64,000 nucleotides of DNA from Caldilineaceae bacterium (GTDB lineage: Bacteria > Chloroflexota > Anaerolineae > Caldilineales > Caldilineaceae): contig OZ243985.1 of assembly GCA_965214895.1 (NCBI GenBank), positions 110,100 through 174,099 of the forward strand. Direction: 5' to 3'. A program made the position numbers and the translations under genes. Position 1 is the first letter of the stretch; each line of letters opens with the position of its first letter. Positions 1-64,000 of this stretch are shown one piece after another. Below the pieces are notes generated by a model, which searched no databases, was not told where the DNA came from, and saw only the letters and a list, made by a program, of their open reading frames with translations.

Positions 1-531
1 CAGCCATGGTGGGATCATTGCAGACTCGCTCTATTCCATGGTCCCGAAGCAATCCCACCCGCGCTTCCTGTGGGTGCAACGTCACATTGTTGGATTGTGT
101 ACCGCCATCATTGGATTGGGCATCGGGAACCGCTTCGGCACCAATTGACATTGCCAATCCTGCCATGGCACCGGAGAGACCGGCGCATTGGGGAATTGAT
201 CCTTGTTCGGGTACTGGGCCCCACGGAACTTGCAGCAAACTCTGCTGGGGCTGATCCGCCGCAGGATGGACACATTGGGTTATGGCACCTGCAGGGAGCC
301 AAACATAGGGGGCGCTGCCTGGTGTGCCGACTCCGTGACGCTCCATGCGGTGGCGTCCAACCCGATGGCAACTATCATACGAGACTGGGGGATCCCGGTT
401 GGGGCCATCTGGAGGTCCGGGCGTGTTGCCTTTGTCAAGGCAGCAAACCGGAACAGGCCTGCCGGAGGCAGATGGCACCTGAAGTCCAGGCAGGCCAGCC
501 AGCAATCTGACTTCTCAATCCCGGCAGGAAG

Positions 532-1596
532 TCAGCGGGTCATGACGAACCTGTGCAGGGTCCGCAGCGTGTTTTCCAAGACACCGACCCGCAAGGTTTC
601 AAAGCCGTGACTGTTGCCGCAGGCCCAACCAAAACACAAGGCCCGATCCGTTGCACCCACGTTGAAGGCAATGGAAGCGTCGCTGGCCGCCTGTGCATAC
701 ACGGCAGTCTGCAATTCTATGTCTATTTCGTGGCCTGCGGCGATGAGCTCCAGCATCAGACCGTGGTCATAGTGCGCATGGGAATCCTTGCTCCAGATCG
801 CCGGTCGACTGTCTAGGATCAAGGGGGTGTGAGGCGGCATGGGCGCAAGATCGATGGCGATCAAGGCCTCCGGTTCCACCTTGCGGGCCAGATGCATGAT
901 CCCCAACCCCCCGACCTCTTCACTATGGGTGAAGGCGAAGAGACTGCGATGGCGCGGTGTCTCGCCCGCAGCCTGCAGTTGGGCCAGAACCTCCAGGAGC
1001 AAGGCACACCCCAGACGATCGTCAAAGGACCAGGCCGCTGCCATGGGGTCGTCGGGACTGCCGAAGACAAAGGGGCCCCGCCGGGAGGCATGCGGAACCG
1101 CCAGGGAACCCGCACGCACGCCAGCCTCCCGCAACTCCTCTTCCCGCATGCCCGTAGTGATCCAGACGCCATCCCAATCCACCGGTTTGCGCTGGCTCAA
1201 GGGTATGTGCATGGAGCCCATGCTGAAAATCCCCATCACCGAGCGCTCGTCACCCAATATTTCCACCGGCCCTTCCCCCAGTTTCCATGGGTAGAGACTG
1301 CCGGAGCGGGCCACCTCCAAGTCTCCGGATTCACGGACGCGGGTCACGACCATCGCGATTTCATCCATGTGCGTGGCATAGCACCACAAGGGCAACTCCG
1401 GATTCCGCCCCTCCAGTTCCACCATGACATTGCCGCCCGCGTCCTGTACGGGGGACAGACCCATCTGCTGGAGCTGATCACAGATGGCGGCGGCGATGCG
1501 ATGTTCCCGGCTGGATGGGGCCGGGATGCCGACCAAGGAACGAAAACGCGCTAATACGTCTTGGGAAAGGGCGGACCCTTGGGAACCGTTCGACAT
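532..1596 (-). CDS. M42 family metallopeptidase (glutamyl aminopeptidase / FrvX-like)
   Basis: 354-aa ORF with ATG at 1594-1596. M42 hallmarks in the translation: 'ATHMDEIAMVV', 'FDDRLGCALLLE', 'HSEEVGGLG'. Confidence 0.9.
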   Translation of the reverse strand: MSNGSQGSALSQDVLARFRSLVGIPAPSSREHRIAAAICDQLQQMGLSPVQDAGGNVMVELEGRNPELPLWCYATHMDEIAMVVTRVRESGDLEVARSGSLYPWKLGEGPVEILGDERSVMGIFSMGSMHIPLSQRKPVDWDGVWITTGMREEELREAGVRAGSLAVPHASRRGPFVFGSPDDPMAAAWSFDDRLGCALLLEVLAQLQAAGETPRHRSLFAFTHSEEVGGLGIMHLARKVEPEALIAIDLAPMPPHTPLILDSRPAIWSKDSHAHYDHGLMLELIAAGHEIDIELQTAVYAQAASDASIAFNVGATDRALCFGWACGNSHGFETLRVGVLENTLRTLHRFVMTR

Positions 1597-1921
1597 GGCT
1601 GAACCTCATGGAATGATGGGGGGAAGCAAGTGGCGGTGTGCAGAGAAGACCATTCCGCATGTTACCGATGCTGGGTGTTCACAACCCATATGCGGAAGCC
1701 GGTGCGCAACCCTCGGCCCTATCCCCTGGGGATGCCACCCTTGACTTCGGAAGACATCGCTTGCAGTTCAGCCACAGTGGCCAAGGCCGCCCTGCTGGAC
1801 AGAATTGCGCCAGGCGCTATCGAAGCGCTCTCGGAAGCCTGCCTGCAGTGGGTTAGCCCGGTGGGCTGACAGCAGGGCTCGAGGTATCCTTGCTGTCCCT
1901 GGCATATAAGTTCCTTCATTT

Positions 1922-2716
1922 TCAGGCAGACCGCCCTGAATTGGCCCTGGCCAGTTCCGTCGCCTGCGCTATGGCATCTTCGTCATCCAGAGTGGGCCGG
2001 AATTCAAGGCCCACATGCCCTTCGTAGCCCAATCGATCTATTTCGGCAAACAGCACGCCGTAATCGTTTTCTCCGCCCACCAGTTCATGGCGGCCCGGCA
2101 CACCGGCCGTGTGGATGTGCCCCACCAGGGGCAGATACGTCCGCAGGTTGGCAATCAGGTTGCCTTCGGTGATTTGCTGGTGATACAGGTCGTACAGAAT
2201 GGTCAGGGCCGGGTTGTCGACTTCATCCACCAGATCCGCGACCTGGGCCATGGTGGTCAGCCAGTAGCCATGATGATCCACAAGCGGATTCAGGGGTTCC
2301 AGATAGATCCGGATTCCTGCATCTGCACATATCGCTGCCAAGGTGCGGAGCCGCCGCCGTGCTCTGCGGAAGGTAGCATCCCAACTCTCGTCCGCCAGAA
2401 CGTTGCCCGCAGTCAGAATCAGGCCCGGCGCACCCAACCGCTGGGCAACCTGGATCGACTCCTTGACCCCATCCACCAGAGCCTGTTCGGATTCCCGGAC
2501 CACCAGGCTGAAAGGGGGCTCCAGCACAAGACCCGCACAGGAGAGGCCTGCCTCGGTCTGGGCTGCCGCGATGGCGGCAATGTCCTTGTTGCTGTGCGTC
2601 CAGAATTCGTAGGCCCCCACGTCGGTCCGACCTACGCGCCTTACCTTCTCCGCCGGATCCAGATCCGGCCAAAACATCTCAATGCAAACGGAAAGAGTAA
2701 CCATGCGGCCTGCCAT
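1922..2716 (-). CDS. Xylose-isomerase-like TIM-barrel protein (hydroxypyruvate isomerase family)
   Basis: Only the C-terminal 264 aa of track ORF 1922..3985 look real (ATG 2714-2716, 'MAGRMVTLSVCIEMFW...'). TIM-barrel pattern 'IYLEPLNP', 'GHIHTAGVPGRHE', 'GHVGLEFRP'. The upstream 420 codons are a shadow of the CHAT gene on the other strand. Confidence 0.8.
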   Translation of the reverse strand: MAGRMVTLSVCIEMFWPDLDPAEKVRRVGRTDVGAYEFWTHSNKDIAAIAAAQTEAGLSCAGLVLEPPFSLVVRESEQALVDGVKESIQVAQRLGAPGLILTAGNVLADESWDATFRRARRRLRTLAAICADAGIRIYLEPLNPLVDHHGYWLTTMAQVADLVDEVDNPALTILYDLYHQQITEGNLIANLRTYLPLVGHIHTAGVPGRHELVGGENDYGVLFAEIDRLGYEGHVGLEFRPTLDDEDAIAQATELARANSGRSA

Positions 2717-2809
2717 TCGTCTTGTGTAGAGTCGGGTCTGTGCGCGCCTCCCCGGGGGGATGTGCAAGTAAGAGTGTAAAGGCCAACCTGCTTCTGGCAC
2801 AAACCTGTA

Positions 2810-5101
2810 TTGGCTTTGGGAGACGGCTCCTGTCAGCGCAGCCTTGTTTTGAGCAACCTCGCCCCTTCTCTGCCTTTGTCCCAGATCATCCATGAAGTGG
2901 CGCGCCTGGTAGCCAACGGCAACCTGTCGACATCCGACCGCCATCTTCTGGACACTTTGGGCCACCGGTGCCAAAGACGGCCCAACACCTGCATGCTGTG
3001 GCGAGACTTTCAGGCGGATCCCTGGGGGCGCCGCGTTCCCTTGGAAACATGGCTGCGGTCCGAGATCGACTCGTTCCCCGGTTTCGCGCGCGAGATCCAG
3101 ACCACTTGGCGAAACCGTGCAGTCTGGAATGGGCAGACTGCCCTTGATGCCCGGCCCGGCACACGATCGGTGAAGCAGACACTGCCGTCTCACGTCGAGA
3201 CCCCGTCGCTGCTGGCCCAGGCCTTGCCTGGCCCCATCTTGTCGCTCTGGCGCCTTTGTGTGCCGGAGCCCATGACTCAATCCCTGCTGGCCTCGGTGCA
3301 AAGCCTGCACGGTTCCGCCTCGATCATGGAAAGAGGCCGCCATCTGGCCCGACACATGGTCCAGTATCTGAGGCTGACGGCCCAGATGGAACCGCACAGC
3401 CAGGTGCCCTTTTACCATGACGGCTTGCTGCTGCAACGGCTGGAGGAGCACTTGCAGCTGCCTCCCACGGCCACGGCCACCCGCAGCGCCTCCGCCATGG
3501 CCGCCTCGGCCCCTGATCCAGAACCCGAAGCCCCGGAGCGCCCTGTCGTTTCCCGCACCTTGGAAATGGAATGCCCAGACCGCGTCTGGACCGGAGATCC
3601 CATGGTTCGGGTGAAGGTGCGCCTCTCGCCGACCCCCCAAGGCGATGATGTGCCCCACATGACGCTGTCCCTGCAGCAGGAGTTGCCGGTGCTGGTCTGG
3701 ATTGCGGCTCCCGGCTTCGACAACCTGGGGCCCCATGTGCAGACCCTTTGGGCAGGGCCAGAGCAAGGACCTACCGAAGCGGAGTTCGAGCTGCAGCCCC
3801 AGACCGCGGGCCGCACGCACATCACGGTCCACTGCCTCCAGGAAGGCACCCCCCTGGGCACTCTTTCCACCCAGGTGGAGGTATCCGAGCACGTGCCTGT
3901 CCAAGTGCAGCAGCGCACCGTGGAAGCCCGGCGGCTGGCCCTGGATGCCGACGCGGAATCCCCGGATCTGACCCTGTTTGTCCACTACGACACATCTCGG
4001 GCCCAGCCGCGGCTGCTGCTGAATCTCTACTGCGATTCCCGGCTGGCACAGAGCTGCCCCCCCTTGACGCTCAAGGGGGATCCCCAGACCTACTATGACA
4101 GCCTGTACCGGCGGCTCTCCGACCTGACGGATCTCTTCGACCTGAAGAAATCAGACGTGGCAGCCCGGGAGAATCTGTGGCAGGCGATGCGCAGGCTGGG
4201 CCACAGCCTGTGGAACGACCTGATCCCGCAGGCCTTACAGGAACGCTACGCCTTGGAACGGGCCGAATGGCGCGACAAGTCCTTCCTAGTGATTACGGAT
4301 GAACCCTTCATTCCATGGGAACTGATGTGGCCCTACGGCTACCAGGGCGAGACCTGGGAAGACGAAACACCCTGGTGCCTCTCCCTGCGGATGACGCGCT
4401 GGCTCCACCGGGACCAGGAAGGCAGCGGCCTGCAGGGCCCCCCCACCCACCTGGCCTTGGAACGCTTTGCCTTTGTGGGACCCACCCGTACCAATCTGTC
4501 CGCCGTGTCCAATGAAGGAGCCGATCTGAAGGCCCTGATGCAGCAGGCCGGAGTCTGCGATGCCAGCCCCCGCTTCAACACGTTGGCGCAGGTCACGGCC
4601 CTTCTGGAATCGGGAGACTACGACTGGTTCCATCTGGCCTCGCACGGCGAATTTGCAGCGGCGGAGCCAGATCAGGACTCGGCACTGCTGCTGGACGGGA
4701 ATCAGCCCCTTACCCCCAACTCCCTGATCGGCCCGGAAGTGCAAGGACACCTGTTTGCGCAGCGTCCGGGATTCGTCCTGAACGCCTGCCACACAGGGCG
4801 ACAGGGATTTGCCCTGACCCGGTTGGGGGGATGGGTGAACAGACTGGTGGGATCCGGAGCGGGCCTCTTCATGGGCCCGCTGTGGACGGTGACCGACGAA
4901 TCGGCCCGGCGGTTTGCCCAGCGCTTCTATGCCCTGCTGCTGGAAGGGGACACGGTGGCGCAAGCCTTGCACGGCGCCCGGGACACGATCCGCCAGACCG
5001 GAGACCCGACCTGGCTGGCCTACAGCGTCTATGCCCACCCCAACGCGCGGCTGCATGTGCGCCCACCGGCTGTGGACCGGCAGACGGCTGCAAAGCGCTA
5101 G
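2810..5101 (+). CDS. CHAT-domain (caspase-like protease fold) protein with a large uncharacterised N-terminal region
   Basis: 763-aa ORF opening at TTG 2810. The true start is uncertain because several in-frame ATGs lie downstream. The C-terminal ~280 aa show the CHAT His/Cys dyad contexts 'WFHLASHGEF' and 'FVLNACHTGRQ'. A beta-rich segment ('MVRVKVRLS...THITVHCLQEG') and ~230 aa with no domain I recognise precede it. Stop TAG at 5099-5101. Confidence 0.8.
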   Translation: MALGDGSCQRSLVLSNLAPSLPLSQIIHEVARLVANGNLSTSDRHLLDTLGHRCQRRPNTCMLWRDFQADPWGRRVPLETWLRSEIDSFPGFAREIQTTWRNRAVWNGQTALDARPGTRSVKQTLPSHVETPSLLAQALPGPILSLWRLCVPEPMTQSLLASVQSLHGSASIMERGRHLARHMVQYLRLTAQMEPHSQVPFYHDGLLLQRLEEHLQLPPTATATRSASAMAASAPDPEPEAPERPVVSRTLEMECPDRVWTGDPMVRVKVRLSPTPQGDDVPHMTLSLQQELPVLVWIAAPGFDNLGPHVQTLWAGPEQGPTEAEFELQPQTAGRTHITVHCLQEGTPLGTLSTQVEVSEHVPVQVQQRTVEARRLALDADAESPDLTLFVHYDTSRAQPRLLLNLYCDSRLAQSCPPLTLKGDPQTYYDSLYRRLSDLTDLFDLKKSDVAARENLWQAMRRLGHSLWNDLIPQALQERYALERAEWRDKSFLVITDEPFIPWELMWPYGYQGETWEDETPWCLSLRMTRWLHRDQEGSGLQGPPTHLALERFAFVGPTRTNLSAVSNEGADLKALMQQAGVCDASPRFNTLAQVTALLESGDYDWFHLASHGEFAAAEPDQDSALLLDGNQPLTPNSLIGPEVQGHLFAQRPGFVLNACHTGRQGFALTRLGGWVNRLVGSGAGLFMGPLWTVTDESARRFAQRFYALLLEGDTVAQALHGARDTIRQTGDPTWLAYSVYAHPNARLHVRPPAVDRQTAAKR

Positions 5102-5120
5102 ACCCGCCGCCACCGTACAG

Positions 5121-6023
5121 CTATGCCAGCATTCCGTGCGCTTCGGCGGTCACGCCCGCCAATGCCTTTTCGATTGTCGCCACCTGCGCCGGCGAAGACT
5201 CCGGCATGGGGGCTCGGGGTCTGCCGCCGTCCCGGTCCTGCATGCGCATGGCGGTCCGCACGTTGGCCGGCAGGTTGTCTCCCACCATGGCGTTCCAGAG
5301 AGGCAAGAGCTGCCGGTGCAGCTGCAATCCTGTGGCATGGTCTCCTGCTTGCGCCGCCTCCCACAGCTGCACGCACGTGCGCGGGGCCGCGGCCAGAATG
5401 GCGGCTATGGCCCCTTGGGCTCCCAGACAGAATGAAGGGTACAGCAGGGCATCCACCGCGGACATGATGATGTCTTGCGGCGCGGCCCACAGCAGCAGAT
5501 CGGCCAGCAGCTTCATGTCGCCGGCGCTTTGCTTGACCCCTACCACACCGGGCACCTCCCTCAGGATCCGCACCAGCAGGTCCGGGGCCAGGTAGATGTG
5601 GGGCACCACGTTGTAAATGAGGATGGGCAGATCCACGGCTTCCGCAATCGTGGCAAAGTGACGCACGTGCATATCGGGGGTGGGATTGAAGAGGTAGTGC
5701 ACAGGCGTGATCTGCAGGGCCGCCACGTCCAGGTCGGCCAGAGCCTTGGCTCGGGCGACCGCCTGCCGGGTACTGTCCGTGATCACCCCCGCGATCACCG
5801 GCCCGCGGCCGGCGGCGGCCTCGATGGCCGTACCCACCACCCGACGCACCTCGTCGGTACTGAGGGTATGTCCCTCCCCAGTACTGCCCCCGACCGTCAC
5901 ACCCTGCACGCCCGCCCGCAGCAGACAGTCCACATCTGCCGCCAGCGCGCGCGTATCCACTTCCTCATTGCGATCGAAAGGCGTAACCATGGGCGGCAGA
6001 ATGCCTCGCAGCTGATTGTTCAT
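5121..6023 (-). CDS. Dihydrodipicolinate synthase / N-acetylneuraminate lyase family class I aldolase
   Basis: 300-aa ORF with ATG at 6021-6023. Motifs 'GVTVGGSTGEGHTLSTDE', 'PVHYL' and Schiff-base lysine context 'VVGVKQSAGD'. The substrate cannot be assigned from sequence alone. Confidence 0.9.
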   Translation of the reverse strand: MNNQLRGILPPMVTPFDRNEEVDTRALAADVDCLLRAGVQGVTVGGSTGEGHTLSTDEVRRVVGTAIEAAAGRGPVIAGVITDSTRQAVARAKALADLDVAALQITPVHYLFNPTPDMHVRHFATIAEAVDLPILIYNVVPHIYLAPDLLVRILREVPGVVGVKQSAGDMKLLADLLLWAAPQDIIMSAVDALLYPSFCLGAQGAIAAILAAAPRTCVQLWEAAQAGDHATGLQLHRQLLPLWNAMVGDNLPANVRTAMRMQDRDGGRPRAPMPESSPAQVATIEKALAGVTAEAHGMLA

Positions 6024-6348
6024 GAGTTTCCTTTGGGGTGTGTGAAAGAAGCCTGGTCAGGGATGCGATGTCAAACCCGCCATTGCCCCTATTGTCCCCG
6101 GGGGTGACGCCCAATGCACATTTTCGACATCAATCCGATTCACGTCCTCCGACAGACAGTGATCTCCCCGGTCCTCTCCCGCATGTTGTCGAGGGGTGTT
6201 TTCGGTATGGCACTGGGTGAAGACGGCATGGCATACCCGACACCGTGCGCCCCGCGGCTTGCCGGGGAACATGCGTACGCCCAGGCCTCCCGCGAGCCGG
6301 CGATGTCCATGGTCAGGCCGAGAAGCGGCAGCGTGGGGCAGGGGTCAA

Positions 6349-7227
6349 TCAATACTGGAAATCGGACACCCGTACCTGCCATGGGTCAAAGTCCCCCTGC
6401 TTCCGAATCAGGGCAAAGACATGCTCCACATCCGCTTGCAACAGAGCAAACAACTCCTCAATGTCCTGTTCCAGATGGGGTGTGCCATAGATGGCGCCGC
6501 CGGCAAACAAAGACAGGACTGGCAAGGGAGATTTCAGGCCCTGAAACTCCGGCACGGTTTCCATCGCATGGGTTTGGAGTTCAACAAGGTTGTGAATCCG
6601 GGCGTATTCTGCGCGCCGGGAAGCCATCAAGGCCTTGAGGGCATGCTCTAGGGTGCCTTGTGCAGCTCTGCCGAAAGCCAAATCGAATTCCACCCGGACA
6701 TCGTAGTACTCTGTTTCGCCCGGCCGCATGAGCCTCTGCAAAGTCCTGAATTCCCCGCGCGCGTGCAGGGCGCGTTCCATGGATTCCAATGTGAAGGGAT
6801 CGCGTGGGGGACGTTCCCGGGGCGAGGGACGATAGGAGTATCCCATAGGGGTGACACCATCCTTGACGGCTTGGGCAGCCACATGATTGAGGCCGAACTG
6901 TGCACTGGCAAACAGTTCCGGCGAGATCATGACTACATCTGTACGGATGGCGCCATCGTAGAGATCCTGGACAGCCCGCTGGGCTGTCTCCTGGCAGATC
7001 TCGGCCACGGCACGGTCCGCGGGATGCACCACCAGCAAATCCACGTCCGAAGCCGGACCATAGTCACCCCGCGCTCGGGACCCAAACAGCAGAACGCGCT
7101 CGATGCCGGTGGCCTGTTGTACCGCCAAGGCTACCTGTCGGGCCCGATCATCAAAGAGTGTACCCACGATATCCACCCTGTCTGTGCTTGCAGGTCTGTC
7201 TCCCGGTGCCGAAAACAGGTTGTCCAT
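6349..7227 (-). CDS. Fused minimal nucleotidyltransferase (MNT) - HEPN domain protein
   Basis: 292-aa ORF with ATG at 7225-7227. N-terminal pol-beta NTase motif 'LLFGSRARGDYGPASDVDLLVV'. C-terminal helical domain carries an Rx6H HEPN-type motif in 'LKALMASRRAEYARIHNLVEL'. Confidence 0.8.
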   Translation of the reverse strand: MDNLFSAPGDRPASTDRVDIVGTLFDDRARQVALAVQQATGIERVLLFGSRARGDYGPASDVDLLVVHPADRAVAEICQETAQRAVQDLYDGAIRTDVVMISPELFASAQFGLNHVAAQAVKDGVTPMGYSYRPSPRERPPRDPFTLESMERALHARGEFRTLQRLMRPGETEYYDVRVEFDLAFGRAAQGTLEHALKALMASRRAEYARIHNLVELQTHAMETVPEFQGLKSPLPVLSLFAGGAIYGTPHLEQDIEELFALLQADVEHVFALIRKQGDFDPWQVRVSDFQY

Positions 7228-7383
7228 TGGATGCTACAGGGAACATGGCGTGGGCCCGGAGATGCGATTTTCGATCTGCAGGCAGCCAGGCGCGGTCCGG
7301 AGCCAGGGATGCAGAAGCGATTTGTGCCATCCAGGCGCTGTTCTGGACCACCGCTCCATGTTTTGGTTGGCCGAGATCCGGGT

Positions 7384-7689
7384 TCAAGCTGCAGCCGGGC
7401 TTTCCAACAGATTCTGCGCGATGTCATCCCATTCTTCCTGCAAGGGGACGGAAACGGGAGTTCTGCGGGCGCGGTTGTACCAGTACCGGGCGTTGGGAAT
7501 GTCCCCCTCCTCGCGGTGCAACCAGGCATGGACCCAGGCCGATCCGTTGTCGTCGGGCTGGTTTTGCAGAAGATTGTGGGCAGTCTCCCACTGGCCTTTG
7601 CCGGCCCACCAGAGAGCCGCAAGCGGAACTCCCAGGTCTGCCGGAGGCTGCGCTCCATCCAATGTGGCTTTGAAGGATTTCAGGTTCAT
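7384..7689 (-). CDS. Small conserved hypothetical protein (101 aa)
   Basis: Only the C-terminal 101 aa of track ORF 7384..8073 look coding (ATG 7687-7689). Sequence: 'MNLKSFKATLDGAQPP...LAALWWAGKGQWETAHNLLQ...AWVHAWLHREEGDIPNARYWYNRA'. The Trp/His-rich helical pattern is protein-like. I cannot name the family. Confidence 0.55.
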   Translation of the reverse strand: MNLKSFKATLDGAQPPADLGVPLAALWWAGKGQWETAHNLLQNQPDDNGSAWVHAWLHREEGDIPNARYWYNRARRTPVSVPLQEEWDDIAQNLLESPAAA

Positions 7690-7828
7690 GGGACTATGGC
7701 TACCTTCTGATATCTGAGCAAAACACGCCATCCCGGCCCTGTCAGGCACGGCGTCCATAGACAGAGCGCGAGGAGACCAGGCGCAATTACTATACCTGAC
7801 TGAAGACAGCCTGCATTGGACCCCAATT

Positions 7829-8292
7829 GGCAGGGCGATTGCATTGTAATTTCTCTGTCCCAGGATCTCCCGCCGTTGGCGCCGATACCCTGGGGGGGTC
7901 CCCGCCGCCTTGCGACGCGTGCAGGCCATGTCCCTGCGGGCGGTTTTTGCCTGTGGCAGCCCGTGCAGAGCGATGCGCCGCAAGATGGCCCTCTGGTGGG
8001 CCGGCGGAGGCCGCGGGCGTCTGCCCGGAACGCCATGTCCCGCACCCCATGCAGCGCGTGTTCCATGCGCCAAGGGCCCCGCGGACTGCGGCCCGCACGC
8101 GCAAGACCAGCATAGCCCGCAATGTGTCGCTGGGCGCGTTCCATGCGCGGATCGTCCCCTTGCGCCAGGCCGGGGATCAGGGGAGAGGCGACGCAGGCCA
8201 TCATGATGTACATTTTCTTCGGAGACCCTGGGCAGGTACCCTCAGTCTCTCCCGCGGGCATGGAATCCAAATTACAATGCAATCGCCCTGCC
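7829..8292. repeat. 464-bp segment bounded by perfect 24-bp inverted repeats (MITE-like or invertible-segment-like)
   Basis: GGCAGGGCGATTGCATTGTAATTT at 7829-7852 and its exact reverse complement at 8269-8292. Imperfect extension CAATT / CAAATT lies outside both arms. The ~416-bp interior has no convincing ORF. Confidence 0.6.
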
Positions 8293-8741
8293 CAAATTGT
8301 CGCTGTCGCGGCTGGGACACCCCGGGAAACAGCCGTCACGGGCCCTCGGGCTGTGCTGTCTGGCTCCATGGTTTTCACGGTCCAGCCGGGACAATCTGAC
8401 TACAGTGACGGAAAGTCCGGCATGCAGGGCTGGAGGGGTCGAAGTTCAGGCGCGGGCCAAAGTCACTCTACATCAGCCCCGCAAGTACAGCACTCGCAGG
8501 TGCCTGTCGTGGATTGAAGGGCCAAACTTGCACTGATACCGGACCCGATATCCTGTGTCTCCCTTTTTCGGCGCGCAAGGCCCGAACACTCCAGCCCACG
8601 CTGTGTATTCCCGTGCCGTTGCATCCTGCTCCCGGTGATCCGGCCCCCGAGCCGTGCCCACTGACTCTGGAAAACCACGGGCAGAACAAACATAGCCGGC
8701 CCGCAGAAAGCCGATGGCCCAGAATTGAAACAACAGATTTG

Positions 8742-8776
8742 TTGACAACTAATCTGTTGAATGATAGATTCAACAA
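8742..8776 (+). promoter_or_regulatory. Sigma70-like promoter with overlapping palindromic operator upstream of the NTPase pair
   Basis: TTGACA (8742-8747), 17-nt spacer, TAGATT (8765-8770). An 8-bp inverted repeat TGTTGAAT-gatag-ATTCAACA (8756-8776) overlaps the -10 element. TGTTGA(A/C) recurs three times between 8740 and 8786. This is a locally AT-rich stretch ~30 nt before the ATG at 8807. Confidence 0.4.
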
Positions 8777-8806
8777 TTTTGTTGAATGGAGGAATGGAGA
8801 TTGACC

Positions 8807-10039
8807 ATGAGATCATCCACCGGCCGGTGGGCAAGCGGCGACGATTTTTTCGATCGCGCAGCCGAACTGCAAATCCTGGAATCCCGTATCTGCGACTTCA
8901 ATCATGTCCTGTTGACCGGACAGCGGCGCATGGGCAAGACCAGCATGGCACGGGAACTTGGCAGACGACTGGAGACAAAGGGGTGGGTCATGCTCTTCGC
9001 CGATGTCGAGGATGCAACTTGTGCCGAAGACACAATCGCCACCATTGCTGCCGCCGTGCACCCGGTGCGACCGATCGCGTCGCGTTTTGCGGCAGCAATG
9101 CAACGCTGGGTTCAGACCAATGTCGAGGAACTCAGTGCCTACGCCTTCCGAGTCAAGATCCGCGCGGGTCTGAGTGAAGGGAGTTGGCGGGGATACGGCG
9201 CGAAATTGCTGGGAGAATGTGCCCGTCATGATCAGCCGGTGCTCTTGGTTATCGATGAGCTGCCTATCTTTCTGAAGCGGATGCTCCGCCACGACAATGG
9301 CAAACAGCGGGTTGACGAGTGGTTGAGTTGGTTGCGGAGTGTGCTTCAAGGTCTCTCCGGTAAATCCCTGTCCCTCATCGTTTCCGGCAGTATCGGTCTC
9401 CAACCTTTGGTGCAACAGCTGGGATTGTCGGATCGCATCCACTATCTCTACATGTTTCGTCTGGGCCCCTGGAGCCGTGATTCGAGCATTGCATGTTTCC
9501 ACAGGCTGGCTGCGAGCCATGACATTTCAGTGGCGGATGGTGTGGCGGATGCGGTTTATGATGCCCTTGGCTTGGGTGTGCCGCACCACGTGCAATCCGT
9601 TTTCGCTCGTCTGCAGGATTTTGTCATCATGCAGGAGCGAGACCAAGTTTCGGTGCAGGATGTTCATCAGGTCTACCGCCATGAGCTTCTTGTTCCTGCC
9701 GGACAAAACGATCTTGTGCATTACGAAACGCACCTCAAGGAAGGCTTGGGTGACGAGAAGAATCACGCCTTTGCCATGGAAATTCTGGCGGAGGCCGCCA
9801 CGCAGGAATCGTTCACCCCTGATGCGCGGCACTGCCTCGCCAGGTTGTACTCGACCCTGGTCACCGATGCCCCGGAGCGTATTGCCAATGTGCTTGATGT
9901 CCTGGAGCATGACGGTTATCTCGAATCTGGCGACAATGGACATCGGGTTGCCTCGAAACTGCTTAAGGATTGGTGGGAGACACGCTTTCGCGATCACCAT
10001 CTGCCCCTCGTGAAGAGAGTGGGGAGTGTCAACGCATGA
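8807..10039 (+). CDS. P-loop NTPase (archaeal-type ATPase_2 / DUF234-like AAA ATPase with C-terminal winged-helix-like domain)
   Basis: Walker A 'LLTGQRRMGKTS', Walker B 'VLLVIDELP', C-terminal 'VLDVLEHDGYLESGDNGHRVASKLLKDWW'. I prefer ATG 8807, which has GGAGA 6 nt upstream. The track ORF opens at ATG 8786. Stop TGA at 10037-10039 overlaps the next gene's ATG. Confidence 0.8.
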   Translation: MRSSTGRWASGDDFFDRAAELQILESRICDFNHVLLTGQRRMGKTSMARELGRRLETKGWVMLFADVEDATCAEDTIATIAAAVHPVRPIASRFAAAMQRWVQTNVEELSAYAFRVKIRAGLSEGSWRGYGAKLLGECARHDQPVLLVIDELPIFLKRMLRHDNGKQRVDEWLSWLRSVLQGLSGKSLSLIVSGSIGLQPLVQQLGLSDRIHYLYMFRLGPWSRDSSIACFHRLAASHDISVADGVADAVYDALGLGVPHHVQSVFARLQDFVIMQERDQVSVQDVHQVYRHELLVPAGQNDLVHYETHLKEGLGDEKNHAFAMEILAEAATQESFTPDARHCLARLYSTLVTDAPERIANVLDVLEHDGYLESGDNGHRVASKLLKDWWETRFRDHHLPLVKRVGSVNA

Positions 10040-12909
10040 CAAAGGCCAGCGCAGTCGCATCCATGGATCGATCGATCCGCAAATTCAATCCGGGCACATT
10101 CCAATCCGATCAGGAGATCATCCAGCAATTTGTGGTCAGACAACGCGAGTTCAACACTGTACTGGAAGTGCTGCGTGACAACCTGGATGCATCATCGTGC
10201 CAGCACGTGTTGGTGGTTGCCCCGCGTGGTCAGGGCAAAACCATGTTGTTGGCTCGCATTGCTGCGGAGTTGCGCACCAACGGGACACTCTCCAGACACA
10301 TGTGGCCTGTCCGGTTGATGGAAGAGAGCCAGGAAATTTTCACTCTGGCTGACTTCTGGCTCGAAGCGCTTTTCTACCTGGCTCAGGAGTGTTCAGGCCG
10401 CAACCCCGAACTTGCCAGGGAATTGCGAGATGCGCACACGGCATTTGCCAAGCGGTGGCGTGAAGACAATTTGGAGCACTATGTGCGCGCTACGGTCCTG
10501 GAGGCTTCGGACCGACTCCACAAACGGCTTGTCCTCATGGTTGAGAACCTGCAGGAACTGTGCCGGAACGTGGACAATGACTTTGGATGGAAATTGCGCC
10601 AGACATTGCAGACCGAACCGCAAATCATGCTGCTGGCCACAGCCACCTGTCGGTTCAGGGAATTGGATGACGCAGAGCAATCCTTCTTCGAGCTCTTCCG
10701 CATTGTCCATCTGGAACCGTTGTCTACCTCAGAGTGCCAGCGCCTGTGGCAAGTGGCCAGTGCAGACCAGGCAACTGAAAGGGAGATCCGGCCTCTTGAA
10801 ATCCTGACCGGTGGAAGTCCCCGCCTTCTGGTCATCGTCGCCGGTTTCGCAAGGCACGGGTCATTGAATCAGTTGATGGAGGAGTTGGTACAGCTGATCG
10901 ACGACCACACTGAATATTTCCGCGGCCACCTGGAGATTCTGGCCAAGACCGAACGCCGCGTTTTTCTCGCCACCATGGACCTCTGGCAACCATCAAGCAC
11001 GGGAGAAATCGCTGCGCGGGCCCGGCTGGATGTACGGACCACATCCACCATGCTCGGAAGACTGGTTGAGCGCGGGGCTGTGGTCGCGGAAGGGGGCGGC
11101 GGCAAACGGCAGTACACAGCCGCGGAACGTCTCTACTGCATCTATTACAAGCTGCGGCGTGAACGAGACGAAGCTGCCATTGTGAGCAACCTGATTCACT
11201 TCATGGCGGTGTTTTACCGCGAAACCGAACTTGCCGAGATATTCGTCAGACTGGCCTTGGAGGCAGCCGTCTCATCCACGATTCAAGAGGGAATCGCGCG
11301 GGCCATGCACAATGATCCGCAGATTGTCAGTGTGTTCCGCGACGTGAGACTACCTGACATCGAGCCGGAAACCAACCAAGACATGGCGACAGCCATGGAA
11401 TTGTTGAGCGAAGGATACGGCCAGTGGAAACAGGGCAGGGCTTCAGAGGCGGTGGCAACCCTCAACAAGGCCATAGCGATCTGTTCTGATCGCGAAGATC
11501 CGAAATTCCAGAGTTTGGTCGCCGTGGCTTTTCTCGGAAAGGCTACGCTGAGTCAGGAACTCGGTGAACTTGAGACTGCGATAGAAGCTTACGATGAAGT
11601 GGTTGCCCGCCTTGGTGTCAGCAGTGTACTTGAGAGCCAAGTGACGGTCGCCAGAGCATTGGTTTGCACGGGATGTATACACCATCAGCTTGGCAACATA
11701 GAGGCGGCTATTGATGCCACCGCTACCGTAGTCCGGCTTTTCGGTTCCAACGGTGCACCCGAGCTCCAAAAACTGATGGCTCAATCCCTAGCCTTGCAAG
11801 GTGCTTGCCGAATAGAAGGCAGTGAATTCGAGCTAGCCATCACTGCCTTTGAGGCCATAGTCGAGCGGTTTGGTTCCAGCGATACTCCAGAACTTCAGAA
11901 ACAGGTTGCCGGGGCCTTGCTCGCCAAATGTATTTCTCAATTGGAGCTCGGTGCATTTGAGACAGCGGCAGTAACTTCAGACATATTGATCGAACAGTTT
12001 GGATCCAGCGATGCTCCAGAACTCCAGGAGCAGGTTGCCGGGGCCTTGTTCTACAAATGTATTTCTCAATTGAAGCTCGGTGCATTTGAGACAGCGGCAG
12101 TAACTTCAGACATATTGATCGAACAGTTTGGATCCAGCGATACTCCAGAACTCCAGGAGCAGGTTGCCTGGGCCTTGCTCTACAAAGGGCTGTTGCAATT
12201 CCACCTTGGGGAATTCAAGGCAGCAGTAGCAACCTATGACAACATGTTTGGGCGGTTTGGCTCCAGTAGTACCCCAGAACTCCAGCAATTGGCCGCGCAG
12301 GCACTAGTCACCAAATGCACGATGCAAAGGAGACTTCATAAATTCAAGGCCGCGTTGAAAACCGCAAAAGAGATGGTCAAGCATTTTGGTGCCAGTGATA
12401 CTCCGGAACTTCAGAAGTTAGTCGTGCAGATACTGATTGAGCAGGGAAGCGTACAAACTGCTATCGGCCATTCACGTAAAGCGTTGCGCACCTGCGACGA
12501 GCTCAATCACAGGCTCGGCATCTTGAAAAACCAACTGCACAGCCAGGTTGACACTGAATCAAGCAAACTCCAGTGGCAGTCAAGATGGGTCAGAACACAA
12601 GCGTTGCAGATCTGTGGAAGACAGGATCTTGCCATGGATACATTTCGCGTCGTATATGCCGAGTTTCAACCCGGCAGCGACAGCATGATGCGCGAAATGC
12701 AGGTGCAAGTTCTTGATCTGATAGCAAATGGCGCTTCGGTACACGATCTCGTCGAGATCCTTGAGACAGATACAAACAAATCGGAAACACTTGCGCCCCT
12801 TGTCTGTGCCCTGCACCAACTTGCCGGCAAGTTGGTGCGCGCGCCAGCGGAGGTACTGGCGGTCGCGGCTGACCTTCTGGCCCAGAGAGAGTTGAACCAG
12901 AAGACTTGA
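10036..12909 (+). CDS. STAND/ORC-like P-loop NTPase with winged helix and C-terminal 43-aa helical repeat array
   Basis: ATG 10036-10038 forms an ATGA overlap with the upstream stop, with GGGGAG 9 nt upstream. Walker A 'VVAPRGQGKTMLLA', Walker B 'LVLMVENLQ', wHTH-like 'STGEIAARARLDVRTTSTMLGRLVERGAV'. At least 7 tandem 43-aa repeats of the type 'FGSSDxPELQxxVAxAL...' follow. There is no recognisable effector domain. Confidence 0.8.
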   Translation: MTKASAVASMDRSIRKFNPGTFQSDQEIIQQFVVRQREFNTVLEVLRDNLDASSCQHVLVVAPRGQGKTMLLARIAAELRTNGTLSRHMWPVRLMEESQEIFTLADFWLEALFYLAQECSGRNPELARELRDAHTAFAKRWREDNLEHYVRATVLEASDRLHKRLVLMVENLQELCRNVDNDFGWKLRQTLQTEPQIMLLATATCRFRELDDAEQSFFELFRIVHLEPLSTSECQRLWQVASADQATEREIRPLEILTGGSPRLLVIVAGFARHGSLNQLMEELVQLIDDHTEYFRGHLEILAKTERRVFLATMDLWQPSSTGEIAARARLDVRTTSTMLGRLVERGAVVAEGGGGKRQYTAAERLYCIYYKLRRERDEAAIVSNLIHFMAVFYRETELAEIFVRLALEAAVSSTIQEGIARAMHNDPQIVSVFRDVRLPDIEPETNQDMATAMELLSEGYGQWKQGRASEAVATLNKAIAICSDREDPKFQSLVAVAFLGKATLSQELGELETAIEAYDEVVARLGVSSVLESQVTVARALVCTGCIHHQLGNIEAAIDATATVVRLFGSNGAPELQKLMAQSLALQGACRIEGSEFELAITAFEAIVERFGSSDTPELQKQVAGALLAKCISQLELGAFETAAVTSDILIEQFGSSDAPELQEQVAGALFYKCISQLKLGAFETAAVTSDILIEQFGSSDTPELQEQVAWALLYKGLLQFHLGEFKAAVATYDNMFGRFGSSSTPELQQLAAQALVTKCTMQRRLHKFKAALKTAKEMVKHFGASDTPELQKLVVQILIEQGSVQTAIGHSRKALRTCDELNHRLGILKNQLHSQVDTESSKLQWQSRWVRTQALQICGRQDLAMDTFRVVYAEFQPGSDSMMREMQVQVLDLIANGASVHDLVEILETDTNKSETLAPLVCALHQLAGKLVRAPAEVLAVAADLLAQRELNQKT
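11869..12255 (+). repeat. Three tandem 129-bp (43-codon) repeats inside the STAND gene
   Basis: Copies start at 11869, 11998 and 12127. Copies 1 and 2 differ at ~10 of 129 nt and share a block of >50 identical nt. Copy 3 matches copy 2 for ~60 nt and then diverges. More diverged 43-aa copies flank them. Confidence 0.9.
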
Positions 12910-13214
12910 ATCCCTTGCCGGAAAGTCCGATGTCATACTCCTTGTCCCAGATTCAATTTCAGAGTCCAAAACGAACAAGCTGTCCATGCTGTCTTGAGAA
13001 TGCATTCGGCAGCATGTACAGAAACAGCTTTTCGGTAGCACACACGGCAATGTGGCGGCGCGCTGTTGATCTTGGCCTGACGGCCTTGCGGTACGTGCTG
13101 CCAGGCAACTGTCTCAATCCAGCTTCCCACAGTCAGCTGTTCTACATTCGGAGCAGCCGCAGGAGCCAACCATGTTCAAGACCAACCCTATCCTGCTCTT
13201 CGGGACGATTTCGC

Positions 13215-13379
13215 GATCTTGACATCGTAGTTCCAGCGAGGAATCGCGTCGTTGAGTTCGCCAAAATTATGTCTGACATCATCCGTCAGGTGCGGTGCCT
13301 AAAGCGATTGACACTCAGGCTCTCTCAGGCCCGTGACCTGCTTCTCCCATGCCTGATGTCCAGGGAAGTGGCAGTGTGA
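13215..13379 (+). pseudogene. hsdS: Relic C-terminal fragment of a type I restriction-modification specificity subunit (HsdS)
   Basis: Translation 'DLDIVVPARNRVVEFAKIMSDIIRQVRCLKRLTLRLSQARDLLLPCLMSREVAV*' matches the conserved HsdS C-terminal helix and tail ('...L..LRDxLLPKLxSGEx.V'). No intact target-recognition domain lies upstream. Its TGA (13377-13379) overlaps a GTG (13376-13378) in the AlbA_2 frame. Confidence 0.5.
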
Positions 13380-15136
13380 ACCAGAACGCACTCTCCGACC
13401 TGGTCGCTCTGGGCGAAGGTTTCACGATTGAGTTCAAGCGTTCCGGCACGGACAAGCTTGGACGCGAAATATGCGCTTTTGCCAACGCCACCGGCGGCAC
13501 GATTCTGCTTGGTGTAGCGGATGACGGAGAAGTTTGCGGGATTGCCAACCACAATCGCTTGAAATCCGAAGTCCAGTCAATCGCCCGTTCAGCTGATCCA
13601 CCCATCGCGGTGGAGATTGAGAGTGTCGACCAGGTACTTTGTGTACGAGTGCCTGCTCAGCAGAGCAAGCCCTATTCGTTCGGGGGCCAGTTTTTCATCC
13701 GCGAGGGGGCAAGCAGCCAGCAAATGTCACGCGAGGAGATCCGCGAGTTCTTCTTCAAGGAAGAGCTCATCCGATTCGATGAAACACCATGCCGCAGCTT
13801 CGATTTGAAGAGGGACCTGACGGAGGAAAACTGGGAGCGGTTCGCGCAACGAGCAAGGCTTCCCGCAGGCCCGGAGCCGATCGCGACGCTACAGAACCTG
13901 CATTTGGTAAAAGCTGGAGAAATGACCCACGCCGGTGCATGGCTGCTCGCCGAGGACATCACACACCACACCCTGCAGGCGGGGGTGACCTGCGCGGTCC
14001 TCCGGGGCGTAACCAAGACCCACATCCTCGACCGGAAGGAGTTTACCGGCGACCTGTACTCCACGTTTGAGGATTGCATGGCGTATCTGCAGGCCAAGCT
14101 CAACACGGCTTTGATACCCCACGCACGGGGCAGGGACGAACAGCTCGAGCTTCCTGAAGATGCCTTGCGGGAAGCGCTGGTGAACGCTATCGCTCATCGG
14201 GACTATCGATCCACGGCGAATGTACAGGTCTACATCTTCCGTGACCGTTTGGAGATTGTGACTCCAGGTGGTCTGCCGGCAGGGATGCATAAAGAGGACC
14301 TGGGCACGAAAAGTGTCCCTCGGAATCCCCTGCTGTTCGGGATGTTCTACCGCATGGGGTTGGTCGAGCAGATCGGCAGTGGCATCCGGCGCATTCGCCA
14401 GTTGTGTCACGACTACAAGGTCGCCGAGCCACTGATCGATGTCTCCGAGAATTGGGTGACTACAGTGTTCGCCCGGCAGGGCGAACATGCTGCAGACCGG
14501 AGGCCCCAGCATGTCACCCCGCAAGTACCCTTTAGGTATCCGTCAAGTGCCCTGCAAGTCACCCCGCAAGTCAGAAACCTCATCCGCTGCCTGGACGGTG
14601 AGCATACACGCGCTGAAATCCTGCAGCGGCTGGGACTGAAGGATCGCACGAATCTGGCCAGGGAATACGTGCAACCGGCTCTTGCCGAAGGTCTCATCGA
14701 AATGACCATCCCGGACAAACCGCGGAGCAGCAAACAGAAATATCGTCTCACGGACAGGGGCCGGGAGTTGCAGGACCGCATCTCCGAGAATGGGGAAACA
14801 ACAGCGTTCGCCCGGCAGGTCGAACATGCTGCAGACCGGGGGCCCCAGCATGTCACCCCGCAAGTGACCGACAAGCATCCAACAAGTGCCCTGCAAGTCA
14901 CCCCGCAAGTCAGAAACCTCATCCACTGCCTGGACGGTGAGCATACACGCGCTGAAATCCTGCAGCGGCTGGGACTGAAGGATCGCACGAATCTGGCCAG
15001 GGAATACATGCAACCGGCTCTCGCCGGCGGTCTCATCGAAATGACCATCCCGGACAGACCCCGCAGCAGCAAACAGAAATATCGACTGACGGACAGGGGC
15101 CGGGAGTTGCAGGATCGCTTGCGGCAGGCGCGCTGA
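13349..15136 (+). CDS. Schlafen/AlbA_2 domain - HATPase_c_4 - wHTH protein ('RecG-like' putative DNA-binding regulator family)
   Basis: N-terminal AlbA_2 pattern 'GEGFTIEFKRS...REICAFANATGGTILLGVADDGEV'. Central 'LREALVNAIAHRDY...VPRNPLL...VEQIGSGIRRI'. C-terminal 'TPQV' repeats plus wHTH 'HTRAEILQRLGLKDRTNLAREY.QPAL..GLIEMTIPD.PRSSKQKYRLT'. The start is ATG 13349 or GTG 13376. Confidence 0.85.
   Translation: MPDVQGSGSVNQNALSDLVALGEGFTIEFKRSGTDKLGREICAFANATGGTILLGVADDGEVCGIANHNRLKSEVQSIARSADPPIAVEIESVDQVLCVRVPAQQSKPYSFGGQFFIREGASSQQMSREEIREFFFKEELIRFDETPCRSFDLKRDLTEENWERFAQRARLPAGPEPIATLQNLHLVKAGEMTHAGAWLLAEDITHHTLQAGVTCAVLRGVTKTHILDRKEFTGDLYSTFEDCMAYLQAKLNTALIPHARGRDEQLELPEDALREALVNAIAHRDYRSTANVQVYIFRDRLEIVTPGGLPAGMHKEDLGTKSVPRNPLLFGMFYRMGLVEQIGSGIRRIRQLCHDYKVAEPLIDVSENWVTTVFARQGEHAADRRPQHVTPQVPFRYPSSALQVTPQVRNLIRCLDGEHTRAEILQRLGLKDRTNLAREYVQPALAEGLIEMTIPDKPRSSKQKYRLTDRGRELQDRISENGETTAFARQVEHAADRGPQHVTPQVTDKHPTSALQVTPQVRNLIHCLDGEHTRAEILQRLGLKDRTNLAREYMQPALAGGLIEMTIPDRPRSSKQKYRLTDRGRELQDRLRQAR
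14468..15133 (+). repeat. Tandem duplication (2 x 339 bp) of the C-terminal wHTH module of the AlbA_2 gene
   Basis: Copy A spans 14468-14806 and copy B 14807-15133. The encoded 113-aa units differ at ~11 residues, and long DNA stretches are identical. Confidence 0.9.
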
Positions 15137-15743
15137 CCTCTCCCGGATCATCCAGGCGCTGCACGGGATTGTCGGTCAGAGCATCAACGTCACCGCTGCA
15201 GGGAACGGAGAAGATGGATGTCTCTACGTCATCTCGGCCATTGACTTTGCGAGGAAGAGGCTGACATATTGGATACGCTGAACGCGTGGGTGGCCGCGCA
15301 GGGAATGTCCCAAGGCCGAACAGGCTACTACCACGACTACCGGGGTGAGGAGACAGGAGCCCGGCCCGCCATATTCGACTTGGTGGCCCATGAGGCTGCA
15401 GGCTGGATTGAGCGAACCTGTAGTGGTGCTTCCAAACGCCTCTGAGAAATTCCGGAGATTGCCAGTGCAGCCGGACTTCGCTGTCTTGCCTCGGAGGCGA
15501 CTTTCCCGGAATATGTCCTGTCCGAGGCACTGGGAGAGGGGGCCTGAGGCGGTACAGGTCCCCAGGGCTGCCTGGATCCTGGCATGAGCCGATCCGGGTG
15601 TCTTGCCGGGAATCATCCGCCGGGATTGTCCCTGGCTGCCTGTGGGATGGCTGTCCGCACTGCCCGCAAGGACCCCCGGTCGACTGCAGAGGAGGCTGGG
15701 CCTGCACCACCACTGTATCCACGCAGTCGCTGAGGTTGCGGCA

Positions 15744-17132
15744 TCAAGTCGCGGCGGCTTGGTCCAAGACCTGCTCCCAATTTTGTTCGCGCAGGAGCTG
15801 GCCATCCCGAAACACGGGCTCCAGCAGATTGCGATCCGTATCCCGCAGTTGCGCCGCAGCCACCGTGCTAAAGGCCCCGGTCTGGACATCCCGCACCAGG
15901 GCCAGACGGCCGCTGCGGCTGTGTTTGGCGGGATCGGTGACGGGGCGTTTGTACACTCCCCGCGCCGCACCGTTCACTACGGCATGGCAGCACTTCATGG
16001 CCACGCGGAGGGTATCGCGCGTACATTCCTGCAACAGGCCACCGCCGGACCCGAACACCAGATTGTCCGTGCTCCAGCGGGCTTCCAGCAATGCGTCCAG
16101 AATGGCCGGCAGACTCCGGCGCGTTATGCCGTCGCCCTGGATCAGGCGAATGTGATCAGGCAGCAGGCGATAGCCTTTGGCATTGCGGATCGTGCCGAAG
16201 GCCTCGCCCAGCAGCTCCAGGCAATCCAGCAGCGTGGGGATGGGATCGCCGCTGTCCGGGCGCACCACCACGGTACCGGCGCGCGCTTGCACCTGATCCC
16301 GCAGCGCGGAGCCCCACAGTACGCGACAGGCCCGCCGGACATCCCAGGAATCGCTGACCACACTGACGATGCCCTCCGGGTATGCATTCAGAATATGGGC
16401 GAAGGCCTCCGCCTCGCCCTGCGGCCCCCAGGCTGTAATGGTGGAATGTTCGGCCGCGGGGACAGAATAGCCGGGCATGCCGGATCCATAGTACTGCTGC
16501 AGCAGCCGACAGGCCGCCAGCGTGTCCGTCCCCCGGAAGTGCAGCAGATGGGCCGCGCCCCCCAAGGCGGCTGATTCCTCGGAAGTGGATCCACGGTAGC
16601 CAAAGTCGTGCAGCTGAAACGGTACGCGGGCCGGATCGCCGGAACGTTCGGCCGCGGCCTGCAAGGTATCGTACTGCACCCGGCCCAGCGAGGCGATGGT
16701 AAGCGGATACCAGACCTGCACCAGCAGCGTTTCCAGATGGTTGGTCAGCCAGTGGCAGGCGGGATCGGTATTGCGGATGGTGAGCAGGACATGGCCGGTC
16801 GGCACGCGTTGGCCCTCCCGCACCGCCCAGATTTCCACCGGCAACCGGCCGGCATGGCGGTCCAGGATATGTTGCCAGCCGGCACCCGGCCACACATCCT
16901 GTCCGAAGTGGGCCTGGCAGAACCGGTGTGCCTGCCGGATCCGGTCCGCGGTGACACGGATACCGGTCATGTAACGCTTGAGCAGGTACTGGAGACCAAA
17001 GAACACCGTGTGATTGCATTCCCCTCCGCAGCGCGCCTCAAGATAGGACTCGATCTCGGTGGTGCCGGGGGGATACATGCGCCAATGCGTCTGTTTGTAG
17101 CTGTCGGTTTGCAGAAGTATGTTGTCTTGCAT
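15744..17132 (-). CDS. nadV: Nicotinamide phosphoribosyltransferase (NAMPT)
   Basis: Motifs 'ILLQTDSYKQTHW', 'HDFGYRGS', 'PAAEHSTITAW', 'VVRPDSGDP', 'IQGDGI', 'FGSGGGLLQ'. I prefer ATG 17130-17132 ('MQDNILL'). The track ORF opens at GTG 17144. Confidence 0.9.
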   Translation of the reverse strand: MQDNILLQTDSYKQTHWRMYPPGTTEIESYLEARCGGECNHTVFFGLQYLLKRYMTGIRVTADRIRQAHRFCQAHFGQDVWPGAGWQHILDRHAGRLPVEIWAVREGQRVPTGHVLLTIRNTDPACHWLTNHLETLLVQVWYPLTIASLGRVQYDTLQAAAERSGDPARVPFQLHDFGYRGSTSEESAALGGAAHLLHFRGTDTLAACRLLQQYYGSGMPGYSVPAAEHSTITAWGPQGEAEAFAHILNAYPEGIVSVVSDSWDVRRACRVLWGSALRDQVQARAGTVVVRPDSGDPIPTLLDCLELLGEAFGTIRNAKGYRLLPDHIRLIQGDGITRRSLPAILDALLEARWSTDNLVFGSGGGLLQECTRDTLRVAMKCCHAVVNGAARGVYKRPVTDPAKHSRSGRLALVRDVQTGAFSTVAAAQLRDTDRNLLEPVFRDGQLLREQNWEQVLDQAAAT

Positions 17133-17755
17133 GGCAATGGACACCGGATATCTGGCGTTGTCAAAGCTTCATCCCGGGAGTCCGGACCGCAGAAATCCTG
17201 GACAGTCAGCCGGTACGTAATTATGGCCTTTTTCCTCTCATGCTCTCCAAGCGGACCTCCCAGGGGATCGACATCCAGGCACCCGTCAGTTTCCGCGCAG
17301 CCCTGCAGGCAGGACAAGGCTGGCAATCCGCGGCCCGGCCCGCTCCGGGCTGCCCGGATCAAGGCAGAAGGCGGAGACGGGTTGGGGGGAACCGGCAGTG
17401 CTCCGCCCCTGCTGCCTCCGCGGCCGCACTCGCTGCTTTGCTGCCCGCCGGTTGAAACACGGGAGGCCCGCCCATGACAAGTGCAAACGTACGGACATGC
17501 CTGTTTCCGCAGCTCCACGCCCGGGGACATTTTCTTCCCCATGCCTTCCTGTCAACCGGCCGGCTGACGGGTTACCTGCAGCCCGGTACAGTGCAGCAAA
17601 TTCCGGGATCCGGTCCCGGCAGGTGGCCGGACGCTCCAGAGTCACTGCTGTAGCGCCGTCCATAGCCCGCAGGCTGCAACCCATACCGGTCTGTTTCCGA
17701 GCTGGCCTTTCTGGTACCATTCCTGCTCTTTGCCGCCCACAGACAGGTTCCGGTC

Positions 17756-18754
17756 GTGTCCATTGAAGTCCATCACTTGTGCAAAGCCTTCCGGACCAAG
17801 GAAAAGCCCGCAGGCCTGGCCGGGTCCTGGCGCGCGTTGTGGAAACCCACATGGCACCGGATACCGGCGATTGAGGATGTGTCCTTCCACATGGAAAGCG
17901 GCCAATCCCTGGGCTTCATTGGGCCCAACGGGGCCGGCAAATCAACCACCATCAAGATCCTGAGCGGCATCCTGCATCCCGACGCCGGCACGGCGCAGGT
18001 ACTGGGCTACACCCCGTGGCAGGAACGGGAAAAGCTCTGTTACGAAATCGGTGCGGTCTTTGGCCAGCGGCCACAGCTCTGGTACCACCTGCCTCCCCTG
18101 GATTCCTTTCGCCTGTACGGGGCTGTCTACGGTCTGGATGCGGCGACCACCCGCCACCGCGTGGATTTCCTGGTAGATGTGTTTGAACTGCAACGCCTCC
18201 TGCACACCCCGGTCCGCAAGCTGTCGTTGGGACAGCGCATGCGGTGCGAGGTGGCGGTATCCCTGCTGCATGCGCCGCGCCTGCTGCTGCTGGACGAACC
18301 GTCCATCGGCCTGGATGTGGTGGCCAAACAGCGGCTCCGGGACACCATCCGATACATGCGGGAAGAGGAAGGAGTCGGCGTCCTGCTGACGTCCCATGAT
18401 GCCGGTGACATTGAAGCGCTGTGTGAACGGGTCATCGTAATCAATGACGGCCACCTGGTCTTTGACGACACAATGGCGGATCTCAAGCAACGCTACCTGA
18501 CCTCCAAGCGCGTGGAGGTGCGGTTTTCCACGGAAGGCGAACGGCACCTGCCCATGCCGGGAGTCGAGACCGCCCCGGTTGGGCGGTATGGGCTGGAACT
18601 CCGCTTCAACCCCCGCGTCGTGAACATGGAGGCGGTCATTGCCGGCCTGAGCCAATTGGGCACGCTGGTGGACATTGCCATTGCGGATCCAGACCTGGAA
18701 GAAGTCATTCGGACCATCTATGCCGAGAACCATCACGGCCCGGACGATATATAA
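17756..18754 (+). CDS. ABC-2 type transporter ATP-binding protein
   Basis: GTG start. Walker A 'GPNGAGKST', signature 'LSLGQRM', Walker B 'LLLLDEPSIGLD', H-loop 'LLTSHD'. Confidence 0.9.
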   Translation: MSIEVHHLCKAFRTKEKPAGLAGSWRALWKPTWHRIPAIEDVSFHMESGQSLGFIGPNGAGKSTTIKILSGILHPDAGTAQVLGYTPWQEREKLCYEIGAVFGQRPQLWYHLPPLDSFRLYGAVYGLDAATTRHRVDFLVDVFELQRLLHTPVRKLSLGQRMRCEVAVSLLHAPRLLLLDEPSIGLDVVAKQRLRDTIRYMREEEGVGVLLTSHDAGDIEALCERVIVINDGHLVFDDTMADLKQRYLTSKRVEVRFSTEGERHLPMPGVETAPVGRYGLELRFNPRVVNMEAVIAGLSQLGTLVDIAIADPDLEEVIRTIYAENHHGPDDI

Positions 18755-19535
18755 CCGGTACGCCGCCCTGTTCCGTATGCCCCTGGCGGAGAACCTGGCG
18801 TACCTGGGGAACTGCGCCTCCGCCACGATGGCCATGGTGATGTTCATGTGGATTTTCGGCATGCTGTGGCGGGCTGTCTTCGCGTATCAGGGAGTCGACC
18901 GGATTGCCGGCATGACGCTGGAAGATACCCTCTGGTACCTTCTGATGGCCGAGCTGGTGGTGCTCTCGAAACCGTTGCTGGCCATGGAGATCGCGGAGTC
19001 AATCCAGAGCGGCTCCATCGCCTACGACCTGATGCGGCCCTACCACTTCGGCCTCTTTCACTTGAGTCGCTTTGCGGGTCACGTGGCGTTTCGGGCCAGC
19101 CTGAACCTCGTGGCTGGCGGGATTGTGATCTGGGCCCTGGCCGAGCCCCCGCCCGTGTGGTTCGGAGTGGGGCCGGCCCTGGTCGCACTGGGACTGGCCT
19201 GGGGCCTGGAGTTCTGCTTTGAAGCCCTCATCGGGCTGGCCGCTTTCTGGACCGAAGACATCAGCGCGTTCCGCTGGATTTATCAGAAGATCAGCTTCAT
19301 TCTGGGCGGACTGCTGCTGCCTCTGGACTTCTATCCGTCATGGCTGGCGCAGCTGGCCAAGGCATTTCCTTTCGCCTCCATCATGTATGCCCCGGGCCGC
19401 CTCTTTGTGGACCCGACGCTCGACCGCATGCTTGCGACATGGGCCTTGCAGCTGGGCTGGCTGGTGATCCTGGGGCTTCTCTTCCACTTTCTGTCCCGGC
19501 GCGCCCTCGGCCGCCTGGCCATCAACGGTGGATAG
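18720..19535 (+). CDS. ABC-2 family transporter permease (first of two)
   Basis: ATG at 18720 overlaps the ATPase gene end. The product is a multi-pass hydrophobic protein ('MAMVMFMWIFGMLW...', 'LVAGGIVIWALA'). This is the typical ATPase plus two-permease operon layout. Confidence 0.8.
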   Translation: MPRTITARTIYNRYAALFRMPLAENLAYLGNCASATMAMVMFMWIFGMLWRAVFAYQGVDRIAGMTLEDTLWYLLMAELVVLSKPLLAMEIAESIQSGSIAYDLMRPYHFGLFHLSRFAGHVAFRASLNLVAGGIVIWALAEPPPVWFGVGPALVALGLAWGLEFCFEALIGLAAFWTEDISAFRWIYQKISFILGGLLLPLDFYPSWLAQLAKAFPFASIMYAPGRLFVDPTLDRMLATWALQLGWLVILGLLFHFLSRRALGRLAINGG

Positions 19536-19537
19536 CC

Positions 19538-20329
19538 ATGCGGCACGTCACATTGCTGGGCTTCCTGGGCCAACTGTGGCGCGTCAATCTGCTGTCGGCC
19601 ATGGAATACCGGGGGCCCTTTGTCACCCAGATCGCCGGCATGATTCTCAACAACGCGATCTACTTCCTTTTCTGGGTCCTGTTCTTCGACCGTTTCGAGG
19701 AAGTGCACGGCTGGACGCTGCAGGACATGATCCTGCTGTTCGCCGTCGTGGGGACCGGCCTGGGACTGGCGATGACGCTGTTTGGGAACTGCACCCAAGT
19801 CGCCCGGATTGTCGCGTCCGGCGATCTGGATCGGTACCTGTCCCTGCCCCGGCCGATTCTGCTGCACATCCTCGCGTCGCGCAGTTCCGTGCCCTCAATG
19901 GGCGATATCCTCTTCGGCCTCACCTGGTTCGGCATCGCCGGCGATTTCTCCCTGGGCCATATCGGGCGGTTCCTGCTCATCACCGGTCTGGTCACCTGTA
20001 CCTTTACGGCCGTGCTGGTACTGGTGAACAGCCTGGCGTTCTGGCTGGGCCGTTCCGAGATCCTGGCGGAGCAGTTTCTGAACGCGATGATCACGTTTTC
20101 GCTCTATCCGGGCACGCTGTTCGACGGGGCGGCCCGCGTATTCCTGTTCACGATCGTGCCGGCCGGTTTGACGGGCGCCCTGCCGGTGGAGCTGCTGCGG
20201 CATTTCGCGCTGGCGAAACTGGCCTGGCTCTGCCTGGGAGCCGGCATCTTCGTCGTGCTGGCCATCCTGGTTTTCCATTGGGGTTTGCGACGGTACGAAA
20301 GCGGCAGCGCGATCCATGTCCGCCTCTGA
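19538..20329 (+). CDS. ABC-2 family transporter permease (second of two)
   Basis: ATG at 19538 lies 3 nt after the previous stop. 263-aa hydrophobic protein ('IAGMILNNAIYFLFWVLFF', 'LVTCTFTAVLVLVNSLAFW'). Confidence 0.8.
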   Translation: MRHVTLLGFLGQLWRVNLLSAMEYRGPFVTQIAGMILNNAIYFLFWVLFFDRFEEVHGWTLQDMILLFAVVGTGLGLAMTLFGNCTQVARIVASGDLDRYLSLPRPILLHILASRSSVPSMGDILFGLTWFGIAGDFSLGHIGRFLLITGLVTCTFTAVLVLVNSLAFWLGRSEILAEQFLNAMITFSLYPGTLFDGAARVFLFTIVPAGLTGALPVELLRHFALAKLAWLCLGAGIFVVLAILVFHWGLRRYESGSAIHVRL

Positions 20330-20906
20330 TGGCGGAGGACCAAAATCGGAAACCGCCATGGTGACAGGAACAGGACAGCAAGCAGAGAGTGACACCGACG
20401 GGTCCCGGCACGATCTGTCTTTGCAGTACGGTGCGCGCCACCGGGACAGAAGGAGCCTGCATCGTGCCGCTCCTGCGGCCCAGGGCCGTCAACGCGGAAA
20501 GTCATAATCCCGGAACGCGGGAGCTGCCAGCCGATGGCCGCGCCTCGGGGCACCCTCAGCCGGGAAGACCGGCGGGGATGGATTGTCTCCGGGACCGAGG
20601 CGGGTCCAATTTCCAGCAGTACCGAGTCGGAGCGGTCAAGCAGAAGCCGATCCCGGCCGAACACACCATGGATCCCCACATCGACGGGTGCAGCGCTTCC
20701 CAATGCAGCCCGGCACGAGGGGCGTCGTTCCACGGCAGAGCGGACAGCGTGTTGCATGCAATCTGCCCACATGCCACACAGGCAAACCGGGTGCAGGCGG
20801 TGTGTGCCGCGAGCCGAGAGTTGGGACACCCGGTGGCCAGTTGTACACTACTGTCCTGTCCAGGACGGGTTTGAAACGTCTTAAGCCATGTTATGGGAGC
20901 AGGAAA

Positions 20907-22277
20907 ATGAGCAGGCACAAAAAGGTAACGCTCCACGAGTCGGACATGCCAACCCACTGGTACAACATCAACGCGGATTTGCCCGCGGCCGGAGTTGAAC
21001 TGCCGCCTCCGCTGCATCCCGGCACGGGTCAGGCCATTGGGCCAGACGATCTGGCTCCCCTCTTCCCGATCTCGCTGATTCTGCAGGAAGTCAGCACGGA
21101 CCGCTATCTCGAAATTCCCGAGCCAGTACAGGAAGTGTACCGGATGTGGCGGCCCACGCCGCTGGTCCGGGCCTATCAGTGGGAGCAGGTGCTGGACACC
21201 CCGGCGCGCATCTACTACAAGTACGAAGGCGGCAGCCCGTCCGGAAGCCACAAACCCAACACCGCCGTGCCACAGGCCTACTACAACAAAGAGGCCGGCG
21301 TGACGCGCCTGGCCACGGAAACCGGGGCCGGGCAGTGGGGCAGCGCGCTCAGCTTTGCCTGCCAGATCTTTGGACTGGAGTGCAAAGTCTATATGGTACG
21401 GGTCAGCTATGAGCAAAAGCCCTACCGCACAGTGCTCATGCAGACCTGGGGAGCAGAGGTTGTACCCAGCCCCAGCCCAGACACCCATGCCGGTCGCCAG
21501 ATCCTGTCCGAGTCCCCGGACAGCACAGGCAGCCTCGGCATTGCCATCTCTGAAGCCGTGGAAGATGCCGCCACGCGTGACGACACCAAATACTCCCTGG
21601 GGTCGGTACTGAATCACGTGCTTTTGCACCAAACGGTCGTGGGCCAGGAGGTGATCAGGGGACTGGAGGCGTTCGGTGAGGATTGGCCGGACGTGCTGGT
21701 AGGCTGCACTGGGGGCGGCAGCAACTTTGCCGGATTTGTCTTCCCGTTTCTTAAAGAGAACATCCATGGTGGCAGACATACCCGAGTCGTGGCGGTAGAA
21801 CCGGCGGCGGCCCCCAGTCTGACACGCGGAGTCTACACCTACGATTTCGGCGACACGGCCCAGATGACGCCGCTGCTGAAAATGCATACCTTGGGCCACG
21901 ATTTCGTGCCGGCGCCCATCCATGCCGGCGGGCTCCGGTACCATGGCATGAGTGCCCAGGTCAGCGCGTTGAAGGAGGCGGGACTGATCGAGGCAGTCAA
22001 TGTCCAGCAGCGGGCCATCTTCGAAGCGGCCCTCTCCTTTGCCCGTTCCGAAGGCATTCTGCCTGCGCCGGAGCCGACCCACGCCATTTGGGGCGCCATG
22101 CAGGAAGCGCTGGCCTGCAAGGAAAGCGGCGAAGACAAAGTAATCGTCTTCAACCTGTGCGGCCATGGCCACTTCGATCTGGCGGCCTACGAGCAGTACC
22201 TGGCCAACAGTCTGGAAGACTTCGACTATCCAGAGGAAGCAATCCGGGAGAGTCTGGAAAAGGTGCCGACGTTGTAA
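20907..22277 (+). CDS. TrpB-like PLP-dependent enzyme (tryptophan synthase beta, TrpB2 type)
   Basis: ATG 20907 with GGAGCAGGA upstream. PLP-lysine context '[14 protein letters not shown]', plus '[11 protein letters not shown]' and 'HAGGLRYHG'. The upstream part of track ORF 20583.. is not coding-like. Confidence 0.9.
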
Positions 22278-22454
22278 ACCCAGATGTCATGGCAGACCGC
22301 TCGCGGTCAAAAGTCGGGTTCCGCCATACCCCTACACACAATCCCATGGGCCATCTGCCAGGCATTGGTCTGGGGACGATCAGCACTTTGGGCTTTGTGC
22401 CTGTCGCGGGCGGGCCCGGATGCACAGGGCGTGCACCGCGGCACGCAGTCACTC

Positions 22455-22628
22455 CCTAGTACTACAGTGGTAAGTAGAGAAATAGGGTGAGAGTGGGCTG
22501 GTTCCTGTAGGTTTTCCAGGGCTAAATCGGGGTCGAACCGGGGTATCCAGACCAGATTCCGGGCTGTTAGCTCTCCACCAAACAGCACAGAACAGGAGAG
22601 TTCACCTACTTACCGCTGTAGTACTAGG
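22455..22628 (+). other. 174-nt element closed by a 23-bp helix / terminal inverted repeats (structured RNA or MITE-like element)
   Basis: CCTAGTACTACAGTGGTAAGTAG (22455-22477) pairs with CTACTTACCGCTGTAGTACTAGG (22606-22628). The single difference is a G-U wobble on the plus strand and a C-A mismatch on the minus strand. The element lies between the convergent trpB2-like and pepT genes, and its 3' arm overlaps the pepT stop codon. Confidence 0.5.
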
Positions 22629-23898
22629 CTCGACTCGGGCCAGACGTCCCGGCCCCGGCAGCATAGTTCTGGGCCAGTTGCAGACACACTTGGGTGGCCA
22701 GGGCCATGTCCTGCACCGTCACCCACTCCAACGGTCCATGGACTTCGTGCATGCCGGTGAACAGGTTGGGGGTGGGCACTCCCTTGGCCGTCAGCATGGA
22801 GCCGTCGGTCCCGCCGCGTATCGGTTCGTCCACCGGTGCGACGCCTATGTCCCGCATGGCTTGCCGGGCCATTGTGACCGGCGTCATGTCCTGCTCCAGC
22901 CAATGCCGCATATTGCGGTACTGGGGCACAATCTCGCAGGAAATCCGGGCCCGCGGCTCCGCCAACTGCATGGTCTCCGCCAGCTGCGTCAGAATGCGAC
23001 CGTGTTCCTGCAGTTTCCCGGTCGCAAAATCCCGCAGGATGAAATGCAGCTCCGCCGCCGCGGCCGTGCCCTGCATCTGATACAGATGAATAAACCCTTC
23101 CCGGTCCCGGGTCGTCTCCGGAGTGCGGGTGTGCGCCGGCAACAACCCCATGAACTGGGTCGCCAGCGTGGCTGCATTGACCATGGCATGGAAGGCCGTA
23201 CCTGGATGGATGGACACGCCCTGAAAATGCACTACGGCCTTGTCCGCGGCAAAGGTTTCACTGGAGAGTTCTCCTACATTGCCTCCATCCAGGGTGTAGG
23301 CCCACCGGGCATCCAGATCTTCCGGCGTCAGGTGTGTCACTCCACGGCCAATCTCCTCGTCCGGAGTGAAGCAAAGCCGAATCCGACCATGGCGGATTTC
23401 CGGATGGTGCAGCAGATGGCGCGCCAGGCTCATCACAATGGCGACACCCGCCTTGTCATCGGCGCCCAGGAGAGAGGCGCCACTGCCGGTAATCAGGTCA
23501 TGGCCGATCTTCTGTGCCAGATCAGGAGATTGCGCCGTATCCAGCACCAAAGCCGCGTCATCCGGAAAGGCAATGGGGGTCCCATCCCACTGCCGATGGA
23601 CCCGTGGCTTCACATCCCGGCCGGAAAAGGCCGGCGCCGTGTCCACATGACTCAGAAAAGCGATACTGGGAATATCCGGACTGGGATCCGTAGCCGGTAC
23701 CGTGGCCAGCACTGTGGCATAGTCGGTGAGGCGGACATCTGCCGCCCCCATTGCCCGCAATTCAGCCTCAAGCATTTCGAGCAGCACCAGCTGCTTTTGC
23801 GTACTGGGCACCGAAGCCGAGGTTTCATCCGCCTCCGTATCGATCTGCACATAGCGCAGAAATCGTGCTTCCAAATCCTGAACCAGATCCGCGGTCAT
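22624..23898 (-). CDS. pepT: Peptidase T (tripeptide aminopeptidase, M20B)
   Basis: Collinear with E. coli PepT as I recall it: 'RFLRYVQIDT', 'FLSHVDTAP', 'LLGADDKAG', 'FTPDEEIG', 'IRGGTDGS', 'PNLFTGMHEVHG'. I prefer ATG 23896-23898 ('MTADLVQ'). The 21 upstream codons of the track ORF are unlikely to be translated. Confidence 0.9.
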   Translation of the reverse strand: MTADLVQDLEARFLRYVQIDTEADETSASVPSTQKQLVLLEMLEAELRAMGAADVRLTDYATVLATVPATDPSPDIPSIAFLSHVDTAPAFSGRDVKPRVHRQWDGTPIAFPDDAALVLDTAQSPDLAQKIGHDLITGSGASLLGADDKAGVAIVMSLARHLLHHPEIRHGRIRLCFTPDEEIGRGVTHLTPEDLDARWAYTLDGGNVGELSSETFAADKAVVHFQGVSIHPGTAFHAMVNAATLATQFMGLLPAHTRTPETTRDREGFIHLYQMQGTAAAAELHFILRDFATGKLQEHGRILTQLAETMQLAEPRARISCEIVPQYRNMRHWLEQDMTPVTMARQAMRDIGVAPVDEPIRGGTDGSMLTAKGVPTPNLFTGMHEVHGPLEWVTVQDMALATQVCLQLAQNYAAGAGTSGPSRA

Positions 23899-24534
23899 GC
23901 AGACACTGCCCTCTCTGTGCGTTGTTGCAGGCCTCGCTGGACGGCGATGACCTGAGTCCACAGCATCCTACCGCATCCCCGGCAGTGCAGGAGTCCGCAC
24001 GGAACACAGAGCCCACAAGAGAGCGGCGAGGGGATCCTGTCGGAACGGGCATACACATCCAAAAGCGCAGAGGCACCTCAATGCCGACAGTCTCCCTGCA
24101 GGCTTTGGTTACCTCCGCGCGGACTGCCGCGCTGTCCGGGGCCGCGGTGTGGGCCGTCGCAGATTCCCGGCATCGCGGTCTGGGTTGGCATTGCCGCATG
24201 TATCAGTTTGTAGCCTAAGAAAATGGCATGGAATTTTATGAAGATACGAGATCCTGCTGGATCCGGCGTGGATATCCTATCTCAGATGGTGAAGACGGAG
24301 GTATATCCCAATTTGGACACAAGAGGACAGTCTATCTCAACCTCAGAAATTTCCATGCTATGTGCTTAGGCCGATCCAGCCGTCCACGACATGACCACCC
24401 TGCGGCAGAATGCCCGCACAAAATCGGATATTGGGAACCGATGATGCCGCGAGGTCCGTCGGAATTGGGTGTACAGGCAAGAATCCGGGGAGTTGGCGAT
24501 TGTGCGATTGCCCTGGAGATCTCGACTGCATGCC

Positions 24535-25047
24535 TTACACTTGCAGCACGTCATCATCCACATTGGCAGGAACAGCTTGGTATGTGTCCCGTCCTGCCTC
24601 CTGCCTCGCCGCGGTCACAGCTTCTGGCGGCGCGAGATGTATCATCAGCCGTGGGAATGCAACCAAGACCAAGAGCCAATCGTCTACAGGCAAGCCCGGC
24701 ATCAGGTCTATGGGCGAGAAGATATACAACAGACTCAGCAGCGGCAAGGGAAACTTGACCCACGGCGAGACCGTGGGCATCTGCATCAGCCGTCCACACA
24801 CCCCCAGATTGCGCAGGATCTCAGGCAACAATTTCAAGAGTATGTTCCACCTGTTTTGGAGCCTGGCACGTCGCTGTCGATGGCGGTATGTCCTCCGCCT
24901 TCCGGGACTTTTCCTAGATACGTTTTGCGTATTTTGAGGGTCTAGACGAGTCAGCAGAATGATCACTACGGCGACAATGCCCAAGACCACCAGGATCAGA
25001 AGCAGCAGGGGCAGAAAATCTGCAGCTATGGTGACTACTTCGCGCAT
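24535..25047 (-). CDS. DUF1232 (YkvA-like) membrane protein
   Basis: ATG at 25045-25047. N-terminal TM helix, Arg-rich linker and DUF1232 core 'LLYIFSPIDLMPGLPVDDWLLVLVA'. Confidence 0.7.
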   Translation of the reverse strand: MREVVTIAADFLPLLLLILVVLGIVAVVIILLTRLDPQNTQNVSRKSPGRRRTYRHRQRRARLQNRWNILLKLLPEILRNLGVCGRLMQMPTVSPWVKFPLPLLSLLYIFSPIDLMPGLPVDDWLLVLVAFPRLMIHLAPPEAVTAARQEAGRDTYQAVPANVDDDVLQV

Positions 25048-25120
25048 TGTGCCGTGGATACAAACGGAACCTCTGCAAGCGGACCCAATCAGTTGTTCGC
25101 TTACGGAGAACCATTGTTAT

Positions 25121-26591
25121 CGTGAATGCATTTCAAGATGATGAATATTGCATTGAATTGGTGAGGGAGTTACACAACCTGCCGCACGAAACCGAGTGGG
25201 TGGAATTCAAGGTCAATCTGAACCATCCAACCCGGATTGGCGAGTACATTTCGGCATTGGCCAACACTGCAGCATTGCACGACAAGGATACAGCCTATTG
25301 GGTATGGGAATCGCCGACACGAGCCATGAGATCGTCGGCACAACATTCTCTCCAAACAGGGCAAGAAAAGGCAATGAGCCCCTTGAGACTTGGTTGTCAC
25401 GTCTTCTGGTACCACACATTCCGTTGGGTTTTCATGAAATTGCAGTGGAAGGGAACCCGGTTGCGCTGCTGGTGGTGGGCCGTGCGCACCAACGCCCTGT
25501 ATCGTTTTCGGGAGGCGAGTTTATTCGGGTAGGAAGTGCCACGAGAAAGCTCAGGGACTACCCCGAGAAGGAAAGAAATCTCTGGCGTAGCTTTGACCGC
25601 ATCAACTTTGAAGACGGTATAGCAGCCGAGCGGATTCAAGACCAAGACGCATTGGATCTCCGCAACTGGTCGGCCTACTTTGAACTCAGCGAACGACCCC
25701 TCCCTGACGACAGGAGCGTCATGCTGGATTTGTTGCAACGTGATGCACTGATTGCTGCCTGTCCGACAGGGGGATGGAACATCACCAATGTAGGGGCCAT
25801 CCTCTGCGCCAGGAATTTGCAAGATTTCCCCGGCTCAAACGCAAGGCTGTCCGGATAATCCAGTATGCCGGCAGGCACCGTATCCAGCCTCTGCGCGAAA
25901 AGGAGATTTTGCAGGGATAGACATCCGGATCCGAAGCGCTCATCGACTACATCCTGACTCTCCTGCCAGTCAGCGAAATGATCGAGCATTCCCTGCGTCA
26001 CTGGAGTATTCGCCCTTGGCGGTGCGTGAACTGGCCGCTAACATGCTCATTCACCAAGACTTTGCCCTTGAAGGAGCAGGGCCGATGGTGGAACTGTTTG
26101 CAGAACGTATCAAAATTACCAATCCAGGCCAACCTCGGGTGGACACGGATCGCTTTCTGGATGCTCCTCCACGGTCCCGCAACGAAACCGTGGCTTCCAT
26201 GATGCGTCGTTTCGGCATCTGTGAAGAACATGGCAGCGGGATTGACAAGGTGGTTTTTCTGACAGAAATGCACCAGTTGCCGGCACCCCGTTTTGAATCG
26301 CCCGAGGCCTTTACACGCGCAGTGCTGTCTGCACACAAGAGTTTGTCTCAAATGGACAAGAAGGAGCGAGTTTGGGCCTGCTATCCATATGCCTGCTTGC
26401 ATTATGTGTCAAACACCCCCGTGAACAATTCTTCGCTACGGCGGCGATTCAACATCAAGAAGAAGAATGCCGCACGCGCTTCACAGCTCTTGAAAGAGGC
26501 ACTGGAAGCAGGACTTCTCGTAATTCGTGATCCCACCGGGGGAGCCAAGAACAGAACCTATCTCCCCTACTGGGCGCGCGAGTCGAATTGA
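25121..26591 (+). pseudogene. Disrupted paralogue of the Schlafen/AlbA_2 - HATPase_c_4 - wHTH family
   Basis: Family-typical sequence is spread over several frames. Segments: 'ETEWVEFKVNLN...ALANTAAL'; 'GIADTSHEIVGTTFSP...GNEPLETWL'; 'LKRKAVRIIQYAG'; 'SEALIDYILTLLP'; 'YSPLAVRELAANMLIHQDF...RSRNETVASMMRRFGICEEHGSGIDKV'. There are three -1 shifts (near 25306-25308, 25832-25833 and ~26003-26008). An in-frame TAG sits at 25918-25920. Confidence 0.8.
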
Positions 26592-27019
26592 AAAGAACAA
26601 ATTGTGAGATGAAAAGCAGCAGGATTCGTGTTGCGGGTTGGGCGGTTGGTTATTTTGTTTGATGAAGAGCAGCACCGGGCCGTGTTTCGGCTTGCAGGCA
26701 GGAAATCAGCTCTTGGACATTGGGGGCGCCAACCGGAAGCCCACAATGTGGGGCGGACCACAGGGAGGTTACCGATATCGTCATGGGTTACAACGGCGAT
26801 GCAAGGGGCACCGAACAGGCACGGAGAGAGCTGACCAAGTCCTGTCTACTCTGGACATACAGTCCGAGTTTGGCATAGCGACAGCAGTGCAAGCTACCCG
26901 GCAGAAATGGCCCCTTCCCCTCTACCCTTTAGAATGGAGACTGCCCACACCGCCAGGGGCGCATCGGCAGGCAGCTTGCACTGCTGTCGCCCCATACCTG
27001 CTTTTGGAGCAATCGCCTT

Positions 27020-28009
27020 ATGAATCGTCAGGAAAGAGGAGCAGCTGTCGCCGCCCGCGACTGGGACTGCGATGTGGTTCGCTATCCGGACCCGGCCGTG
27101 GAAGTGATCGACCCCCGCTTTGCAGCCTACATCAACGGCAATGCGGCCGTGGAACGACTCTATACCGGCTCCCGCTGGGCGGAAGGCCCCGTCTGGTTTG
27201 GAGATCACAACTGCCTGCTTTTCAGCGACATCCCCAACAACCGCATTCTCTGTTGGGACGGCAACACCGGTCAGACTTCGGTCTATCGCCAGAATTCCCA
27301 CAACTCCAACGGGCACACCCGAGACCTGCAGGGCCGGCTCATTTCCTGCGAGCATCGTACCCGCCGTGTCACGCGCACCGAGCATGACGGCTCCATCACG
27401 GTATTGGCCGCTTCCTACCAAGGCAAGCCCTTGAACGCGCCCAACGACGTGGTGGTGAAGTCGAATGGCAGCATCTGGTTCACGGATCCGGGGTACGGCA
27501 TCCTCTTCCACTATGAAGGCCAGCGGGCCCCGCTGGAACTCAACCCCAATGTCTATCGCCTGGACCCTGGCACGGGTCGGCTGACGGTGGTTGCAGACGA
27601 TTTCGACAAACCCAACGGCCTCTGCTTCTCTCCGGACGAGTCCATTCTGTACATCAGTGACACCGGCACATCTCACGATCCAGACGGTCCGGCCCACATC
27701 CGCAAACTGCATGTGGATGGCGACACCATCAAGGATGCCGGGGTCTTTGTGGACATGAAACCCTCCACCTCGGATGGATTCCGGGCAGACATGGACGGCA
27801 ACATCTGGACCAGTTCCGGCTGGGCCGGAGCAGGATATGACGGGGTTCAGGTATACAGTCCCGAAGCCGAACTGTTGGGGCGCATACATCTGCCGGAGAT
27901 CTGTGCCAATGTCTGTTTCGGCGGTCCCAAGCGGACTCGTCTCTTCATGGCGGCCAGTCAGTCGCTCTACGCCTTGTATGTGGAAGCCGTGGGGGCGCAA
28001 CGCCCCTAG
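27020..28009 (+). CDS. SMP-30 / gluconolactonase / LRE family protein
   Basis: Motifs 'WAEGPVWF', 'LLFSDIPNNRI', 'NAPNDVVV', 'WFTDPGYG', 'KPNGLCFSPDE', 'DGFRADMDGNIW'. The longer antisense ORF 26894..28105 is rejected. Confidence 0.85.
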   Translation: MNRQERGAAVAARDWDCDVVRYPDPAVEVIDPRFAAYINGNAAVERLYTGSRWAEGPVWFGDHNCLLFSDIPNNRILCWDGNTGQTSVYRQNSHNSNGHTRDLQGRLISCEHRTRRVTRTEHDGSITVLAASYQGKPLNAPNDVVVKSNGSIWFTDPGYGILFHYEGQRAPLELNPNVYRLDPGTGRLTVVADDFDKPNGLCFSPDESILYISDTGTSHDPDGPAHIRKLHVDGDTIKDAGVFVDMKPSTSDGFRADMDGNIWTSSGWAGAGYDGVQVYSPEAELLGRIHLPEICANVCFGGPKRTRLFMAASQSLYALYVEAVGAQRP

Positions 28010-29291
28010 TGTGTGAACCGCAACTACGTCTGCACGATCGGGGGCAGGCGTCTTCGGCTTGCCAGGGACCCTTTGGCAGGACGCCGCACGGGGCGCTCTC
28101 ATCATGGACCTTGCGTTGCCCCTGCATGTCGCGCGGGTTCCCTCGAGCGGCTCTGGCCATGTCTTTGACGCGCCTTTCTGCCCGGTTGGCGTTTTCGTTG
28201 GGTCCAGGCCCTGTGCATGGATAAATCCGCGGCATCAGAATGCATGTGGGATCGGCTTCTGCCACAGAGAAGCTGCCGGACGGCACGACGGATCCGGACC
28301 GAGGCCGTGCACACCCGCCGGGAACCCGTGCGGCAAGAGGTCCCCCAGTGGGCAGGCCACCCGCCGATCCGCCACGATCGGATGGGGCTGCAAGAGGTGC
28401 GGGACATGCAGGCCCCACACAGCCCGTCATGACAGGGCGCAGCGAGAACATGGAGACGATCAACCAAGTGGCCATGGGAAGACACTGGGGGATATCGACA
28501 GGGAACCAGGCACACTGCAGTGGTCACAACCCACATTCCCACCGGATCACAGTTGGCGGCCCGACAGGACATGACAACCTGGAAAGCAGACTCATGTGCT
28601 GGAGAGTCGGTATTTGCCTTGCGTTGCTCGCCCTTCGGGAGGACGGGTGGTGCTGGGCCTTGCACATCCATGGCCTTTTGCAGTCCGGCGCGGGGCGGAG
28701 GCGGGTTTCAGACCGGTCCTGCACCACCGGCTCTCCTGTCACCCCGTCTCAGAGCCATGGAGCTGGAAGGGCCAGAAGTCAGCCCGGGTGACAGATTTCC
28801 CGGCTCTCGCGCCGAGGCAAGCCGGCTGGGAGTGTGGCATCCCTGATCCGGCAGAAGCGGTGGTGCGGTCACGGGATCCTGACATGGGCACGCGGACCGG
28901 ATGCACGGCCTGCCGCTGCACAGGCAGAGGGCCTTCTTGGCTGGGTCGAAGACCATCCTCCAGATCCGACAGTGTGCTGCCCCTCCAGCATTGAGGCCCA
29001 ACAGCCTGATGTCCGACCCTCCAGGCTCTCGGAACTGCTGCCAGACAACCCGTGAACCGTGAATGACAGGAGATGTGTTGAGAACAGCGGAGAAAGGAAA
29101 ACCCAACGCGCAGGGACCACGTTGACTCACGGGCCCACCGGCAGGACTTCCCCTGCATCGCGAATCGGGTCATACCGCAAGCAAAGGGAATGCAATGTCA
29201 GATCCGAGGGCAACGGAATGCGGCCCGGAGATCACCCTCTGTCCTGCGCCGAGATGCCTCCATCGGACCGCATCCTGCATTCCCGCGGAGG

Positions 29292-30104
29292 CTATCCCCG
29301 CGCGGGTTCCGTCATCTCGGAGCGTGCCTTGGCGGCCAAGGCAGGAAGATGAGATTCGTGAGCCATGACCTGACTCAGGTGCCTCATGCGCTGGGGCGAT
29401 GCCGAACTGCGCATCAGGTCGCTATGCATCTGTTCCTTCCAGAACCGGGCGCCGGACGCCACAAAGGCTTCCAGATCCTGAATCTCGGCGTCGGTGGTGC
29501 AATGGGCACAGCAATTGATGGTAAACATGCGTCGATGGGTGTCTCCGCCAAAGGAGGCATGCATCAGATTGTGGTTGAAGGCCACGACGTCTCCCGGCCT
29601 GGTCTCCAAGGCCACGTGGGGTACGTGCTCCTGGGATACTCCCCACAGCTCCTCCGCGTCGCGCGCGCGACGGGCCTCCCAGTCCTTGTAGTCGATGACA
29701 TGGGTGCCCGGAATCACACGCAAACATCCAGTGTGCGCTGTCAACGGATCCAGGTAGAACGCCACCTTAAGATATTCGCCGACCACATGATGCCCGTCAC
29801 TGTGCCAGCGAGTGTCTCCGGTGTAGAAATTGCCGTCGCCGCCCAGGTAGTTGAAATCCTCTCCCAGCAGACTCGCGATCAATCCGTGGATGGCAGGGTG
29901 ATCGATCAGGGTGCAGAGCCGCTCTCTCTGATCAATGAACGGCACAATACAGGAACGTTGCGTGCCCTCGTGAGGTCGTTCGCTATGGGCGAAAATGTCT
30001 TCGAAATCCTCAATGATCCAGGCGATTTCCGCCTCCATGAGACCGGGCAGCGCCACATAACCGAACGTTTCGAAAAAGCGTGTCTGCTGTGCAGTCAGTC
30101 TCAT
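29292..30104 (-). CDS. Phytanoyl-CoA dioxygenase (PhyH) family Fe(II)/2-oxoglutarate oxygenase
   Basis: ATG 30102-30104 is preceded by GGGGAAGG. Motifs 'GDTRWHSDGHH', 'LRVIPGTH', 'GDVVAFNHNLMHAS'. Confidence 0.8.
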   Translation of the reverse strand: MRLTAQQTRFFETFGYVALPGLMEAEIAWIIEDFEDIFAHSERPHEGTQRSCIVPFIDQRERLCTLIDHPAIHGLIASLLGEDFNYLGGDGNFYTGDTRWHSDGHHVVGEYLKVAFYLDPLTAHTGCLRVIPGTHVIDYKDWEARRARDAEELWGVSQEHVPHVALETRPGDVVAFNHNLMHASFGGDTHRRMFTINCCAHCTTDAEIQDLEAFVASGARFWKEQMHSDLMRSSASPQRMRHLSQVMAHESHLPALAAKARSEMTEPARG

Positions 30105-30412
30105 GGAACCTTCCCCTTTTCTGTAAATGACCAGAGCCGCCCTGGCCGCAGGGAGCCCCACACGCTGCCGGGCCGGCGACCATGCACAAAGTCACTCTAA
30201 CACAGCGCGAGTCGGCTTCTGTGGCCAAGGCCATCGGCAAACGCGTGGTGGCATGTGACTGTCTTGGGCCGGTTTCCCGCAATCGCCTCTTGGGCCGGTT
30301 GCAGGTCGCGGTTTGCGAAGTTCACAGGCGTGGTGCCATGGAATGGTGCAGACACCGCCCTGAACGCCTGCAGGCGGTTCAGGATGGCACCTGAATTTTC
30401 AAATCACGGAGC

Positions 30413-30898
30413 TCAAGTCATGAATCGCAGCTGGACTTCCCCGTCGCAGTCATCGAAACCATAGAAACTGGTCCTCTGCGCAGGCGCTTCCAGGAATCTC
30501 TGCAAAGGAAGCAGGTTGACCGGGTTGGACAGGGTCCATTGCAGTTCTGCCATGGGCACAAACCCGGCGCCTCTGACATACTCATCATCGCCCACTGCCA
30601 ATTCACCGCGCGCGTTGCGGACCTGAAACGCAAGAACCAAGCCTTCCTCCCTGCGCGATGTCACCTGGTTCTGCAGCACATGGGCCAGCCGACCACGCTC
30701 GACTGTCTCGAGGCTGGTTTCCTCCCGAAACGCGCGCTGGAGCGCATCCATGACGCTCTCCTCTGGCTCGACCACTCCGCCCGGCAGGGTCCATTCAGTG
30801 TGGTCCCCCCACTGGTTTTCCACCAGCAGTACACACCCGTCCCGCACCAGAATGCCGGCAGCAATCACGAATCGCCTGAAGGGCCTGTCCATGTCCAC
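30413..30898 (-). CDS. NUDIX hydrolase
   Basis: Nudix box 'GGVVEPEESVMDALQRAFREETSL'. The start is GTG 30898 or ATG 30892. Confidence 0.9.
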   Translation of the reverse strand: MDMDRPFRRFVIAAGILVRDGCVLLVENQWGDHTEWTLPGGVVEPEESVMDALQRAFREETSLETVERGRLAHVLQNQVTSRREEGLVLAFQVRNARGELAVGDDEYVRGAGFVPMAELQWTLSNPVNLLPLQRFLEAPAQRTSFYGFDDCDGEVQLRFMT

Positions 30899-31274
30899 TG
30901 GCTACCGCTTCATACCAGAGGCCTGTCGGCCCATGTCTTTGTCTTTCCCCGGTGGGGAACACCAGACGGGCCAAGGCGTCCTCAGGGCTGCACCGGGCCG
31001 CTTCGGCCCACGGACCGGGTCATCCCCGGCTCAAAGGAACCCCCTCCCGTGTCCAGGATTCATGACTCTGCTGTCTGGCACACGCATTGTGCTCAGTGCC
31101 TTCCCACGCACAACTCCTGAAGGAATGGCTCTCACGGTTTCCGCACAGCACCGGCATTGACTTGACTGCCGGCGTCGGCTACCTTTCCGCCCTATGGGAC
31201 AGGGCAATCCGGCCTCCGGAGGCGCGTGCGCAGCCACAGATCCAGGATGCTGCCGTTGCAGCGGCAGGGATCGC

Positions 31275-32123
31275 CTAGGAGTGCAGCAGATTCGGCTCGC
31301 GCGGCAGCAGCCTGTGCGGATTCACAATGGAGCGGCGGGCCGGGGTCAATCGCGCCACCAGTTCCGGGGAAGCCTCATAGCCGTGTCGGAACATGCCCCA
31401 GGAAGGACCGTACCGGTATACCACAATGCGGCGGCAACCTGGAGTTACGCGCTTGGCGGACCCGTGTGCCAGGGCATCCACGAACAGCAACACATCGCCG
31501 GCCTGCATGAACAGCTCCACGGCCCCTTCCACCTCGTCCACCGAGGCATCCTTCTGCATCTTGTACTTCTCGAATTGCGGATGGGCAAAATGGGACTTGT
31601 GGCTGCCAGGCACCACCATGGTGGCTCCGTCACCCGGCCCAATGTCGGTCAGAGCCATCAGGATGTCGATCTGTCCGCAGTGAAACTGGCCATTGAAGAA
31701 TCGGAACTGGGTGCGCTTCACGCCCGTGTGTCCTCCCGAGTGCAAGCCGATGGCCTCCCCCGGCTCCCGGAAGTTGGCAAAATTCTCGTCTATGAAGAGA
31801 TCCCCGTGGTTGTAGTCGAAGGTGCCCGCCCCGCCCACGAAGTGTCGCACCTTGTCTATCCAGGCCGGGTGATCGATCAGCCTCTCAAAGGGTCCGCCGG
31901 CTTCATAAATCTGCTGCAGGTTCAGACCGTCGGTCTCTCCATACTTGTGCCCGTGAATATGGCCGTACCACTCCCCCTGCTGGATGGGGGGCAGGGCATC
32001 GAGCGTGGCGTTCAGTTCCTTCACTTCATCCTGGGACAGCGCGCCTTGCAAATGCAGATAGCCACGCAGGTCAAAGAGATAGATCTCCATGTCAGAGGGG
32101 CCGTGGGCCAGTTCAGCATCCAT
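31275..32123 (-). CDS. Phytanoyl-CoA dioxygenase (PhyH) family protein, second copy
   Basis: ATG 32121-32123 ('MDAELAHG...'). Motifs 'IGLHSGGH', 'TMVVPGSHKS', 'GDVLLFVDALAHGS'. The upstream 52 codons of the track ORF are not coding-like. Confidence 0.75.
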   Translation of the reverse strand: MDAELAHGPSDMEIYLFDLRGYLHLQGALSQDEVKELNATLDALPPIQQGEWYGHIHGHKYGETDGLNLQQIYEAGGPFERLIDHPAWIDKVRHFVGGAGTFDYNHGDLFIDENFANFREPGEAIGLHSGGHTGVKRTQFRFFNGQFHCGQIDILMALTDIGPGDGATMVVPGSHKSHFAHPQFEKYKMQKDASVDEVEGAVELFMQAGDVLLFVDALAHGSAKRVTPGCRRIVVYRYGPSWGMFRHGYEASPELVARLTPARRSIVNPHRLLPREPNLLHS

Positions 32124-32527
32124 ATTTGAGAGTCTCCATAAGCGCCTTGCACAGTTGAGTGGACAATGGCCGCGGTGGCAGCCGCGGCCAAGGTTCCAGA
32201 CGTTGCCAGATCCCGGCCATAGAGGATGAAGCAACGTACACCTGGCCGCCTGCGGCAACAGCCCAACCAATGCTATCACGATCTTCCGCAGGCCGGAGGC
32301 GAGGCTCCGTAGCAGCCGACGCCTGCATGATACGCAGGCGCCACCATGGGAGAATGCCTTCGCGGTTCCGGGCAGCCCGCTCTTGTTTGCCGGTACCGCC
32401 CAGGGTGCCCTGGGTGTGGGTCAGCCGGTTGAGGATCAAGCGGCTCCCGAGGATCCTGGTCTCGGGTCCGCGGCGCGAGTGCAGACGGGAGCGGACGGGC
32501 CCAATCTCCATGTCTCACCGCGCAGGC

Positions 32528-33322
32528 TCACGGTCGCGCGTGCTCTTCTGTCACCCCCTGCACCGCGCTCCGCCTGCGGGCCACCATAAAGCCTTCCTGC
32601 AGCCCGAAGGTCAGGCCTCCGTCTTCGCGACGCGGCTGCAGAAAGCCTCGGGCCGGCCCGGTTGCCAGATCCAGCAGGGCGCGCAAATATCCCTGCATGA
32701 TCGTGTCATGGCGACTGGCCCAAGAACCGAACTTCATGCGCTTGCCCAGAATCTCCAGATGGGTCAAGGCCAATCCCTGGTCGGCCAGCGCGGCCTGCCA
32801 CTGGCCAACGCTCAGGCATTGGCGGTGACTGGGATCGCGCAGCTTTTCAAAGGCGTTGACAAAGTCTCCCGCCACTCCCTCCGGCACCACGTTGTCGATG
32901 ACAACCAGATATCCCGGGTCTTTCAGTATCCGCCTGCAGCCGGCCAGGAAGGCCGGAACGTCTGCAAAGTGGTGGGCGGCGATGCGACAGGTGATGCAGT
33001 CAAAGCGGTCGGTGGAATACGCCAGATCCTCAGCGGCGGCAGCCTCCACCTGCACGTTCTCCAGACCGCGCTCGGCCACTCCGGCGCGGGTCAGGTCCAG
33101 CATCTCCGGCGTAATGTCGGTCGCGATGACCCGGGCCACGTGCGGAGCCAGGGCAAATGCCGTATGGCCGGCTCCGGTAGCCACGTCCAAGGCCTGCCAA
33201 TGTGCCTCAAGAGGCACTACATCCACCAGCCGCTGCAGGCTGGCTCCCTGGGCATGCGTTTCGTGAGTGACATAGAAACGGGCGTTGGCCCCAAACTGTT
33301 CCTGCACGGATTGAGATGACAT
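32528..33322 (-). CDS. Class I SAM-dependent methyltransferase (Methyltransf_11 / UbiE-like)
   Basis: ATG 33320-33322 ('MSSQSVQEQF'). Motif I 'ALDVATGAGHTA', plus 'VIATDITPEM' and 'FDCITCRIAAHHF'. Confidence 0.85.
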   Translation of the reverse strand: MSSQSVQEQFGANARFYVTHETHAQGASLQRLVDVVPLEAHWQALDVATGAGHTAFALAPHVARVIATDITPEMLDLTRAGVAERGLENVQVEAAAAEDLAYSTDRFDCITCRIAAHHFADVPAFLAGCRRILKDPGYLVVIDNVVPEGVAGDFVNAFEKLRDPSHRQCLSVGQWQAALADQGLALTHLEILGKRMKFGSWASRHDTIMQGYLRALLDLATGPARGFLQPRREDGGLTFGLQEGFMVARRRSAVQGVTEEHARP

Positions 33323-33447
33323 TGCGCGCCTTGCCTCTGCTGCTGAAACCCGCGGCTGCAGGCCGGGACCCAAACCCTGCGTCCCCATGCCCCATTCTAC
33401 GCGGGGACCAAGCTCCCCACGGTCCGGCAGAGACAGCCCGCCTCCGG

Positions 33448-35049
33448 CTACGCCGGTCCGAAGAGAAAAAGGCGGATGCTGCGGAAATGCCATTCACCCA
33501 GGATGGGCCGATGCCGATCCAGCGTGCTGAGGGTCAGTCCGTCCGGGTCCGTGTACCAGTCGTGCGAGTAGACCAGCCAGATGCGCCCCAGACCCGCCAG
33601 GCGGGCCAGCGAGAGCCGGGCATTCTCCGGGGTCATGCGCGGCTCGGCCACCTGGCCACTGAACACGGCCTCGGGCAAGGGCCATTCCGTCAGCACATGG
33701 CCGCGCATCCGATTGTAGTGGTACATGAAAGGCAGCTGCACCCAGCCCGCTTGAAACACCACCGAATCCCCCGGCTCCGCAAGATAGGCCACTTCGGCGG
33801 CCGCATCCCGCCAGGCTTCCCGTTCTCCATGGGCGTGATACTCCACAATGCCCCAGATCTGCAGCAGGGCCATGGCCAGCACCAGGGCCACTTGGCCGAC
33901 CGGTTGCAGTTTCTCCTGCCACAACGCCCCCAGGCCTGAAGCCGACCCGCCCCTGTCCACCCTTTGCAGCGGTCCCGCCACCCCGGCCGCCACCAGCATG
34001 TACAGAGGCACACAGATGTAGTTGAAGCTGCGGACATGCCACAGGGGCCGGAACCAGTCCGCACTCAAGGCGACGGCCATGGGCGTAAAGAACAGCGCCA
34101 AGGCCAACGTCAACGGCACCGGCCGCGGGCGCAGCCGCACTGCGCCCAGCAGGGCCAGAAGCAGCAGGGCCGCGACCGGCACCGCCAATTCCGGCTCGGA
34201 GATCGGCAGATAGGCAAAGGCCATGCGCGAGATGGCGGCCCAGATTTCCCAGCTGCCCGTGGGCTGAATCCAGAACTCCTCCACCACGCGCCGGACCTGT
34301 GTCAGGAACGAACCCAACCACGGCAACCACAGCAGAACCACCATGACCTGGGAGACACCCCAATTGAAGCCCAGGCCCCGGCTGCTCACACCCGGAAAGT
34401 CTCCAAACTCCCCCCGCCGCCGGCGCAACCACAGCAGCCACAACAGGGTGACATTGAAGGAGGCAGCCAGATACAGGCCGCCCGCGCTATGGGTGTGCAG
34501 CGCTAGGCCTTGCAGCAAGACCAGGCCCCACCAGAAGGGGCGTGCCTCGTCCAGTTCCTCCTGCTTGAGGATGCTGACCAGACAGATGCCGGCCAGCACC
34601 GCCCAGAACGTCAGCAGGGCATACATGCGGGTATCCTGCGCCACCTGCAGCTGGAAAGGGGACAGGGCGAAGAGGAGGGCTGCCAAAAACGCAGTGCGCC
34701 GGCGGGTCAGCAGCAGCGTGAACACATAGACAGCGGGCACGGTCAAGGCGCCCAGCAAGGCCGAAGGCAGGCGCAGGTCCACGAGATCCGTGCCCAGGAC
34801 CCGGGTCCAGAGCAACAGCATTTGATAGTAGAGGGGCGGATGCACATCCCACTGCCGCACAAAGGCAGCCAGTTCCGGCAGCGAATTGCGTGTGACGAAC
34901 TCCACGCTGATGGCCTCGTCCAGGTGAATGGCGTGTTGCGCCAGTCCGGAAAAGCGCACCAGCACACCGACCAAGGTCACCAGGGACAGCTGGAACAGCA
35001 TTTCGCGAGTGTGACGCACGTAGCGGCGATCAAAGACAAGAGGGGCCAT
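33448..35049 (-). CDS. GT-C fold glycosyltransferase (family 39 / ArnT-PMT-like membrane protein)
   Basis: 533-aa multi-pass membrane protein with an early loop motif 'HLDEAISVEF', many hydrophobic helices and a soluble C-terminal domain. ATG at 35047-35049. Confidence 0.75.
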   Translation of the reverse strand: MAPLVFDRRYVRHTREMLFQLSLVTLVGVLVRFSGLAQHAIHLDEAISVEFVTRNSLPELAAFVRQWDVHPPLYYQMLLLWTRVLGTDLVDLRLPSALLGALTVPAVYVFTLLLTRRRTAFLAALLFALSPFQLQVAQDTRMYALLTFWAVLAGICLVSILKQEELDEARPFWWGLVLLQGLALHTHSAGGLYLAASFNVTLLWLLWLRRRRGEFGDFPGVSSRGLGFNWGVSQVMVVLLWLPWLGSFLTQVRRVVEEFWIQPTGSWEIWAAISRMAFAYLPISEPELAVPVAALLLLALLGAVRLRPRPVPLTLALALFFTPMAVALSADWFRPLWHVRSFNYICVPLYMLVAAGVAGPLQRVDRGGSASGLGALWQEKLQPVGQVALVLAMALLQIWGIVEYHAHGEREAWRDAAAEVAYLAEPGDSVVFQAGWVQLPFMYHYNRMRGHVLTEWPLPEAVFSGQVAEPRMTPENARLSLARLAGLGRIWLVYSHDWYTDPDGLTLSTLDRHRPILGEWHFRSIRLFLFGPA

Positions 35050-35209
35050 GGGGCAGGGACGGAAGGAAGGATAGAATCAAACACATCAGGACAGCGGCCG
35101 GTGGCCGCAGCCGACTTGGGTCTGCCTGTGGCGGCACCACGCTCCAGCCAGTGCAGCCCCCAGGACATGGCTGCCGGCCACTGAGGTCCAAACCTCGAGG
35201 AGCAGCGGA

Positions 35210-36196
35210 ATGAATACCCAAGTACGGTTTACAGCGCCGGGTACAGTGGAACTGGCATCCACCGAGATGCCGGTCTGTCAGCCCGACCAGCTTCTCATCC
35301 GCATCCTCTGTTCCCTGATCAGTCCCGGCACAGAGAGAGCCTTTCTCATGGGCATGGACAACACTTCGCAGCAATACCCGATGGAGGCAGGTTATAGCAC
35401 AGTGGCCGAGATTGTCGAGTGCGGCCCTGACACCCAGGGATGGCACGTGGGCCAGCGCGTCGCGGTTCCCATTCCGCACCAGCGGGTGGCGGCGGTGCCT
35501 GCCACCCGTTGCCACTTGCTGCCCGACCATCTGGACAGCCGCACCGCCGCCTTCTTCTATCTGGGAGCCATTGCCTTGCAAGGCATTCGCAAGGCCCGCA
35601 TTGAACTGGGAGAGGGCGTAGCCGTGCTGGGAGCCGGCATCGTGGGTCTGCTGGCCATGCAGTGGGCCCGTCTCAATGGAGCCATGCCCGCTCTGACCCT
35701 GGATGTGCAGGACACGCGTCTGGCCCTGGCGGAGCAGCTGGGCGCGGACGCGGCCCTGCACATGACCGGAGACTACATGGCCCAGGTTCAGGCATGGTGC
35801 AGTGGTGCCAAGCCGCAAGTGGTGGTGGATGCCACCGGCCATCCCGCGGCCGTGACGTCCGCCTTTGATATCATCGCGCCCTGCGGCCGGCTGGTATTGC
35901 TGGGCAGTACCCGCGGCAACACGCCGGATGTCAATTTCTACCGGGACGTGCACAAGACCGGTCTGACCTTGATTGGGGCCCACAATTCCATTCGCCCCGC
36001 TCAGGACCGCAGACCGGGCCTGTGGACCATCCGGGAGGACGAAGCGCTGGCCCTGCGCTGTTTGGCCGCTGGTCGGCTGCAGGCGGATCCGCTGGTCTCC
36101 CACACCTTCTCCTGGGAGGACGCCCCTGCGGCCTATGCCGAACTCAAGGCAGCCCAGGCGTCCACGCTCGGCATCATGCTAGAATGGGCCGCCTGA
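35210..36196 (+). CDS. Medium-chain (zinc-type) alcohol dehydrogenase family oxidoreductase
   Basis: ATG 35210 after GAGGAG. Motifs 'SLISPGTE' and Rossmann 'VAVLGAGIVGLLA', plus 'VVVDATGHPAA'. Confidence 0.85.
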   Translation: MNTQVRFTAPGTVELASTEMPVCQPDQLLIRILCSLISPGTERAFLMGMDNTSQQYPMEAGYSTVAEIVECGPDTQGWHVGQRVAVPIPHQRVAAVPATRCHLLPDHLDSRTAAFFYLGAIALQGIRKARIELGEGVAVLGAGIVGLLAMQWARLNGAMPALTLDVQDTRLALAEQLGADAALHMTGDYMAQVQAWCSGAKPQVVVDATGHPAAVTSAFDIIAPCGRLVLLGSTRGNTPDVNFYRDVHKTGLTLIGAHNSIRPAQDRRPGLWTIREDEALALRCLAAGRLQADPLVSHTFSWEDAPAAYAELKAAQASTLGIMLEWAA

Positions 36197-36247
36197 GCGG
36201 GTCCTGGATATCCTGCCGGCCGGACCGATGTAGAAGGTGGTGTCACA

Positions 36248-36730
36248 ATGGCCACAGGCAAACTGGAAGGCATCTGGCTCAAGACGGCCAAGGGTGGCCC
36301 CATGCAGCAGGTTTCGGCCGCGTCCCTCGTGAAAGGACAAGGGATCCGGGACAGCGCGGACTTTGGCGGCAGGCGACAGGTCACCATCATTGAAAAGGAA
36401 AGCTGGGACTGGCTGTGCGCTCAGATGGGACGGGACCTGGACCCGTCGGTGCGCCGGGCCAACCTCATGGTCAGTGGGGTGCGGTTGCTGGACACCGCAT
36501 CCCAAGTACTGCAGGTGGGCCGTGTCCGCATCCAGGTGCAAGGGGAAACCCAACCCTGCCACATGATGGATCGGGCCTGTTCCGGACTGCGCGCGCAAAT
36601 GGCCCTCATGTGGCGAGGCGGAGTCTGGGGTGATGTGCTGGACGAGGGCCAGATCCAGGTCGGAGATGAGGTGGATTGGGCCACGGCCCAAGTTTTCGCC
36701 CAAATACAGGGAGCGCTCCCCCATCCCTGA
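36248..36730 (+). CDS. MOSC domain-containing protein
   Basis: 160-aa ORF. Motifs 'GIRDSADFGGRRQVTIIEKE' and conserved Cys context 'GETQPCHMMD'. Confidence 0.85.
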   Translation: MATGKLEGIWLKTAKGGPMQQVSAASLVKGQGIRDSADFGGRRQVTIIEKESWDWLCAQMGRDLDPSVRRANLMVSGVRLLDTASQVLQVGRVRIQVQGETQPCHMMDRACSGLRAQMALMWRGGVWGDVLDEGQIQVGDEVDWATAQVFAQIQGALPHP

Positions 36731-37163
36731 GACATGCTGCCCTCGCAAGGCTGAGAGGCGTGGGCGGATGTGTCGCCCACGGCCCTGGGCAGCAGGCCCG
36801 ATACGGAGAGGGGCGGCTATGGGCGGGTGATCCGGGAGTGACAGGTGCCGCCGCGCGGCGGTGGCCCCCCTGGGACATGATTCCCCATGATCGACCGTCC
36901 CAGTCCACGGTCTGCCAACCCTTTGCCCAGGGGCGCCACGACGGTACCTGGCAGCGCATGAGGGCCAGTGTGCGGCCACCGGTACGCGCGGCCGCGGGGC
37001 GAAACACCGAACCTGCCGCCTGCATCCTGGGACCGCCCGGCCGTAACAACAACCGCAATGGGCAAGGGCAAGGTGCATGAGCCAGCCGACCAGCCCCCGG
37101 CAAGCCGTGTCCAGTGATCTGCCGGCGCGAGGGCCCGCATTGGCTGTCCAACCTGGTCCCAAG

Positions 37164-37190
37164 GCAACACCAGGTTCGACCTGGTGTTGC
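37164..37190. terminator. Perfect 12-bp stem hairpin (possible U-tract-less terminator)
   Basis: GCAACACCAGGT-tcg-ACCTGGTGTTGC lies 55 nt downstream of the minus-strand oxidoreductase stop. There is no flanking T/A tract, so function is uncertain. Confidence 0.3.
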
Positions 37191-37244
37191 GCGCATGCCA
37201 ATGCTGACGCCCCCCAGGGCCACGTTCAGAGCATTGACGTTGGC

Positions 37245-38420
37245 TTACGCGTAGGTTTGGAAGAAATCATGCACCTCTCGATTCACCGGCGGCACGTCAA
37301 TGGGGATCCCTTTCATGCGCAGCGACTCCGTAGCGCAGCAGCCGGCAGCGACGCTGTAGCGAGAGGCCAACGGCGACGTGCTGGCTTTGGCGTCCCCGCG
37401 GACAACCCCCAGGAATTCATCCACGATTCTGGGGTCGGCGCCACCGTGGCCGCCCGCCATGGACTCCAGGGGAAAGGACTGGTCGGCACGCGCGTCGTAA
37501 CCCCAGCGCCGTCTGTTCCACACCTTTATGACCGTGCCTTCCTCTCCATTGCCAAAATTTTCCAGTCTGCCCTCAGTCCCAATCACGGTGTAGTTGCGCC
37601 AATAGTCCGGCGTGAAATGACACTGTTGGTAACATGCCAGCACCCCGTTGTCCAATGTCATGTGCATCATGCTGACATCTTCGATATCCACTGTCGGATG
37701 GAGGCCGGTCTGCGTCAGTGGAGGCCAGTTTGCCAGATTGTGCTTGGGCCGGTGTCGAGGCCGGTCATTGCGGTCCGTGATCCGGTTGTAGAGCGTCAGG
37801 TCCCCCATGGCATTGACGGTGCGGCTGAAGGCGCCGCAGAGCCAGTGCAAAATGTCGATGTCATGCGTGGCTTTCTGCAAGAGCATGCCTGTCGACAGCC
37901 TGCGGTCTGCATGCCAGTCCTTAAAGTAAAAGTCCCCGCCATGCCCTACGAAGTGGCGGCACCAAGCCGTCTTGACCTCGCCGATCACACCGGCGTCAAT
38001 CAGTTCCTTCATCTTCAGGACAAACCCCATGTGGCGCATGTTGTGCCCCAGGTACAGTCTGCCGTGCGTCTCCTTTGCCTGTTGCAGAATGTCGTCGCAG
38101 TCGGCAATGGTAATGGCCATCGGCTTTTCGAGATAGATGGCCATGCCCGCGTGCAGAGCCGCGGTGGCATGCGCATGATGCAGGAAATCGGGCGAGCAAA
38201 TGAACACCGCATCCAAGTCTCTCGCCAGAAGCGCGTGATAGTCCGAGGTCGTGAAAACGGTGTCTCCATATCGGGCGCGGCACTGGGCCAGCACGGATTC
38301 CCGGACATCGCAACAGGCCGCTATGCGGGAACCGCGACCGGGTCTGTGCGCATGGGCCGCCAGAAATCCCCGGCCGCCCGCGCCAATCACGCCTATGCGC
38401 AAATCAGGCTTGGCACACAT
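37245..38420 (-). CDS. Gfo/Idh/MocA family oxidoreductase
   Basis: ATG 38418-38420 ('MCAKPDLRIGVIGAGGRG'). Motifs 'YLEKPMA' and 'GEVKTAW'. The upstream 73 codons of the track ORF are not coding-like. Confidence 0.85.
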   Translation of the reverse strand: MCAKPDLRIGVIGAGGRGFLAAHAHRPGRGSRIAACCDVRESVLAQCRARYGDTVFTTSDYHALLARDLDAVFICSPDFLHHAHATAALHAGMAIYLEKPMAITIADCDDILQQAKETHGRLYLGHNMRHMGFVLKMKELIDAGVIGEVKTAWCRHFVGHGGDFYFKDWHADRRLSTGMLLQKATHDIDILHWLCGAFSRTVNAMGDLTLYNRITDRNDRPRHRPKHNLANWPPLTQTGLHPTVDIEDVSMMHMTLDNGVLACYQQCHFTPDYWRNYTVIGTEGRLENFGNGEEGTVIKVWNRRRWGYDARADQSFPLESMAGGHGGADPRIVDEFLGVVRGDAKASTSPLASRYSVAAGCCATESLRMKGIPIDVPPVNREVHDFFQTYA

Positions 38421-39051
38421 AGGGCCCAAGACGGGTGCAGGATCATGATTGGCACTCCCCCAAACCGTCGGGCACCTTGGCACAGCTGCCACGGCACAAT
38501 GGACGAAGGCTGGAGAAGGTGATTTCTGTCTTCGCGGCCAGACTGTCAGGAGCAGTCTGACGTGGCCGATTCTACAACACCCTCCGCACCCCCACCTCGG
38601 GCCCGTGGGCGTCTGGATATGCACGTCTCGAGGAAGCACTCACGACACTGTGTTGTTTGTACAACTCCCTGCTTGACAGGAAACAGTCCTTGTAGCCGAT
38701 GTCTGGCAGCCAGACATCCGTGCCAAGTTGCGCTCTTCGTGCAGTCCCAGCGCATACCGCGCAGGGGAGACGGTGCGCCGGCCCGGGGCCCGCAGGACGC
38801 CCACCCGCAGCCGCTGGACCTTGATCCCGGTCCGGACCGGAAAGAGCGGCGCAAACGGCTGCAGGCGGGCACACGGGCCCTGGGATGGCACTTGCTTGGG
38901 GCCATGGTGCCCGCCTGCCTTTCTTGGGGCCGTCCCAGTCTGTTTTGTACAGGGCCGAGCTGGCCTACAATTACGATGGTCAACGGGTTGACCATCCGGC
39001 AGGCGGGTACAACCCACCGCACCGGACAGCCGCCTTGCAGGAGAATCAGCC

Positions 39052-39918
39052 ATGGCATACGGTTATGGAGACTACCAGTATGAGGTTCAGGAAGGCTGGT
39101 TCCAGCCTCCAGAGGGGTACAGCTTTGGCTGGATCCCGGCGGTCGCCTGCGATTCGCTGGACCGGGTCTACGTCTACTCCCGCTCGGAACACCCGATGGT
39201 GGTCTTTGATCGGGACGGCAACTTTCTGACTTCCTGGGGAGAAGACGTGCTGTCCGATGCCCACGGCATCTACATCGACCACCACGACTTCATCTACTGC
39301 ACGGAACGCAACACGCACTGCGTGCGCAAATTCACCCGCGACGGCGCACTGCTGATGACCATCGGCACTCCCGGAGCTCCCGGCCAGCAGGACGGCGCCC
39401 CCTTCAATCTGCCTACGGATCTGGATGTCGCGCCCAATGGAGATCTGTACATCTCGGACGGGTACGGCAATGCCCGGGTGCATCGGTATTCCAGCACGGG
39501 GGAGCTCCTGCACTCCTGGGGCACCTGGGGGGATCAACCTGGCCAGTTTGCCCTGTCCCACTGCGTCCGCATAGATCGGTACGAACGGGTCTGGGTGTGC
39601 GATCGTGAAAACAGCCGCATTCAGATCTTCGATCTGGAAGGCAACTTCCTGACCCAGTGGCGGGGTCTGGCCAAACCGGACACCATCTACTTCCACCCGC
39701 AGGAAGACGTGGTCTACATCGCGGAGCTGGAGCAGCAGGTCAGCATCTATTCCTTTGACCAGCAACTGCTGTCCCAGTGGGGAGGCCGCAAGGCCAGCCG
39801 CAAGCCAGGGGAATTCCTGGCCTTTCCCCACGGCATCTGGGCCGACTCCCGGGGAGACCTGTATGTGGGTGAAGTGCAGGCCGACGGCCGCCTGCAGAAG
39901 TTCATTCGCCAACCGTAG
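39052..39918 (+). CDS. NHL-repeat beta-propeller protein
   Basis: ATG 39052 after AGGAGA. Repeated NHL-type units, e.g. 'PTDLDVAPNGDLYISDGYGNARVHRY' and 'VWVCDRENSRIQIFDLEGNFL'. Confidence 0.75.
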   Translation: MAYGYGDYQYEVQEGWFQPPEGYSFGWIPAVACDSLDRVYVYSRSEHPMVVFDRDGNFLTSWGEDVLSDAHGIYIDHHDFIYCTERNTHCVRKFTRDGALLMTIGTPGAPGQQDGAPFNLPTDLDVAPNGDLYISDGYGNARVHRYSSTGELLHSWGTWGDQPGQFALSHCVRIDRYERVWVCDRENSRIQIFDLEGNFLTQWRGLAKPDTIYFHPQEDVVYIAELEQQVSIYSFDQQLLSQWGGRKASRKPGEFLAFPHGIWADSRGDLYVGEVQADGRLQKFIRQP

Positions 39919-39924
39919 GCCATT

Positions 39925-42636
39925 ATGCCCAGGCACACTGTGGCTGTGGACCGCCAGCCTCTGGACCTGACAGTCAACGGCCAGACCCATACGGTCGAGG
40001 TCACCCCCCACACCTCTCTGCTGCAGGTGTTGCGGGAGGATCTGCATCTCAAAGGGGCCAAGGACGCATGCGGCCTCGAACAGTGCGGCGCCTGTCGCGT
40101 CATCATGGATGGCGAAGCCCTGCCCGCCTGCCGCCTGCCGGCTCGGGCAGCGGCCGGCAAGGACCTGGTCACGGTGGAAGGTCTGGCCGCTGGGGGGCGG
40201 CTCAGTCCCCTGCAGGAGGCCTTCGTCAAGGAGCAGGCGATTCAGTGCGGATACTGCGTCGCCGGGATGCTCACGGCCGGGTCCGCGCTGCTGCATCGGA
40301 ATCCCCACCCGTCCCTGGCCGACATTCAGGCGGCCCTGCAGCGCAATCTTTGTCGCTGTGGCGTGTATCCACGCGTCATCCGGGCCATCCAAAGGGCCGC
40401 AGGCCAGATTCCGGACCACCCCATATACAAGGTCATTGAACCCGAGGCCTCGTCCATCCCGGAACCGGAGTCCGCGCCGCGCCCTCTCCCCCAGTCGTTG
40501 CAGACACATCCCGACCTGGACGACTGGATGCACTTCCGGGAAGACGGCACTGTGGATTTCTTCACCGGCAAGGTGGAACTGGGCCAAGGCATTGTCACCG
40601 CGCTGTCACAGGTGGTGGCCGAAGAGCTGGACATGCGGATGGATCAGGTGCACATCCACACGGCGGACACGGCTCGCTCGCCGGACGAAGGCACCACCGC
40701 CGGCAGCATGTCGCTGGAAGTCTCCGGGGGAGCGCTGCGCCAGGCCGCGGCCGAGGTGCGCCACCATCTCCTGCTGTGGGCCGCCGAGGAATGGAATGTG
40801 CCTTGGGAAGACCTGTCGGTGCAGGAGGGCCTGGTCACTCACGCGGCCAGCGGCCAGCAGGCCAGCTACTGGGAGTTGCTGCAAGGCCAGCCGTTGGGCA
40901 TTCAGGCTTCGGGCGTGATCGCTCCCAAGCCCCCCAGCCAATACACGTTGGTGGGACAGCCCGTGCCCCGGCTGGACCTGAACGCCAAAGTCCAGGGTCA
41001 GGCCAGTTTTCTGCAGGACATGGACATGCCGAGGATGTTGCATGCCCGGATTGTGCGCGGCCCCTATGCCCAGGCCAGACGCACGGGGTACCAACCGTCT
41101 GTCCTGGACCAGCTGCCGGAACCAGCCGACATTGTGGAAGACGGGCAGTTTCTGGCGGTCGTGAGCGAACGTGAAGACAATGTCCACACCGCGTCGCTCC
41201 TGCTGTCCGCATCCTGCACCTGGGAAACCCCCGAAACGTTGCCCGGTACCCAGCATCTCTATGCCGCCATGGACCAGGCAGCCTCCCAGGACTATCAGGT
41301 GGTGGACGGCTGGCCCGTGGCCACTCCCCTGCCGTGCCAGGAGGAGTGGCCCCACCCCCATCAGGTGCAGGCCCGTTTTGCGCGTCCGTATCAGATGCAC
41401 GCCTCGCTGGGGCCCTCCTGCGCCATGGCCTTGCGCGCAGCGGATCAGCTGACAGTCTGGTCCCATAGCCAAGGCATATTCTCCCTGCGGGATGCCTTGG
41501 CCCAGGTGCTGCAATGGCCTCCGGCCAAGCTGCGGGTCATTCATGTCGAAGGTCCTGGCTGCTACGGACACAACGGAGCGGATGATGTGGCCTTGGATGC
41601 CTGCCTGTTGGCCCTGCGCTATCCTGGCCGACCCGTGCGCGTGCTGTGGACCCGGGAGGACGAGTGCATCTATGAGCCGTATGGCACTGCCATGCTCATG
41701 GATGTCTCGGCCGCGCTGGACGAGCAGGGAGACTTGGCCGCCTGGCGGCAGGAGATCCGCGGCTACACCCATTTGGGCCGCCCCCACGCCACGGATGACA
41801 ACACCGCCACCCTGCTGGCCGCCTGGCAGCTGGCAGAGGCCTGGCCGCAGTATCAGCCCCAGGCCAGCACCGGCCGCCACGTGGGTCTGCATCGCAACGG
41901 CACGCCCCCATACCGCATGCCCGAGAGTGTCACAATCGTGCATTTCCTGCCGGAACAGCTGCTGCGGGTCTCTGCCATGCGCTCCCTGGGGGCTTTTCCC
42001 AACATCTTTGCGGTTGAATCCACCATGGATGAACTGGCCGCCAGGGCCGGGGAAGACCCCTTCGCTTTCCGGTTGCGCCACTTGGACGATGCGCGCGGCC
42101 GGGCCGTACTGCAGTTGCTGGCAGAGCAGATGGCGGATGCCCGAGAGCAGGCTGCCGCCACCCCGGGGCAGGGCTGGGGCATCGCCTACGCCCGATACAA
42201 GGATCAACAGACGTACGCCGCCGTGGGCGTGACGCTGGCCGTGGAGGCAAGGACCGGTGAAGTGCACCTGCAGGAAGCCTTCATCACTGCGGATGCGGGC
42301 CAGATCGTGAATCCGGACGGGCTCAGCGCCCAACTGGAGGGCGGCCTGATTCAGGCCGCCAGCTGGACTCTGCATGAAGAAGTGGCCTTCAACCGGCAGG
42401 GTGTGACCTCCATTGACTGGGACACATATCCCATCATGCGATTGCCCGCGGCGCCCCAGATTCACACCTGTCTGATTCGTCGCGCAGGATATCCTGTCAT
42501 GGGAGCTGGCGAGGCAGCCATGTGCCCCGTGCCCGCGGCCATCGCCAATGCCATCTACACTGCGGTGGGCGTGCGCCTCCGCGAAATCCCTTTCCGCCCG
42601 GAGCGAGTGCGCGCGGCCCTTGCGGCATCGGCGTAG
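39925..42636 (+). CDS. Fused [2Fe-2S]-binding / molybdopterin-dependent oxidoreductase (xanthine dehydrogenase family, IorA-IorB-like fusion)
   Basis: The N-terminal ~150 aa carry both 2Fe-2S clusters ('GLEQCGACRV', 'QCGYCVAGM', 'NLCRCGVY'). A Pro-rich linker follows, then a ~730-aa molybdopterin-binding subunit ('GKVELGQGI', 'GCYGHNGADD', 'GAGEAA'). Confidence 0.9.
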   Translation: MPRHTVAVDRQPLDLTVNGQTHTVEVTPHTSLLQVLREDLHLKGAKDACGLEQCGACRVIMDGEALPACRLPARAAAGKDLVTVEGLAAGGRLSPLQEAFVKEQAIQCGYCVAGMLTAGSALLHRNPHPSLADIQAALQRNLCRCGVYPRVIRAIQRAAGQIPDHPIYKVIEPEASSIPEPESAPRPLPQSLQTHPDLDDWMHFREDGTVDFFTGKVELGQGIVTALSQVVAEELDMRMDQVHIHTADTARSPDEGTTAGSMSLEVSGGALRQAAAEVRHHLLLWAAEEWNVPWEDLSVQEGLVTHAASGQQASYWELLQGQPLGIQASGVIAPKPPSQYTLVGQPVPRLDLNAKVQGQASFLQDMDMPRMLHARIVRGPYAQARRTGYQPSVLDQLPEPADIVEDGQFLAVVSEREDNVHTASLLLSASCTWETPETLPGTQHLYAAMDQAASQDYQVVDGWPVATPLPCQEEWPHPHQVQARFARPYQMHASLGPSCAMALRAADQLTVWSHSQGIFSLRDALAQVLQWPPAKLRVIHVEGPGCYGHNGADDVALDACLLALRYPGRPVRVLWTREDECIYEPYGTAMLMDVSAALDEQGDLAAWRQEIRGYTHLGRPHATDDNTATLLAAWQLAEAWPQYQPQASTGRHVGLHRNGTPPYRMPESVTIVHFLPEQLLRVSAMRSLGAFPNIFAVESTMDELAARAGEDPFAFRLRHLDDARGRAVLQLLAEQMADAREQAAATPGQGWGIAYARYKDQQTYAAVGVTLAVEARTGEVHLQEAFITADAGQIVNPDGLSAQLEGGLIQAASWTLHEEVAFNRQGVTSIDWDTYPIMRLPAAPQIHTCLIRRAGYPVMGAGEAAMCPVPAAIANAIYTAVGVRLREIPFRPERVRAALAASA

Positions 42637-43814
42637 CAGACAATCTGGCGCCCAGAATCCACTGTGCCTGCTGACGGACGGGAGTTGGCGGTGTCCATGG
42701 AAGCACGTCCGTACAGGGTCGATGGTCCCGGTGCCGCGGCCATGGCCGCCCGTCAGACAGACGTACAGCGGCCCCAGGACGCGCGGCAGCAAGGCCACGA
42801 AGCGGGCATGACAGGGCCGCGCGGGCAACGCGGAGCACAGAGAGGGCGAGACCTGGAGGGTGTAATGGCGCTTGCAGTTCCGAGAGCGGCTCCGAGGACA
42901 GGGCATCCGGATCGTCACGATCTCGCGGGAGGACAGCCGGGGCCCGTCGCCGGCTCCGCGCTCCGGAGCCAAGTTGCCACCGCGGCTACGCCGGCTCGCA
43001 CGGTGGGCAGCAATCATCGCCAGGACCGTACAGAGCGCGTAGACTCCTGGGGGACACATCGGGGCTGTTGCACAGTACCCAAGGATACCCGCCGAGGGCC
43101 CGCGGTGTCCTTCCTTGTCCCCAACTCACGTTGAACAGGGAGTATGAGCCTTCGGAGAGGCATGGAGGAGCGAGTTCGACGTGGTGTTCCAGCGTCTTTC
43201 CCTTTTCATTTGGCCGCGTAGCGCCAAGTCAAATCCCACGGATACAGGAACCGCGGTCCCCAGTCGAGCTTCCCCTTCAGTTTCTTCAAAGACAATCGTG
43301 GTGTCCCCGGTCTCGTGCACAAGTTCGATGCAAGCGTTTGTCACATCCAATCGGGCAGTGGAGCCATCGATCCGCACACAAGTCGGCCAATTTCCTGGCC
43401 GACTTGTGCTCCATGGCACTGAGCAGCCCTTCAATGCAGGCTCAGGCCCGACGGCGCGCTTCCGACCGGCGAAACAAGGGCCCCGTGGCAGGGGCCGACA
43501 TCGGGGCTCCAGAGGGACAGGAGCAGACGGCCCTTGTATCATCTACAATTGTGGTATTGGCAGATAGCCCGGTGTCGAGGGTCCTCTGTTCCTGCCTCAC
43601 AGGGGGGTTGGCAGGGTCAAAGGACTATATTCGCAGAGAGGAGTGCATTCAAGACGGAGTGCTCTGCCGCATCTGGCCAGATGCTAGAGCCACAATACAT
43701 CGCTGGACCCGGTGTCGGCCCCCAAGGTGGCCTGCGGCCTGACCGGCGACATGGGCCAGAACAGAAAATCGGTTCCGCCGCGATACCCATTTGATACCAC
43801 AAGGGAACGGCAAG

Positions 43815-44711
43815 ATGGCATCCCCCAAGATCCACAAGAAACCCAGCAAGACCGCTGAAATAGCGGCAGCGGTCCGCGCGGATGTCTACAAATATCAGGC
43901 GCAGCCCGTGTACCAAGACGATTTGGCCATGCACTTTACCGGCCCCTTGTGGGGCGCTGTCTTGGCCCACAGGTTCATACGCGACTTCGTCGTAAACCGG
44001 ATCCTGACCAAAACCTTTCCCACCAGTCCCTGCATCGTGCTGCGAGCCATATTCGGGGAGGAACAGATTGCCCAAGGCATGGCCTCCGGCATAGACCAAT
44101 ATGTGATGCTGGGAGCAGGCTACGACACGTTCGCCATGCGTCGGCCCGACCTGTTGGACCGCCTGGCCATTTATGAATTGGACCAGCAGGCAACCCAAAC
44201 GGAAAAGCTCCGCAGAATGGCCAAGGCCCACATTCCACGGCCCCGCAACACCCGCTATGTCGCTGCCGATTTGAGCCAAGAGAATCTGTATGACGTCCTT
44301 GTAGCCGCCGGCTTGGACCCCACAAGACCCGCCATGTTCTCCTGGTTCGGCGTGACGTACTATCTGACCCACGCGGCCATCGCACAGACGTTGCAGACCA
44401 TCGCCGCCCGTATGGCACCCGGTTCCTATGTCTTCTTCGACTATTTGGCAGATCTGGCGACGACACCTCCATCCTGGCAGATCGTACAGAAAAAAGCGGC
44501 TGCGTTCGTGGCCAAACGGGGCGAACCATGGATCGCCAGCTTTGATCCTGCGCAGATCCCAGCCTACCTGCAGGAGCTGGGATACACAGGCATAGAACAT
44601 CTGCCGCCGCCAGAAATCACCGGGCGCTATCTGGCTGGACGCACGGACATTGCATATCCGGAATTCATCGGTTTCTGCCGGTCCATCACATCCGGCCCCG
44701 CACACTTCTGA
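43815..44711 (+). CDS. SAM-dependent methyltransferase, leucine carboxyl methyltransferase (LCMT / TIGR00027) family
   Basis: Motifs 'QYVMLGAGYDT', 'IYELDQ', 'MFSWFGVTYYL'. I prefer ATG 43815. The track ORF opens at TTG 43791. Confidence 0.8.
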   Translation: MASPKIHKKPSKTAEIAAAVRADVYKYQAQPVYQDDLAMHFTGPLWGAVLAHRFIRDFVVNRILTKTFPTSPCIVLRAIFGEEQIAQGMASGIDQYVMLGAGYDTFAMRRPDLLDRLAIYELDQQATQTEKLRRMAKAHIPRPRNTRYVAADLSQENLYDVLVAAGLDPTRPAMFSWFGVTYYLTHAAIAQTLQTIAARMAPGSYVFFDYLADLATTPPSWQIVQKKAAAFVAKRGEPWIASFDPAQIPAYLQELGYTGIEHLPPPEITGRYLAGRTDIAYPEFIGFCRSITSGPAHF

Positions 44712-45123
44712 CTCCTTGCTCCGCAGGCACGGTGGATTGCCGCCGCCGTGCCATGTGCCGGGGCGCAAGTGTACGCCTTGGGTCTCTGCAGGGCTGGGGT
44801 TGCTGCTCCCACGCTGAACACGAGGATGGGTGGACCAGAGCAGCATTGGCATAACCTTGCCGCCAGTCGAGTCTCCGGTGCCGCGCGCAGGACCCCTTCA
44901 CCACCGCGGATTCCGGCCCGAGACACCTTCCATGAACGGGAGCCGCGCTCCCAGCATGCGATGGCACGACTCTGTAATTTATATGTGTCTGATCCGTTGC
45001 CAAGGGTATCCTGTCATGGGACAGGCGATTCCGGCCGGGCTCCCGCTGTGCGGGCTCCTGCCACCGACAGCCCTGTCTGAACCATCTGGGCCTGTTGCGG
45101 GCCTGACACGGAAAGGAGTTGTT

Positions 45124-45990
45124 ATGTCTGCCTCACCTGCCAACCTGGAAACCGCGATCCTGGGCCGCACCGGGCTGGAAGTCACGCGCCTGGGCTATGG
45201 TGCCGCGCACCGCCGCGCCTTGACCGACGATCAAATCGGAAACATCCTCAACGCCGTGCTGGACGCGGGGATCACCTTCATTGACACAGCCAACGACTAC
45301 GGCAACAGCGAGGAAATGATCGGCCGATACATCCGGCATCGACGGGACGAATATGTATTGGCCACCAAATGCGGCTGCACCCCTGAAGACAACTGGGGCC
45401 ATCTCTGGACCCGGGAGAACCTTTTCCGCGGCCTGCATGAAAGCCTCGAGCGCATGCGGGTGGACTCGGTGGACATCATGCAGCTGCACAATCCGTCTGT
45501 GGAGGACTGCGAGACGGGAGGACTGGTACAGGCTCTGGAAGACATGCGCCAGCAGGGCAAGGTGCGCTGGATTGGGGTCTCCTCCACGTTGCCGCATTTG
45601 CCCAACTTCCTGGAATGGGGCGTATTCGATGTCTTTCAGATTCCCTATTCCGGCCTGGAGCGGGAACATGCAGAGTGGATCACCAAGGTGGCGGAGCAGG
45701 ATGCCGGCACCATCATTCGCGGCGGCGTGGCCCTGGGGGAACCCCAGGTAGGCACCGGCTCCGCGACGCAATGGGATCGCTTCCAGAAGGCCCAACTGGA
45801 CGATCTGCGGGATTCCGGAGACTCCCGGACCGCATTCCTGCTGCGCCTGACCCTGGCACACCCGCATATGCACTCCACCATCGTGGGCACCACGAATCCG
45901 GACCACCTCAAGGAGAATGTGGAGGCTGCAGCCAAGGGCCCGCTGCCGCCGGATGTAGCGGCCAAGGCCCTGCAGCGCCTTGGCGGGTAG
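45124..45990 (+). CDS. Aldo/keto reductase
   Basis: ATG 45124 after AAAGGAG. Motifs 'GRTGLEVTRLGYGA', 'FIDTANDYGNSEE', 'VLATKCG', 'DIMQLHNP'. The upstream 98 codons of the track ORF are not coding-like. Confidence 0.9.
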   Translation: MSASPANLETAILGRTGLEVTRLGYGAAHRRALTDDQIGNILNAVLDAGITFIDTANDYGNSEEMIGRYIRHRRDEYVLATKCGCTPEDNWGHLWTRENLFRGLHESLERMRVDSVDIMQLHNPSVEDCETGGLVQALEDMRQQGKVRWIGVSSTLPHLPNFLEWGVFDVFQIPYSGLEREHAEWITKVAEQDAGTIIRGGVALGEPQVGTGSATQWDRFQKAQLDDLRDSGDSRTAFLLRLTLAHPHMHSTIVGTTNPDHLKENVEAAAKGPLPPDVAAKALQRLGG

Positions 45991-46041
45991 CCCGCAGGCA
46001 AGAACTCGCCGCTGGCCCCTTGCAACCCCTCGGCGACAGGC

Positions 46042-46656
46042 CTACGCCTCCTGCCGCCGAGCCAGTTGTTCCAGCAGTCCGCGTGCGGCTTGCATGGCCT
46101 TGTACCTATGGCCCAGCTTGTCTTTGACCGCTGAACCCAGCTCTGCATAGGAACGGGTTTCGCCCTCCGGAACAAAGAGGGGATCATAGCCAAAACCCAG
46201 ATGGCCGCGCATTTCGGTCAGCAGAAATCCTTTGCTGACACCCCGAAACTCTCCACAGATGCCTGTCTGGGGCTTGGCCAAAGAGACAACACAGACGAAT
46301 TGCGCTTGCCTTTGTCCCGTCGGGACATGCTCCATGTTGCGCAGCAGGTGCAGGCAGCGTTCGGCGTCGGTCAGTCCCGGCCCTCCGTACCGGGCGCTGT
46401 AGATGCCGGGCCCGCCATCCAAGGCAGCCACTTCCAAGCCGCTGTCATCCGCCAGCGCAAGCAGACCTGACTGGTCTGCGTAGCCACAGGCTTTCAGCCG
46501 GGCATTCTCCTCGAAAGTCTGGCCCGTCTCCGCCACGGTCTGGACATTGGGCACTGAGTCCAAGCCCACCAAGCGGAAGGACAGGTTCTGCAGCAGACGG
46601 CGCAGGGTTTCCACCTTGCCCGGGTTGCCCGTGGCGACAAGAAGTGTGCGTTTCAA
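46042..46656 (-). CDS. rdgB: Non-canonical purine NTP pyrophosphatase (dITP/XTP pyrophosphatase, Ham1/RdgB)
   Basis: Motifs 'LLVATGNPGKVET', 'ADDSGLEV', 'GPGIYSARY', 'GFGYDPLF'. The TTG start at 46654-46656 sits 7 nt after GGAAGGAGG. The track ORF's longer N-terminus is unlikely. Confidence 0.9.
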   Translation of the reverse strand: MKRTLLVATGNPGKVETLRRLLQNLSFRLVGLDSVPNVQTVAETGQTFEENARLKACGYADQSGLLALADDSGLEVAALDGGPGIYSARYGGPGLTDAERCLHLLRNMEHVPTGQRQAQFVCVVSLAKPQTGICGEFRGVSKGFLLTEMRGHLGFGYDPLFVPEGETRSYAELGSAVKDKLGHRYKAMQAARGLLEQLARRQEA

Positions 46657-47114
46657 TTGTGAACCTCCTTCCTTGCTTCTTCGGCGACTTTGCAGGGCTC
46701 CGCGGGGCAGGGTCTTGCTTCTGAAAGACTGCCCGCGGTCCTCACATATCTCAATGCTCAACACCTGGTGCAGGAGTGCGGCTTTTTGGAATTCCAGCGA
46801 TCCAGGGAAGCCTGCAAAGGGGTGACGAGCTCAATGTCGGCAACAATACACTTGCACAGTCGAAGGTGAATCAGGAGAATTGGCCGATGGCGTCAATTGA
46901 ATTATGTAGTTTCTATAGTCAATCAAGACAGAGAGTGTACTTTCGACTGAATTCGCCCTGGATAACGTTTGCCAATATCTGGCGAATCCGTTCTGTACAG
47001 TGACTTCAACCGCAAAATTCCTGTGCCCATACATTACCTTCAACTGGGTAGGTCCTGCATATGTCAGGACATGCTGTGCCACTTGGGCCAATGGCCAAGA
47101 TATAGCACACTGAA

Positions 47115-48236
47115 ATGGACAATGGTCGGCATGAGTTTGCCAAGACGGCACCTTACCCATCCGTAGGACCATCCCAGCTGTTCAAACGCCAGCTTCGTTT
47201 GCTGACTCTGCTTTACGCCTTCGGCAGTTCTGTCGGAAGAACCGACTTTCAGAAGATGCTCTTCCTCTACTGCCAAGAGCACCCTTCCTCTGATCGGGCC
47301 GGCACTGGCCTGTACGAATTCATTCCGTACAAGTTCGGCGCCTTTTCGTCTACGTGCGACGCGGATTTGCACCGTCTCCGCAGACACGGACTGCTTTGTG
47401 AAGGCGAGCCTTGGAAACTCACAGAAGAGGGCAGGCTCATTGGAAGTGAGTGTCAGGACAGCTCAGTGCGCGCATTCGTTGGCCGGTATGCCAGAAAGCG
47501 GGGCAACAGGCTCATCAAGGAAACGTACCTTCGTGTTCCCTATTGCGCCATCCGGAGTGAAAAAGCCGAGATCCTCATCCGGGACAGACCCGCTGCACTG
47601 CAGCGAATCAGGGCAGCAAAACCCAAGGCCGCCGGAACGCCGCTTCTGACCGTCGGTTATGAAGGCAGAATGTTGGAAGGCTACTTCAACCTCCTGCTGC
47701 GCTCGCATGTAACCATTCTTTGTGACGTACGCCGCAATCCCATCAGCCGCAAATATGGATTTTCAAAGTCCACACTTGCTCAAATCTGCAGCAAGCTGGC
47801 CATTCGCTGCGAGCATTTGCCCGAGCTGGGTGTTGAGTCGAAAGATCGTCGGGGACTCGAAACGCAGGGGGAATCCAGACATCTGTGCAGGACGTACACG
47901 AAGAGGATCCTGGAACGTCAGGGCGATGCCTTGACAACAATTCTCGCTTGGCTCTGTTCCGGTGAGACTGTCGCCCTGACCTGCTATGAACATGAGCCAT
48001 CTCAATGCCATCGACACTGTATAGTGGCAGCACTCAAGCCCCCAAGCGTTGCGCATCGCATCCCCAATCCCTTTCAGCCACTGTTTCCTGGAACCTATGC
48101 CCTGTGTCCTGCAATCAAAGAGCATTTCCACATCGCGCCCCAGCGTCGTTGTCAACGTGATGTCAGCCAAGCATCCGCTGTCCCGGTTGCTTGTACTCGC
48201 CCTGCTGGGGTTGCTGATGGCGCTCACAGCCTGTGA
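47115..48236 (+). CDS. DUF488 domain protein fused to an N-terminal DUF4065/GepA-like (tentative) domain
   Basis: C-terminal half: 'LLTVGYEGRMLEGYFNLLLRSHVTILCDVRRNPISRKYGFSKSTL...VALTCYEHEPSQCHRHCIV' (DUF488 pattern). N-terminal half: 'FQKMLFLYCQE...LYEFIPYKFGAFSSTCDADLHRLRRHGLL'. The last ~25 codons overlap the next gene, so the true 3' end may be earlier. Confidence 0.7.
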   Translation: MDNGRHEFAKTAPYPSVGPSQLFKRQLRLLTLLYAFGSSVGRTDFQKMLFLYCQEHPSSDRAGTGLYEFIPYKFGAFSSTCDADLHRLRRHGLLCEGEPWKLTEEGRLIGSECQDSSVRAFVGRYARKRGNRLIKETYLRVPYCAIRSEKAEILIRDRPAALQRIRAAKPKAAGTPLLTVGYEGRMLEGYFNLLLRSHVTILCDVRRNPISRKYGFSKSTLAQICSKLAIRCEHLPELGVESKDRRGLETQGESRHLCRTYTKRILERQGDALTTILAWLCSGETVALTCYEHEPSQCHRHCIVAALKPPSVAHRIPNPFQPLFPGTYALCPAIKEHFHIAPQRRCQRDVSQASAVPVACTRPAGVADGAHSL

Positions 48237-48720
48237 CGCAGGTGACATCAACATGCGCCAGACCGATTCCGGGCAGAACGCGGCGGAAGCGCAGTGGAAG
48301 GCACAGATTGTCCAAGAGCCGGGAAACCGCTCCTTCCGGCAGTTCCATCCTGCCAAGGACGCGAGTCCGAGACAGGGGGTCATCCTGCGGTTCTCACGCG
48401 GCATCAGGCTGTGGGCTCAATACGCCCAAGACGGCCATGCCATCCACGAGTGGGAGATCAGCGCCGAAAGCTACAGCATTGAGGGGAAAGTGGGGGGTGC
48501 GACAGTCACGGTCTACTTCGACGAACCAAGTTCGACTCAAGGATTTCCAACCTCGTGTGAGGACTGCATACAGACCGAGGGCCTTTCGATCTCCATCCGG
48601 GACGTGTTTGACAGCGAGAAGATTTCCTTCAGGCTGAATGATCCTGAAAGAGTGTTGCCCCCGCCCTTCCCTGTGTTTGCATCATGGACGAGGTTTGAGG
48701 AGAGCGAGTACATCGAATGA
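48160..48720 (+). CDS. Putative lipoprotein
   Basis: Signal peptide with lipobox: 'MSAKHPLSRLLVLALLGLLMALTAC|DAG'. I cannot name the family. Confidence 0.6.
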   Translation: MSAKHPLSRLLVLALLGLLMALTACDAGDINMRQTDSGQNAAEAQWKAQIVQEPGNRSFRQFHPAKDASPRQGVILRFSRGIRLWAQYAQDGHAIHEWEISAESYSIEGKVGGATVTVYFDEPSSTQGFPTSCEDCIQTEGLSISIRDVFDSEKISFRLNDPERVLPPPFPVFASWTRFEESEYIE

Positions 48721-48972
48721 CCGCCAGCACGGTCCCCATCTTCTCGAATCACCCAGATGCCTGGCCAAGGGGCTGATCCCGAAGTCTGGCAGTGCGCGCG
48801 GGGCGTGCCAGGCAGCCCCATTCCCAACTGCCGGATCCCTCGGTCCGGCGGCCAGACCATCCAAAGACGAATATCCTGTGGCTCAGGCCGGGGGATTCGG
48901 TGAGTGGCCCAGTGCAATGGGCACCGGTAGCGACGTCAAGGAGAGGGGAGAAGCATGCTTCTCCTGCATCCG

Positions 48973-49437
48973 CTACGCGTGCTGGGCCCACTGTGCCAGC
49001 CTCTTCTCCGGCGAGGTGATTTCCTCCATCGAGGTGTAGTAGTAATCCTGCCAACCCTTCTCGGGCAGTCCGGTGAACAGCATCAGATTCAGAGGGTACC
49101 CCTCGCTGTCGGCGGTAACGCGAAAGTCGTCTCGAAACAGGAAGGTTGGCTTCTTCAGCGCGATCGCCATCCCCAGCTCCACCATCACTCCCTCGTCCGG
49201 CGGGACGCCATTGACAACGGCAAAGATGGCATCCGCCTCAGCCACGTCGCGGTAATCCGCCTGGCCTATCCGATACGCCCACCCTGCCTGTTGGAAGTCA
49301 ATCTGATTGTTCCGGCTAAACGGCTCCCACACTTCCAGACCCAGTTCCTCCAAGGCGGTTACCAGCGGCGGCAGAAGAGTGGTCATCCAATGCGGGGAAA
49401 ACCCATAGGGATTGGCCAGATAAATTGTTTTGGGCAT
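48973..49437 (-). CDS. Nucleoside 2-deoxyribosyltransferase family protein
   Basis: Only the last 154 aa of track ORF 48973..50100 look real (ATG 49435-49437, GGAG 8 nt upstream). Motifs 'IYLANPYGFS' and 'IFAVVNGVPPDEGVMVELGMAIALKKP'. Confidence 0.75.
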   Translation of the reverse strand: MPKTIYLANPYGFSPHWMTTLLPPLVTALEELGLEVWEPFSRNNQIDFQQAGWAYRIGQADYRDVAEADAIFAVVNGVPPDEGVMVELGMAIALKKPTFLFRDDFRVTADSEGYPLNLMLFTGLPEKGWQDYYYTSMEEITSPEKRLAQWAQHA

Positions 49438-49706
49438 CCTTGATCTCCAGGATCCACAGGGGACGTACCGCAAACCGACCGCGCGGTGCAGGCACAAGAC
49501 TATCACAGTTCCCAAGACAGGAATCCAGGCCCTGCCGCGGCAGGCCGGGCGGAAAATCCCGCGGGGCCAGGCCAAAACCGACAACACTCTGTAGAGGAAA
49601 CTGGCGCCAGTGCGAACGATCAACCTCTGCGCCAGTCGCGGCGACCCATTTCCGGTGCCGGCACGTCTGTCCGGGAGCATGGCCCACAGGGAGGCAAAAC
49701 CGGGTT

Positions 49707-50549
49707 TCAGCAACCGGTTTCGGCGGTTCCGTCCTGATGGGCCTGCGCCTGCAGCCGGGCGCGCAGGCGGACAATCTCGGCTTCGGCCTGGTCGGCGCGC
49801 ACCCGATCCTGCGCGGCTTGGGCTTCGGCCTGGTCGGCGCGCACCCGATCCTGCGCGGCTTGGGCTTCGGCCTGCGCGGCCCGGTCCCGGTCCTGCGCAG
49901 CCTGACGCCGGATTCGGCGCAGGGCCGCCGGCGTCGTCCGGTACCAGTCTGCCTGCTGCGGCTCCCGCAGCCGCAGCACCCCGTCCTCCGTCAGCCCCCA
50001 ATCCGTCTGCAGCACCGCACTGGCATACAACACAGCCGGCCGCCCGGACACCTCTTGGCGATACTCCGGGATCGGCACATATGCTCCGCCGTCCAGCCAC
50101 CAGCCGCGCAGCGGCTCGTCGCCGGCATGAGTGTCCGGATCATACAGCCAGTATTCCGCCACGCCGATCCGCCGATAGATTTCGTGCTTGGTGTGTGCAT
50201 CCTCCATCCCGGTGTGTGCTGACACCACTTCCAGAACCAGGACCGGACATAGATCTGCGGACAGCTCCAGTGAGCCGTACTTTTCTTGCTCCAGCCGCAG
50301 ATGCCCCGGCCACAGCGCCACATCCGGGGCCACCCCGGGTTTGAGCGGAATGTTCCGGATCAGCAGATCGCTGGCCAGCGAGTAGGGCAGACCGCACTCC
50401 TCCAGATGCAGGCGCAGATCGTGGACAATTCGTGCCAGCCGGTAGAAATGTTCCGACGACTGCAAGGTCTGCACCCCCTCCTCGCCACAAAAGGGATCCC
50501 AAGTCATCCGTAACGCCTGCCGTTCGACAGGAGACGCAAGTGTCGCCAC
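49707..50549 (-). CDS. Uma2 family (DUF820) putative endonuclease with repeat-encoded coiled-coil tail
   Basis: Core 'PVLVLEVVSAHTGMEDAHTKHEIYRRIGVAEYWLYDP'. C-terminal 'AQAAQDRVRADQAE' repeats. The start is GTG 50549 or ATG 50507. Confidence 0.8.
   Translation of the reverse strand: MATLASPVERQALRMTWDPFCGEEGVQTLQSSEHFYRLARIVHDLRLHLEECGLPYSLASDLLIRNIPLKPGVAPDVALWPGHLRLEQEKYGSLELSADLCPVLVLEVVSAHTGMEDAHTKHEIYRRIGVAEYWLYDPDTHAGDEPLRGWWLDGGAYVPIPEYRQEVSGRPAVLYASAVLQTDWGLTEDGVLRLREPQQADWYRTTPAALRRIRRQAAQDRDRAAQAEAQAAQDRVRADQAEAQAAQDRVRADQAEAEIVRLRARLQAQAHQDGTAETGC
49778..49903. repeat. 42-bp tandem repeat (2 identical copies + 1 diverged) in the 3' part of the Uma2 gene
   Basis: The unit GGCTTCGGCCTGGTCGGCGCGCACCCGATCCTGCGCGGCTTG occurs at 49778 and 49820. 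A diverged third copy starts at 49862. Confidence 0.85.
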
Positions 50550-50893
50550 GGGTCAACTCCTTGTGGCACGGACTGGGCCGTGCATGCAATGCAACGGCTC
50601 CATCATACCATGGCGCCGACCGCACCGCATGCATGCACGGCCCAGTCTTTCCCGCGGCGGGAGCCCTGAAGACAGGGCGGTCCCGGAGATGGCAGGACTC
50701 CACGGATTCCGGCTTGGGGCCCCGGTCCGCACCGGTGCAGGGCAGAAAACCGCACCGCCTCCAGGGTGCCTTTATAATTCACGATGCCTTCCATGATTTT
50801 CGAACTCGGTACAGGCCCGGCGGGCCAGAGGCTATTCCGCCGGCCCCACGGGTGGGACTGGCGCCGGGGCTGTGCAACCAAGGACTCCATCAC

Positions 50894-53083
50894 ATGAACG
50901 ATCGAATTGCATTGCACGGGTTGCGCGTGGATGAACGGCTCTTCAACCTGGTGCGCGACGACATTGCGCCCGGCACAGGGGTGGATCCGGATTCGTTCTG
51001 GGCGGCGTTTTCCCGGATCGTGCAGGACCTCGGACCCCGCAACAGGCAGCTGCTGGAGCAGCGCAATGAACTGCAGCGCCGCATAGACCGCTGGTATGAC
51101 CAGCGCGCCGGTCGGCGCACTCCGTCGGAGCAAAAGGAGTTTCTGCAGGAAATCGGGTATTTGGAGCCCGAAGCCCCGGTCGCGCAGATCAGCACGGCCC
51201 ACGTGGATCCGGAAATCTCGTTGCAGGCCGGACCGCAGCTGGTCGTTCCCGTGGACAACGCCCGCTATGCGCTCAACGCCGCCAACGCCCGCTGGGGCAG
51301 CCTGTACGATGCCCTGTATGGCACGGATGCCATTCCCGAGAATGAAGGCAGAGAGGTCAGCGGGGCCTACAATCCGGTGCGCGGTGCCGCGGTCATCCAG
51401 TGGGCGGAGCGCATGCTGGATCGCATCTTTCCCCTGACGGAAGGCGGGCACGGCGATGTCACGGCCTACCGCCTGCGCGCCACCCTCCAAGGCTTCCGGC
51501 TGGAATGCGAGCTCGAATCCGGTCAGACCGCGCAGCTGCAGGATCCAGCCCAGTACGTGGGGCACCGCCAGGACGGGGCAGCGCTGACCCTGGCGCTGCT
51601 GGTCCACAACCACCTGCATGTGGAACTGCACTTCGACCGCCAGCATCCCGTCGGCCGCACCCATCCCGCGGGCCTGAAGGACATTGTCATCGAGGCGGCG
51701 GTCACCACCATTCAGGACTTCGAGGATTCCGTGGCCGCCGTGGACACCGAGGACAAGGTGCGGGTCTACAGCAACTGGTGCCACATCATGAAGGGGGATC
51801 TGGAAGCCACTTTCGAAAAGAACCACAGCGCTTTCACGCGGCGCCTGGCCCCGGACCGCAACTACACGGCCCCGGACGGCGCAGACCTGACCCTTCCCGG
51901 CCGCAGCCTGCTGCTGGTCCGGCATGTGGGCCTGCACATGTACACGGATGCCGTCACCACCGATACCGGACAGGCCGTGCCGGAAGGATTCCTGGATGCC
52001 ATGGTGGCCACACTGGCCGCCCTGCACGATCTGCGCCAGACCGGCTCCGTCCGCAATTCGCGGACGGGCAGTGTATACGTGGTCAAGCCCAAGCTGCACG
52101 GCAGTGGCGAGGTGCAGCTCACGCTGGAACTCTTCGCCGCCGTGGAGACCACCCTGGGACTGGAGCCCAACACCCTCAAGCTGGGCATCATGGATGAGGA
52201 ACGACGCACCACCGTCAATCTGGGCAACGCCATTCAGCAGGCCCGGGCACGCGTCGTCTTCATCAATACCGGCTTCCTGGATCGCACGGGGGACGAACTG
52301 CACACGTCCATGCGAGCGGGGGCCATGCTGCCCAAATCCGAAATCCGGGAACAGCCGTGGCTTTCCGGCTACGAGGACTGGAATGTGGACCAGGGCCTGC
52401 GGGCCGGCTTCGCGGGGCGAGCCCAGATCGGCAAGGGCATGTGGACCATGCCGGATGCCCTGGGGGAAATGCTGCACACCAAGATGAATCATCCCCGGGC
52501 CGGGGCTTCCACGGCCTGGGTGCCCTCACCCACCGCGGCCACCCTGCACGCGCTGCATTACCACCTGGTGGATGTACACCAGCGGCAGCGGGAACTGACG
52601 GCCCAGCCGCCGGTGTCCATCGACGATATCCTGCGGCCGCCCTTGATGGAAGACAGACCGGCGGCCGCCGACATCCAGAAGGAACTGGACAACAACCTGC
52701 AGGGCATCCTCGGCTACGTGGTGCGCTGGGTGAACCAAGGCGTGGGCTGTTCCAAGGTGCCGGACATCAACGGCATCGGGCTCATGGAGGATCGGGCCAC
52801 GCTGCGCATTTCCAGTCAGCACGTCGCCAACTGGCTGCTGCACGGGATAGTGACGCCAGAGCAGGTGCGCAGCGCCTTCGCGCGCATGGCCGCGGTCGTG
52901 GATGCACAGAACGCGGGCGAAGAGGCATACATTCCCATGACTCCGGAACTGGAAGACAGCCAGGCTTTCCAGGCCGCCCAGGATTTGGTCTTTCAAGGCG
53001 CTCGCCTGCCCAACGGCTACACAGAACCCATCCTGCATGCGCGCCGCAGGGCGGTCAAGGCGCGGGCCGCGTTGGGAATCTAG
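50894..53083 (+). CDS. glcB: Malate synthase G
   Basis: 729 aa from ATG 50894. Motifs 'NARWGSLYDALYGTD', 'GIMDEERRTT', 'FINTGFLDRTGDE', 'STAWVPSPTAATLHA'. The upstream 154 codons of the track ORF are not coding-like. Confidence 0.95.
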   Translation: MNDRIALHGLRVDERLFNLVRDDIAPGTGVDPDSFWAAFSRIVQDLGPRNRQLLEQRNELQRRIDRWYDQRAGRRTPSEQKEFLQEIGYLEPEAPVAQISTAHVDPEISLQAGPQLVVPVDNARYALNAANARWGSLYDALYGTDAIPENEGREVSGAYNPVRGAAVIQWAERMLDRIFPLTEGGHGDVTAYRLRATLQGFRLECELESGQTAQLQDPAQYVGHRQDGAALTLALLVHNHLHVELHFDRQHPVGRTHPAGLKDIVIEAAVTTIQDFEDSVAAVDTEDKVRVYSNWCHIMKGDLEATFEKNHSAFTRRLAPDRNYTAPDGADLTLPGRSLLLVRHVGLHMYTDAVTTDTGQAVPEGFLDAMVATLAALHDLRQTGSVRNSRTGSVYVVKPKLHGSGEVQLTLELFAAVETTLGLEPNTLKLGIMDEERRTTVNLGNAIQQARARVVFINTGFLDRTGDELHTSMRAGAMLPKSEIREQPWLSGYEDWNVDQGLRAGFAGRAQIGKGMWTMPDALGEMLHTKMNHPRAGASTAWVPSPTAATLHALHYHLVDVHQRQRELTAQPPVSIDDILRPPLMEDRPAAADIQKELDNNLQGILGYVVRWVNQGVGCSKVPDINGIGLMEDRATLRISSQHVANWLLHGIVTPEQVRSAFARMAAVVDAQNAGEEAYIPMTPELEDSQAFQAAQDLVFQGARLPNGYTEPILHARRRAVKARAALGI

Positions 53084-53086
53084 CCT

Positions 53087-53107
53087 CCGCAGTGGTGGCC
53101 ACTGCGG
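53087..53107. terminator. Hairpin between convergent genes (possible bidirectional terminator)
   Basis: CCGCAGTGG-tgg-CCACTGCGG starts 4 nt after the glcB stop and ends 6 nt before the stop of the convergent isomerase gene. Confidence 0.5.
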
Positions 53108-53112
53108 GCTGA

Positions 53113-53916
53113 CTACAGGGCGGCCAGGGTCTCCCGCAAGAAATTCACTGACTTCTGCAGAGACTGCAAGGGATCATCCCCGGACACGGCGCTTTCAAAC
53201 GCCAGATACCCGTTGAAGCCAATGTCCCTCAGGGCCTGCAGCCCCGCGCGCCAGTCAATGTCGCCGGTGCCCGGCTCCTGGCGTGTGTTGTCCGCCACAT
53301 GCACATGGCCCACATGCTGGCCGGCTGCCCGAAACGCCTGGGGCGTGTCGGGCTCTTCAATGTGCATGTGAAAGAAGTCACTGAGCAGAGCCACCCCTGC
53401 CGGCGCTCCGGCCATCTCAATGATGTCAACTCCGTCCTGCTGCCGCCGCAGCAGGTGCTGCTCATACCGATTCAGAGGTTCCAAGAGCAGCAGGGTGCCG
53501 CGCGCGTGGGCGTAGGGAGCCATCTCGCGCACGATCTCGGCCAGCAACTGCCGCTCCAGCTCTTCGGCCGTATGCAAGGGAGACAGATCCGGCAGGCGCG
53601 GGGGGCCAAAGATCGGGGGCACAATCTGGCCCGCCGCCCCGAAGTGTCCACAAAACTCCAGGTTGCGTCGTGTCTCCTCCAGGCTGACCGCCCGTTTGGC
53701 CGGATCCGGGTCCAGCCAGTCGAAGTGCGCCTGACCACAGACGGAAGAGATGCAGACCGACCGGCCCTGCAACGCCGTTTCATATTCCGCCACGCGGGTA
53801 TAGAGGTCCGCATCGCCCCAGAGTTCAATGCCTTCGATGCCCAGCCGCTCCGCCGCGTCCAGCCTGGCTGCCAGCGAATCTCCCGGCAGCATGCGTTCCT
53901 GAATGGAAATCTTCAT
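53113..53916 (-). CDS. Sugar phosphate isomerase/epimerase (xylose-isomerase-like TIM barrel)
   Basis: ATG 53914-53916 sits 6 nt after GGGAGG. Motifs 'GIELW', 'LLLEPLNRYE', 'GHVHVADN', 'GYLAFES'. Confidence 0.8.
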   Translation of the reverse strand: MKISIQERMLPGDSLAARLDAAERLGIEGIELWGDADLYTRVAEYETALQGRSVCISSVCGQAHFDWLDPDPAKRAVSLEETRRNLEFCGHFGAAGQIVPPIFGPPRLPDLSPLHTAEELERQLLAEIVREMAPYAHARGTLLLLEPLNRYEQHLLRRQQDGVDIIEMAGAPAGVALLSDFFHMHIEEPDTPQAFRAAGQHVGHVHVADNTRQEPGTGDIDWRAGLQALRDIGFNGYLAFESAVSGDDPLQSLQKSVNFLRETLAAL

Positions 53917-53949
53917 AGGGTTCCTCCCGTCTTGCCCATGTCGCAGCAC

Positions 53950-55089
53950 TTATACGCTGTGACGTTCAATGTAGTCGTGATTCAGGTGCAAGCCCAGGCC
54001 CGGCCGGTCCGAGACCCGCACATTGCCGCGGTCGTCCATGGGGTCTACCGGTTCCAGGAGCCAGGGGGCCAGTGCGTCGTAGTCAATGAAGGGATGCAGC
54101 AAGCCCCGTTCGTAATATTGGCCGGGTATGCCCATGGCACAAAGCACATGCAGGTTGCCGACGCCGCCCCCATGCACTTCCATCCGCATGCCAAAGGATT
54201 CTGCCAGATGCGCAATTTTCAAAAGAGGCGTGATGCCCCCCACGTCTCCAATGCCCCCGCGTACCAGATCGCAGGCTCCGGCCTTGATCCACTCCGCGCG
54301 CACATGCATCTTGCCCTCGGCCGTTTCCGGACCACAGATGGGCAGTGCCGTCTGCGCGCAGAGCCATACGTAGGACGACATGCTGGACTCGTCCATGGGC
54401 TCTTCCATCCAGAAGTAATTCAGTTCCTCAAGTCCCTGGGCCAGCGCCAGCGCTTCCAGGCGGGAGTAGTAATGGAACGGGTCCAGCATGAGATGGGCAT
54501 CGGGTCCGTAGACCTCCCGCACCGCAGCGCACGCATCCAGATCCCGTTTCACGTTGGGGGCGCCTTCATAGGGAGGTTGCCACGTATGCAGCTTGAAGGC
54601 CGGATAGCCGCGCTCCAGACACCAGGAGGCAAAGAGACCATAGGCTTCCGGCGTGTCCAGGCCGCCTTCCAGATCGTCTCCGCACATGGTACTGGCGTAG
54701 GCCGGCACCTCGTCCCGGGCGGCACCGATCAGGCGATGTACCGGCAGGTTGGCCTGTTTGCCCGCCAGATCCCACAAGGCCAGATCCACCGCGGCCAAGA
54801 TCCGGTCTGACAACACGCCGATGTGCAGCCGTTGCCGTTCCTTCAAGGATTGCCAGATGCGTTCCCGATAGAGGGGATTTTCGCCAATCAGATAGGGTGC
54901 CACATGGGCCTGGATCACGGCCGGGTTGACTCCGCCCAGATACTGCCCTTCCAGGTCCGTGTCCGTCTTGATGGTCATCAGAGTCTGCCGGGCTTCGTGG
55001 GCCGGTCCCGGATGGCCATGGCCTTCCGAATCCCGGACCGTGCAGGAGGTATAAGTAAAGTCCTGAAAGCTGAATTCCGTGATTTTCAT
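53950..55089 (-). CDS. Enolase-superfamily enzyme (mandelate racemase / muconate lactonizing enzyme family, sugar-acid dehydratase-like)
   Basis: ATG 55087-55089 ('MKITEFSF'). Motifs 'AVDLALWDLAGK', 'FKLHTW', 'LMLDPFH', 'FWMEEP', 'GDVGGIT'. Confidence 0.85.
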   Translation of the reverse strand: MKITEFSFQDFTYTSCTVRDSEGHGHPGPAHEARQTLMTIKTDTDLEGQYLGGVNPAVIQAHVAPYLIGENPLYRERIWQSLKERQRLHIGVLSDRILAAVDLALWDLAGKQANLPVHRLIGAARDEVPAYASTMCGDDLEGGLDTPEAYGLFASWCLERGYPAFKLHTWQPPYEGAPNVKRDLDACAAVREVYGPDAHLMLDPFHYYSRLEALALAQGLEELNYFWMEEPMDESSMSSYVWLCAQTALPICGPETAEGKMHVRAEWIKAGACDLVRGGIGDVGGITPLLKIAHLAESFGMRMEVHGGGVGNLHVLCAMGIPGQYYERGLLHPFIDYDALAPWLLEPVDPMDDRGNVRVSDRPGLGLHLNHDYIERHSV

Positions 55090-55342
55090 GGGGGCAAGGT
55101 CCTGGTCGTGCCGCTTGCCGCCGTCGCCAGGGCCTTGCGCAGAAGGACCTCGGCCGGGACAACCGGGCCGGAGAATACATCTTGTAAGTGTACTTGAATC
55201 CGTCCTGCCGCGCGGCCGGAACCATAACCCGCCCGTCCGCCGCGGGATTGGCCCCCTTGCCTTTCCTTGCAGGATAATGAAACGGCGCAGGGCCGCTGCG
55301 CGGTCCCAGGCGCTGAACCCACATTGCATCAAGGATGGTCCC

Positions 55343-56353
55343 ATGTTGCGCATTGCCATGCTCAGTTTTGCCCACGTACATGCCGGTGGCTACGCCGCGC
55401 ACATCGTCCAACATCCGGAAGCCGACATGGTATGCGTCTGGGATGACATGGACACGCGCGGCCAGGAAGCCGCGGCTCGACTGAACCTGCCCTATGACAA
55501 CGACCTGGATCGGGTCCTGGGTCGGGAGGATGTCGACGCGGTAGTCGTCAATGCCACCACCCACACGCATCGGGACGTGCTGATAGCCGCGGCCCGGGCC
55601 GGCAAGCACATCTTCACGGAGAAGGCCCTCACCGTGACTCTGGCCGAGGCCGAGGAGGTAACCCGCGCGGTCAAGACCCGTAGAGTCAAGTTTATGATCT
55701 CGCTGCCCAGCCGCACCATGCCCCAGACCCTATATGCCCGCCGCGTGCTGGAGGCCGGCTGGCTGGGAGATCTCACCATGATGCGCGCCCGCATTGCGCA
55801 CAGTGCAGCCTTGGGCAAATGGTTCAAGGGCGGCACCCTGTGGTTCGGAGATGCGCAGCAGGCCGGCGGCGGCTCTCTTTTTGATCTGGGTTGTCACACG
55901 GTGGACATCATGCGCTGGTTCCTGGGTCCGCCGCGCAGCGTGGTAGCGCGCGTGCAGAATTTTTCCGGAGCCTACGACATTGACGATCAGGCTGCGGCCG
56001 TAGTGGAGTTCACCTCGGGCGCCTTGGGGATCCTGGACGTCTCCTGGGTGCAGCAGGCTGGCCCCAACCGCATTGAGATCTACGGCACCAAAGGCTTTCT
56101 GGGTTGGGAAACCGGCACGGGTCGCATGGAAATCCAGGGCACCGACCACATTGACGGAACCCCCCTCAGCGGGACACTACAGATCAATCCCCGGTCCCTG
56201 CCCGAGGCCTTGCCCATGCCCATGGATCAGTGGATCGCGGCGATCCTGCACGACACCGAAATGACCATCACCATCGACGATGGCCGCAACCTCAACGAGT
56301 TGCTGGAGGGGATCTACGTCTCTGCCCGCGAGGATCGCGCGTACCGGTTCTAG
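55343..56353 (+). CDS. Gfo/Idh/MocA family oxidoreductase
   Basis: ATG 55343 ('MLRIAMLSFAHVHA'). Motifs 'HIFTEKAL' and 'DLGCHTVD'. The stop TAG at 56351-56353 is part of the CTAG target duplication of the adjacent IS. Confidence 0.85.
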   Translation: MLRIAMLSFAHVHAGGYAAHIVQHPEADMVCVWDDMDTRGQEAAARLNLPYDNDLDRVLGREDVDAVVVNATTHTHRDVLIAAARAGKHIFTEKALTVTLAEAEEVTRAVKTRRVKFMISLPSRTMPQTLYARRVLEAGWLGDLTMMRARIAHSAALGKWFKGGTLWFGDAQQAGGGSLFDLGCHTVDIMRWFLGPPRSVVARVQNFSGAYDIDDQAAAVVEFTSGALGILDVSWVQQAGPNRIEIYGTKGFLGWETGTGRMEIQGTDHIDGTPLSGTLQINPRSLPEALPMPMDQWIAAILHDTEMTITIDDGRNLNELLEGIYVSAREDRAYRF

Positions 56354-57226
56354 GGCGTGTTGATTAATTTGTGGAAACAGGGCAGGCCATGCGATCCAAG
56401 TCCCCACCACGGAGCCACCCCATGGCGCCACGACTGATCCTGACCGATGACATGTGGGTGCGGATCGAGACCGTGCGGGCCGAAATCCGTCCCCGGGTGG
56501 GCCGTCCTTCGATTTTGGGCGACCGGATGTTCGGGGAAGCCGTGCTGTACCCCACCCGGGCCGGCAGTCCCGGGCGCGCCCGGCCCGCGGACTGCGGGCA
56601 ATGGGACACGGGGTACCCGCGGGTTCGCACGGGGGAACGCCCAGGCCTCGGGGCCGCATGGTGGCGCCGGGTCCCGCCCGTATCCGGCGCGGCGGAGCTG
56701 TGGGCGGCCCGGTACGTGGATTCCACCATCAGGCGTGCGCATCCGCATGCGGCGGGGGCCGCCCAACAGGGGGCGGTCCGGAAGCCCCAGCCCTCGGGCG
56801 CGCCCGGGGCGGTTGCTCCACCCAGCGGCACGCCCTCGGCCTGGAGGACCCGACCGGCCTCGGGTTCGCCTGGACCGGCGGGGAGCGGCCGGACGGGGAG
56901 GGGTGCGCGGCCCTGGGGCCGGAGGCCGTCACCCGGTTGCCGCCGACCGCCGCGGTCAGGGATCGGGCGTAGGACCGCGCCGCCCTCCGGGACCCGCGGG
57001 CGGCCCCGGCGGTGGCGGCCGTGATTCCGGCCCAGCAGCACCGCACGGAGCCTATCCCCCATGACCTGGCGCAGTACGAGTGGCGGGAACAGAGCGAGCG
57101 TTTCTTCCCCCGTCTCCAGCCGTTGCGGGGCAGGGCCACGCGCTGTGCCCAGTGGCAGCGCCCCTTGCGGGCCCTGGGGCAGGGGGCGGCCACCTGGATC
57201 CTGCTGCGATCATTAATCCACACGCC
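56354..57226 (+). mobile_element. IS5-family insertion sequence (IS427/IS5-like, DUF4096 + DDE transposase), transposase apparently inactivated
   Basis: 873 bp. Terminal inverted repeats GGCGTGTTGATTAAT (56354-56368) and ATTAATCCACACGCC (57212-57226) show 14/15 complementarity. CTAG flanks both sides (56350-56353 and 57227-57230). Transposase signatures: 'LTDDMWVRIE', 'GRPSILGDRMFGEAVLY', 'VDSTIRRAHPHAAGA', 'ALGRARGG', 'VIPAQQHR...Y.WREQSERFFPRL...GRATRC'. These are split by a -1 shift at the G5 run 56769-56773 and an in-frame TAG at 56970-56972. Confidence 0.8.
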
Positions 57227-57387
57227 CTAGGTCTGCAGCCGCGCCGGTGCAAGGCGGTCAGACGCAGCCTGCAGGAGCTGCTTGAATAAAAAATATAAAG
57301 TTCTATATTTAGTGCAGCCTAGCGAACGGGGAACAGGCAGTGTTTTCCCTCATGTTCACCTCGACAGGCGCGAGGCGCAGTGCCTGC

Positions 57388-59082
57388 TCACCCGGCCCAG
57401 GCCGTGTCGGTTCGCCCCTCCACCAGACATGCCGCCATGGCGCAACTCACACCGATAAGGAAATTGCACGCTCCCATGGTGAGCAAATGCTGGAACGTCA
57501 TGCCGCACAGGGCCATCACCACCGTCCACCCGACGATGGCATCCCGAGTCAGGGAGACCGGCATGGTCCAACTTAAACGCCCCAAAAAGAACAAGGCCAG
57601 AACGAAACAGGCCAAGGGCACAATGCCGGCTTCACCCAACAGCATCAGATACAGATTATGGACACCATGCGGTCGGCCATGATAGCCGAAGGGAGCGCCC
57701 TGCCAGAAAATGCAATTGGTACAGACTGTGACCCACGATGGGCGATTCCCGGATTTTTACGAAACCCATTTCCCACAAGTCCATGCGCCGCGACAGACTA
57801 TTAGAGCTATTAGGGCGGATTTCGCCTCTGATGTCCCCTATAGTAGCGTGGGCGGAGATCGCTGTCCCATTCTCCGATGCCAGTATCGGGCCTATGGCGA
57901 CTGTCTGTACCCGATACGTTACACCCGCTTTCTCGTATGAGATGGAGGCACGCAGGAACTGGCCTTGGTCGTCCGCGGTCGGGATGTAACTGTATGATGA
58001 CGGGTGGTGGTTGTCAATGTCGGTCCAAGCGGTGTCGTTGGGCATATAGGCATCGCCGCGCCGGGCACGGGTCCGTTGCCACTGCCAGAACGGGACGGGA
58101 TTGTCGTCGATACGGTGCTCCCTGTCTTCAGCCATATAGACGACGATGGTGTCCCCTACGCGCGTCACTTCCTGCAGGTCTCTCACCATGGCCACGCCTG
58201 TCTGCACTTTGGGCAGTGCGTCAGACGCCGGTAGCAATGGTGTCGGCGATGGTCGTAGCAGGATGAAGAAGAACCGCACAATGCCAACGATGCCTAGGAC
58301 AGACAGACCGGTACGCAATGGATCCTGCTGCAGACAACGCATATTCACGAGCAGAGAAAGTGTCAGAAGCACCTCCAGAACAACCAACGCGGTAAAGGAA
58401 ACCGAGGCAAATGTGGCAGCATACCCTAGGACCAGAGCCGCATATGCGAGCCGGCGTGGTTGACCGCGGTACAGCAACACCAACGCCAGCGCAACTGTCA
58501 TGCAGGCGATGAAGCCCGCGTCATTGGGATCAGTGAAAGTGCCGGTGGCCCGTCCAGCCGGTACGGCGGCAACACACCCAGGTCACGCAGCAGCGGCGAG
58601 GCCAGAATGACGGCGCAGCTCGCCGTCAAAATCACCAGCATTCGCTGCAACAGCATCTCGCTCCCGATGCGCTCCAGCAGCGCGCGGCCCCCCAGAATGG
58701 CCGCCAGGGTGACGAGCAAGAAGAAGGCCTGGCGCAACACGTCGCGGGGCTGCAGCAATGTGATGTCGGTAAAAAGCAGGACCGCGGTGCCAATGACCAG
58801 GTAGGACGCCATGGTGGCGAGGACCAGGATGCCAGGCGTGCCCAGAGACATCCACCTGTGGGCATTTACGCAACCCAGCAGCAGCAGGCAGCCGAGGAGC
58901 ATGGTCCCCAGGACCAGCGGCCTGATCACACTGCCCTGCAGGTTGATCTGGACCATGACAGCCAGCCCAAAGAACGCCAACGTAATACAGGGATTGAATA
59001 TAAACTCTCGTCTTTGCCACAGCGCGGGGATCAACGACAACACAATACAGCGGCCTCCAACATTGGAATATCGAATCCACAT
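57388..59082 (-). pseudogene. O-antigen ligase / polymerase (Wzy_C) family membrane protein read in three frames (frameshifted, or sequencing artefacts)
   Basis: Three consecutive minus-strand ORFs (59082-58498, 58501-57656, 57645-57388) together give the family pattern. That pattern is N-terminal TM helices, 'G(A)TGTFTDPNDAGFIACM', 'RRMDLWEMGFVKIRESPIVGHSLYQLHF' and 'WQGAPFGYHGRPHGVHNLYLMLLGEAGIVPL'. The frame junctions fall at CCC 58549-58551 and AAAA 57697-57700 (plus-strand coordinates). Confidence 0.7.
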
Positions 59083-59706
59083 CCATACCCTGTCAATCGG
59101 ATTCAATGGGCATGCTGATTGACGCAGCACCGGTCGATGCCGCGCCGGGCGCAGGCAACCCCCCGGATCTGGTATAGGGAGGTGGTGTCGGAAAGCACCG
59201 TGGCCAGGGATCAAGGGGTCAAGCGGCAGGACTACGACCGGGCGAATACTGGCAGTGCGGCCCCGAGCAGGGGGGCCTGGTATCCGCTGTCTGTGGACAG
59301 CGAGGCATTGTGGGAAACCGGCAACGGCGGAACGGGACCGGGCAAAGAGCCGGACAGACGTGATACAGGCCCGGAATCGGGCCCTGCAGCTCTGAATCTC
59401 TCGTCCTTGAGCCTGGATTCCGAAGACCCGTCGGGTCAGGACTTGCCGACTTGAGACCGAGACGGCCCGCCCTGTCCGCGGGCCGAGGGTAGAGACACGC
59501 GGGGTGGCATGGCCCCACCCCGGGGAGCGCCTGCGCCGCACAGATGTATCGGCTCTTCGGGTCCTGTAAAATAACGCGCGCATGCAATGGTGTGACTCTC
59601 GCTTGCCGTGAAACCACCCCCTGCGCCTGCAGTCCGGCTCGCCGGCCGTTGTGGGTACGCTACTCGACAACAAGAGCGTTGGGCCCGTTCTCCCTAGATG
59701 AGACAG

Positions 59707-61086
59707 CTACTCCGGCTTCCCCGGGTGCTGCGGTCCGCACAGCCGATCACTCTGCCGCAGTATCGAGACCGAGAAAGGAACTATAACCAGGAAGGAGACC
59801 AGGCTAAACATCGTTCTGGCCCAGGCTACCCCGATTGCGCCGTATTCCGAGACCAGCCACGCCATGGCGGCCAGGAAAACCGCCAGGCCCGCTATCCGCG
59901 ACAGCAGGGGCGGCCATGCGCGCCCCGTTGCCGAGGGCAGCATCCGGAACGCGGCCGCGACGGGGAGGGCGCCCAGTACCAATATCAGCAGCAGCGGGGC
60001 CGCGCCGGAGAATTCGCCGCCCAGGCAGAGACGGATTATGGGTTCCCGAAAGACAGTCAGCAACCCGAGCCCACCGGCGGCCAACGTCATTGACAAGGCT
60101 GTGAAGCGGAAGACAGAGCGGCGCAACTCTGTCCCTTGCCCCGCGTACCATTGCTGGCTGTATTCAGGTTGGGCCATGTTGGGGATCAAACCGATGGAGC
60201 GTCTTGTCATTTCCACAATCTGCCGCGCCCCCCGGTACAGCCCCACATCGGCGGCTCCAGTGAACCGCGCCAGTAGTATAATGTCTATGTTGTCAACCAG
60301 GGTGATAAGCTTCAACTCCCAGAAGGCTCCGGTATAGTATCGCGTCACATCCGGCGGGACTTTGAGCGACGCCGAGCGCAGGAAGCCCGCCAGTCCGGCC
60401 AGGGGCGCGGCAACCACGACGGCGGCTAACATCCCCAACCCTCTCATCGCAGCGGTGGCAATATTCGTCAGGACTACTTCCGTCAGCCCTCCCCCGGCCA
60501 ACCAAACCACCGCCAGCAGTCCGACTCCGGCCCCCCGGGTGGCAGCAGTAACCAGCAGATAGAACTGCATCCGGTCGGCCAACCGCAAGGCCGCCTGCGA
60601 CTCACCGACTATGGAAGTGAAAAGGCCACCGACACTGTAGAGGAGTATTGCGTTCTTGTGAACCGATTCAATCTCCAGCAGGCCGCTGGCGGTGAAGACG
60701 AGAACGGCGATAACGACATAGGCAATGAGCGCCAGTCCCATTGAGGCGGCCAAGGCAAACCGGAACACCTGCGCCGCCTCCCCGGAACGGCCCGCGGCCA
60801 CGGCCCGCGTTACGAAGGTCGTAATGACGTTGCCGCCCGGCATGGCCGCGAATCCGTATACGAGGCCGGATAAGGCGACGATGACGGCCAGGTGTCCCAA
60901 TCCCTCCACACCGAGAATGCGGGCGGTCAGCGATACCGTTGCCAGTCCGCCCAGCATCTCGGTGGCCAAGGCGGCGTACAGCCAAAAGGACTGCCGGACC
61001 ACGCGCTGTTCCGAAGCCGACAGCGCGCGCGCAATCAGGGACTTCACTCGGCTGATGGATACCATCCGCGCTAATGCCCGGTTCAA
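59707..61086 (-). CDS. Polysaccharide flippase (Wzx-like, MOP superfamily)
   Basis: 459-aa very hydrophobic multi-pass protein with the 'polysaccharide biosynthesis protein' pattern ('LLARFTGAADVGLYRGA'). The start is TTG 61086 or ATG 61065. Confidence 0.75.
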   Translation of the reverse strand: MNRALARMVSISRVKSLIARALSASEQRVVRQSFWLYAALATEMLGGLATVSLTARILGVEGLGHLAVIVALSGLVYGFAAMPGGNVITTFVTRAVAAGRSGEAAQVFRFALAASMGLALIAYVVIAVLVFTASGLLEIESVHKNAILLYSVGGLFTSIVGESQAALRLADRMQFYLLVTAATRGAGVGLLAVVWLAGGGLTEVVLTNIATAAMRGLGMLAAVVVAAPLAGLAGFLRSASLKVPPDVTRYYTGAFWELKLITLVDNIDIILLARFTGAADVGLYRGARQIVEMTRRSIGLIPNMAQPEYSQQWYAGQGTELRRSVFRFTALSMTLAAGGLGLLTVFREPIIRLCLGGEFSGAAPLLLILVLGALPVAAAFRMLPSATGRAWPPLLSRIAGLAVFLAAMAWLVSEYGAIGVAWARTMFSLVSFLVIVPFSVSILRQSDRLCGPQHPGKPE

Positions 61087-61099
61087 TGATAAGGAATTG

Positions 61100-61843
61100 C
61101 TACGCTCGACGTGTCGTGCTGGTCACCGCAGCAGTATGCCCAGCGACATCCAGAGCCGACGCCTTATCGAGTAACCTGCTGAGGTCTTGACCCAATTGTC
61201 TACTCCCAAGGCCTGGATGGCGAACTCCGAGAACCGACTGCGTTCCTCCAAATGTCCGGGGCGACCGGATACAGCCCGGTTCCCTCCACCCCCTTGAGGA
61301 CCGACCTGCAGCCCGATGCGCGGCAGTGGGTCGGCGCGGTTCAGGCATCCGGGTGGTCTGGAGTGTGGCCCGCCACTCGTGCCCGCCAAAAAGACCTACT
61401 GGCCGTTTCAAACGGCTATGCGGCATTACACACCGCATAGGTGACCTCACCGCAGCGCACATCAATGCCGTAACGCAGTTTCCGGTCGGGGTGGTGCCCG
61501 TAGAGGTTGTGGGATAACGTCCGGGTCGCGCTTGCATTCATCGTCCAGGGCCGCCAGACTCGATTTGGGAACAACGATGTCGTCATCCAACGACAGTATA
61601 CTGTCGTTGCGGGCGCCGGCCACAGCCAGAAACCGGAGTATACAGCTGTAGTCGGGGTTGAGGTCGGCATCCTCGCGCCGGTACACTATACGGCAAGGGT
61701 CGCTCTGGTAGTCGAAAACTGTATCCCGTCTGGCATGGGAAATGATAATCGCATCTCTGCGCGAGCATTTTTTCAAGGGCTGGCAGAACGATGCGGTGCA
61801 AGTTGTCTGGTCTTTGACAGTGGAGGACAACCGCGGAAATCAT
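61100..61843 (-). pseudogene. Glycosyltransferase (GT64/EXT-like, 'LDDD' type) read in at least three frames
   Basis: ATG 61841-61843 forms an ATGA overlap with the upstream sulfotransferase stop. Segments in successive frames: 'MISAVVLHCQRPDNLHRIVLPALEK'; 'CSRRDAIIISHARRD...ARNDSILSLDDDIVVP...DPDVI'; 'HNLYGHHPDRKLRYG...'. The junctions fall at T6 61768-61773 and GGG 61511-61513 (plus strand). The 3' end is uncertain. Confidence 0.55.
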
Positions 61844-62826
61844 GGGCGAACCTCCATATTGGCAGTTGCCGTCAAGTCCGGGGAGTAACCGCCCAGCTCC
61901 AGGTCGGTGGCATACCGTATTGCCAGCAGTTCCCGGTTCCGCGCCGTCAGGAGCGCGCGCTTGTCTGCTCTGGCCGCCATCAGCGCCTCCGGCGATAGCG
62001 GCTGCCATCCTGCCATCGTGTTCAACACCGGCAGCTCTGGCGCTGGAAGACCGAGGCGCGCAGTGATTCGATGCCAGTCCTCATCCAGGTTCTCAAAGCG
62101 ACCGATGAAATCGGGCAGGCGGCCGTCATCCAGGCGCATCTGGAGGTGCTGGGACTGGTAATGGCGTTCGGCGAAGGCATCGGCACCATACGGTGTGTTC
62201 AGCCACTGGCAATAAGCGTCGAAACTGCTGGCCTCTTCCAGCCCATAGCACTGGTCGAAGAAGCCCTGCTGTTTCTCTCGCTTGTGCCGACGCTGCGCTC
62301 CCTGGTAGCGCTCCGGGAAAAAATGAATTTCCGCATAGAACGAAAGCGCCCGGTGGAAGGGATGCCTGATGAACGCGAAGCGATGGTAATCTCTCGCTTC
62401 CGGATACAGCGCGTAAATATCGGAGAGGCTTTTGCTATGGATGATTTCGGCGTCGGGGTCGGCTCTGCGCAGCGCGGTGATGATGCTCCGCGACGCCACC
62501 TTGGGGTTGCATATCCAGAGATACCGGTATTGGCGGGAAATGACTTTCTCGGAGCCGAGGTCGGACTTACGCGCCACCGTCCGCGCCATGCATTGAGCTG
62601 TCTCAAACTGCCTGCGCCACAACTCGCCCGCGATGTCGGCGGTGATGTCGCGATGCTTCAGCAATCCCGCCGCGAGGGTGGCGGCTTGTTTCAGACGACG
62701 TATCAACACACGGCTCTCCCTCTGGGCGGTCTGGCAATACGGTCTGCCACTGCTGCAGCGTGCCATCGTCTCTCCACTGTCGGCACGCCGGCAAGACATG
62801 GGACCACCGCAGGCGGCCCCATGCAC
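61840..62826 (-). CDS. Sulfotransferase family protein (Sulfotransfer_2-like carbohydrate sulfotransferase)
   Basis: Motifs 'YRYLWICNPKVASRSI', 'FAFIRHPFHRALSFY', 'HYQSQ', 'DFIGRFENLDEDW'. The start is uncertain: the track ORF opens at GTG 62826 and several ATGs lie downstream. Confidence 0.7.
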   Translation of the reverse strand: MHGAACGGPMSCRRADSGETMARCSSGRPYCQTAQRESRVLIRRLKQAATLAAGLLKHRDITADIAGELWRRQFETAQCMARTVARKSDLGSEKVISRQYRYLWICNPKVASRSIITALRRADPDAEIIHSKSLSDIYALYPEARDYHRFAFIRHPFHRALSFYAEIHFFPERYQGAQRRHKREKQQGFFDQCYGLEEASSFDAYCQWLNTPYGADAFAERHYQSQHLQMRLDDGRLPDFIGRFENLDEDWHRITARLGLPAPELPVLNTMAGWQPLSPEALMAARADKRALLTARNRELLAIRYATDLELGGYSPDLTATANMEVRP

Positions 62827-62847
62827 ATTTCGTGCGCGGTGAAGTGG

Positions 62848-63876
62848 TCATTGTTCATCCCCTGGAATCGTCGCGAACAGGCAGTGAGCGAACGTGCCGG
62901 GCACAACCTCCGCAAGATCAAGACGCCAGTTCAGTTTGTATACCGGTATAAGGCCCTCGTCCAGGATGCGCTTCCTGTCGGCGGAAATGGGTTTGACCAG
63001 TCCGCCCAGTCCGCCCAGCTCAACAAGACCCGTCATCCTCAATTTCGGTGTCTGGTTCCAGATAGACCGGAAGTGCCTGTGCTTTTTGCAACATTGTCTG
63101 AAGATAAAGGACATCCAGTAGTGGGGGGTGATTTTAAGCGTTTTCCGGCAGAACGGTGATAGAGGGAACCCCGGGAAAATGTCCCTGAATATCCTAAGGC
63201 AGTACAGCGGATACGCAATGGCGCGACGGGGCCACTCGCTTGAGCAGTAAATAACGTCCAACAGCTTCTCCGGGATACTGGGATGTATCGGCGACCGCCA
63301 CGCTTGCGGTGCCGAGTCCATCCAGTAGGCATGCATTTCATTCCTCCAGGTATTCACCAGCGGGTTGCCGGGTACAGAGACCAAAAACGACCCGGTCGCG
63401 CGTCCTCTCCGCGCGAAGGCAAAAAATCCGCTGTCCAGATAGTCGAAAAGCCATTGGTCCAATGGGCGGCGACAGAAGGTGGTGGCATCCACCCAAACGC
63501 CACCATGCATGCGCAGCAGATTCATACGCACCAAATCCGACAGCCACGTGAGATTGCGCTCCATGGGCAACACAAGATCACTGAGGTCAATGTAGGCAGA
63601 GAGATTTTCGCCATCGAGAGTACGGATTGTCCAGCCGGGATTGTGGTATTGCCAGGAACGCAGACAGCGTTTTGCCAGTTCCGGCGCGTTTTCCCAACCC
63701 TGGTACCAGAGAATCCATACCGTTCGGGGAAAATCACGGACGGCAGGTGCCACCGACGCATCCTTGCCGCCCGTATCCACGTACTCCTGCAGGAGCCCCG
63801 ACTGGTCCGCACGCGCCGCAGTGGGGCGCGTGCGGACGTAAGAAGACTGACTGCATCTTTTAGGTCTCAACTTCAT
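62848..63876 (-). CDS. Capsular polysaccharide synthesis protein (Caps_synth / DXD sugar-transferase-like)
   Basis: ATG 63874-63876 after GGAG. Motifs 'VWILWYQGWENAPELAKRCLRSWQYHNPGW' and 'LSDLVRMNLLRMHGGVWVDATTF'. Confidence 0.75.
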   Translation of the reverse strand: MKLRPKRCSQSSYVRTRPTAARADQSGLLQEYVDTGGKDASVAPAVRDFPRTVWILWYQGWENAPELAKRCLRSWQYHNPGWTIRTLDGENLSAYIDLSDLVLPMERNLTWLSDLVRMNLLRMHGGVWVDATTFCRRPLDQWLFDYLDSGFFAFARRGRATGSFLVSVPGNPLVNTWRNEMHAYWMDSAPQAWRSPIHPSIPEKLLDVIYCSSEWPRRAIAYPLYCLRIFRDIFPGFPLSPFCRKTLKITPHYWMSFIFRQCCKKHRHFRSIWNQTPKLRMTGLVELGGLGGLVKPISADRKRILDEGLIPVYKLNWRLDLAEVVPGTFAHCLFATIPGDEQ

Positions 63877-64000
63877 GGGATGATCTCCGTTGTGCAAGCT
63901 GCACTGGGGATTCAGCTGCAAACTCTGCGCGTTCGGTCCGCGCGCGACCCAGAAACGGATGCGGCAATTTCAGATCTTCAATACCGGCCCAACCGGGATG
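63860..64000 (-). CDS. C-terminal fragment of an upstream minus-strand gene running off the window (unknown function)
   Basis: This is the only open frame across the right edge: '...HPGWAGIEDLKLPHPFLGRARTERAEFAAESPVQLAQRRSSHEVET*'. Stop TAA at 63860-63862 overlaps the next gene's start by 17 nt, consistent with the tightly packed operon. Confidence 0.35.
   Translation of the reverse strand, partial: HPGWAGIEDLKLPHPFLGRARTERAEFAAESPVQLAQRRSSHEVET

What the first reader, a model, noticed from the sequence alone, without database searches (positions are those of the whole stretch)
8742..12909. Translationally coupled pair of effector-less P-loop NTPases (ATPase_2-like + STAND/ORC-like with 43-aa repeat sensor array): candidate undescribed sensor/defence module
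Seen: the two plus-strand genes (8807-10039 and 10036-12909) overlap by ATGA, with GGGGAG 9 nt upstream of the second start. This arrangement suggests coupled translation. Both carry Walker A/B motifs ('GQRRMGKTS'/'LLVIDELP' and 'PRGQGKTML'/'LVLMVENLQ'). Each NTPase core is followed by a winged-helix-like segment. The second protein then runs into at least 7 consecutive 43-aa helical repeats. I recognise no nuclease, protease, TIR, SIR2, PLD, kinase or membrane effector domain in either protein. The operon has its own sigma70-like promoter with an operator-like palindrome. It lies in an AT-richer stretch next to an NTase-HEPN fusion, a relic hsdS and a Schlafen/AlbA_2 gene. Established: STAND NTPases with C-terminal repeat sensors (Avs/AVAST, bNACHT) are phage sensors, but they normally carry a fused effector. 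Inference: this may be a two-component sensor/helper NTPase module with unknown output. It is the strongest candidate for something undescribed in this window.
Basis: partly seen in the sequence, partly recalled or inferred. Interest (0 to 1): 0.75.

Follow-up and report, generated by a model that had tools for sequence, protein, structure and literature searches.

The report
Self-regulated two-ATPase sensor cassette
Two overlapping genes for ATP-binding proteins, one ending in a fast-varying repeat "sensor", form a compact unnamed cassette with its own conserved DNA switch that has spread between many bacterial phyla; it looks like an immune-type sensor, but its output is unknown.

Summary
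Gene A (8807-10039, 410 aa) and gene B (10036-12909, 957 aa) overlap by ATGA.

- **Conserved pair:** in 80 of 80 related genome loci B directly follows A, overlapping by 4 nt in 51 and by 1 nt in 8. No third gene is conserved.
- **Gene A:** an ATPase_2/ORC-like AAA+ ATPase with a winged helix.
- **Gene B:** an ORC/STAND-like NTPase with an unusual "EN" Walker B motif and a MarR-like winged helix. It then has eight 43-aa TPR-like repeats (0-27 in relatives, with a hypervariable helix face).
- **Operator:** three CAAC-N6-GTTG palindromes overlap the promoter. They travel with the cassette, even in relatives only 30-35% identical, so A or B probably autoregulates the operon.
- **Spread:** A is about as similar between phyla (median 67.7%) as within them (68.9%). 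This indicates horizontal transfer among uncultured MAGs, several apparently from sponges.
- **Naming:** no PADLOC, NCBIfam or Pfam family names the pair.
- **Defence context:** present in this lineage but weak across all loci.

Best reading: an autoregulated NLR-like sensor with an AAA+ partner and no enzymatic effector. A defence role is plausible but unproven.

The parts
8731..8744 (.). Operator site 1, palindrome CAACAGATTTGTTG. Its 3' end plus the start of site 2 forms the -35 hexamer.
   Evidence: The same palindrome lies upstream of A in 68 of 81 loci.
8746..8759 (.). Operator site 2, CAACTAATCTGTTG, 15 bp from site 1.
   Evidence: A 15-bp-spaced pair occurs in 45 of 81 loci and the GTTGACAAC junction in 65 of 81.
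8771..8784 (.). Operator site 3, CAACAATTTTGTTG, just downstream of the -10 hexamer.
8742..8770 (+). Sigma70-type promoter: TTGACA, 17 nt, TAGATT, with TG before the -10. It is interleaved with the operators.
   Evidence: consensus scan only. The TTGACA at the site 1/site 2 junction is conserved in other loci.
8796..8799 (+). GGAG ribosome-binding site, 7 nt before the start of A.
   Evidence: Read from the sequence.
8807..10039 (+). Gene A, 410 aa. AAA+ ATPase of the ATPase_2/ORC type (Walker A GQRRMGKTS, Walker B LLVIDELP), a lid, and a C-terminal winged helix (aa ~355-395).
   Evidence: Model pLDDT 82. Best folds are 2qen and 2fna, then ORC/Cdc6 and RuvB. The family profile hits 2qen at E 4e-7.
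10021..10026 (+). GGGGAG ribosome-binding site for B, inside the end of A.
10036..11364 (+). Gene B, N-terminal module (aa 1-443). It holds a conserved N-terminal peptide IRKFNPGTFQSD, a P-loop NTPase (Walker A PRGQGKTML, Walker B VLMVEN), a helical lid, a MarR/ArsR-like winged helix (aa ~304-375) and an arm.
   Evidence: The profile hits MarR regulators at the winged helix and ORC4 at the NTPase. This module is ~65% identical in 80 of 80 loci.
11365..12534 (+). Gene B, array of TPR-like repeats (aa 444-833). Eight units of 43 aa are found by HMM. It includes a 129-bp tandem DNA repeat at 11861-12285.
   Evidence: The number of units is 0-27 in relatives. Hypervariable positions are 12, 13, 16, 19, 20, 23-27 and 31.
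12535..12909 (+). Gene B, conserved all-helical C-terminal domain (aa ~834-957, motif PLVxALxQxxGxxVRAPxEVLxVAxDL) and the stop codon.
   Evidence: Found at the C-terminal end of B in 78 of 80 loci at 30-53% identity (L002 79%). No Pfam or PDB match, and found only in this family. Model pLDDT 80-88.

Best explanation
**What it is (shown).** A self-contained, horizontally mobile cassette at window 8731-12909. It holds an operator array interleaved with its own promoter, then gene A, then gene B, which is translationally coupled to A.
- A is an ATPase_2/ORC-type AAA+ ATPase with canonical Walker motifs and a C-terminal winged helix.
- B is an ORC/STAND-type NTPase. Its Walker B reads E-N instead of D-E/D-D.
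- B continues with a MarR-like winged helix and a rigid array of 43-aa TPR-like repeats whose helix-A face is hypervariable.
- B ends in a family-specific C-terminal helical domain.

**How it most likely works (inferred).**
1. One of the two winged-helix ATPases binds the CAAC-N6-GTTG palindromes. These cover the -35, the -10 and the start region, so the operon is kept low.
2. The repeat array of B is a receptor for a variable macromolecular ligand, most likely a protein of a phage or another mobile element.
3. On ligand binding, B, a slowly hydrolysing ATP switch, opens and oligomerises like other STAND/NLR proteins.
4. B then engages the catalytically competent A. Signalling runs through A's ATPase and DNA-binding activity, through the C-terminal domain of B, or both, and the cassette is derepressed.

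In short, it is an NLR-like sensor plus AAA+ partner module with no recognisable enzymatic effector. It is not covered by the named systems in the libraries I could search.
For: **Obligate pair**
- B directly follows A in 80 of 80 loci.
- The overlap is 4 nt in 51 loci and 1 nt in 8; every gap is at most 23 nt.
- No third gene is conserved; the next commonest neighbour cluster occurs in at most 7 of 80 loci.
- The same pairing and 4-nt overlap hold for A relatives at 30-40% identity. A 25%-identical pair exists in Segatella.

**Folds**
- A matches 2qen and 2fna, then ORC/Cdc6.
- B's best fold match is 6mfv, a STAND with a TPR sensor. B's N-terminal profile hits ORC4 and MarR winged helices.

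**Operator**
- 154 of the 189 CAAC-N6-GTTG sites in 1.62 Mb of loci lie within 200 nt upstream of A.
- The motif is kept in relatives 30-35% identical.
- Extra B copies carry their own operator pair.
- Since only A and B travel with the sites across at least 10 phyla, one of them should be the binder.

**Sensor-like variation**
- Repeat number ranges from 0 to 27.
- Scaffold positions carry under 1 bit of entropy; positions 12/13, 16, 19/20, 23-27 and 31 carry about 3 bits, with helical periodicity.
- Neighbouring repeats are near-identical at DNA level.
- Alleles are mosaic: dS is 0.066 in the N-terminal part and 0.645 in the C-terminal domain between the window and L002.

**Mobility**
- A identity is 68.9% (median) within phyla and 67.7% between them, with a between-phylum maximum of 85.5%.
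- GC is lower than in the flanks.
- Some contigs carry several cassettes, and some loci are A-B-B'.

**Local context**
- This lineage has CHAT, NTase-HEPN, the cassette, GmrSD-HsdM-HsdS (kept in L002, deleted here) and an AlbA_2 gene.
Against: - No effector domain is recognisable, and nothing shows what the module does after sensing.
- The nearest neighbours in 80 loci are mostly housekeeping genes such as PdxA, guanylate kinase and phosphoribosyltransferases.
- Only 10 of 80 loci have homologues of six local defence genes within 10 kb.
- There are no copies on viral contigs and only one distant plasmid hit.
- The window versus L002 comparison shows purifying selection throughout B (dN/dS about 0.2).
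- Which protein binds the operator is not determined.
- An A-B contact has not been modelled.
- Lee et al. 2026 class most STAND clades (391 of 589) as not defence-associated (PMC13581612).
Confidence: 0.5

Rival explanations
1. A MalT/PH0952-like signal-transduction transcription factor pair with no role in defence. B senses a cellular or host-derived ligand through its TPR array. Together with A it then controls promoters that carry CAAC-N6-GTTG sites, meaning its own promoter and a few others.
For: - The closest solved fold, 6mfv, is PH0952, a predicted transcription factor with an ArsR-like DNA-binding domain.
- B's winged helix matches MarR-family regulators at profile level.
- Operators are conserved.
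- Orphan operator pairs sit in front of other genes in L015, L044 and L068.
- Neighbours are mostly housekeeping genes.
- No effector is present.
Against: - Sensors of metabolic regulators are normally conserved. Here repeat number ranges from 0 to 27 and one helix face is hypervariable.
- No conserved target gene is adjacent.
- The operator geometry covers the -35, the -10 and the start, which fits autorepression rather than activation.
- Transfer between phyla, several copies per contig and truncated copies fit a conflict gene better.
Confidence: 0.25
2. A maintenance or replication module of an unrecognised mobile element. A would be an ORC/Cdc6-like initiator that binds iteron-like repeats next to its own gene. 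Alternatively, the pair acts as an autoregulated addiction module.
For: - A resembles ORC/Cdc6 initiators bound to origin DNA.
- Two to four repeated palindromes lie in an AT-rich stretch next to the gene.
- The two-gene overlapping operon with promoter-overlapping palindromes resembles toxin-antitoxin layout.
- Transfer between phyla is evident.
Against: - No integrase, transposase, relaxase or other element gene is conserved next to it.
- No terminal repeats or conserved sequence follow the B stop.
- It is absent from viral contigs and nearly absent from plasmids.
- The sites sit exactly on the promoter, as expected for autoregulation.
- This reading does not explain the variable TPR array.
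Confidence: 0.08
3. A host-interaction factor of sponge symbionts: a eukaryote-like TPR protein that is delivered to, or senses, the animal host.
For: - The 80 best genome loci are all MAGs from phyla typical of sponge microbiomes. Several carry sponge-study bin names (RHO, CAR, Langseth, Aplysina bin36). Sponge MAG studies use these hosts (PMC8163846).
- TPR proteins are known to be enriched in sponge symbionts. This point is from my own knowledge and was not tested here.
Against: - No signal peptide or secretion-system gene is associated with it.
- B is fused to an intracellular-type NTPase switch.
- Relatives at 30-40% identity with the same pair and operator occur in other metagenomes.
- The habitat of most MAGs could not be verified with the tools.
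Confidence: 0.05

Closest known systems
Antiviral STAND NTPases (Avs/AVAST) and bacterial NLR-like proteins
   Same: Both have a P-loop NTPase of the ORC/STAND lineage, followed by a winged helix and a long TPR-type alpha-helical repeat sensor. Both show variable sensors, horizontal transfer and several copies per genome.
   Different: - There is no fused nuclease, protease, TIR or SIR2 effector.
- No Avs model in PADLOC matches.
- It has an obligatory, translationally coupled second AAA+ ATPase.
- It has a conserved operator array and a family-specific C-terminal domain.
- Its Walker B motif reads EN.
- Its association with defence islands is weak.
PH0952 / MalT-type STAND transcription factors (PDB 6mfv)
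   Same: 6mfv is the best fold match for B, sharing the NOD, arm and TPR sensor. The module is also tied to specific DNA sites.
   Different: PH0952 and MalT carry a dedicated fused DNA-binding domain (ArsR-like or LuxR) and act alone (PMC6468293). B has none beyond the winged helix of the NTPase module. B also needs, or at least always accompanies, partner A, and its sensor is hypervariable.
ATPase_2 (PF01637) archaeal-type AAA+ ATPases PAB2304 (2qen) and SSO1545 (2fna), and ORC/Cdc6
   Same: A has the same AAA+ / lid / winged-helix layout (TM 0.6-0.7). The A family profile hits 2qen at E 4e-7.
   Different: Sequence identity is only about 17%. The window protein scores below the Pfam cut-off for ATPase_2. 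Those solved proteins have no known partner or function, and there is no replication-origin context here.
Predicted two-gene nSTAND2 counter-invader system (Kaur et al. 2021, PMC8195603)
   Same: It is a precedent for an operon in which two adjacent genes each encode a STAND-type NTPase.
   Different: That system is described in the context of glycosyltransferase (GT4) effector domains. Here Pfam gives only sub-threshold nSTAND3 and nSTAND5 hits, and A is ATPase_2-like rather than a second STAND.

Membership tests
STAND NTPase superfamily (gene B) | P-loop NTPase domain with Walker A and Walker B | tested here: met
   Walker A PRGQGKTML and Walker B VLMVEN. AAA_16 and AAA_35 match near their cut-offs. 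The acidic pair is E-N, which is atypical, and it is invariant in the family.
STAND NTPase superfamily (gene B) | Helical domain plus winged-helix domain after the NTPase (NOD), then arm and repeat sensor | tested here: met
   The model's secondary structure shows this layout. The best PDB fold is 6mfv, a STAND with a TPR sensor, at E 2.5e-9 but with a low global TM of 0.26-0.35.
STAND NTPase superfamily (gene B) | Match to a curated STAND clade model (NACHT, NB-ARC, nSTAND1-6) above its threshold | tested here: not met
   nSTAND_NTPase5 scores 22.9 bits against a cut-off of 34. NACHT scores 15.1 against 26.7.
STAND NTPase superfamily (gene B) | At least one effector domain at a protein end | tested here: not met
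   No effector family appears in Pfam, PADLOC or NCBIfam. The C-terminal domain has no match at all.
Avs / AVAST antiviral STAND | Match to Avs models, or a fused immune effector | tested here: not met
   PADLOC gives only a P-loop-level hit to mad8 at E 0.003.
Avs / AVAST antiviral STAND | Enrichment next to known defence genes | tested here: inconclusive
   The window and L002 lineage has a local island. The nearest neighbours of 80 loci are mostly housekeeping genes, and 10 of 80 loci have homologues of six defence genes. No genome background was available.
Avs / AVAST antiviral STAND | Recognition of a phage protein that triggers cell death or protection | not testable with these tools
   This needs plaque assays or co-expression screens.
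ATPase_2 (PF01637) / ORC-like AAA+ (gene A) | Pfam PF01637 above its gathering score | tested here: not met
   The window protein scores 19.9 bits against 33.2. Many 65-70% identical homologues carry a precomputed PF01637 hit.
ATPase_2 (PF01637) / ORC-like AAA+ (gene A) | AAA+ core, lid and C-terminal winged helix, as in 2qen and 2fna | tested here: met
   Foldseek ranks 2qen and 2fna first (E about 1e-10, TMt 0.68-0.69). The family profile hits both.
MalT/PH0952-type STAND transcription factor | Dedicated fused DNA-binding effector domain (LuxR, ArsR, OmpR/BTAD) | tested here: not met
   No such domain is found in B. Only the winged helix of the NTPase module is present, and it resembles MarR at E 4e-4.
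MalT/PH0952-type STAND transcription factor | Specific target DNA sites | tested here: inconclusive
   Conserved CAAC-N6-GTTG sites travel with the cassette. Binding by A or B has not been demonstrated.
Named defence systems in PADLOC v2.0 and NCBIfam 20.0 | Full-length match of either protein to a system component | tested here: not met
   Only short P-loop matches were found: PDC-S01, PDC-S27, mad8, DS8 and DS41_1, with E values from 1e-3 to 1e-6 and scores far below the cut-offs. This holds for the window proteins and for distant relatives.

The most novel reading that the evidence does not exclude
A bacterial helper/sensor NLR arrangement that works without an enzymatic effector. One conserved ORC-like AAA+ 'helper' (A) would serve one or more diversified STAND-TPR 'sensors' (B, and B' in A-B-B' loci). 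The output would be ATP-driven DNA binding or clamping and transcriptional derepression through a dedicated operator. The whole cassette would have swept by horizontal transfer through at least ten phyla of a shared host-associated community, apparently the sponge microbiome.
Probability: 0.2. Interest if true: 0.85.

Novelty: new variant of a known kind. Interest (0 to 1): 0.62.

Why it matters
STAND/NLR-type sensors are central to immunity in bacteria, plants and animals. In bacteria they are understood almost only where a nuclease, protease or NADase is fused to them. This module is different:
- It is widespread: 1,772 representative clusters at 50% identity match A at E ≤ 0.001, and 273 stretches in species-representative genomes encode an A relative.
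- It is strictly two-gene.
- The sensor has no such effector. It always comes with a second AAA+ ATPase and a portable operator.

If it is immune, it would show a new way for an NLR-like sensor to signal. It would also be a bacterial parallel to helper/sensor NLR pairs.

If it is regulatory, it would be a mobile, self-contained transcription switch with a rapidly diversifying ligand-binding surface.

Either way it gives concrete experiments: a defined 14-bp operator, two Walker A lysines (K44 in A, K68 in B) and a deletable C-terminal domain. Its cross-phylum spread is also a clear case of gene flow within an uncultured community.

Tried and rejected
- **A and B as recent paralogues:** rejected. 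BLASTP finds only the P-loop (E 0.086).
- **A third conserved gene or separate effector:** rejected. All-vs-all clustering of 5,042 ORFs from 80 loci finds nothing beyond A, B and their shadow ORFs.
- **Terminal repeats or a conserved 3' end:** none found. Similarity stops at the B stop codon.
- **Phage or plasmid carriage:** no viral contig and one distant plasmid hit.
- **Identity of the C-terminal domain of B:** a profile search of PDB, Pfam scans of 24 members and a 5.8-billion-protein search all failed. The last returned only short fragments of B itself.
- **Looking up the exact window protein on its contig:** not on record.
- **dN/dS for A between the window and L002:** invalid, because a 3-nt indel shifted my ungapped comparison. 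Ignore that line.
- **Deciding which protein binds the operator from loci with a rearranged operator (Vicinamibacterales):** the half-site is unchanged and the A winged helix is conserved, so it is not informative.
- **Literature searches:** searches for sponge plus STAND, COG1672, nSTAND5 and effector-less STAND found no description of this pair.


Full report
**1. The observation**

- Gene A runs 8807-10039 and gene B 10036-12909. The ATG of B overlaps the TGA of A as ATGA, and GGGGAG lies 9 nt upstream of the B start.
- The start of A at 8807 is supported by 23 homologues that all begin M(R/K)xxTGRW.
- The quoted Walker motifs are present. A has a canonical Walker B (LLVIDELP). B has VLMVENLQ, with E-N in place of the usual D-E or D-D. 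That pair is invariant among close homologues and kept in relatives only 37-45% identical.
- A sigma70-like promoter, TTGACA-17-TAGATT, lies at 8742-8770.
- GC falls to 0.51-0.57 over the cassette, against 0.60-0.67 in the flanks.
- The repeats are real. Five units show strict 43-residue spacing, an HMM finds eight units, and the DNA holds a 129-bp tandem repeat up to 92% identical between copies.

**2. The pair is an obligate, ancient unit**

- A scan of species-representative genomes found 273 relatives of A.
- In all 80 loci returned, the N-terminal module of B lies directly downstream of A at about 65% identity.
- The A stop and B start overlap by 4 nt in 51 loci and by 1 nt in 8. The gap never exceeds 23 nt.
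- Clustering every ORF of at least 90 aa in these 1.6 Mb found no third conserved gene. After A, B and their shadow ORFs, the commonest neighbour cluster occurs in at most 7 of 80 loci.
- Sequence similarity ends at the B stop codon.
- The pairing is much older than this subfamily. A relatives at 30-40% identity from unrelated metagenomes are also followed by a B-like NTPase, overlapping by 4 nt in L083 and L084 and separated by a 14-nt gap in L087.
- A 25%-identical pair in a Segatella copri plasmid has the same 4-nt overlap. There the second protein is short and lacks repeats.

**3. Anatomy of A**

- Pfam gives AAA_16 and AAA_22 above threshold. ATPase_2 is only sub-threshold.
- The AlphaFold model (pLDDT 82) shows an AAA+ core, a lid and a C-terminal winged helix.
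- The best structural matches are the two ATPase_2 proteins of unknown function, 2qen and 2fna, followed by archaeal ORC/Cdc6 on DNA and RuvB.
- A profile of the family hits 2qen at E 4e-7.
- A is conserved along its whole length, at 60-71% identity across the 79 loci other than the sister genome L002.

**4. Anatomy of B**

B has four parts.
- **N-terminal module (aa 1-443).** It is conserved and begins with an invariant peptide, RKFNPG. Its NTPase matches ORC4 and RuvB at profile level. Its winged helix matches MarR-family regulators (E 4e-4).
- **Repeat array.** The repeats are TPR-like and 43 aa long.
- **C-terminal domain.** It sits at the very end of B in 78 of 80 loci at 30-53% identity (79% in L002). 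Its motif is PLVVALRQRxGExVRAPxEVLEVAxDIR. It has no Pfam or PDB match. A search of 5.8 billion proteins returned only short fragments of B itself.
- **Whole-protein fold.** The model (pLDDT 76, with the repeats and C-terminal domain at 80-92) is closest to 6mfv, the archaeal STAND with a TPR sensor, PH0952. PH0952 is a predicted transcription factor whose ArsR-like DNA-binding domain was removed for crystallisation (PMC6468293).

**5. The sensor varies like a receptor**

- Across loci B ranges from 513 to 1745 aa, setting aside one frameshifted copy of 235 aa (L043). It has 0 to 27 repeat units, and the flanking N- and C-terminal parts stay in place.
- In 258 full repeat units the scaffold positions (R1 F2 G3 S5 Q11 V14 A15 A17 L18 K21 G22 G29 A34) carry less than about 1 bit of entropy.
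- Positions 12/13, 16, 19/20, 23-27 and 31 carry about 3 bits. Their i/i+3/i+4 spacing places them on one face of the first helix.
- Adjacent repeats in the window are nearly identical in DNA, so the array changes by unit duplication and exchange.
- Between the window and its sister genome L002, synonymous divergence jumps from 0.066 in the N-terminal module to 0.645 in the C-terminal domain. This shows recombination between alleles. dN/dS stays near 0.2.

**6. A portable operator**

This is the main new finding.
- The 'operator-like palindrome' is three copies of CAAC-N6-GTTG at 8731-8744, 8746-8759 and 8771-8784. The 64-kb window holds 4 matches against 1.07 expected.
- Sites 1 and 2 are 15 bp apart, and their junction (GTTGACAAC) creates the -35 hexamer. 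Site 3 follows the -10.
- The same arrangement stands in front of A in other phyla. 68 of 81 loci have at least one exact site, 45 have a 15-bp-spaced pair, and 65 have the GTTGACAAC junction.
- Of the 189 exact sites in 1.62 Mb of loci, 154 lie within 200 nt upstream of A.
- Relatives only 30-35% identical keep the motif.
- Where a second B copy follows the first (L006, L016; L036 also has one), an operator pair lies just upstream of it. I read the sequence for L006; for L016 the site cluster sits about 90 nt before the second copy.
- Only A and B move with these sites between phyla. One of the two winged-helix proteins is therefore very probably the binder, and the geometry predicts autorepression. 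This is inference; binding was not tested.

**7. Distribution and mobility**

- The 80 best loci are all metagenome-assembled genomes. They come from Acidobacteriota, Latescibacterota, Gamma- and Alphaproteobacteria, Binatia, Nitrospirota, Nitrospinota, Gemmatimonadota, Thermodesulfobacteriota, Chloroflexota and Spirochaetota.
- Several bins carry names of sponge studies (RHO, CAR, Langseth, Aplysina bin36), consistent with PMC8163846. The habitat of most MAGs could not be checked, so 'sponge-associated' is an inference.
- The median identity of A is 68.9% within a phylum and 67.7% between phyla. Cross-phylum pairs reach 85.5%. This argues for horizontal spread rather than vertical descent.
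- No copy was found on viral contigs, and only the distant Segatella pair was found on plasmids.
- The window is syntenic with a Caldilineaceae MAG, L002. The flanks are 89% identical and the cassette 95%.

**8. Is it defence?**

Evidence in favour:
- The variable receptor-like array.
- Mosaic alleles.
- Several cassettes per contig (L040 and L072; L038).
- A-B-B' loci.
- Truncated copies.
- Lower GC than the flanks.
- Horizontal spread between phyla.
- A local island in this lineage: a CHAT protein, an NTase-HEPN fusion, the cassette, GmrSD-HsdM-HsdS (present in L002, deleted in the window) and an AlbA_2/Schlafen-type gene.
- The distant Segatella pair sits beside WYL, IetA-like and DUF262 genes.

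Evidence against:
- The nearest neighbours of the 80 loci are mostly housekeeping genes.
- Only 10 of 80 loci carry homologues of the six local defence genes within 10 kb.
- No effector is present, and no named system matches.
[quoted passage not shown] An unassigned STAND is therefore not automatically immune.

**9. Most likely mechanism**

*Shown:*
- A coupled AAA+ ATPase and NTPase pair.
- A receptor-like repeat array.
- A conserved C-terminal domain.
- A conserved operator on the promoter.

*Inferred:*
- At rest the operon is autorepressed by A or B.
- B, whose E-N Walker B suggests ATP binding with poor hydrolysis, is held closed as in other STANDs.
- A variable protein ligand binds the hypervariable face of the array.
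- B then opens, oligomerises and recruits the catalytically competent A.
- The signal is passed on through A's ATPase and DNA-binding activity, through the C-terminal domain of B, or both, and the operon is derepressed.

I put this at about 0.5. The main rival, at about 0.25, is a non-immune MalT/PH0952-like regulatory switch. A mobile-element maintenance module (0.08) and a host-interaction factor (0.05) are poorly supported.

**10. Comparison and novelty**

- The module works most like an Avs/NLR-type sensor, but it fails the membership tests for Avs: it has no effector and no model match.
- It resembles PH0952 and MalT in fold and in its tie to DNA sites, but it lacks their fused DNA-binding domain and does not act alone.
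- A predicted two-STAND-gene system (nSTAND2) is a precedent for paired NTPases, but it is described with glycosyltransferase effectors (PMC8195603).
- I therefore rate it a new variant of a known kind. It combines a STAND-type sensor with an obligatory ATPase_2-like partner, a portable operator and a novel C-terminal domain.

**11. Verdict**

- The defence claim remains unproven, and 'effector-less' may simply mean that the output is DNA binding.
- Interest is 0.62.

Noticed in passing
window 12977-13379; L002 14338-19844: The sister genome L002 has a 5.5-kb block directly downstream of the cassette: a GmrSD-type restriction enzyme, a split HsdM and HsdS. The window has lost the block and keeps only the 3' end of hsdS. 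This is a recent deletion of a type I R-M plus type IV restriction block.
   Followed up: yes
L015 ~2487, L044 ~18499, L068 ~19416: Orphan 15-bp-spaced CAAC-N6-GTTG operator pairs lie in intergenic regions away from any A or B gene. L044 and L068 lack the sites in front of their own A gene. These pairs could be relics or additional regulated promoters.
   Followed up: partly
L006 14606-16950, L016 ~14070-16529, L036 ~15343: Some loci are A-B-B'. A second, diverged full-length B copy follows the first. In L006 it has its own operator pair and no second A. This suggests one partner ATPase can serve several sensors.
   Followed up: partly
L040 and L072 (same contig JAJDZN010000113.1); L038 18493-19704 minus strand: Two cassettes lie within 34 kb on one Bryobacterales contig. 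In L038 a second, diverged cassette (47% identity) sits on the opposite strand, next to a B of 1745 aa with 27 repeats.
   Followed up: no
window 2810-5101 (+): A 763-aa protein has a C-terminal CHAT (caspase-like) domain (E 1e-20) and about 460 aa of unassigned N-terminal sequence. It lies 3.7 kb upstream of the cassette. It is syntenic in L002 but is not linked to the cassette in other loci.
   Followed up: partly
window 13349-15136 (+): The AlbA_2/Schlafen plus HATPase_c_4 protein carries two near-identical copies of its C-terminal Fic-like_C winged-helix segment. This is an internal tandem duplication of about 95 aa, visible in the translation.
   Followed up: no
window 12535-12906 versus L002: The C-terminal domain of B is 79% identical to L002 while the N-terminal 440 aa are 97% identical. 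Synonymous divergence is tenfold higher in the C-terminal part, so alleles of B are recombinant mosaics.
   Followed up: yes
L081 (Segatella copri plasmid NZ_CP085933.1, 33590-35637): A distant version of the pair (A-like 384 aa, B-like 298 aa, 4-nt overlap, no repeats) sits next to a WYL regulator, an IetA-like ATPase, a DUF262 protein and IS elements. Different AT-rich palindromes replace the CAAC-N6-GTTG sites.
   Followed up: partly
L087 7032-9660: In one distant relative the B-like NTPase is only 468 aa. It is followed by a separate overlapping 410-aa gene with weak TPR matches, as if the sensor were encoded as a third protein.
   Followed up: no
L007, L008, L020, L027, L033, L041, L052 (Vicinamibacterales and one Bryobacterales MAG), upstream of A: This group lacks exact CAAC-N6-GTTG sites. 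Several of these loci instead show a longer inverted repeat, TTGACAAC...GTTGTCAA, about 30-40 bp apart. It uses the same half-site in a rearranged operator layout.
   Followed up: partly
window 8784-8799: GAATGGAG is directly duplicated just upstream of the A start, giving two tandem Shine-Dalgarno-like GGAG motifs.
   Followed up: no
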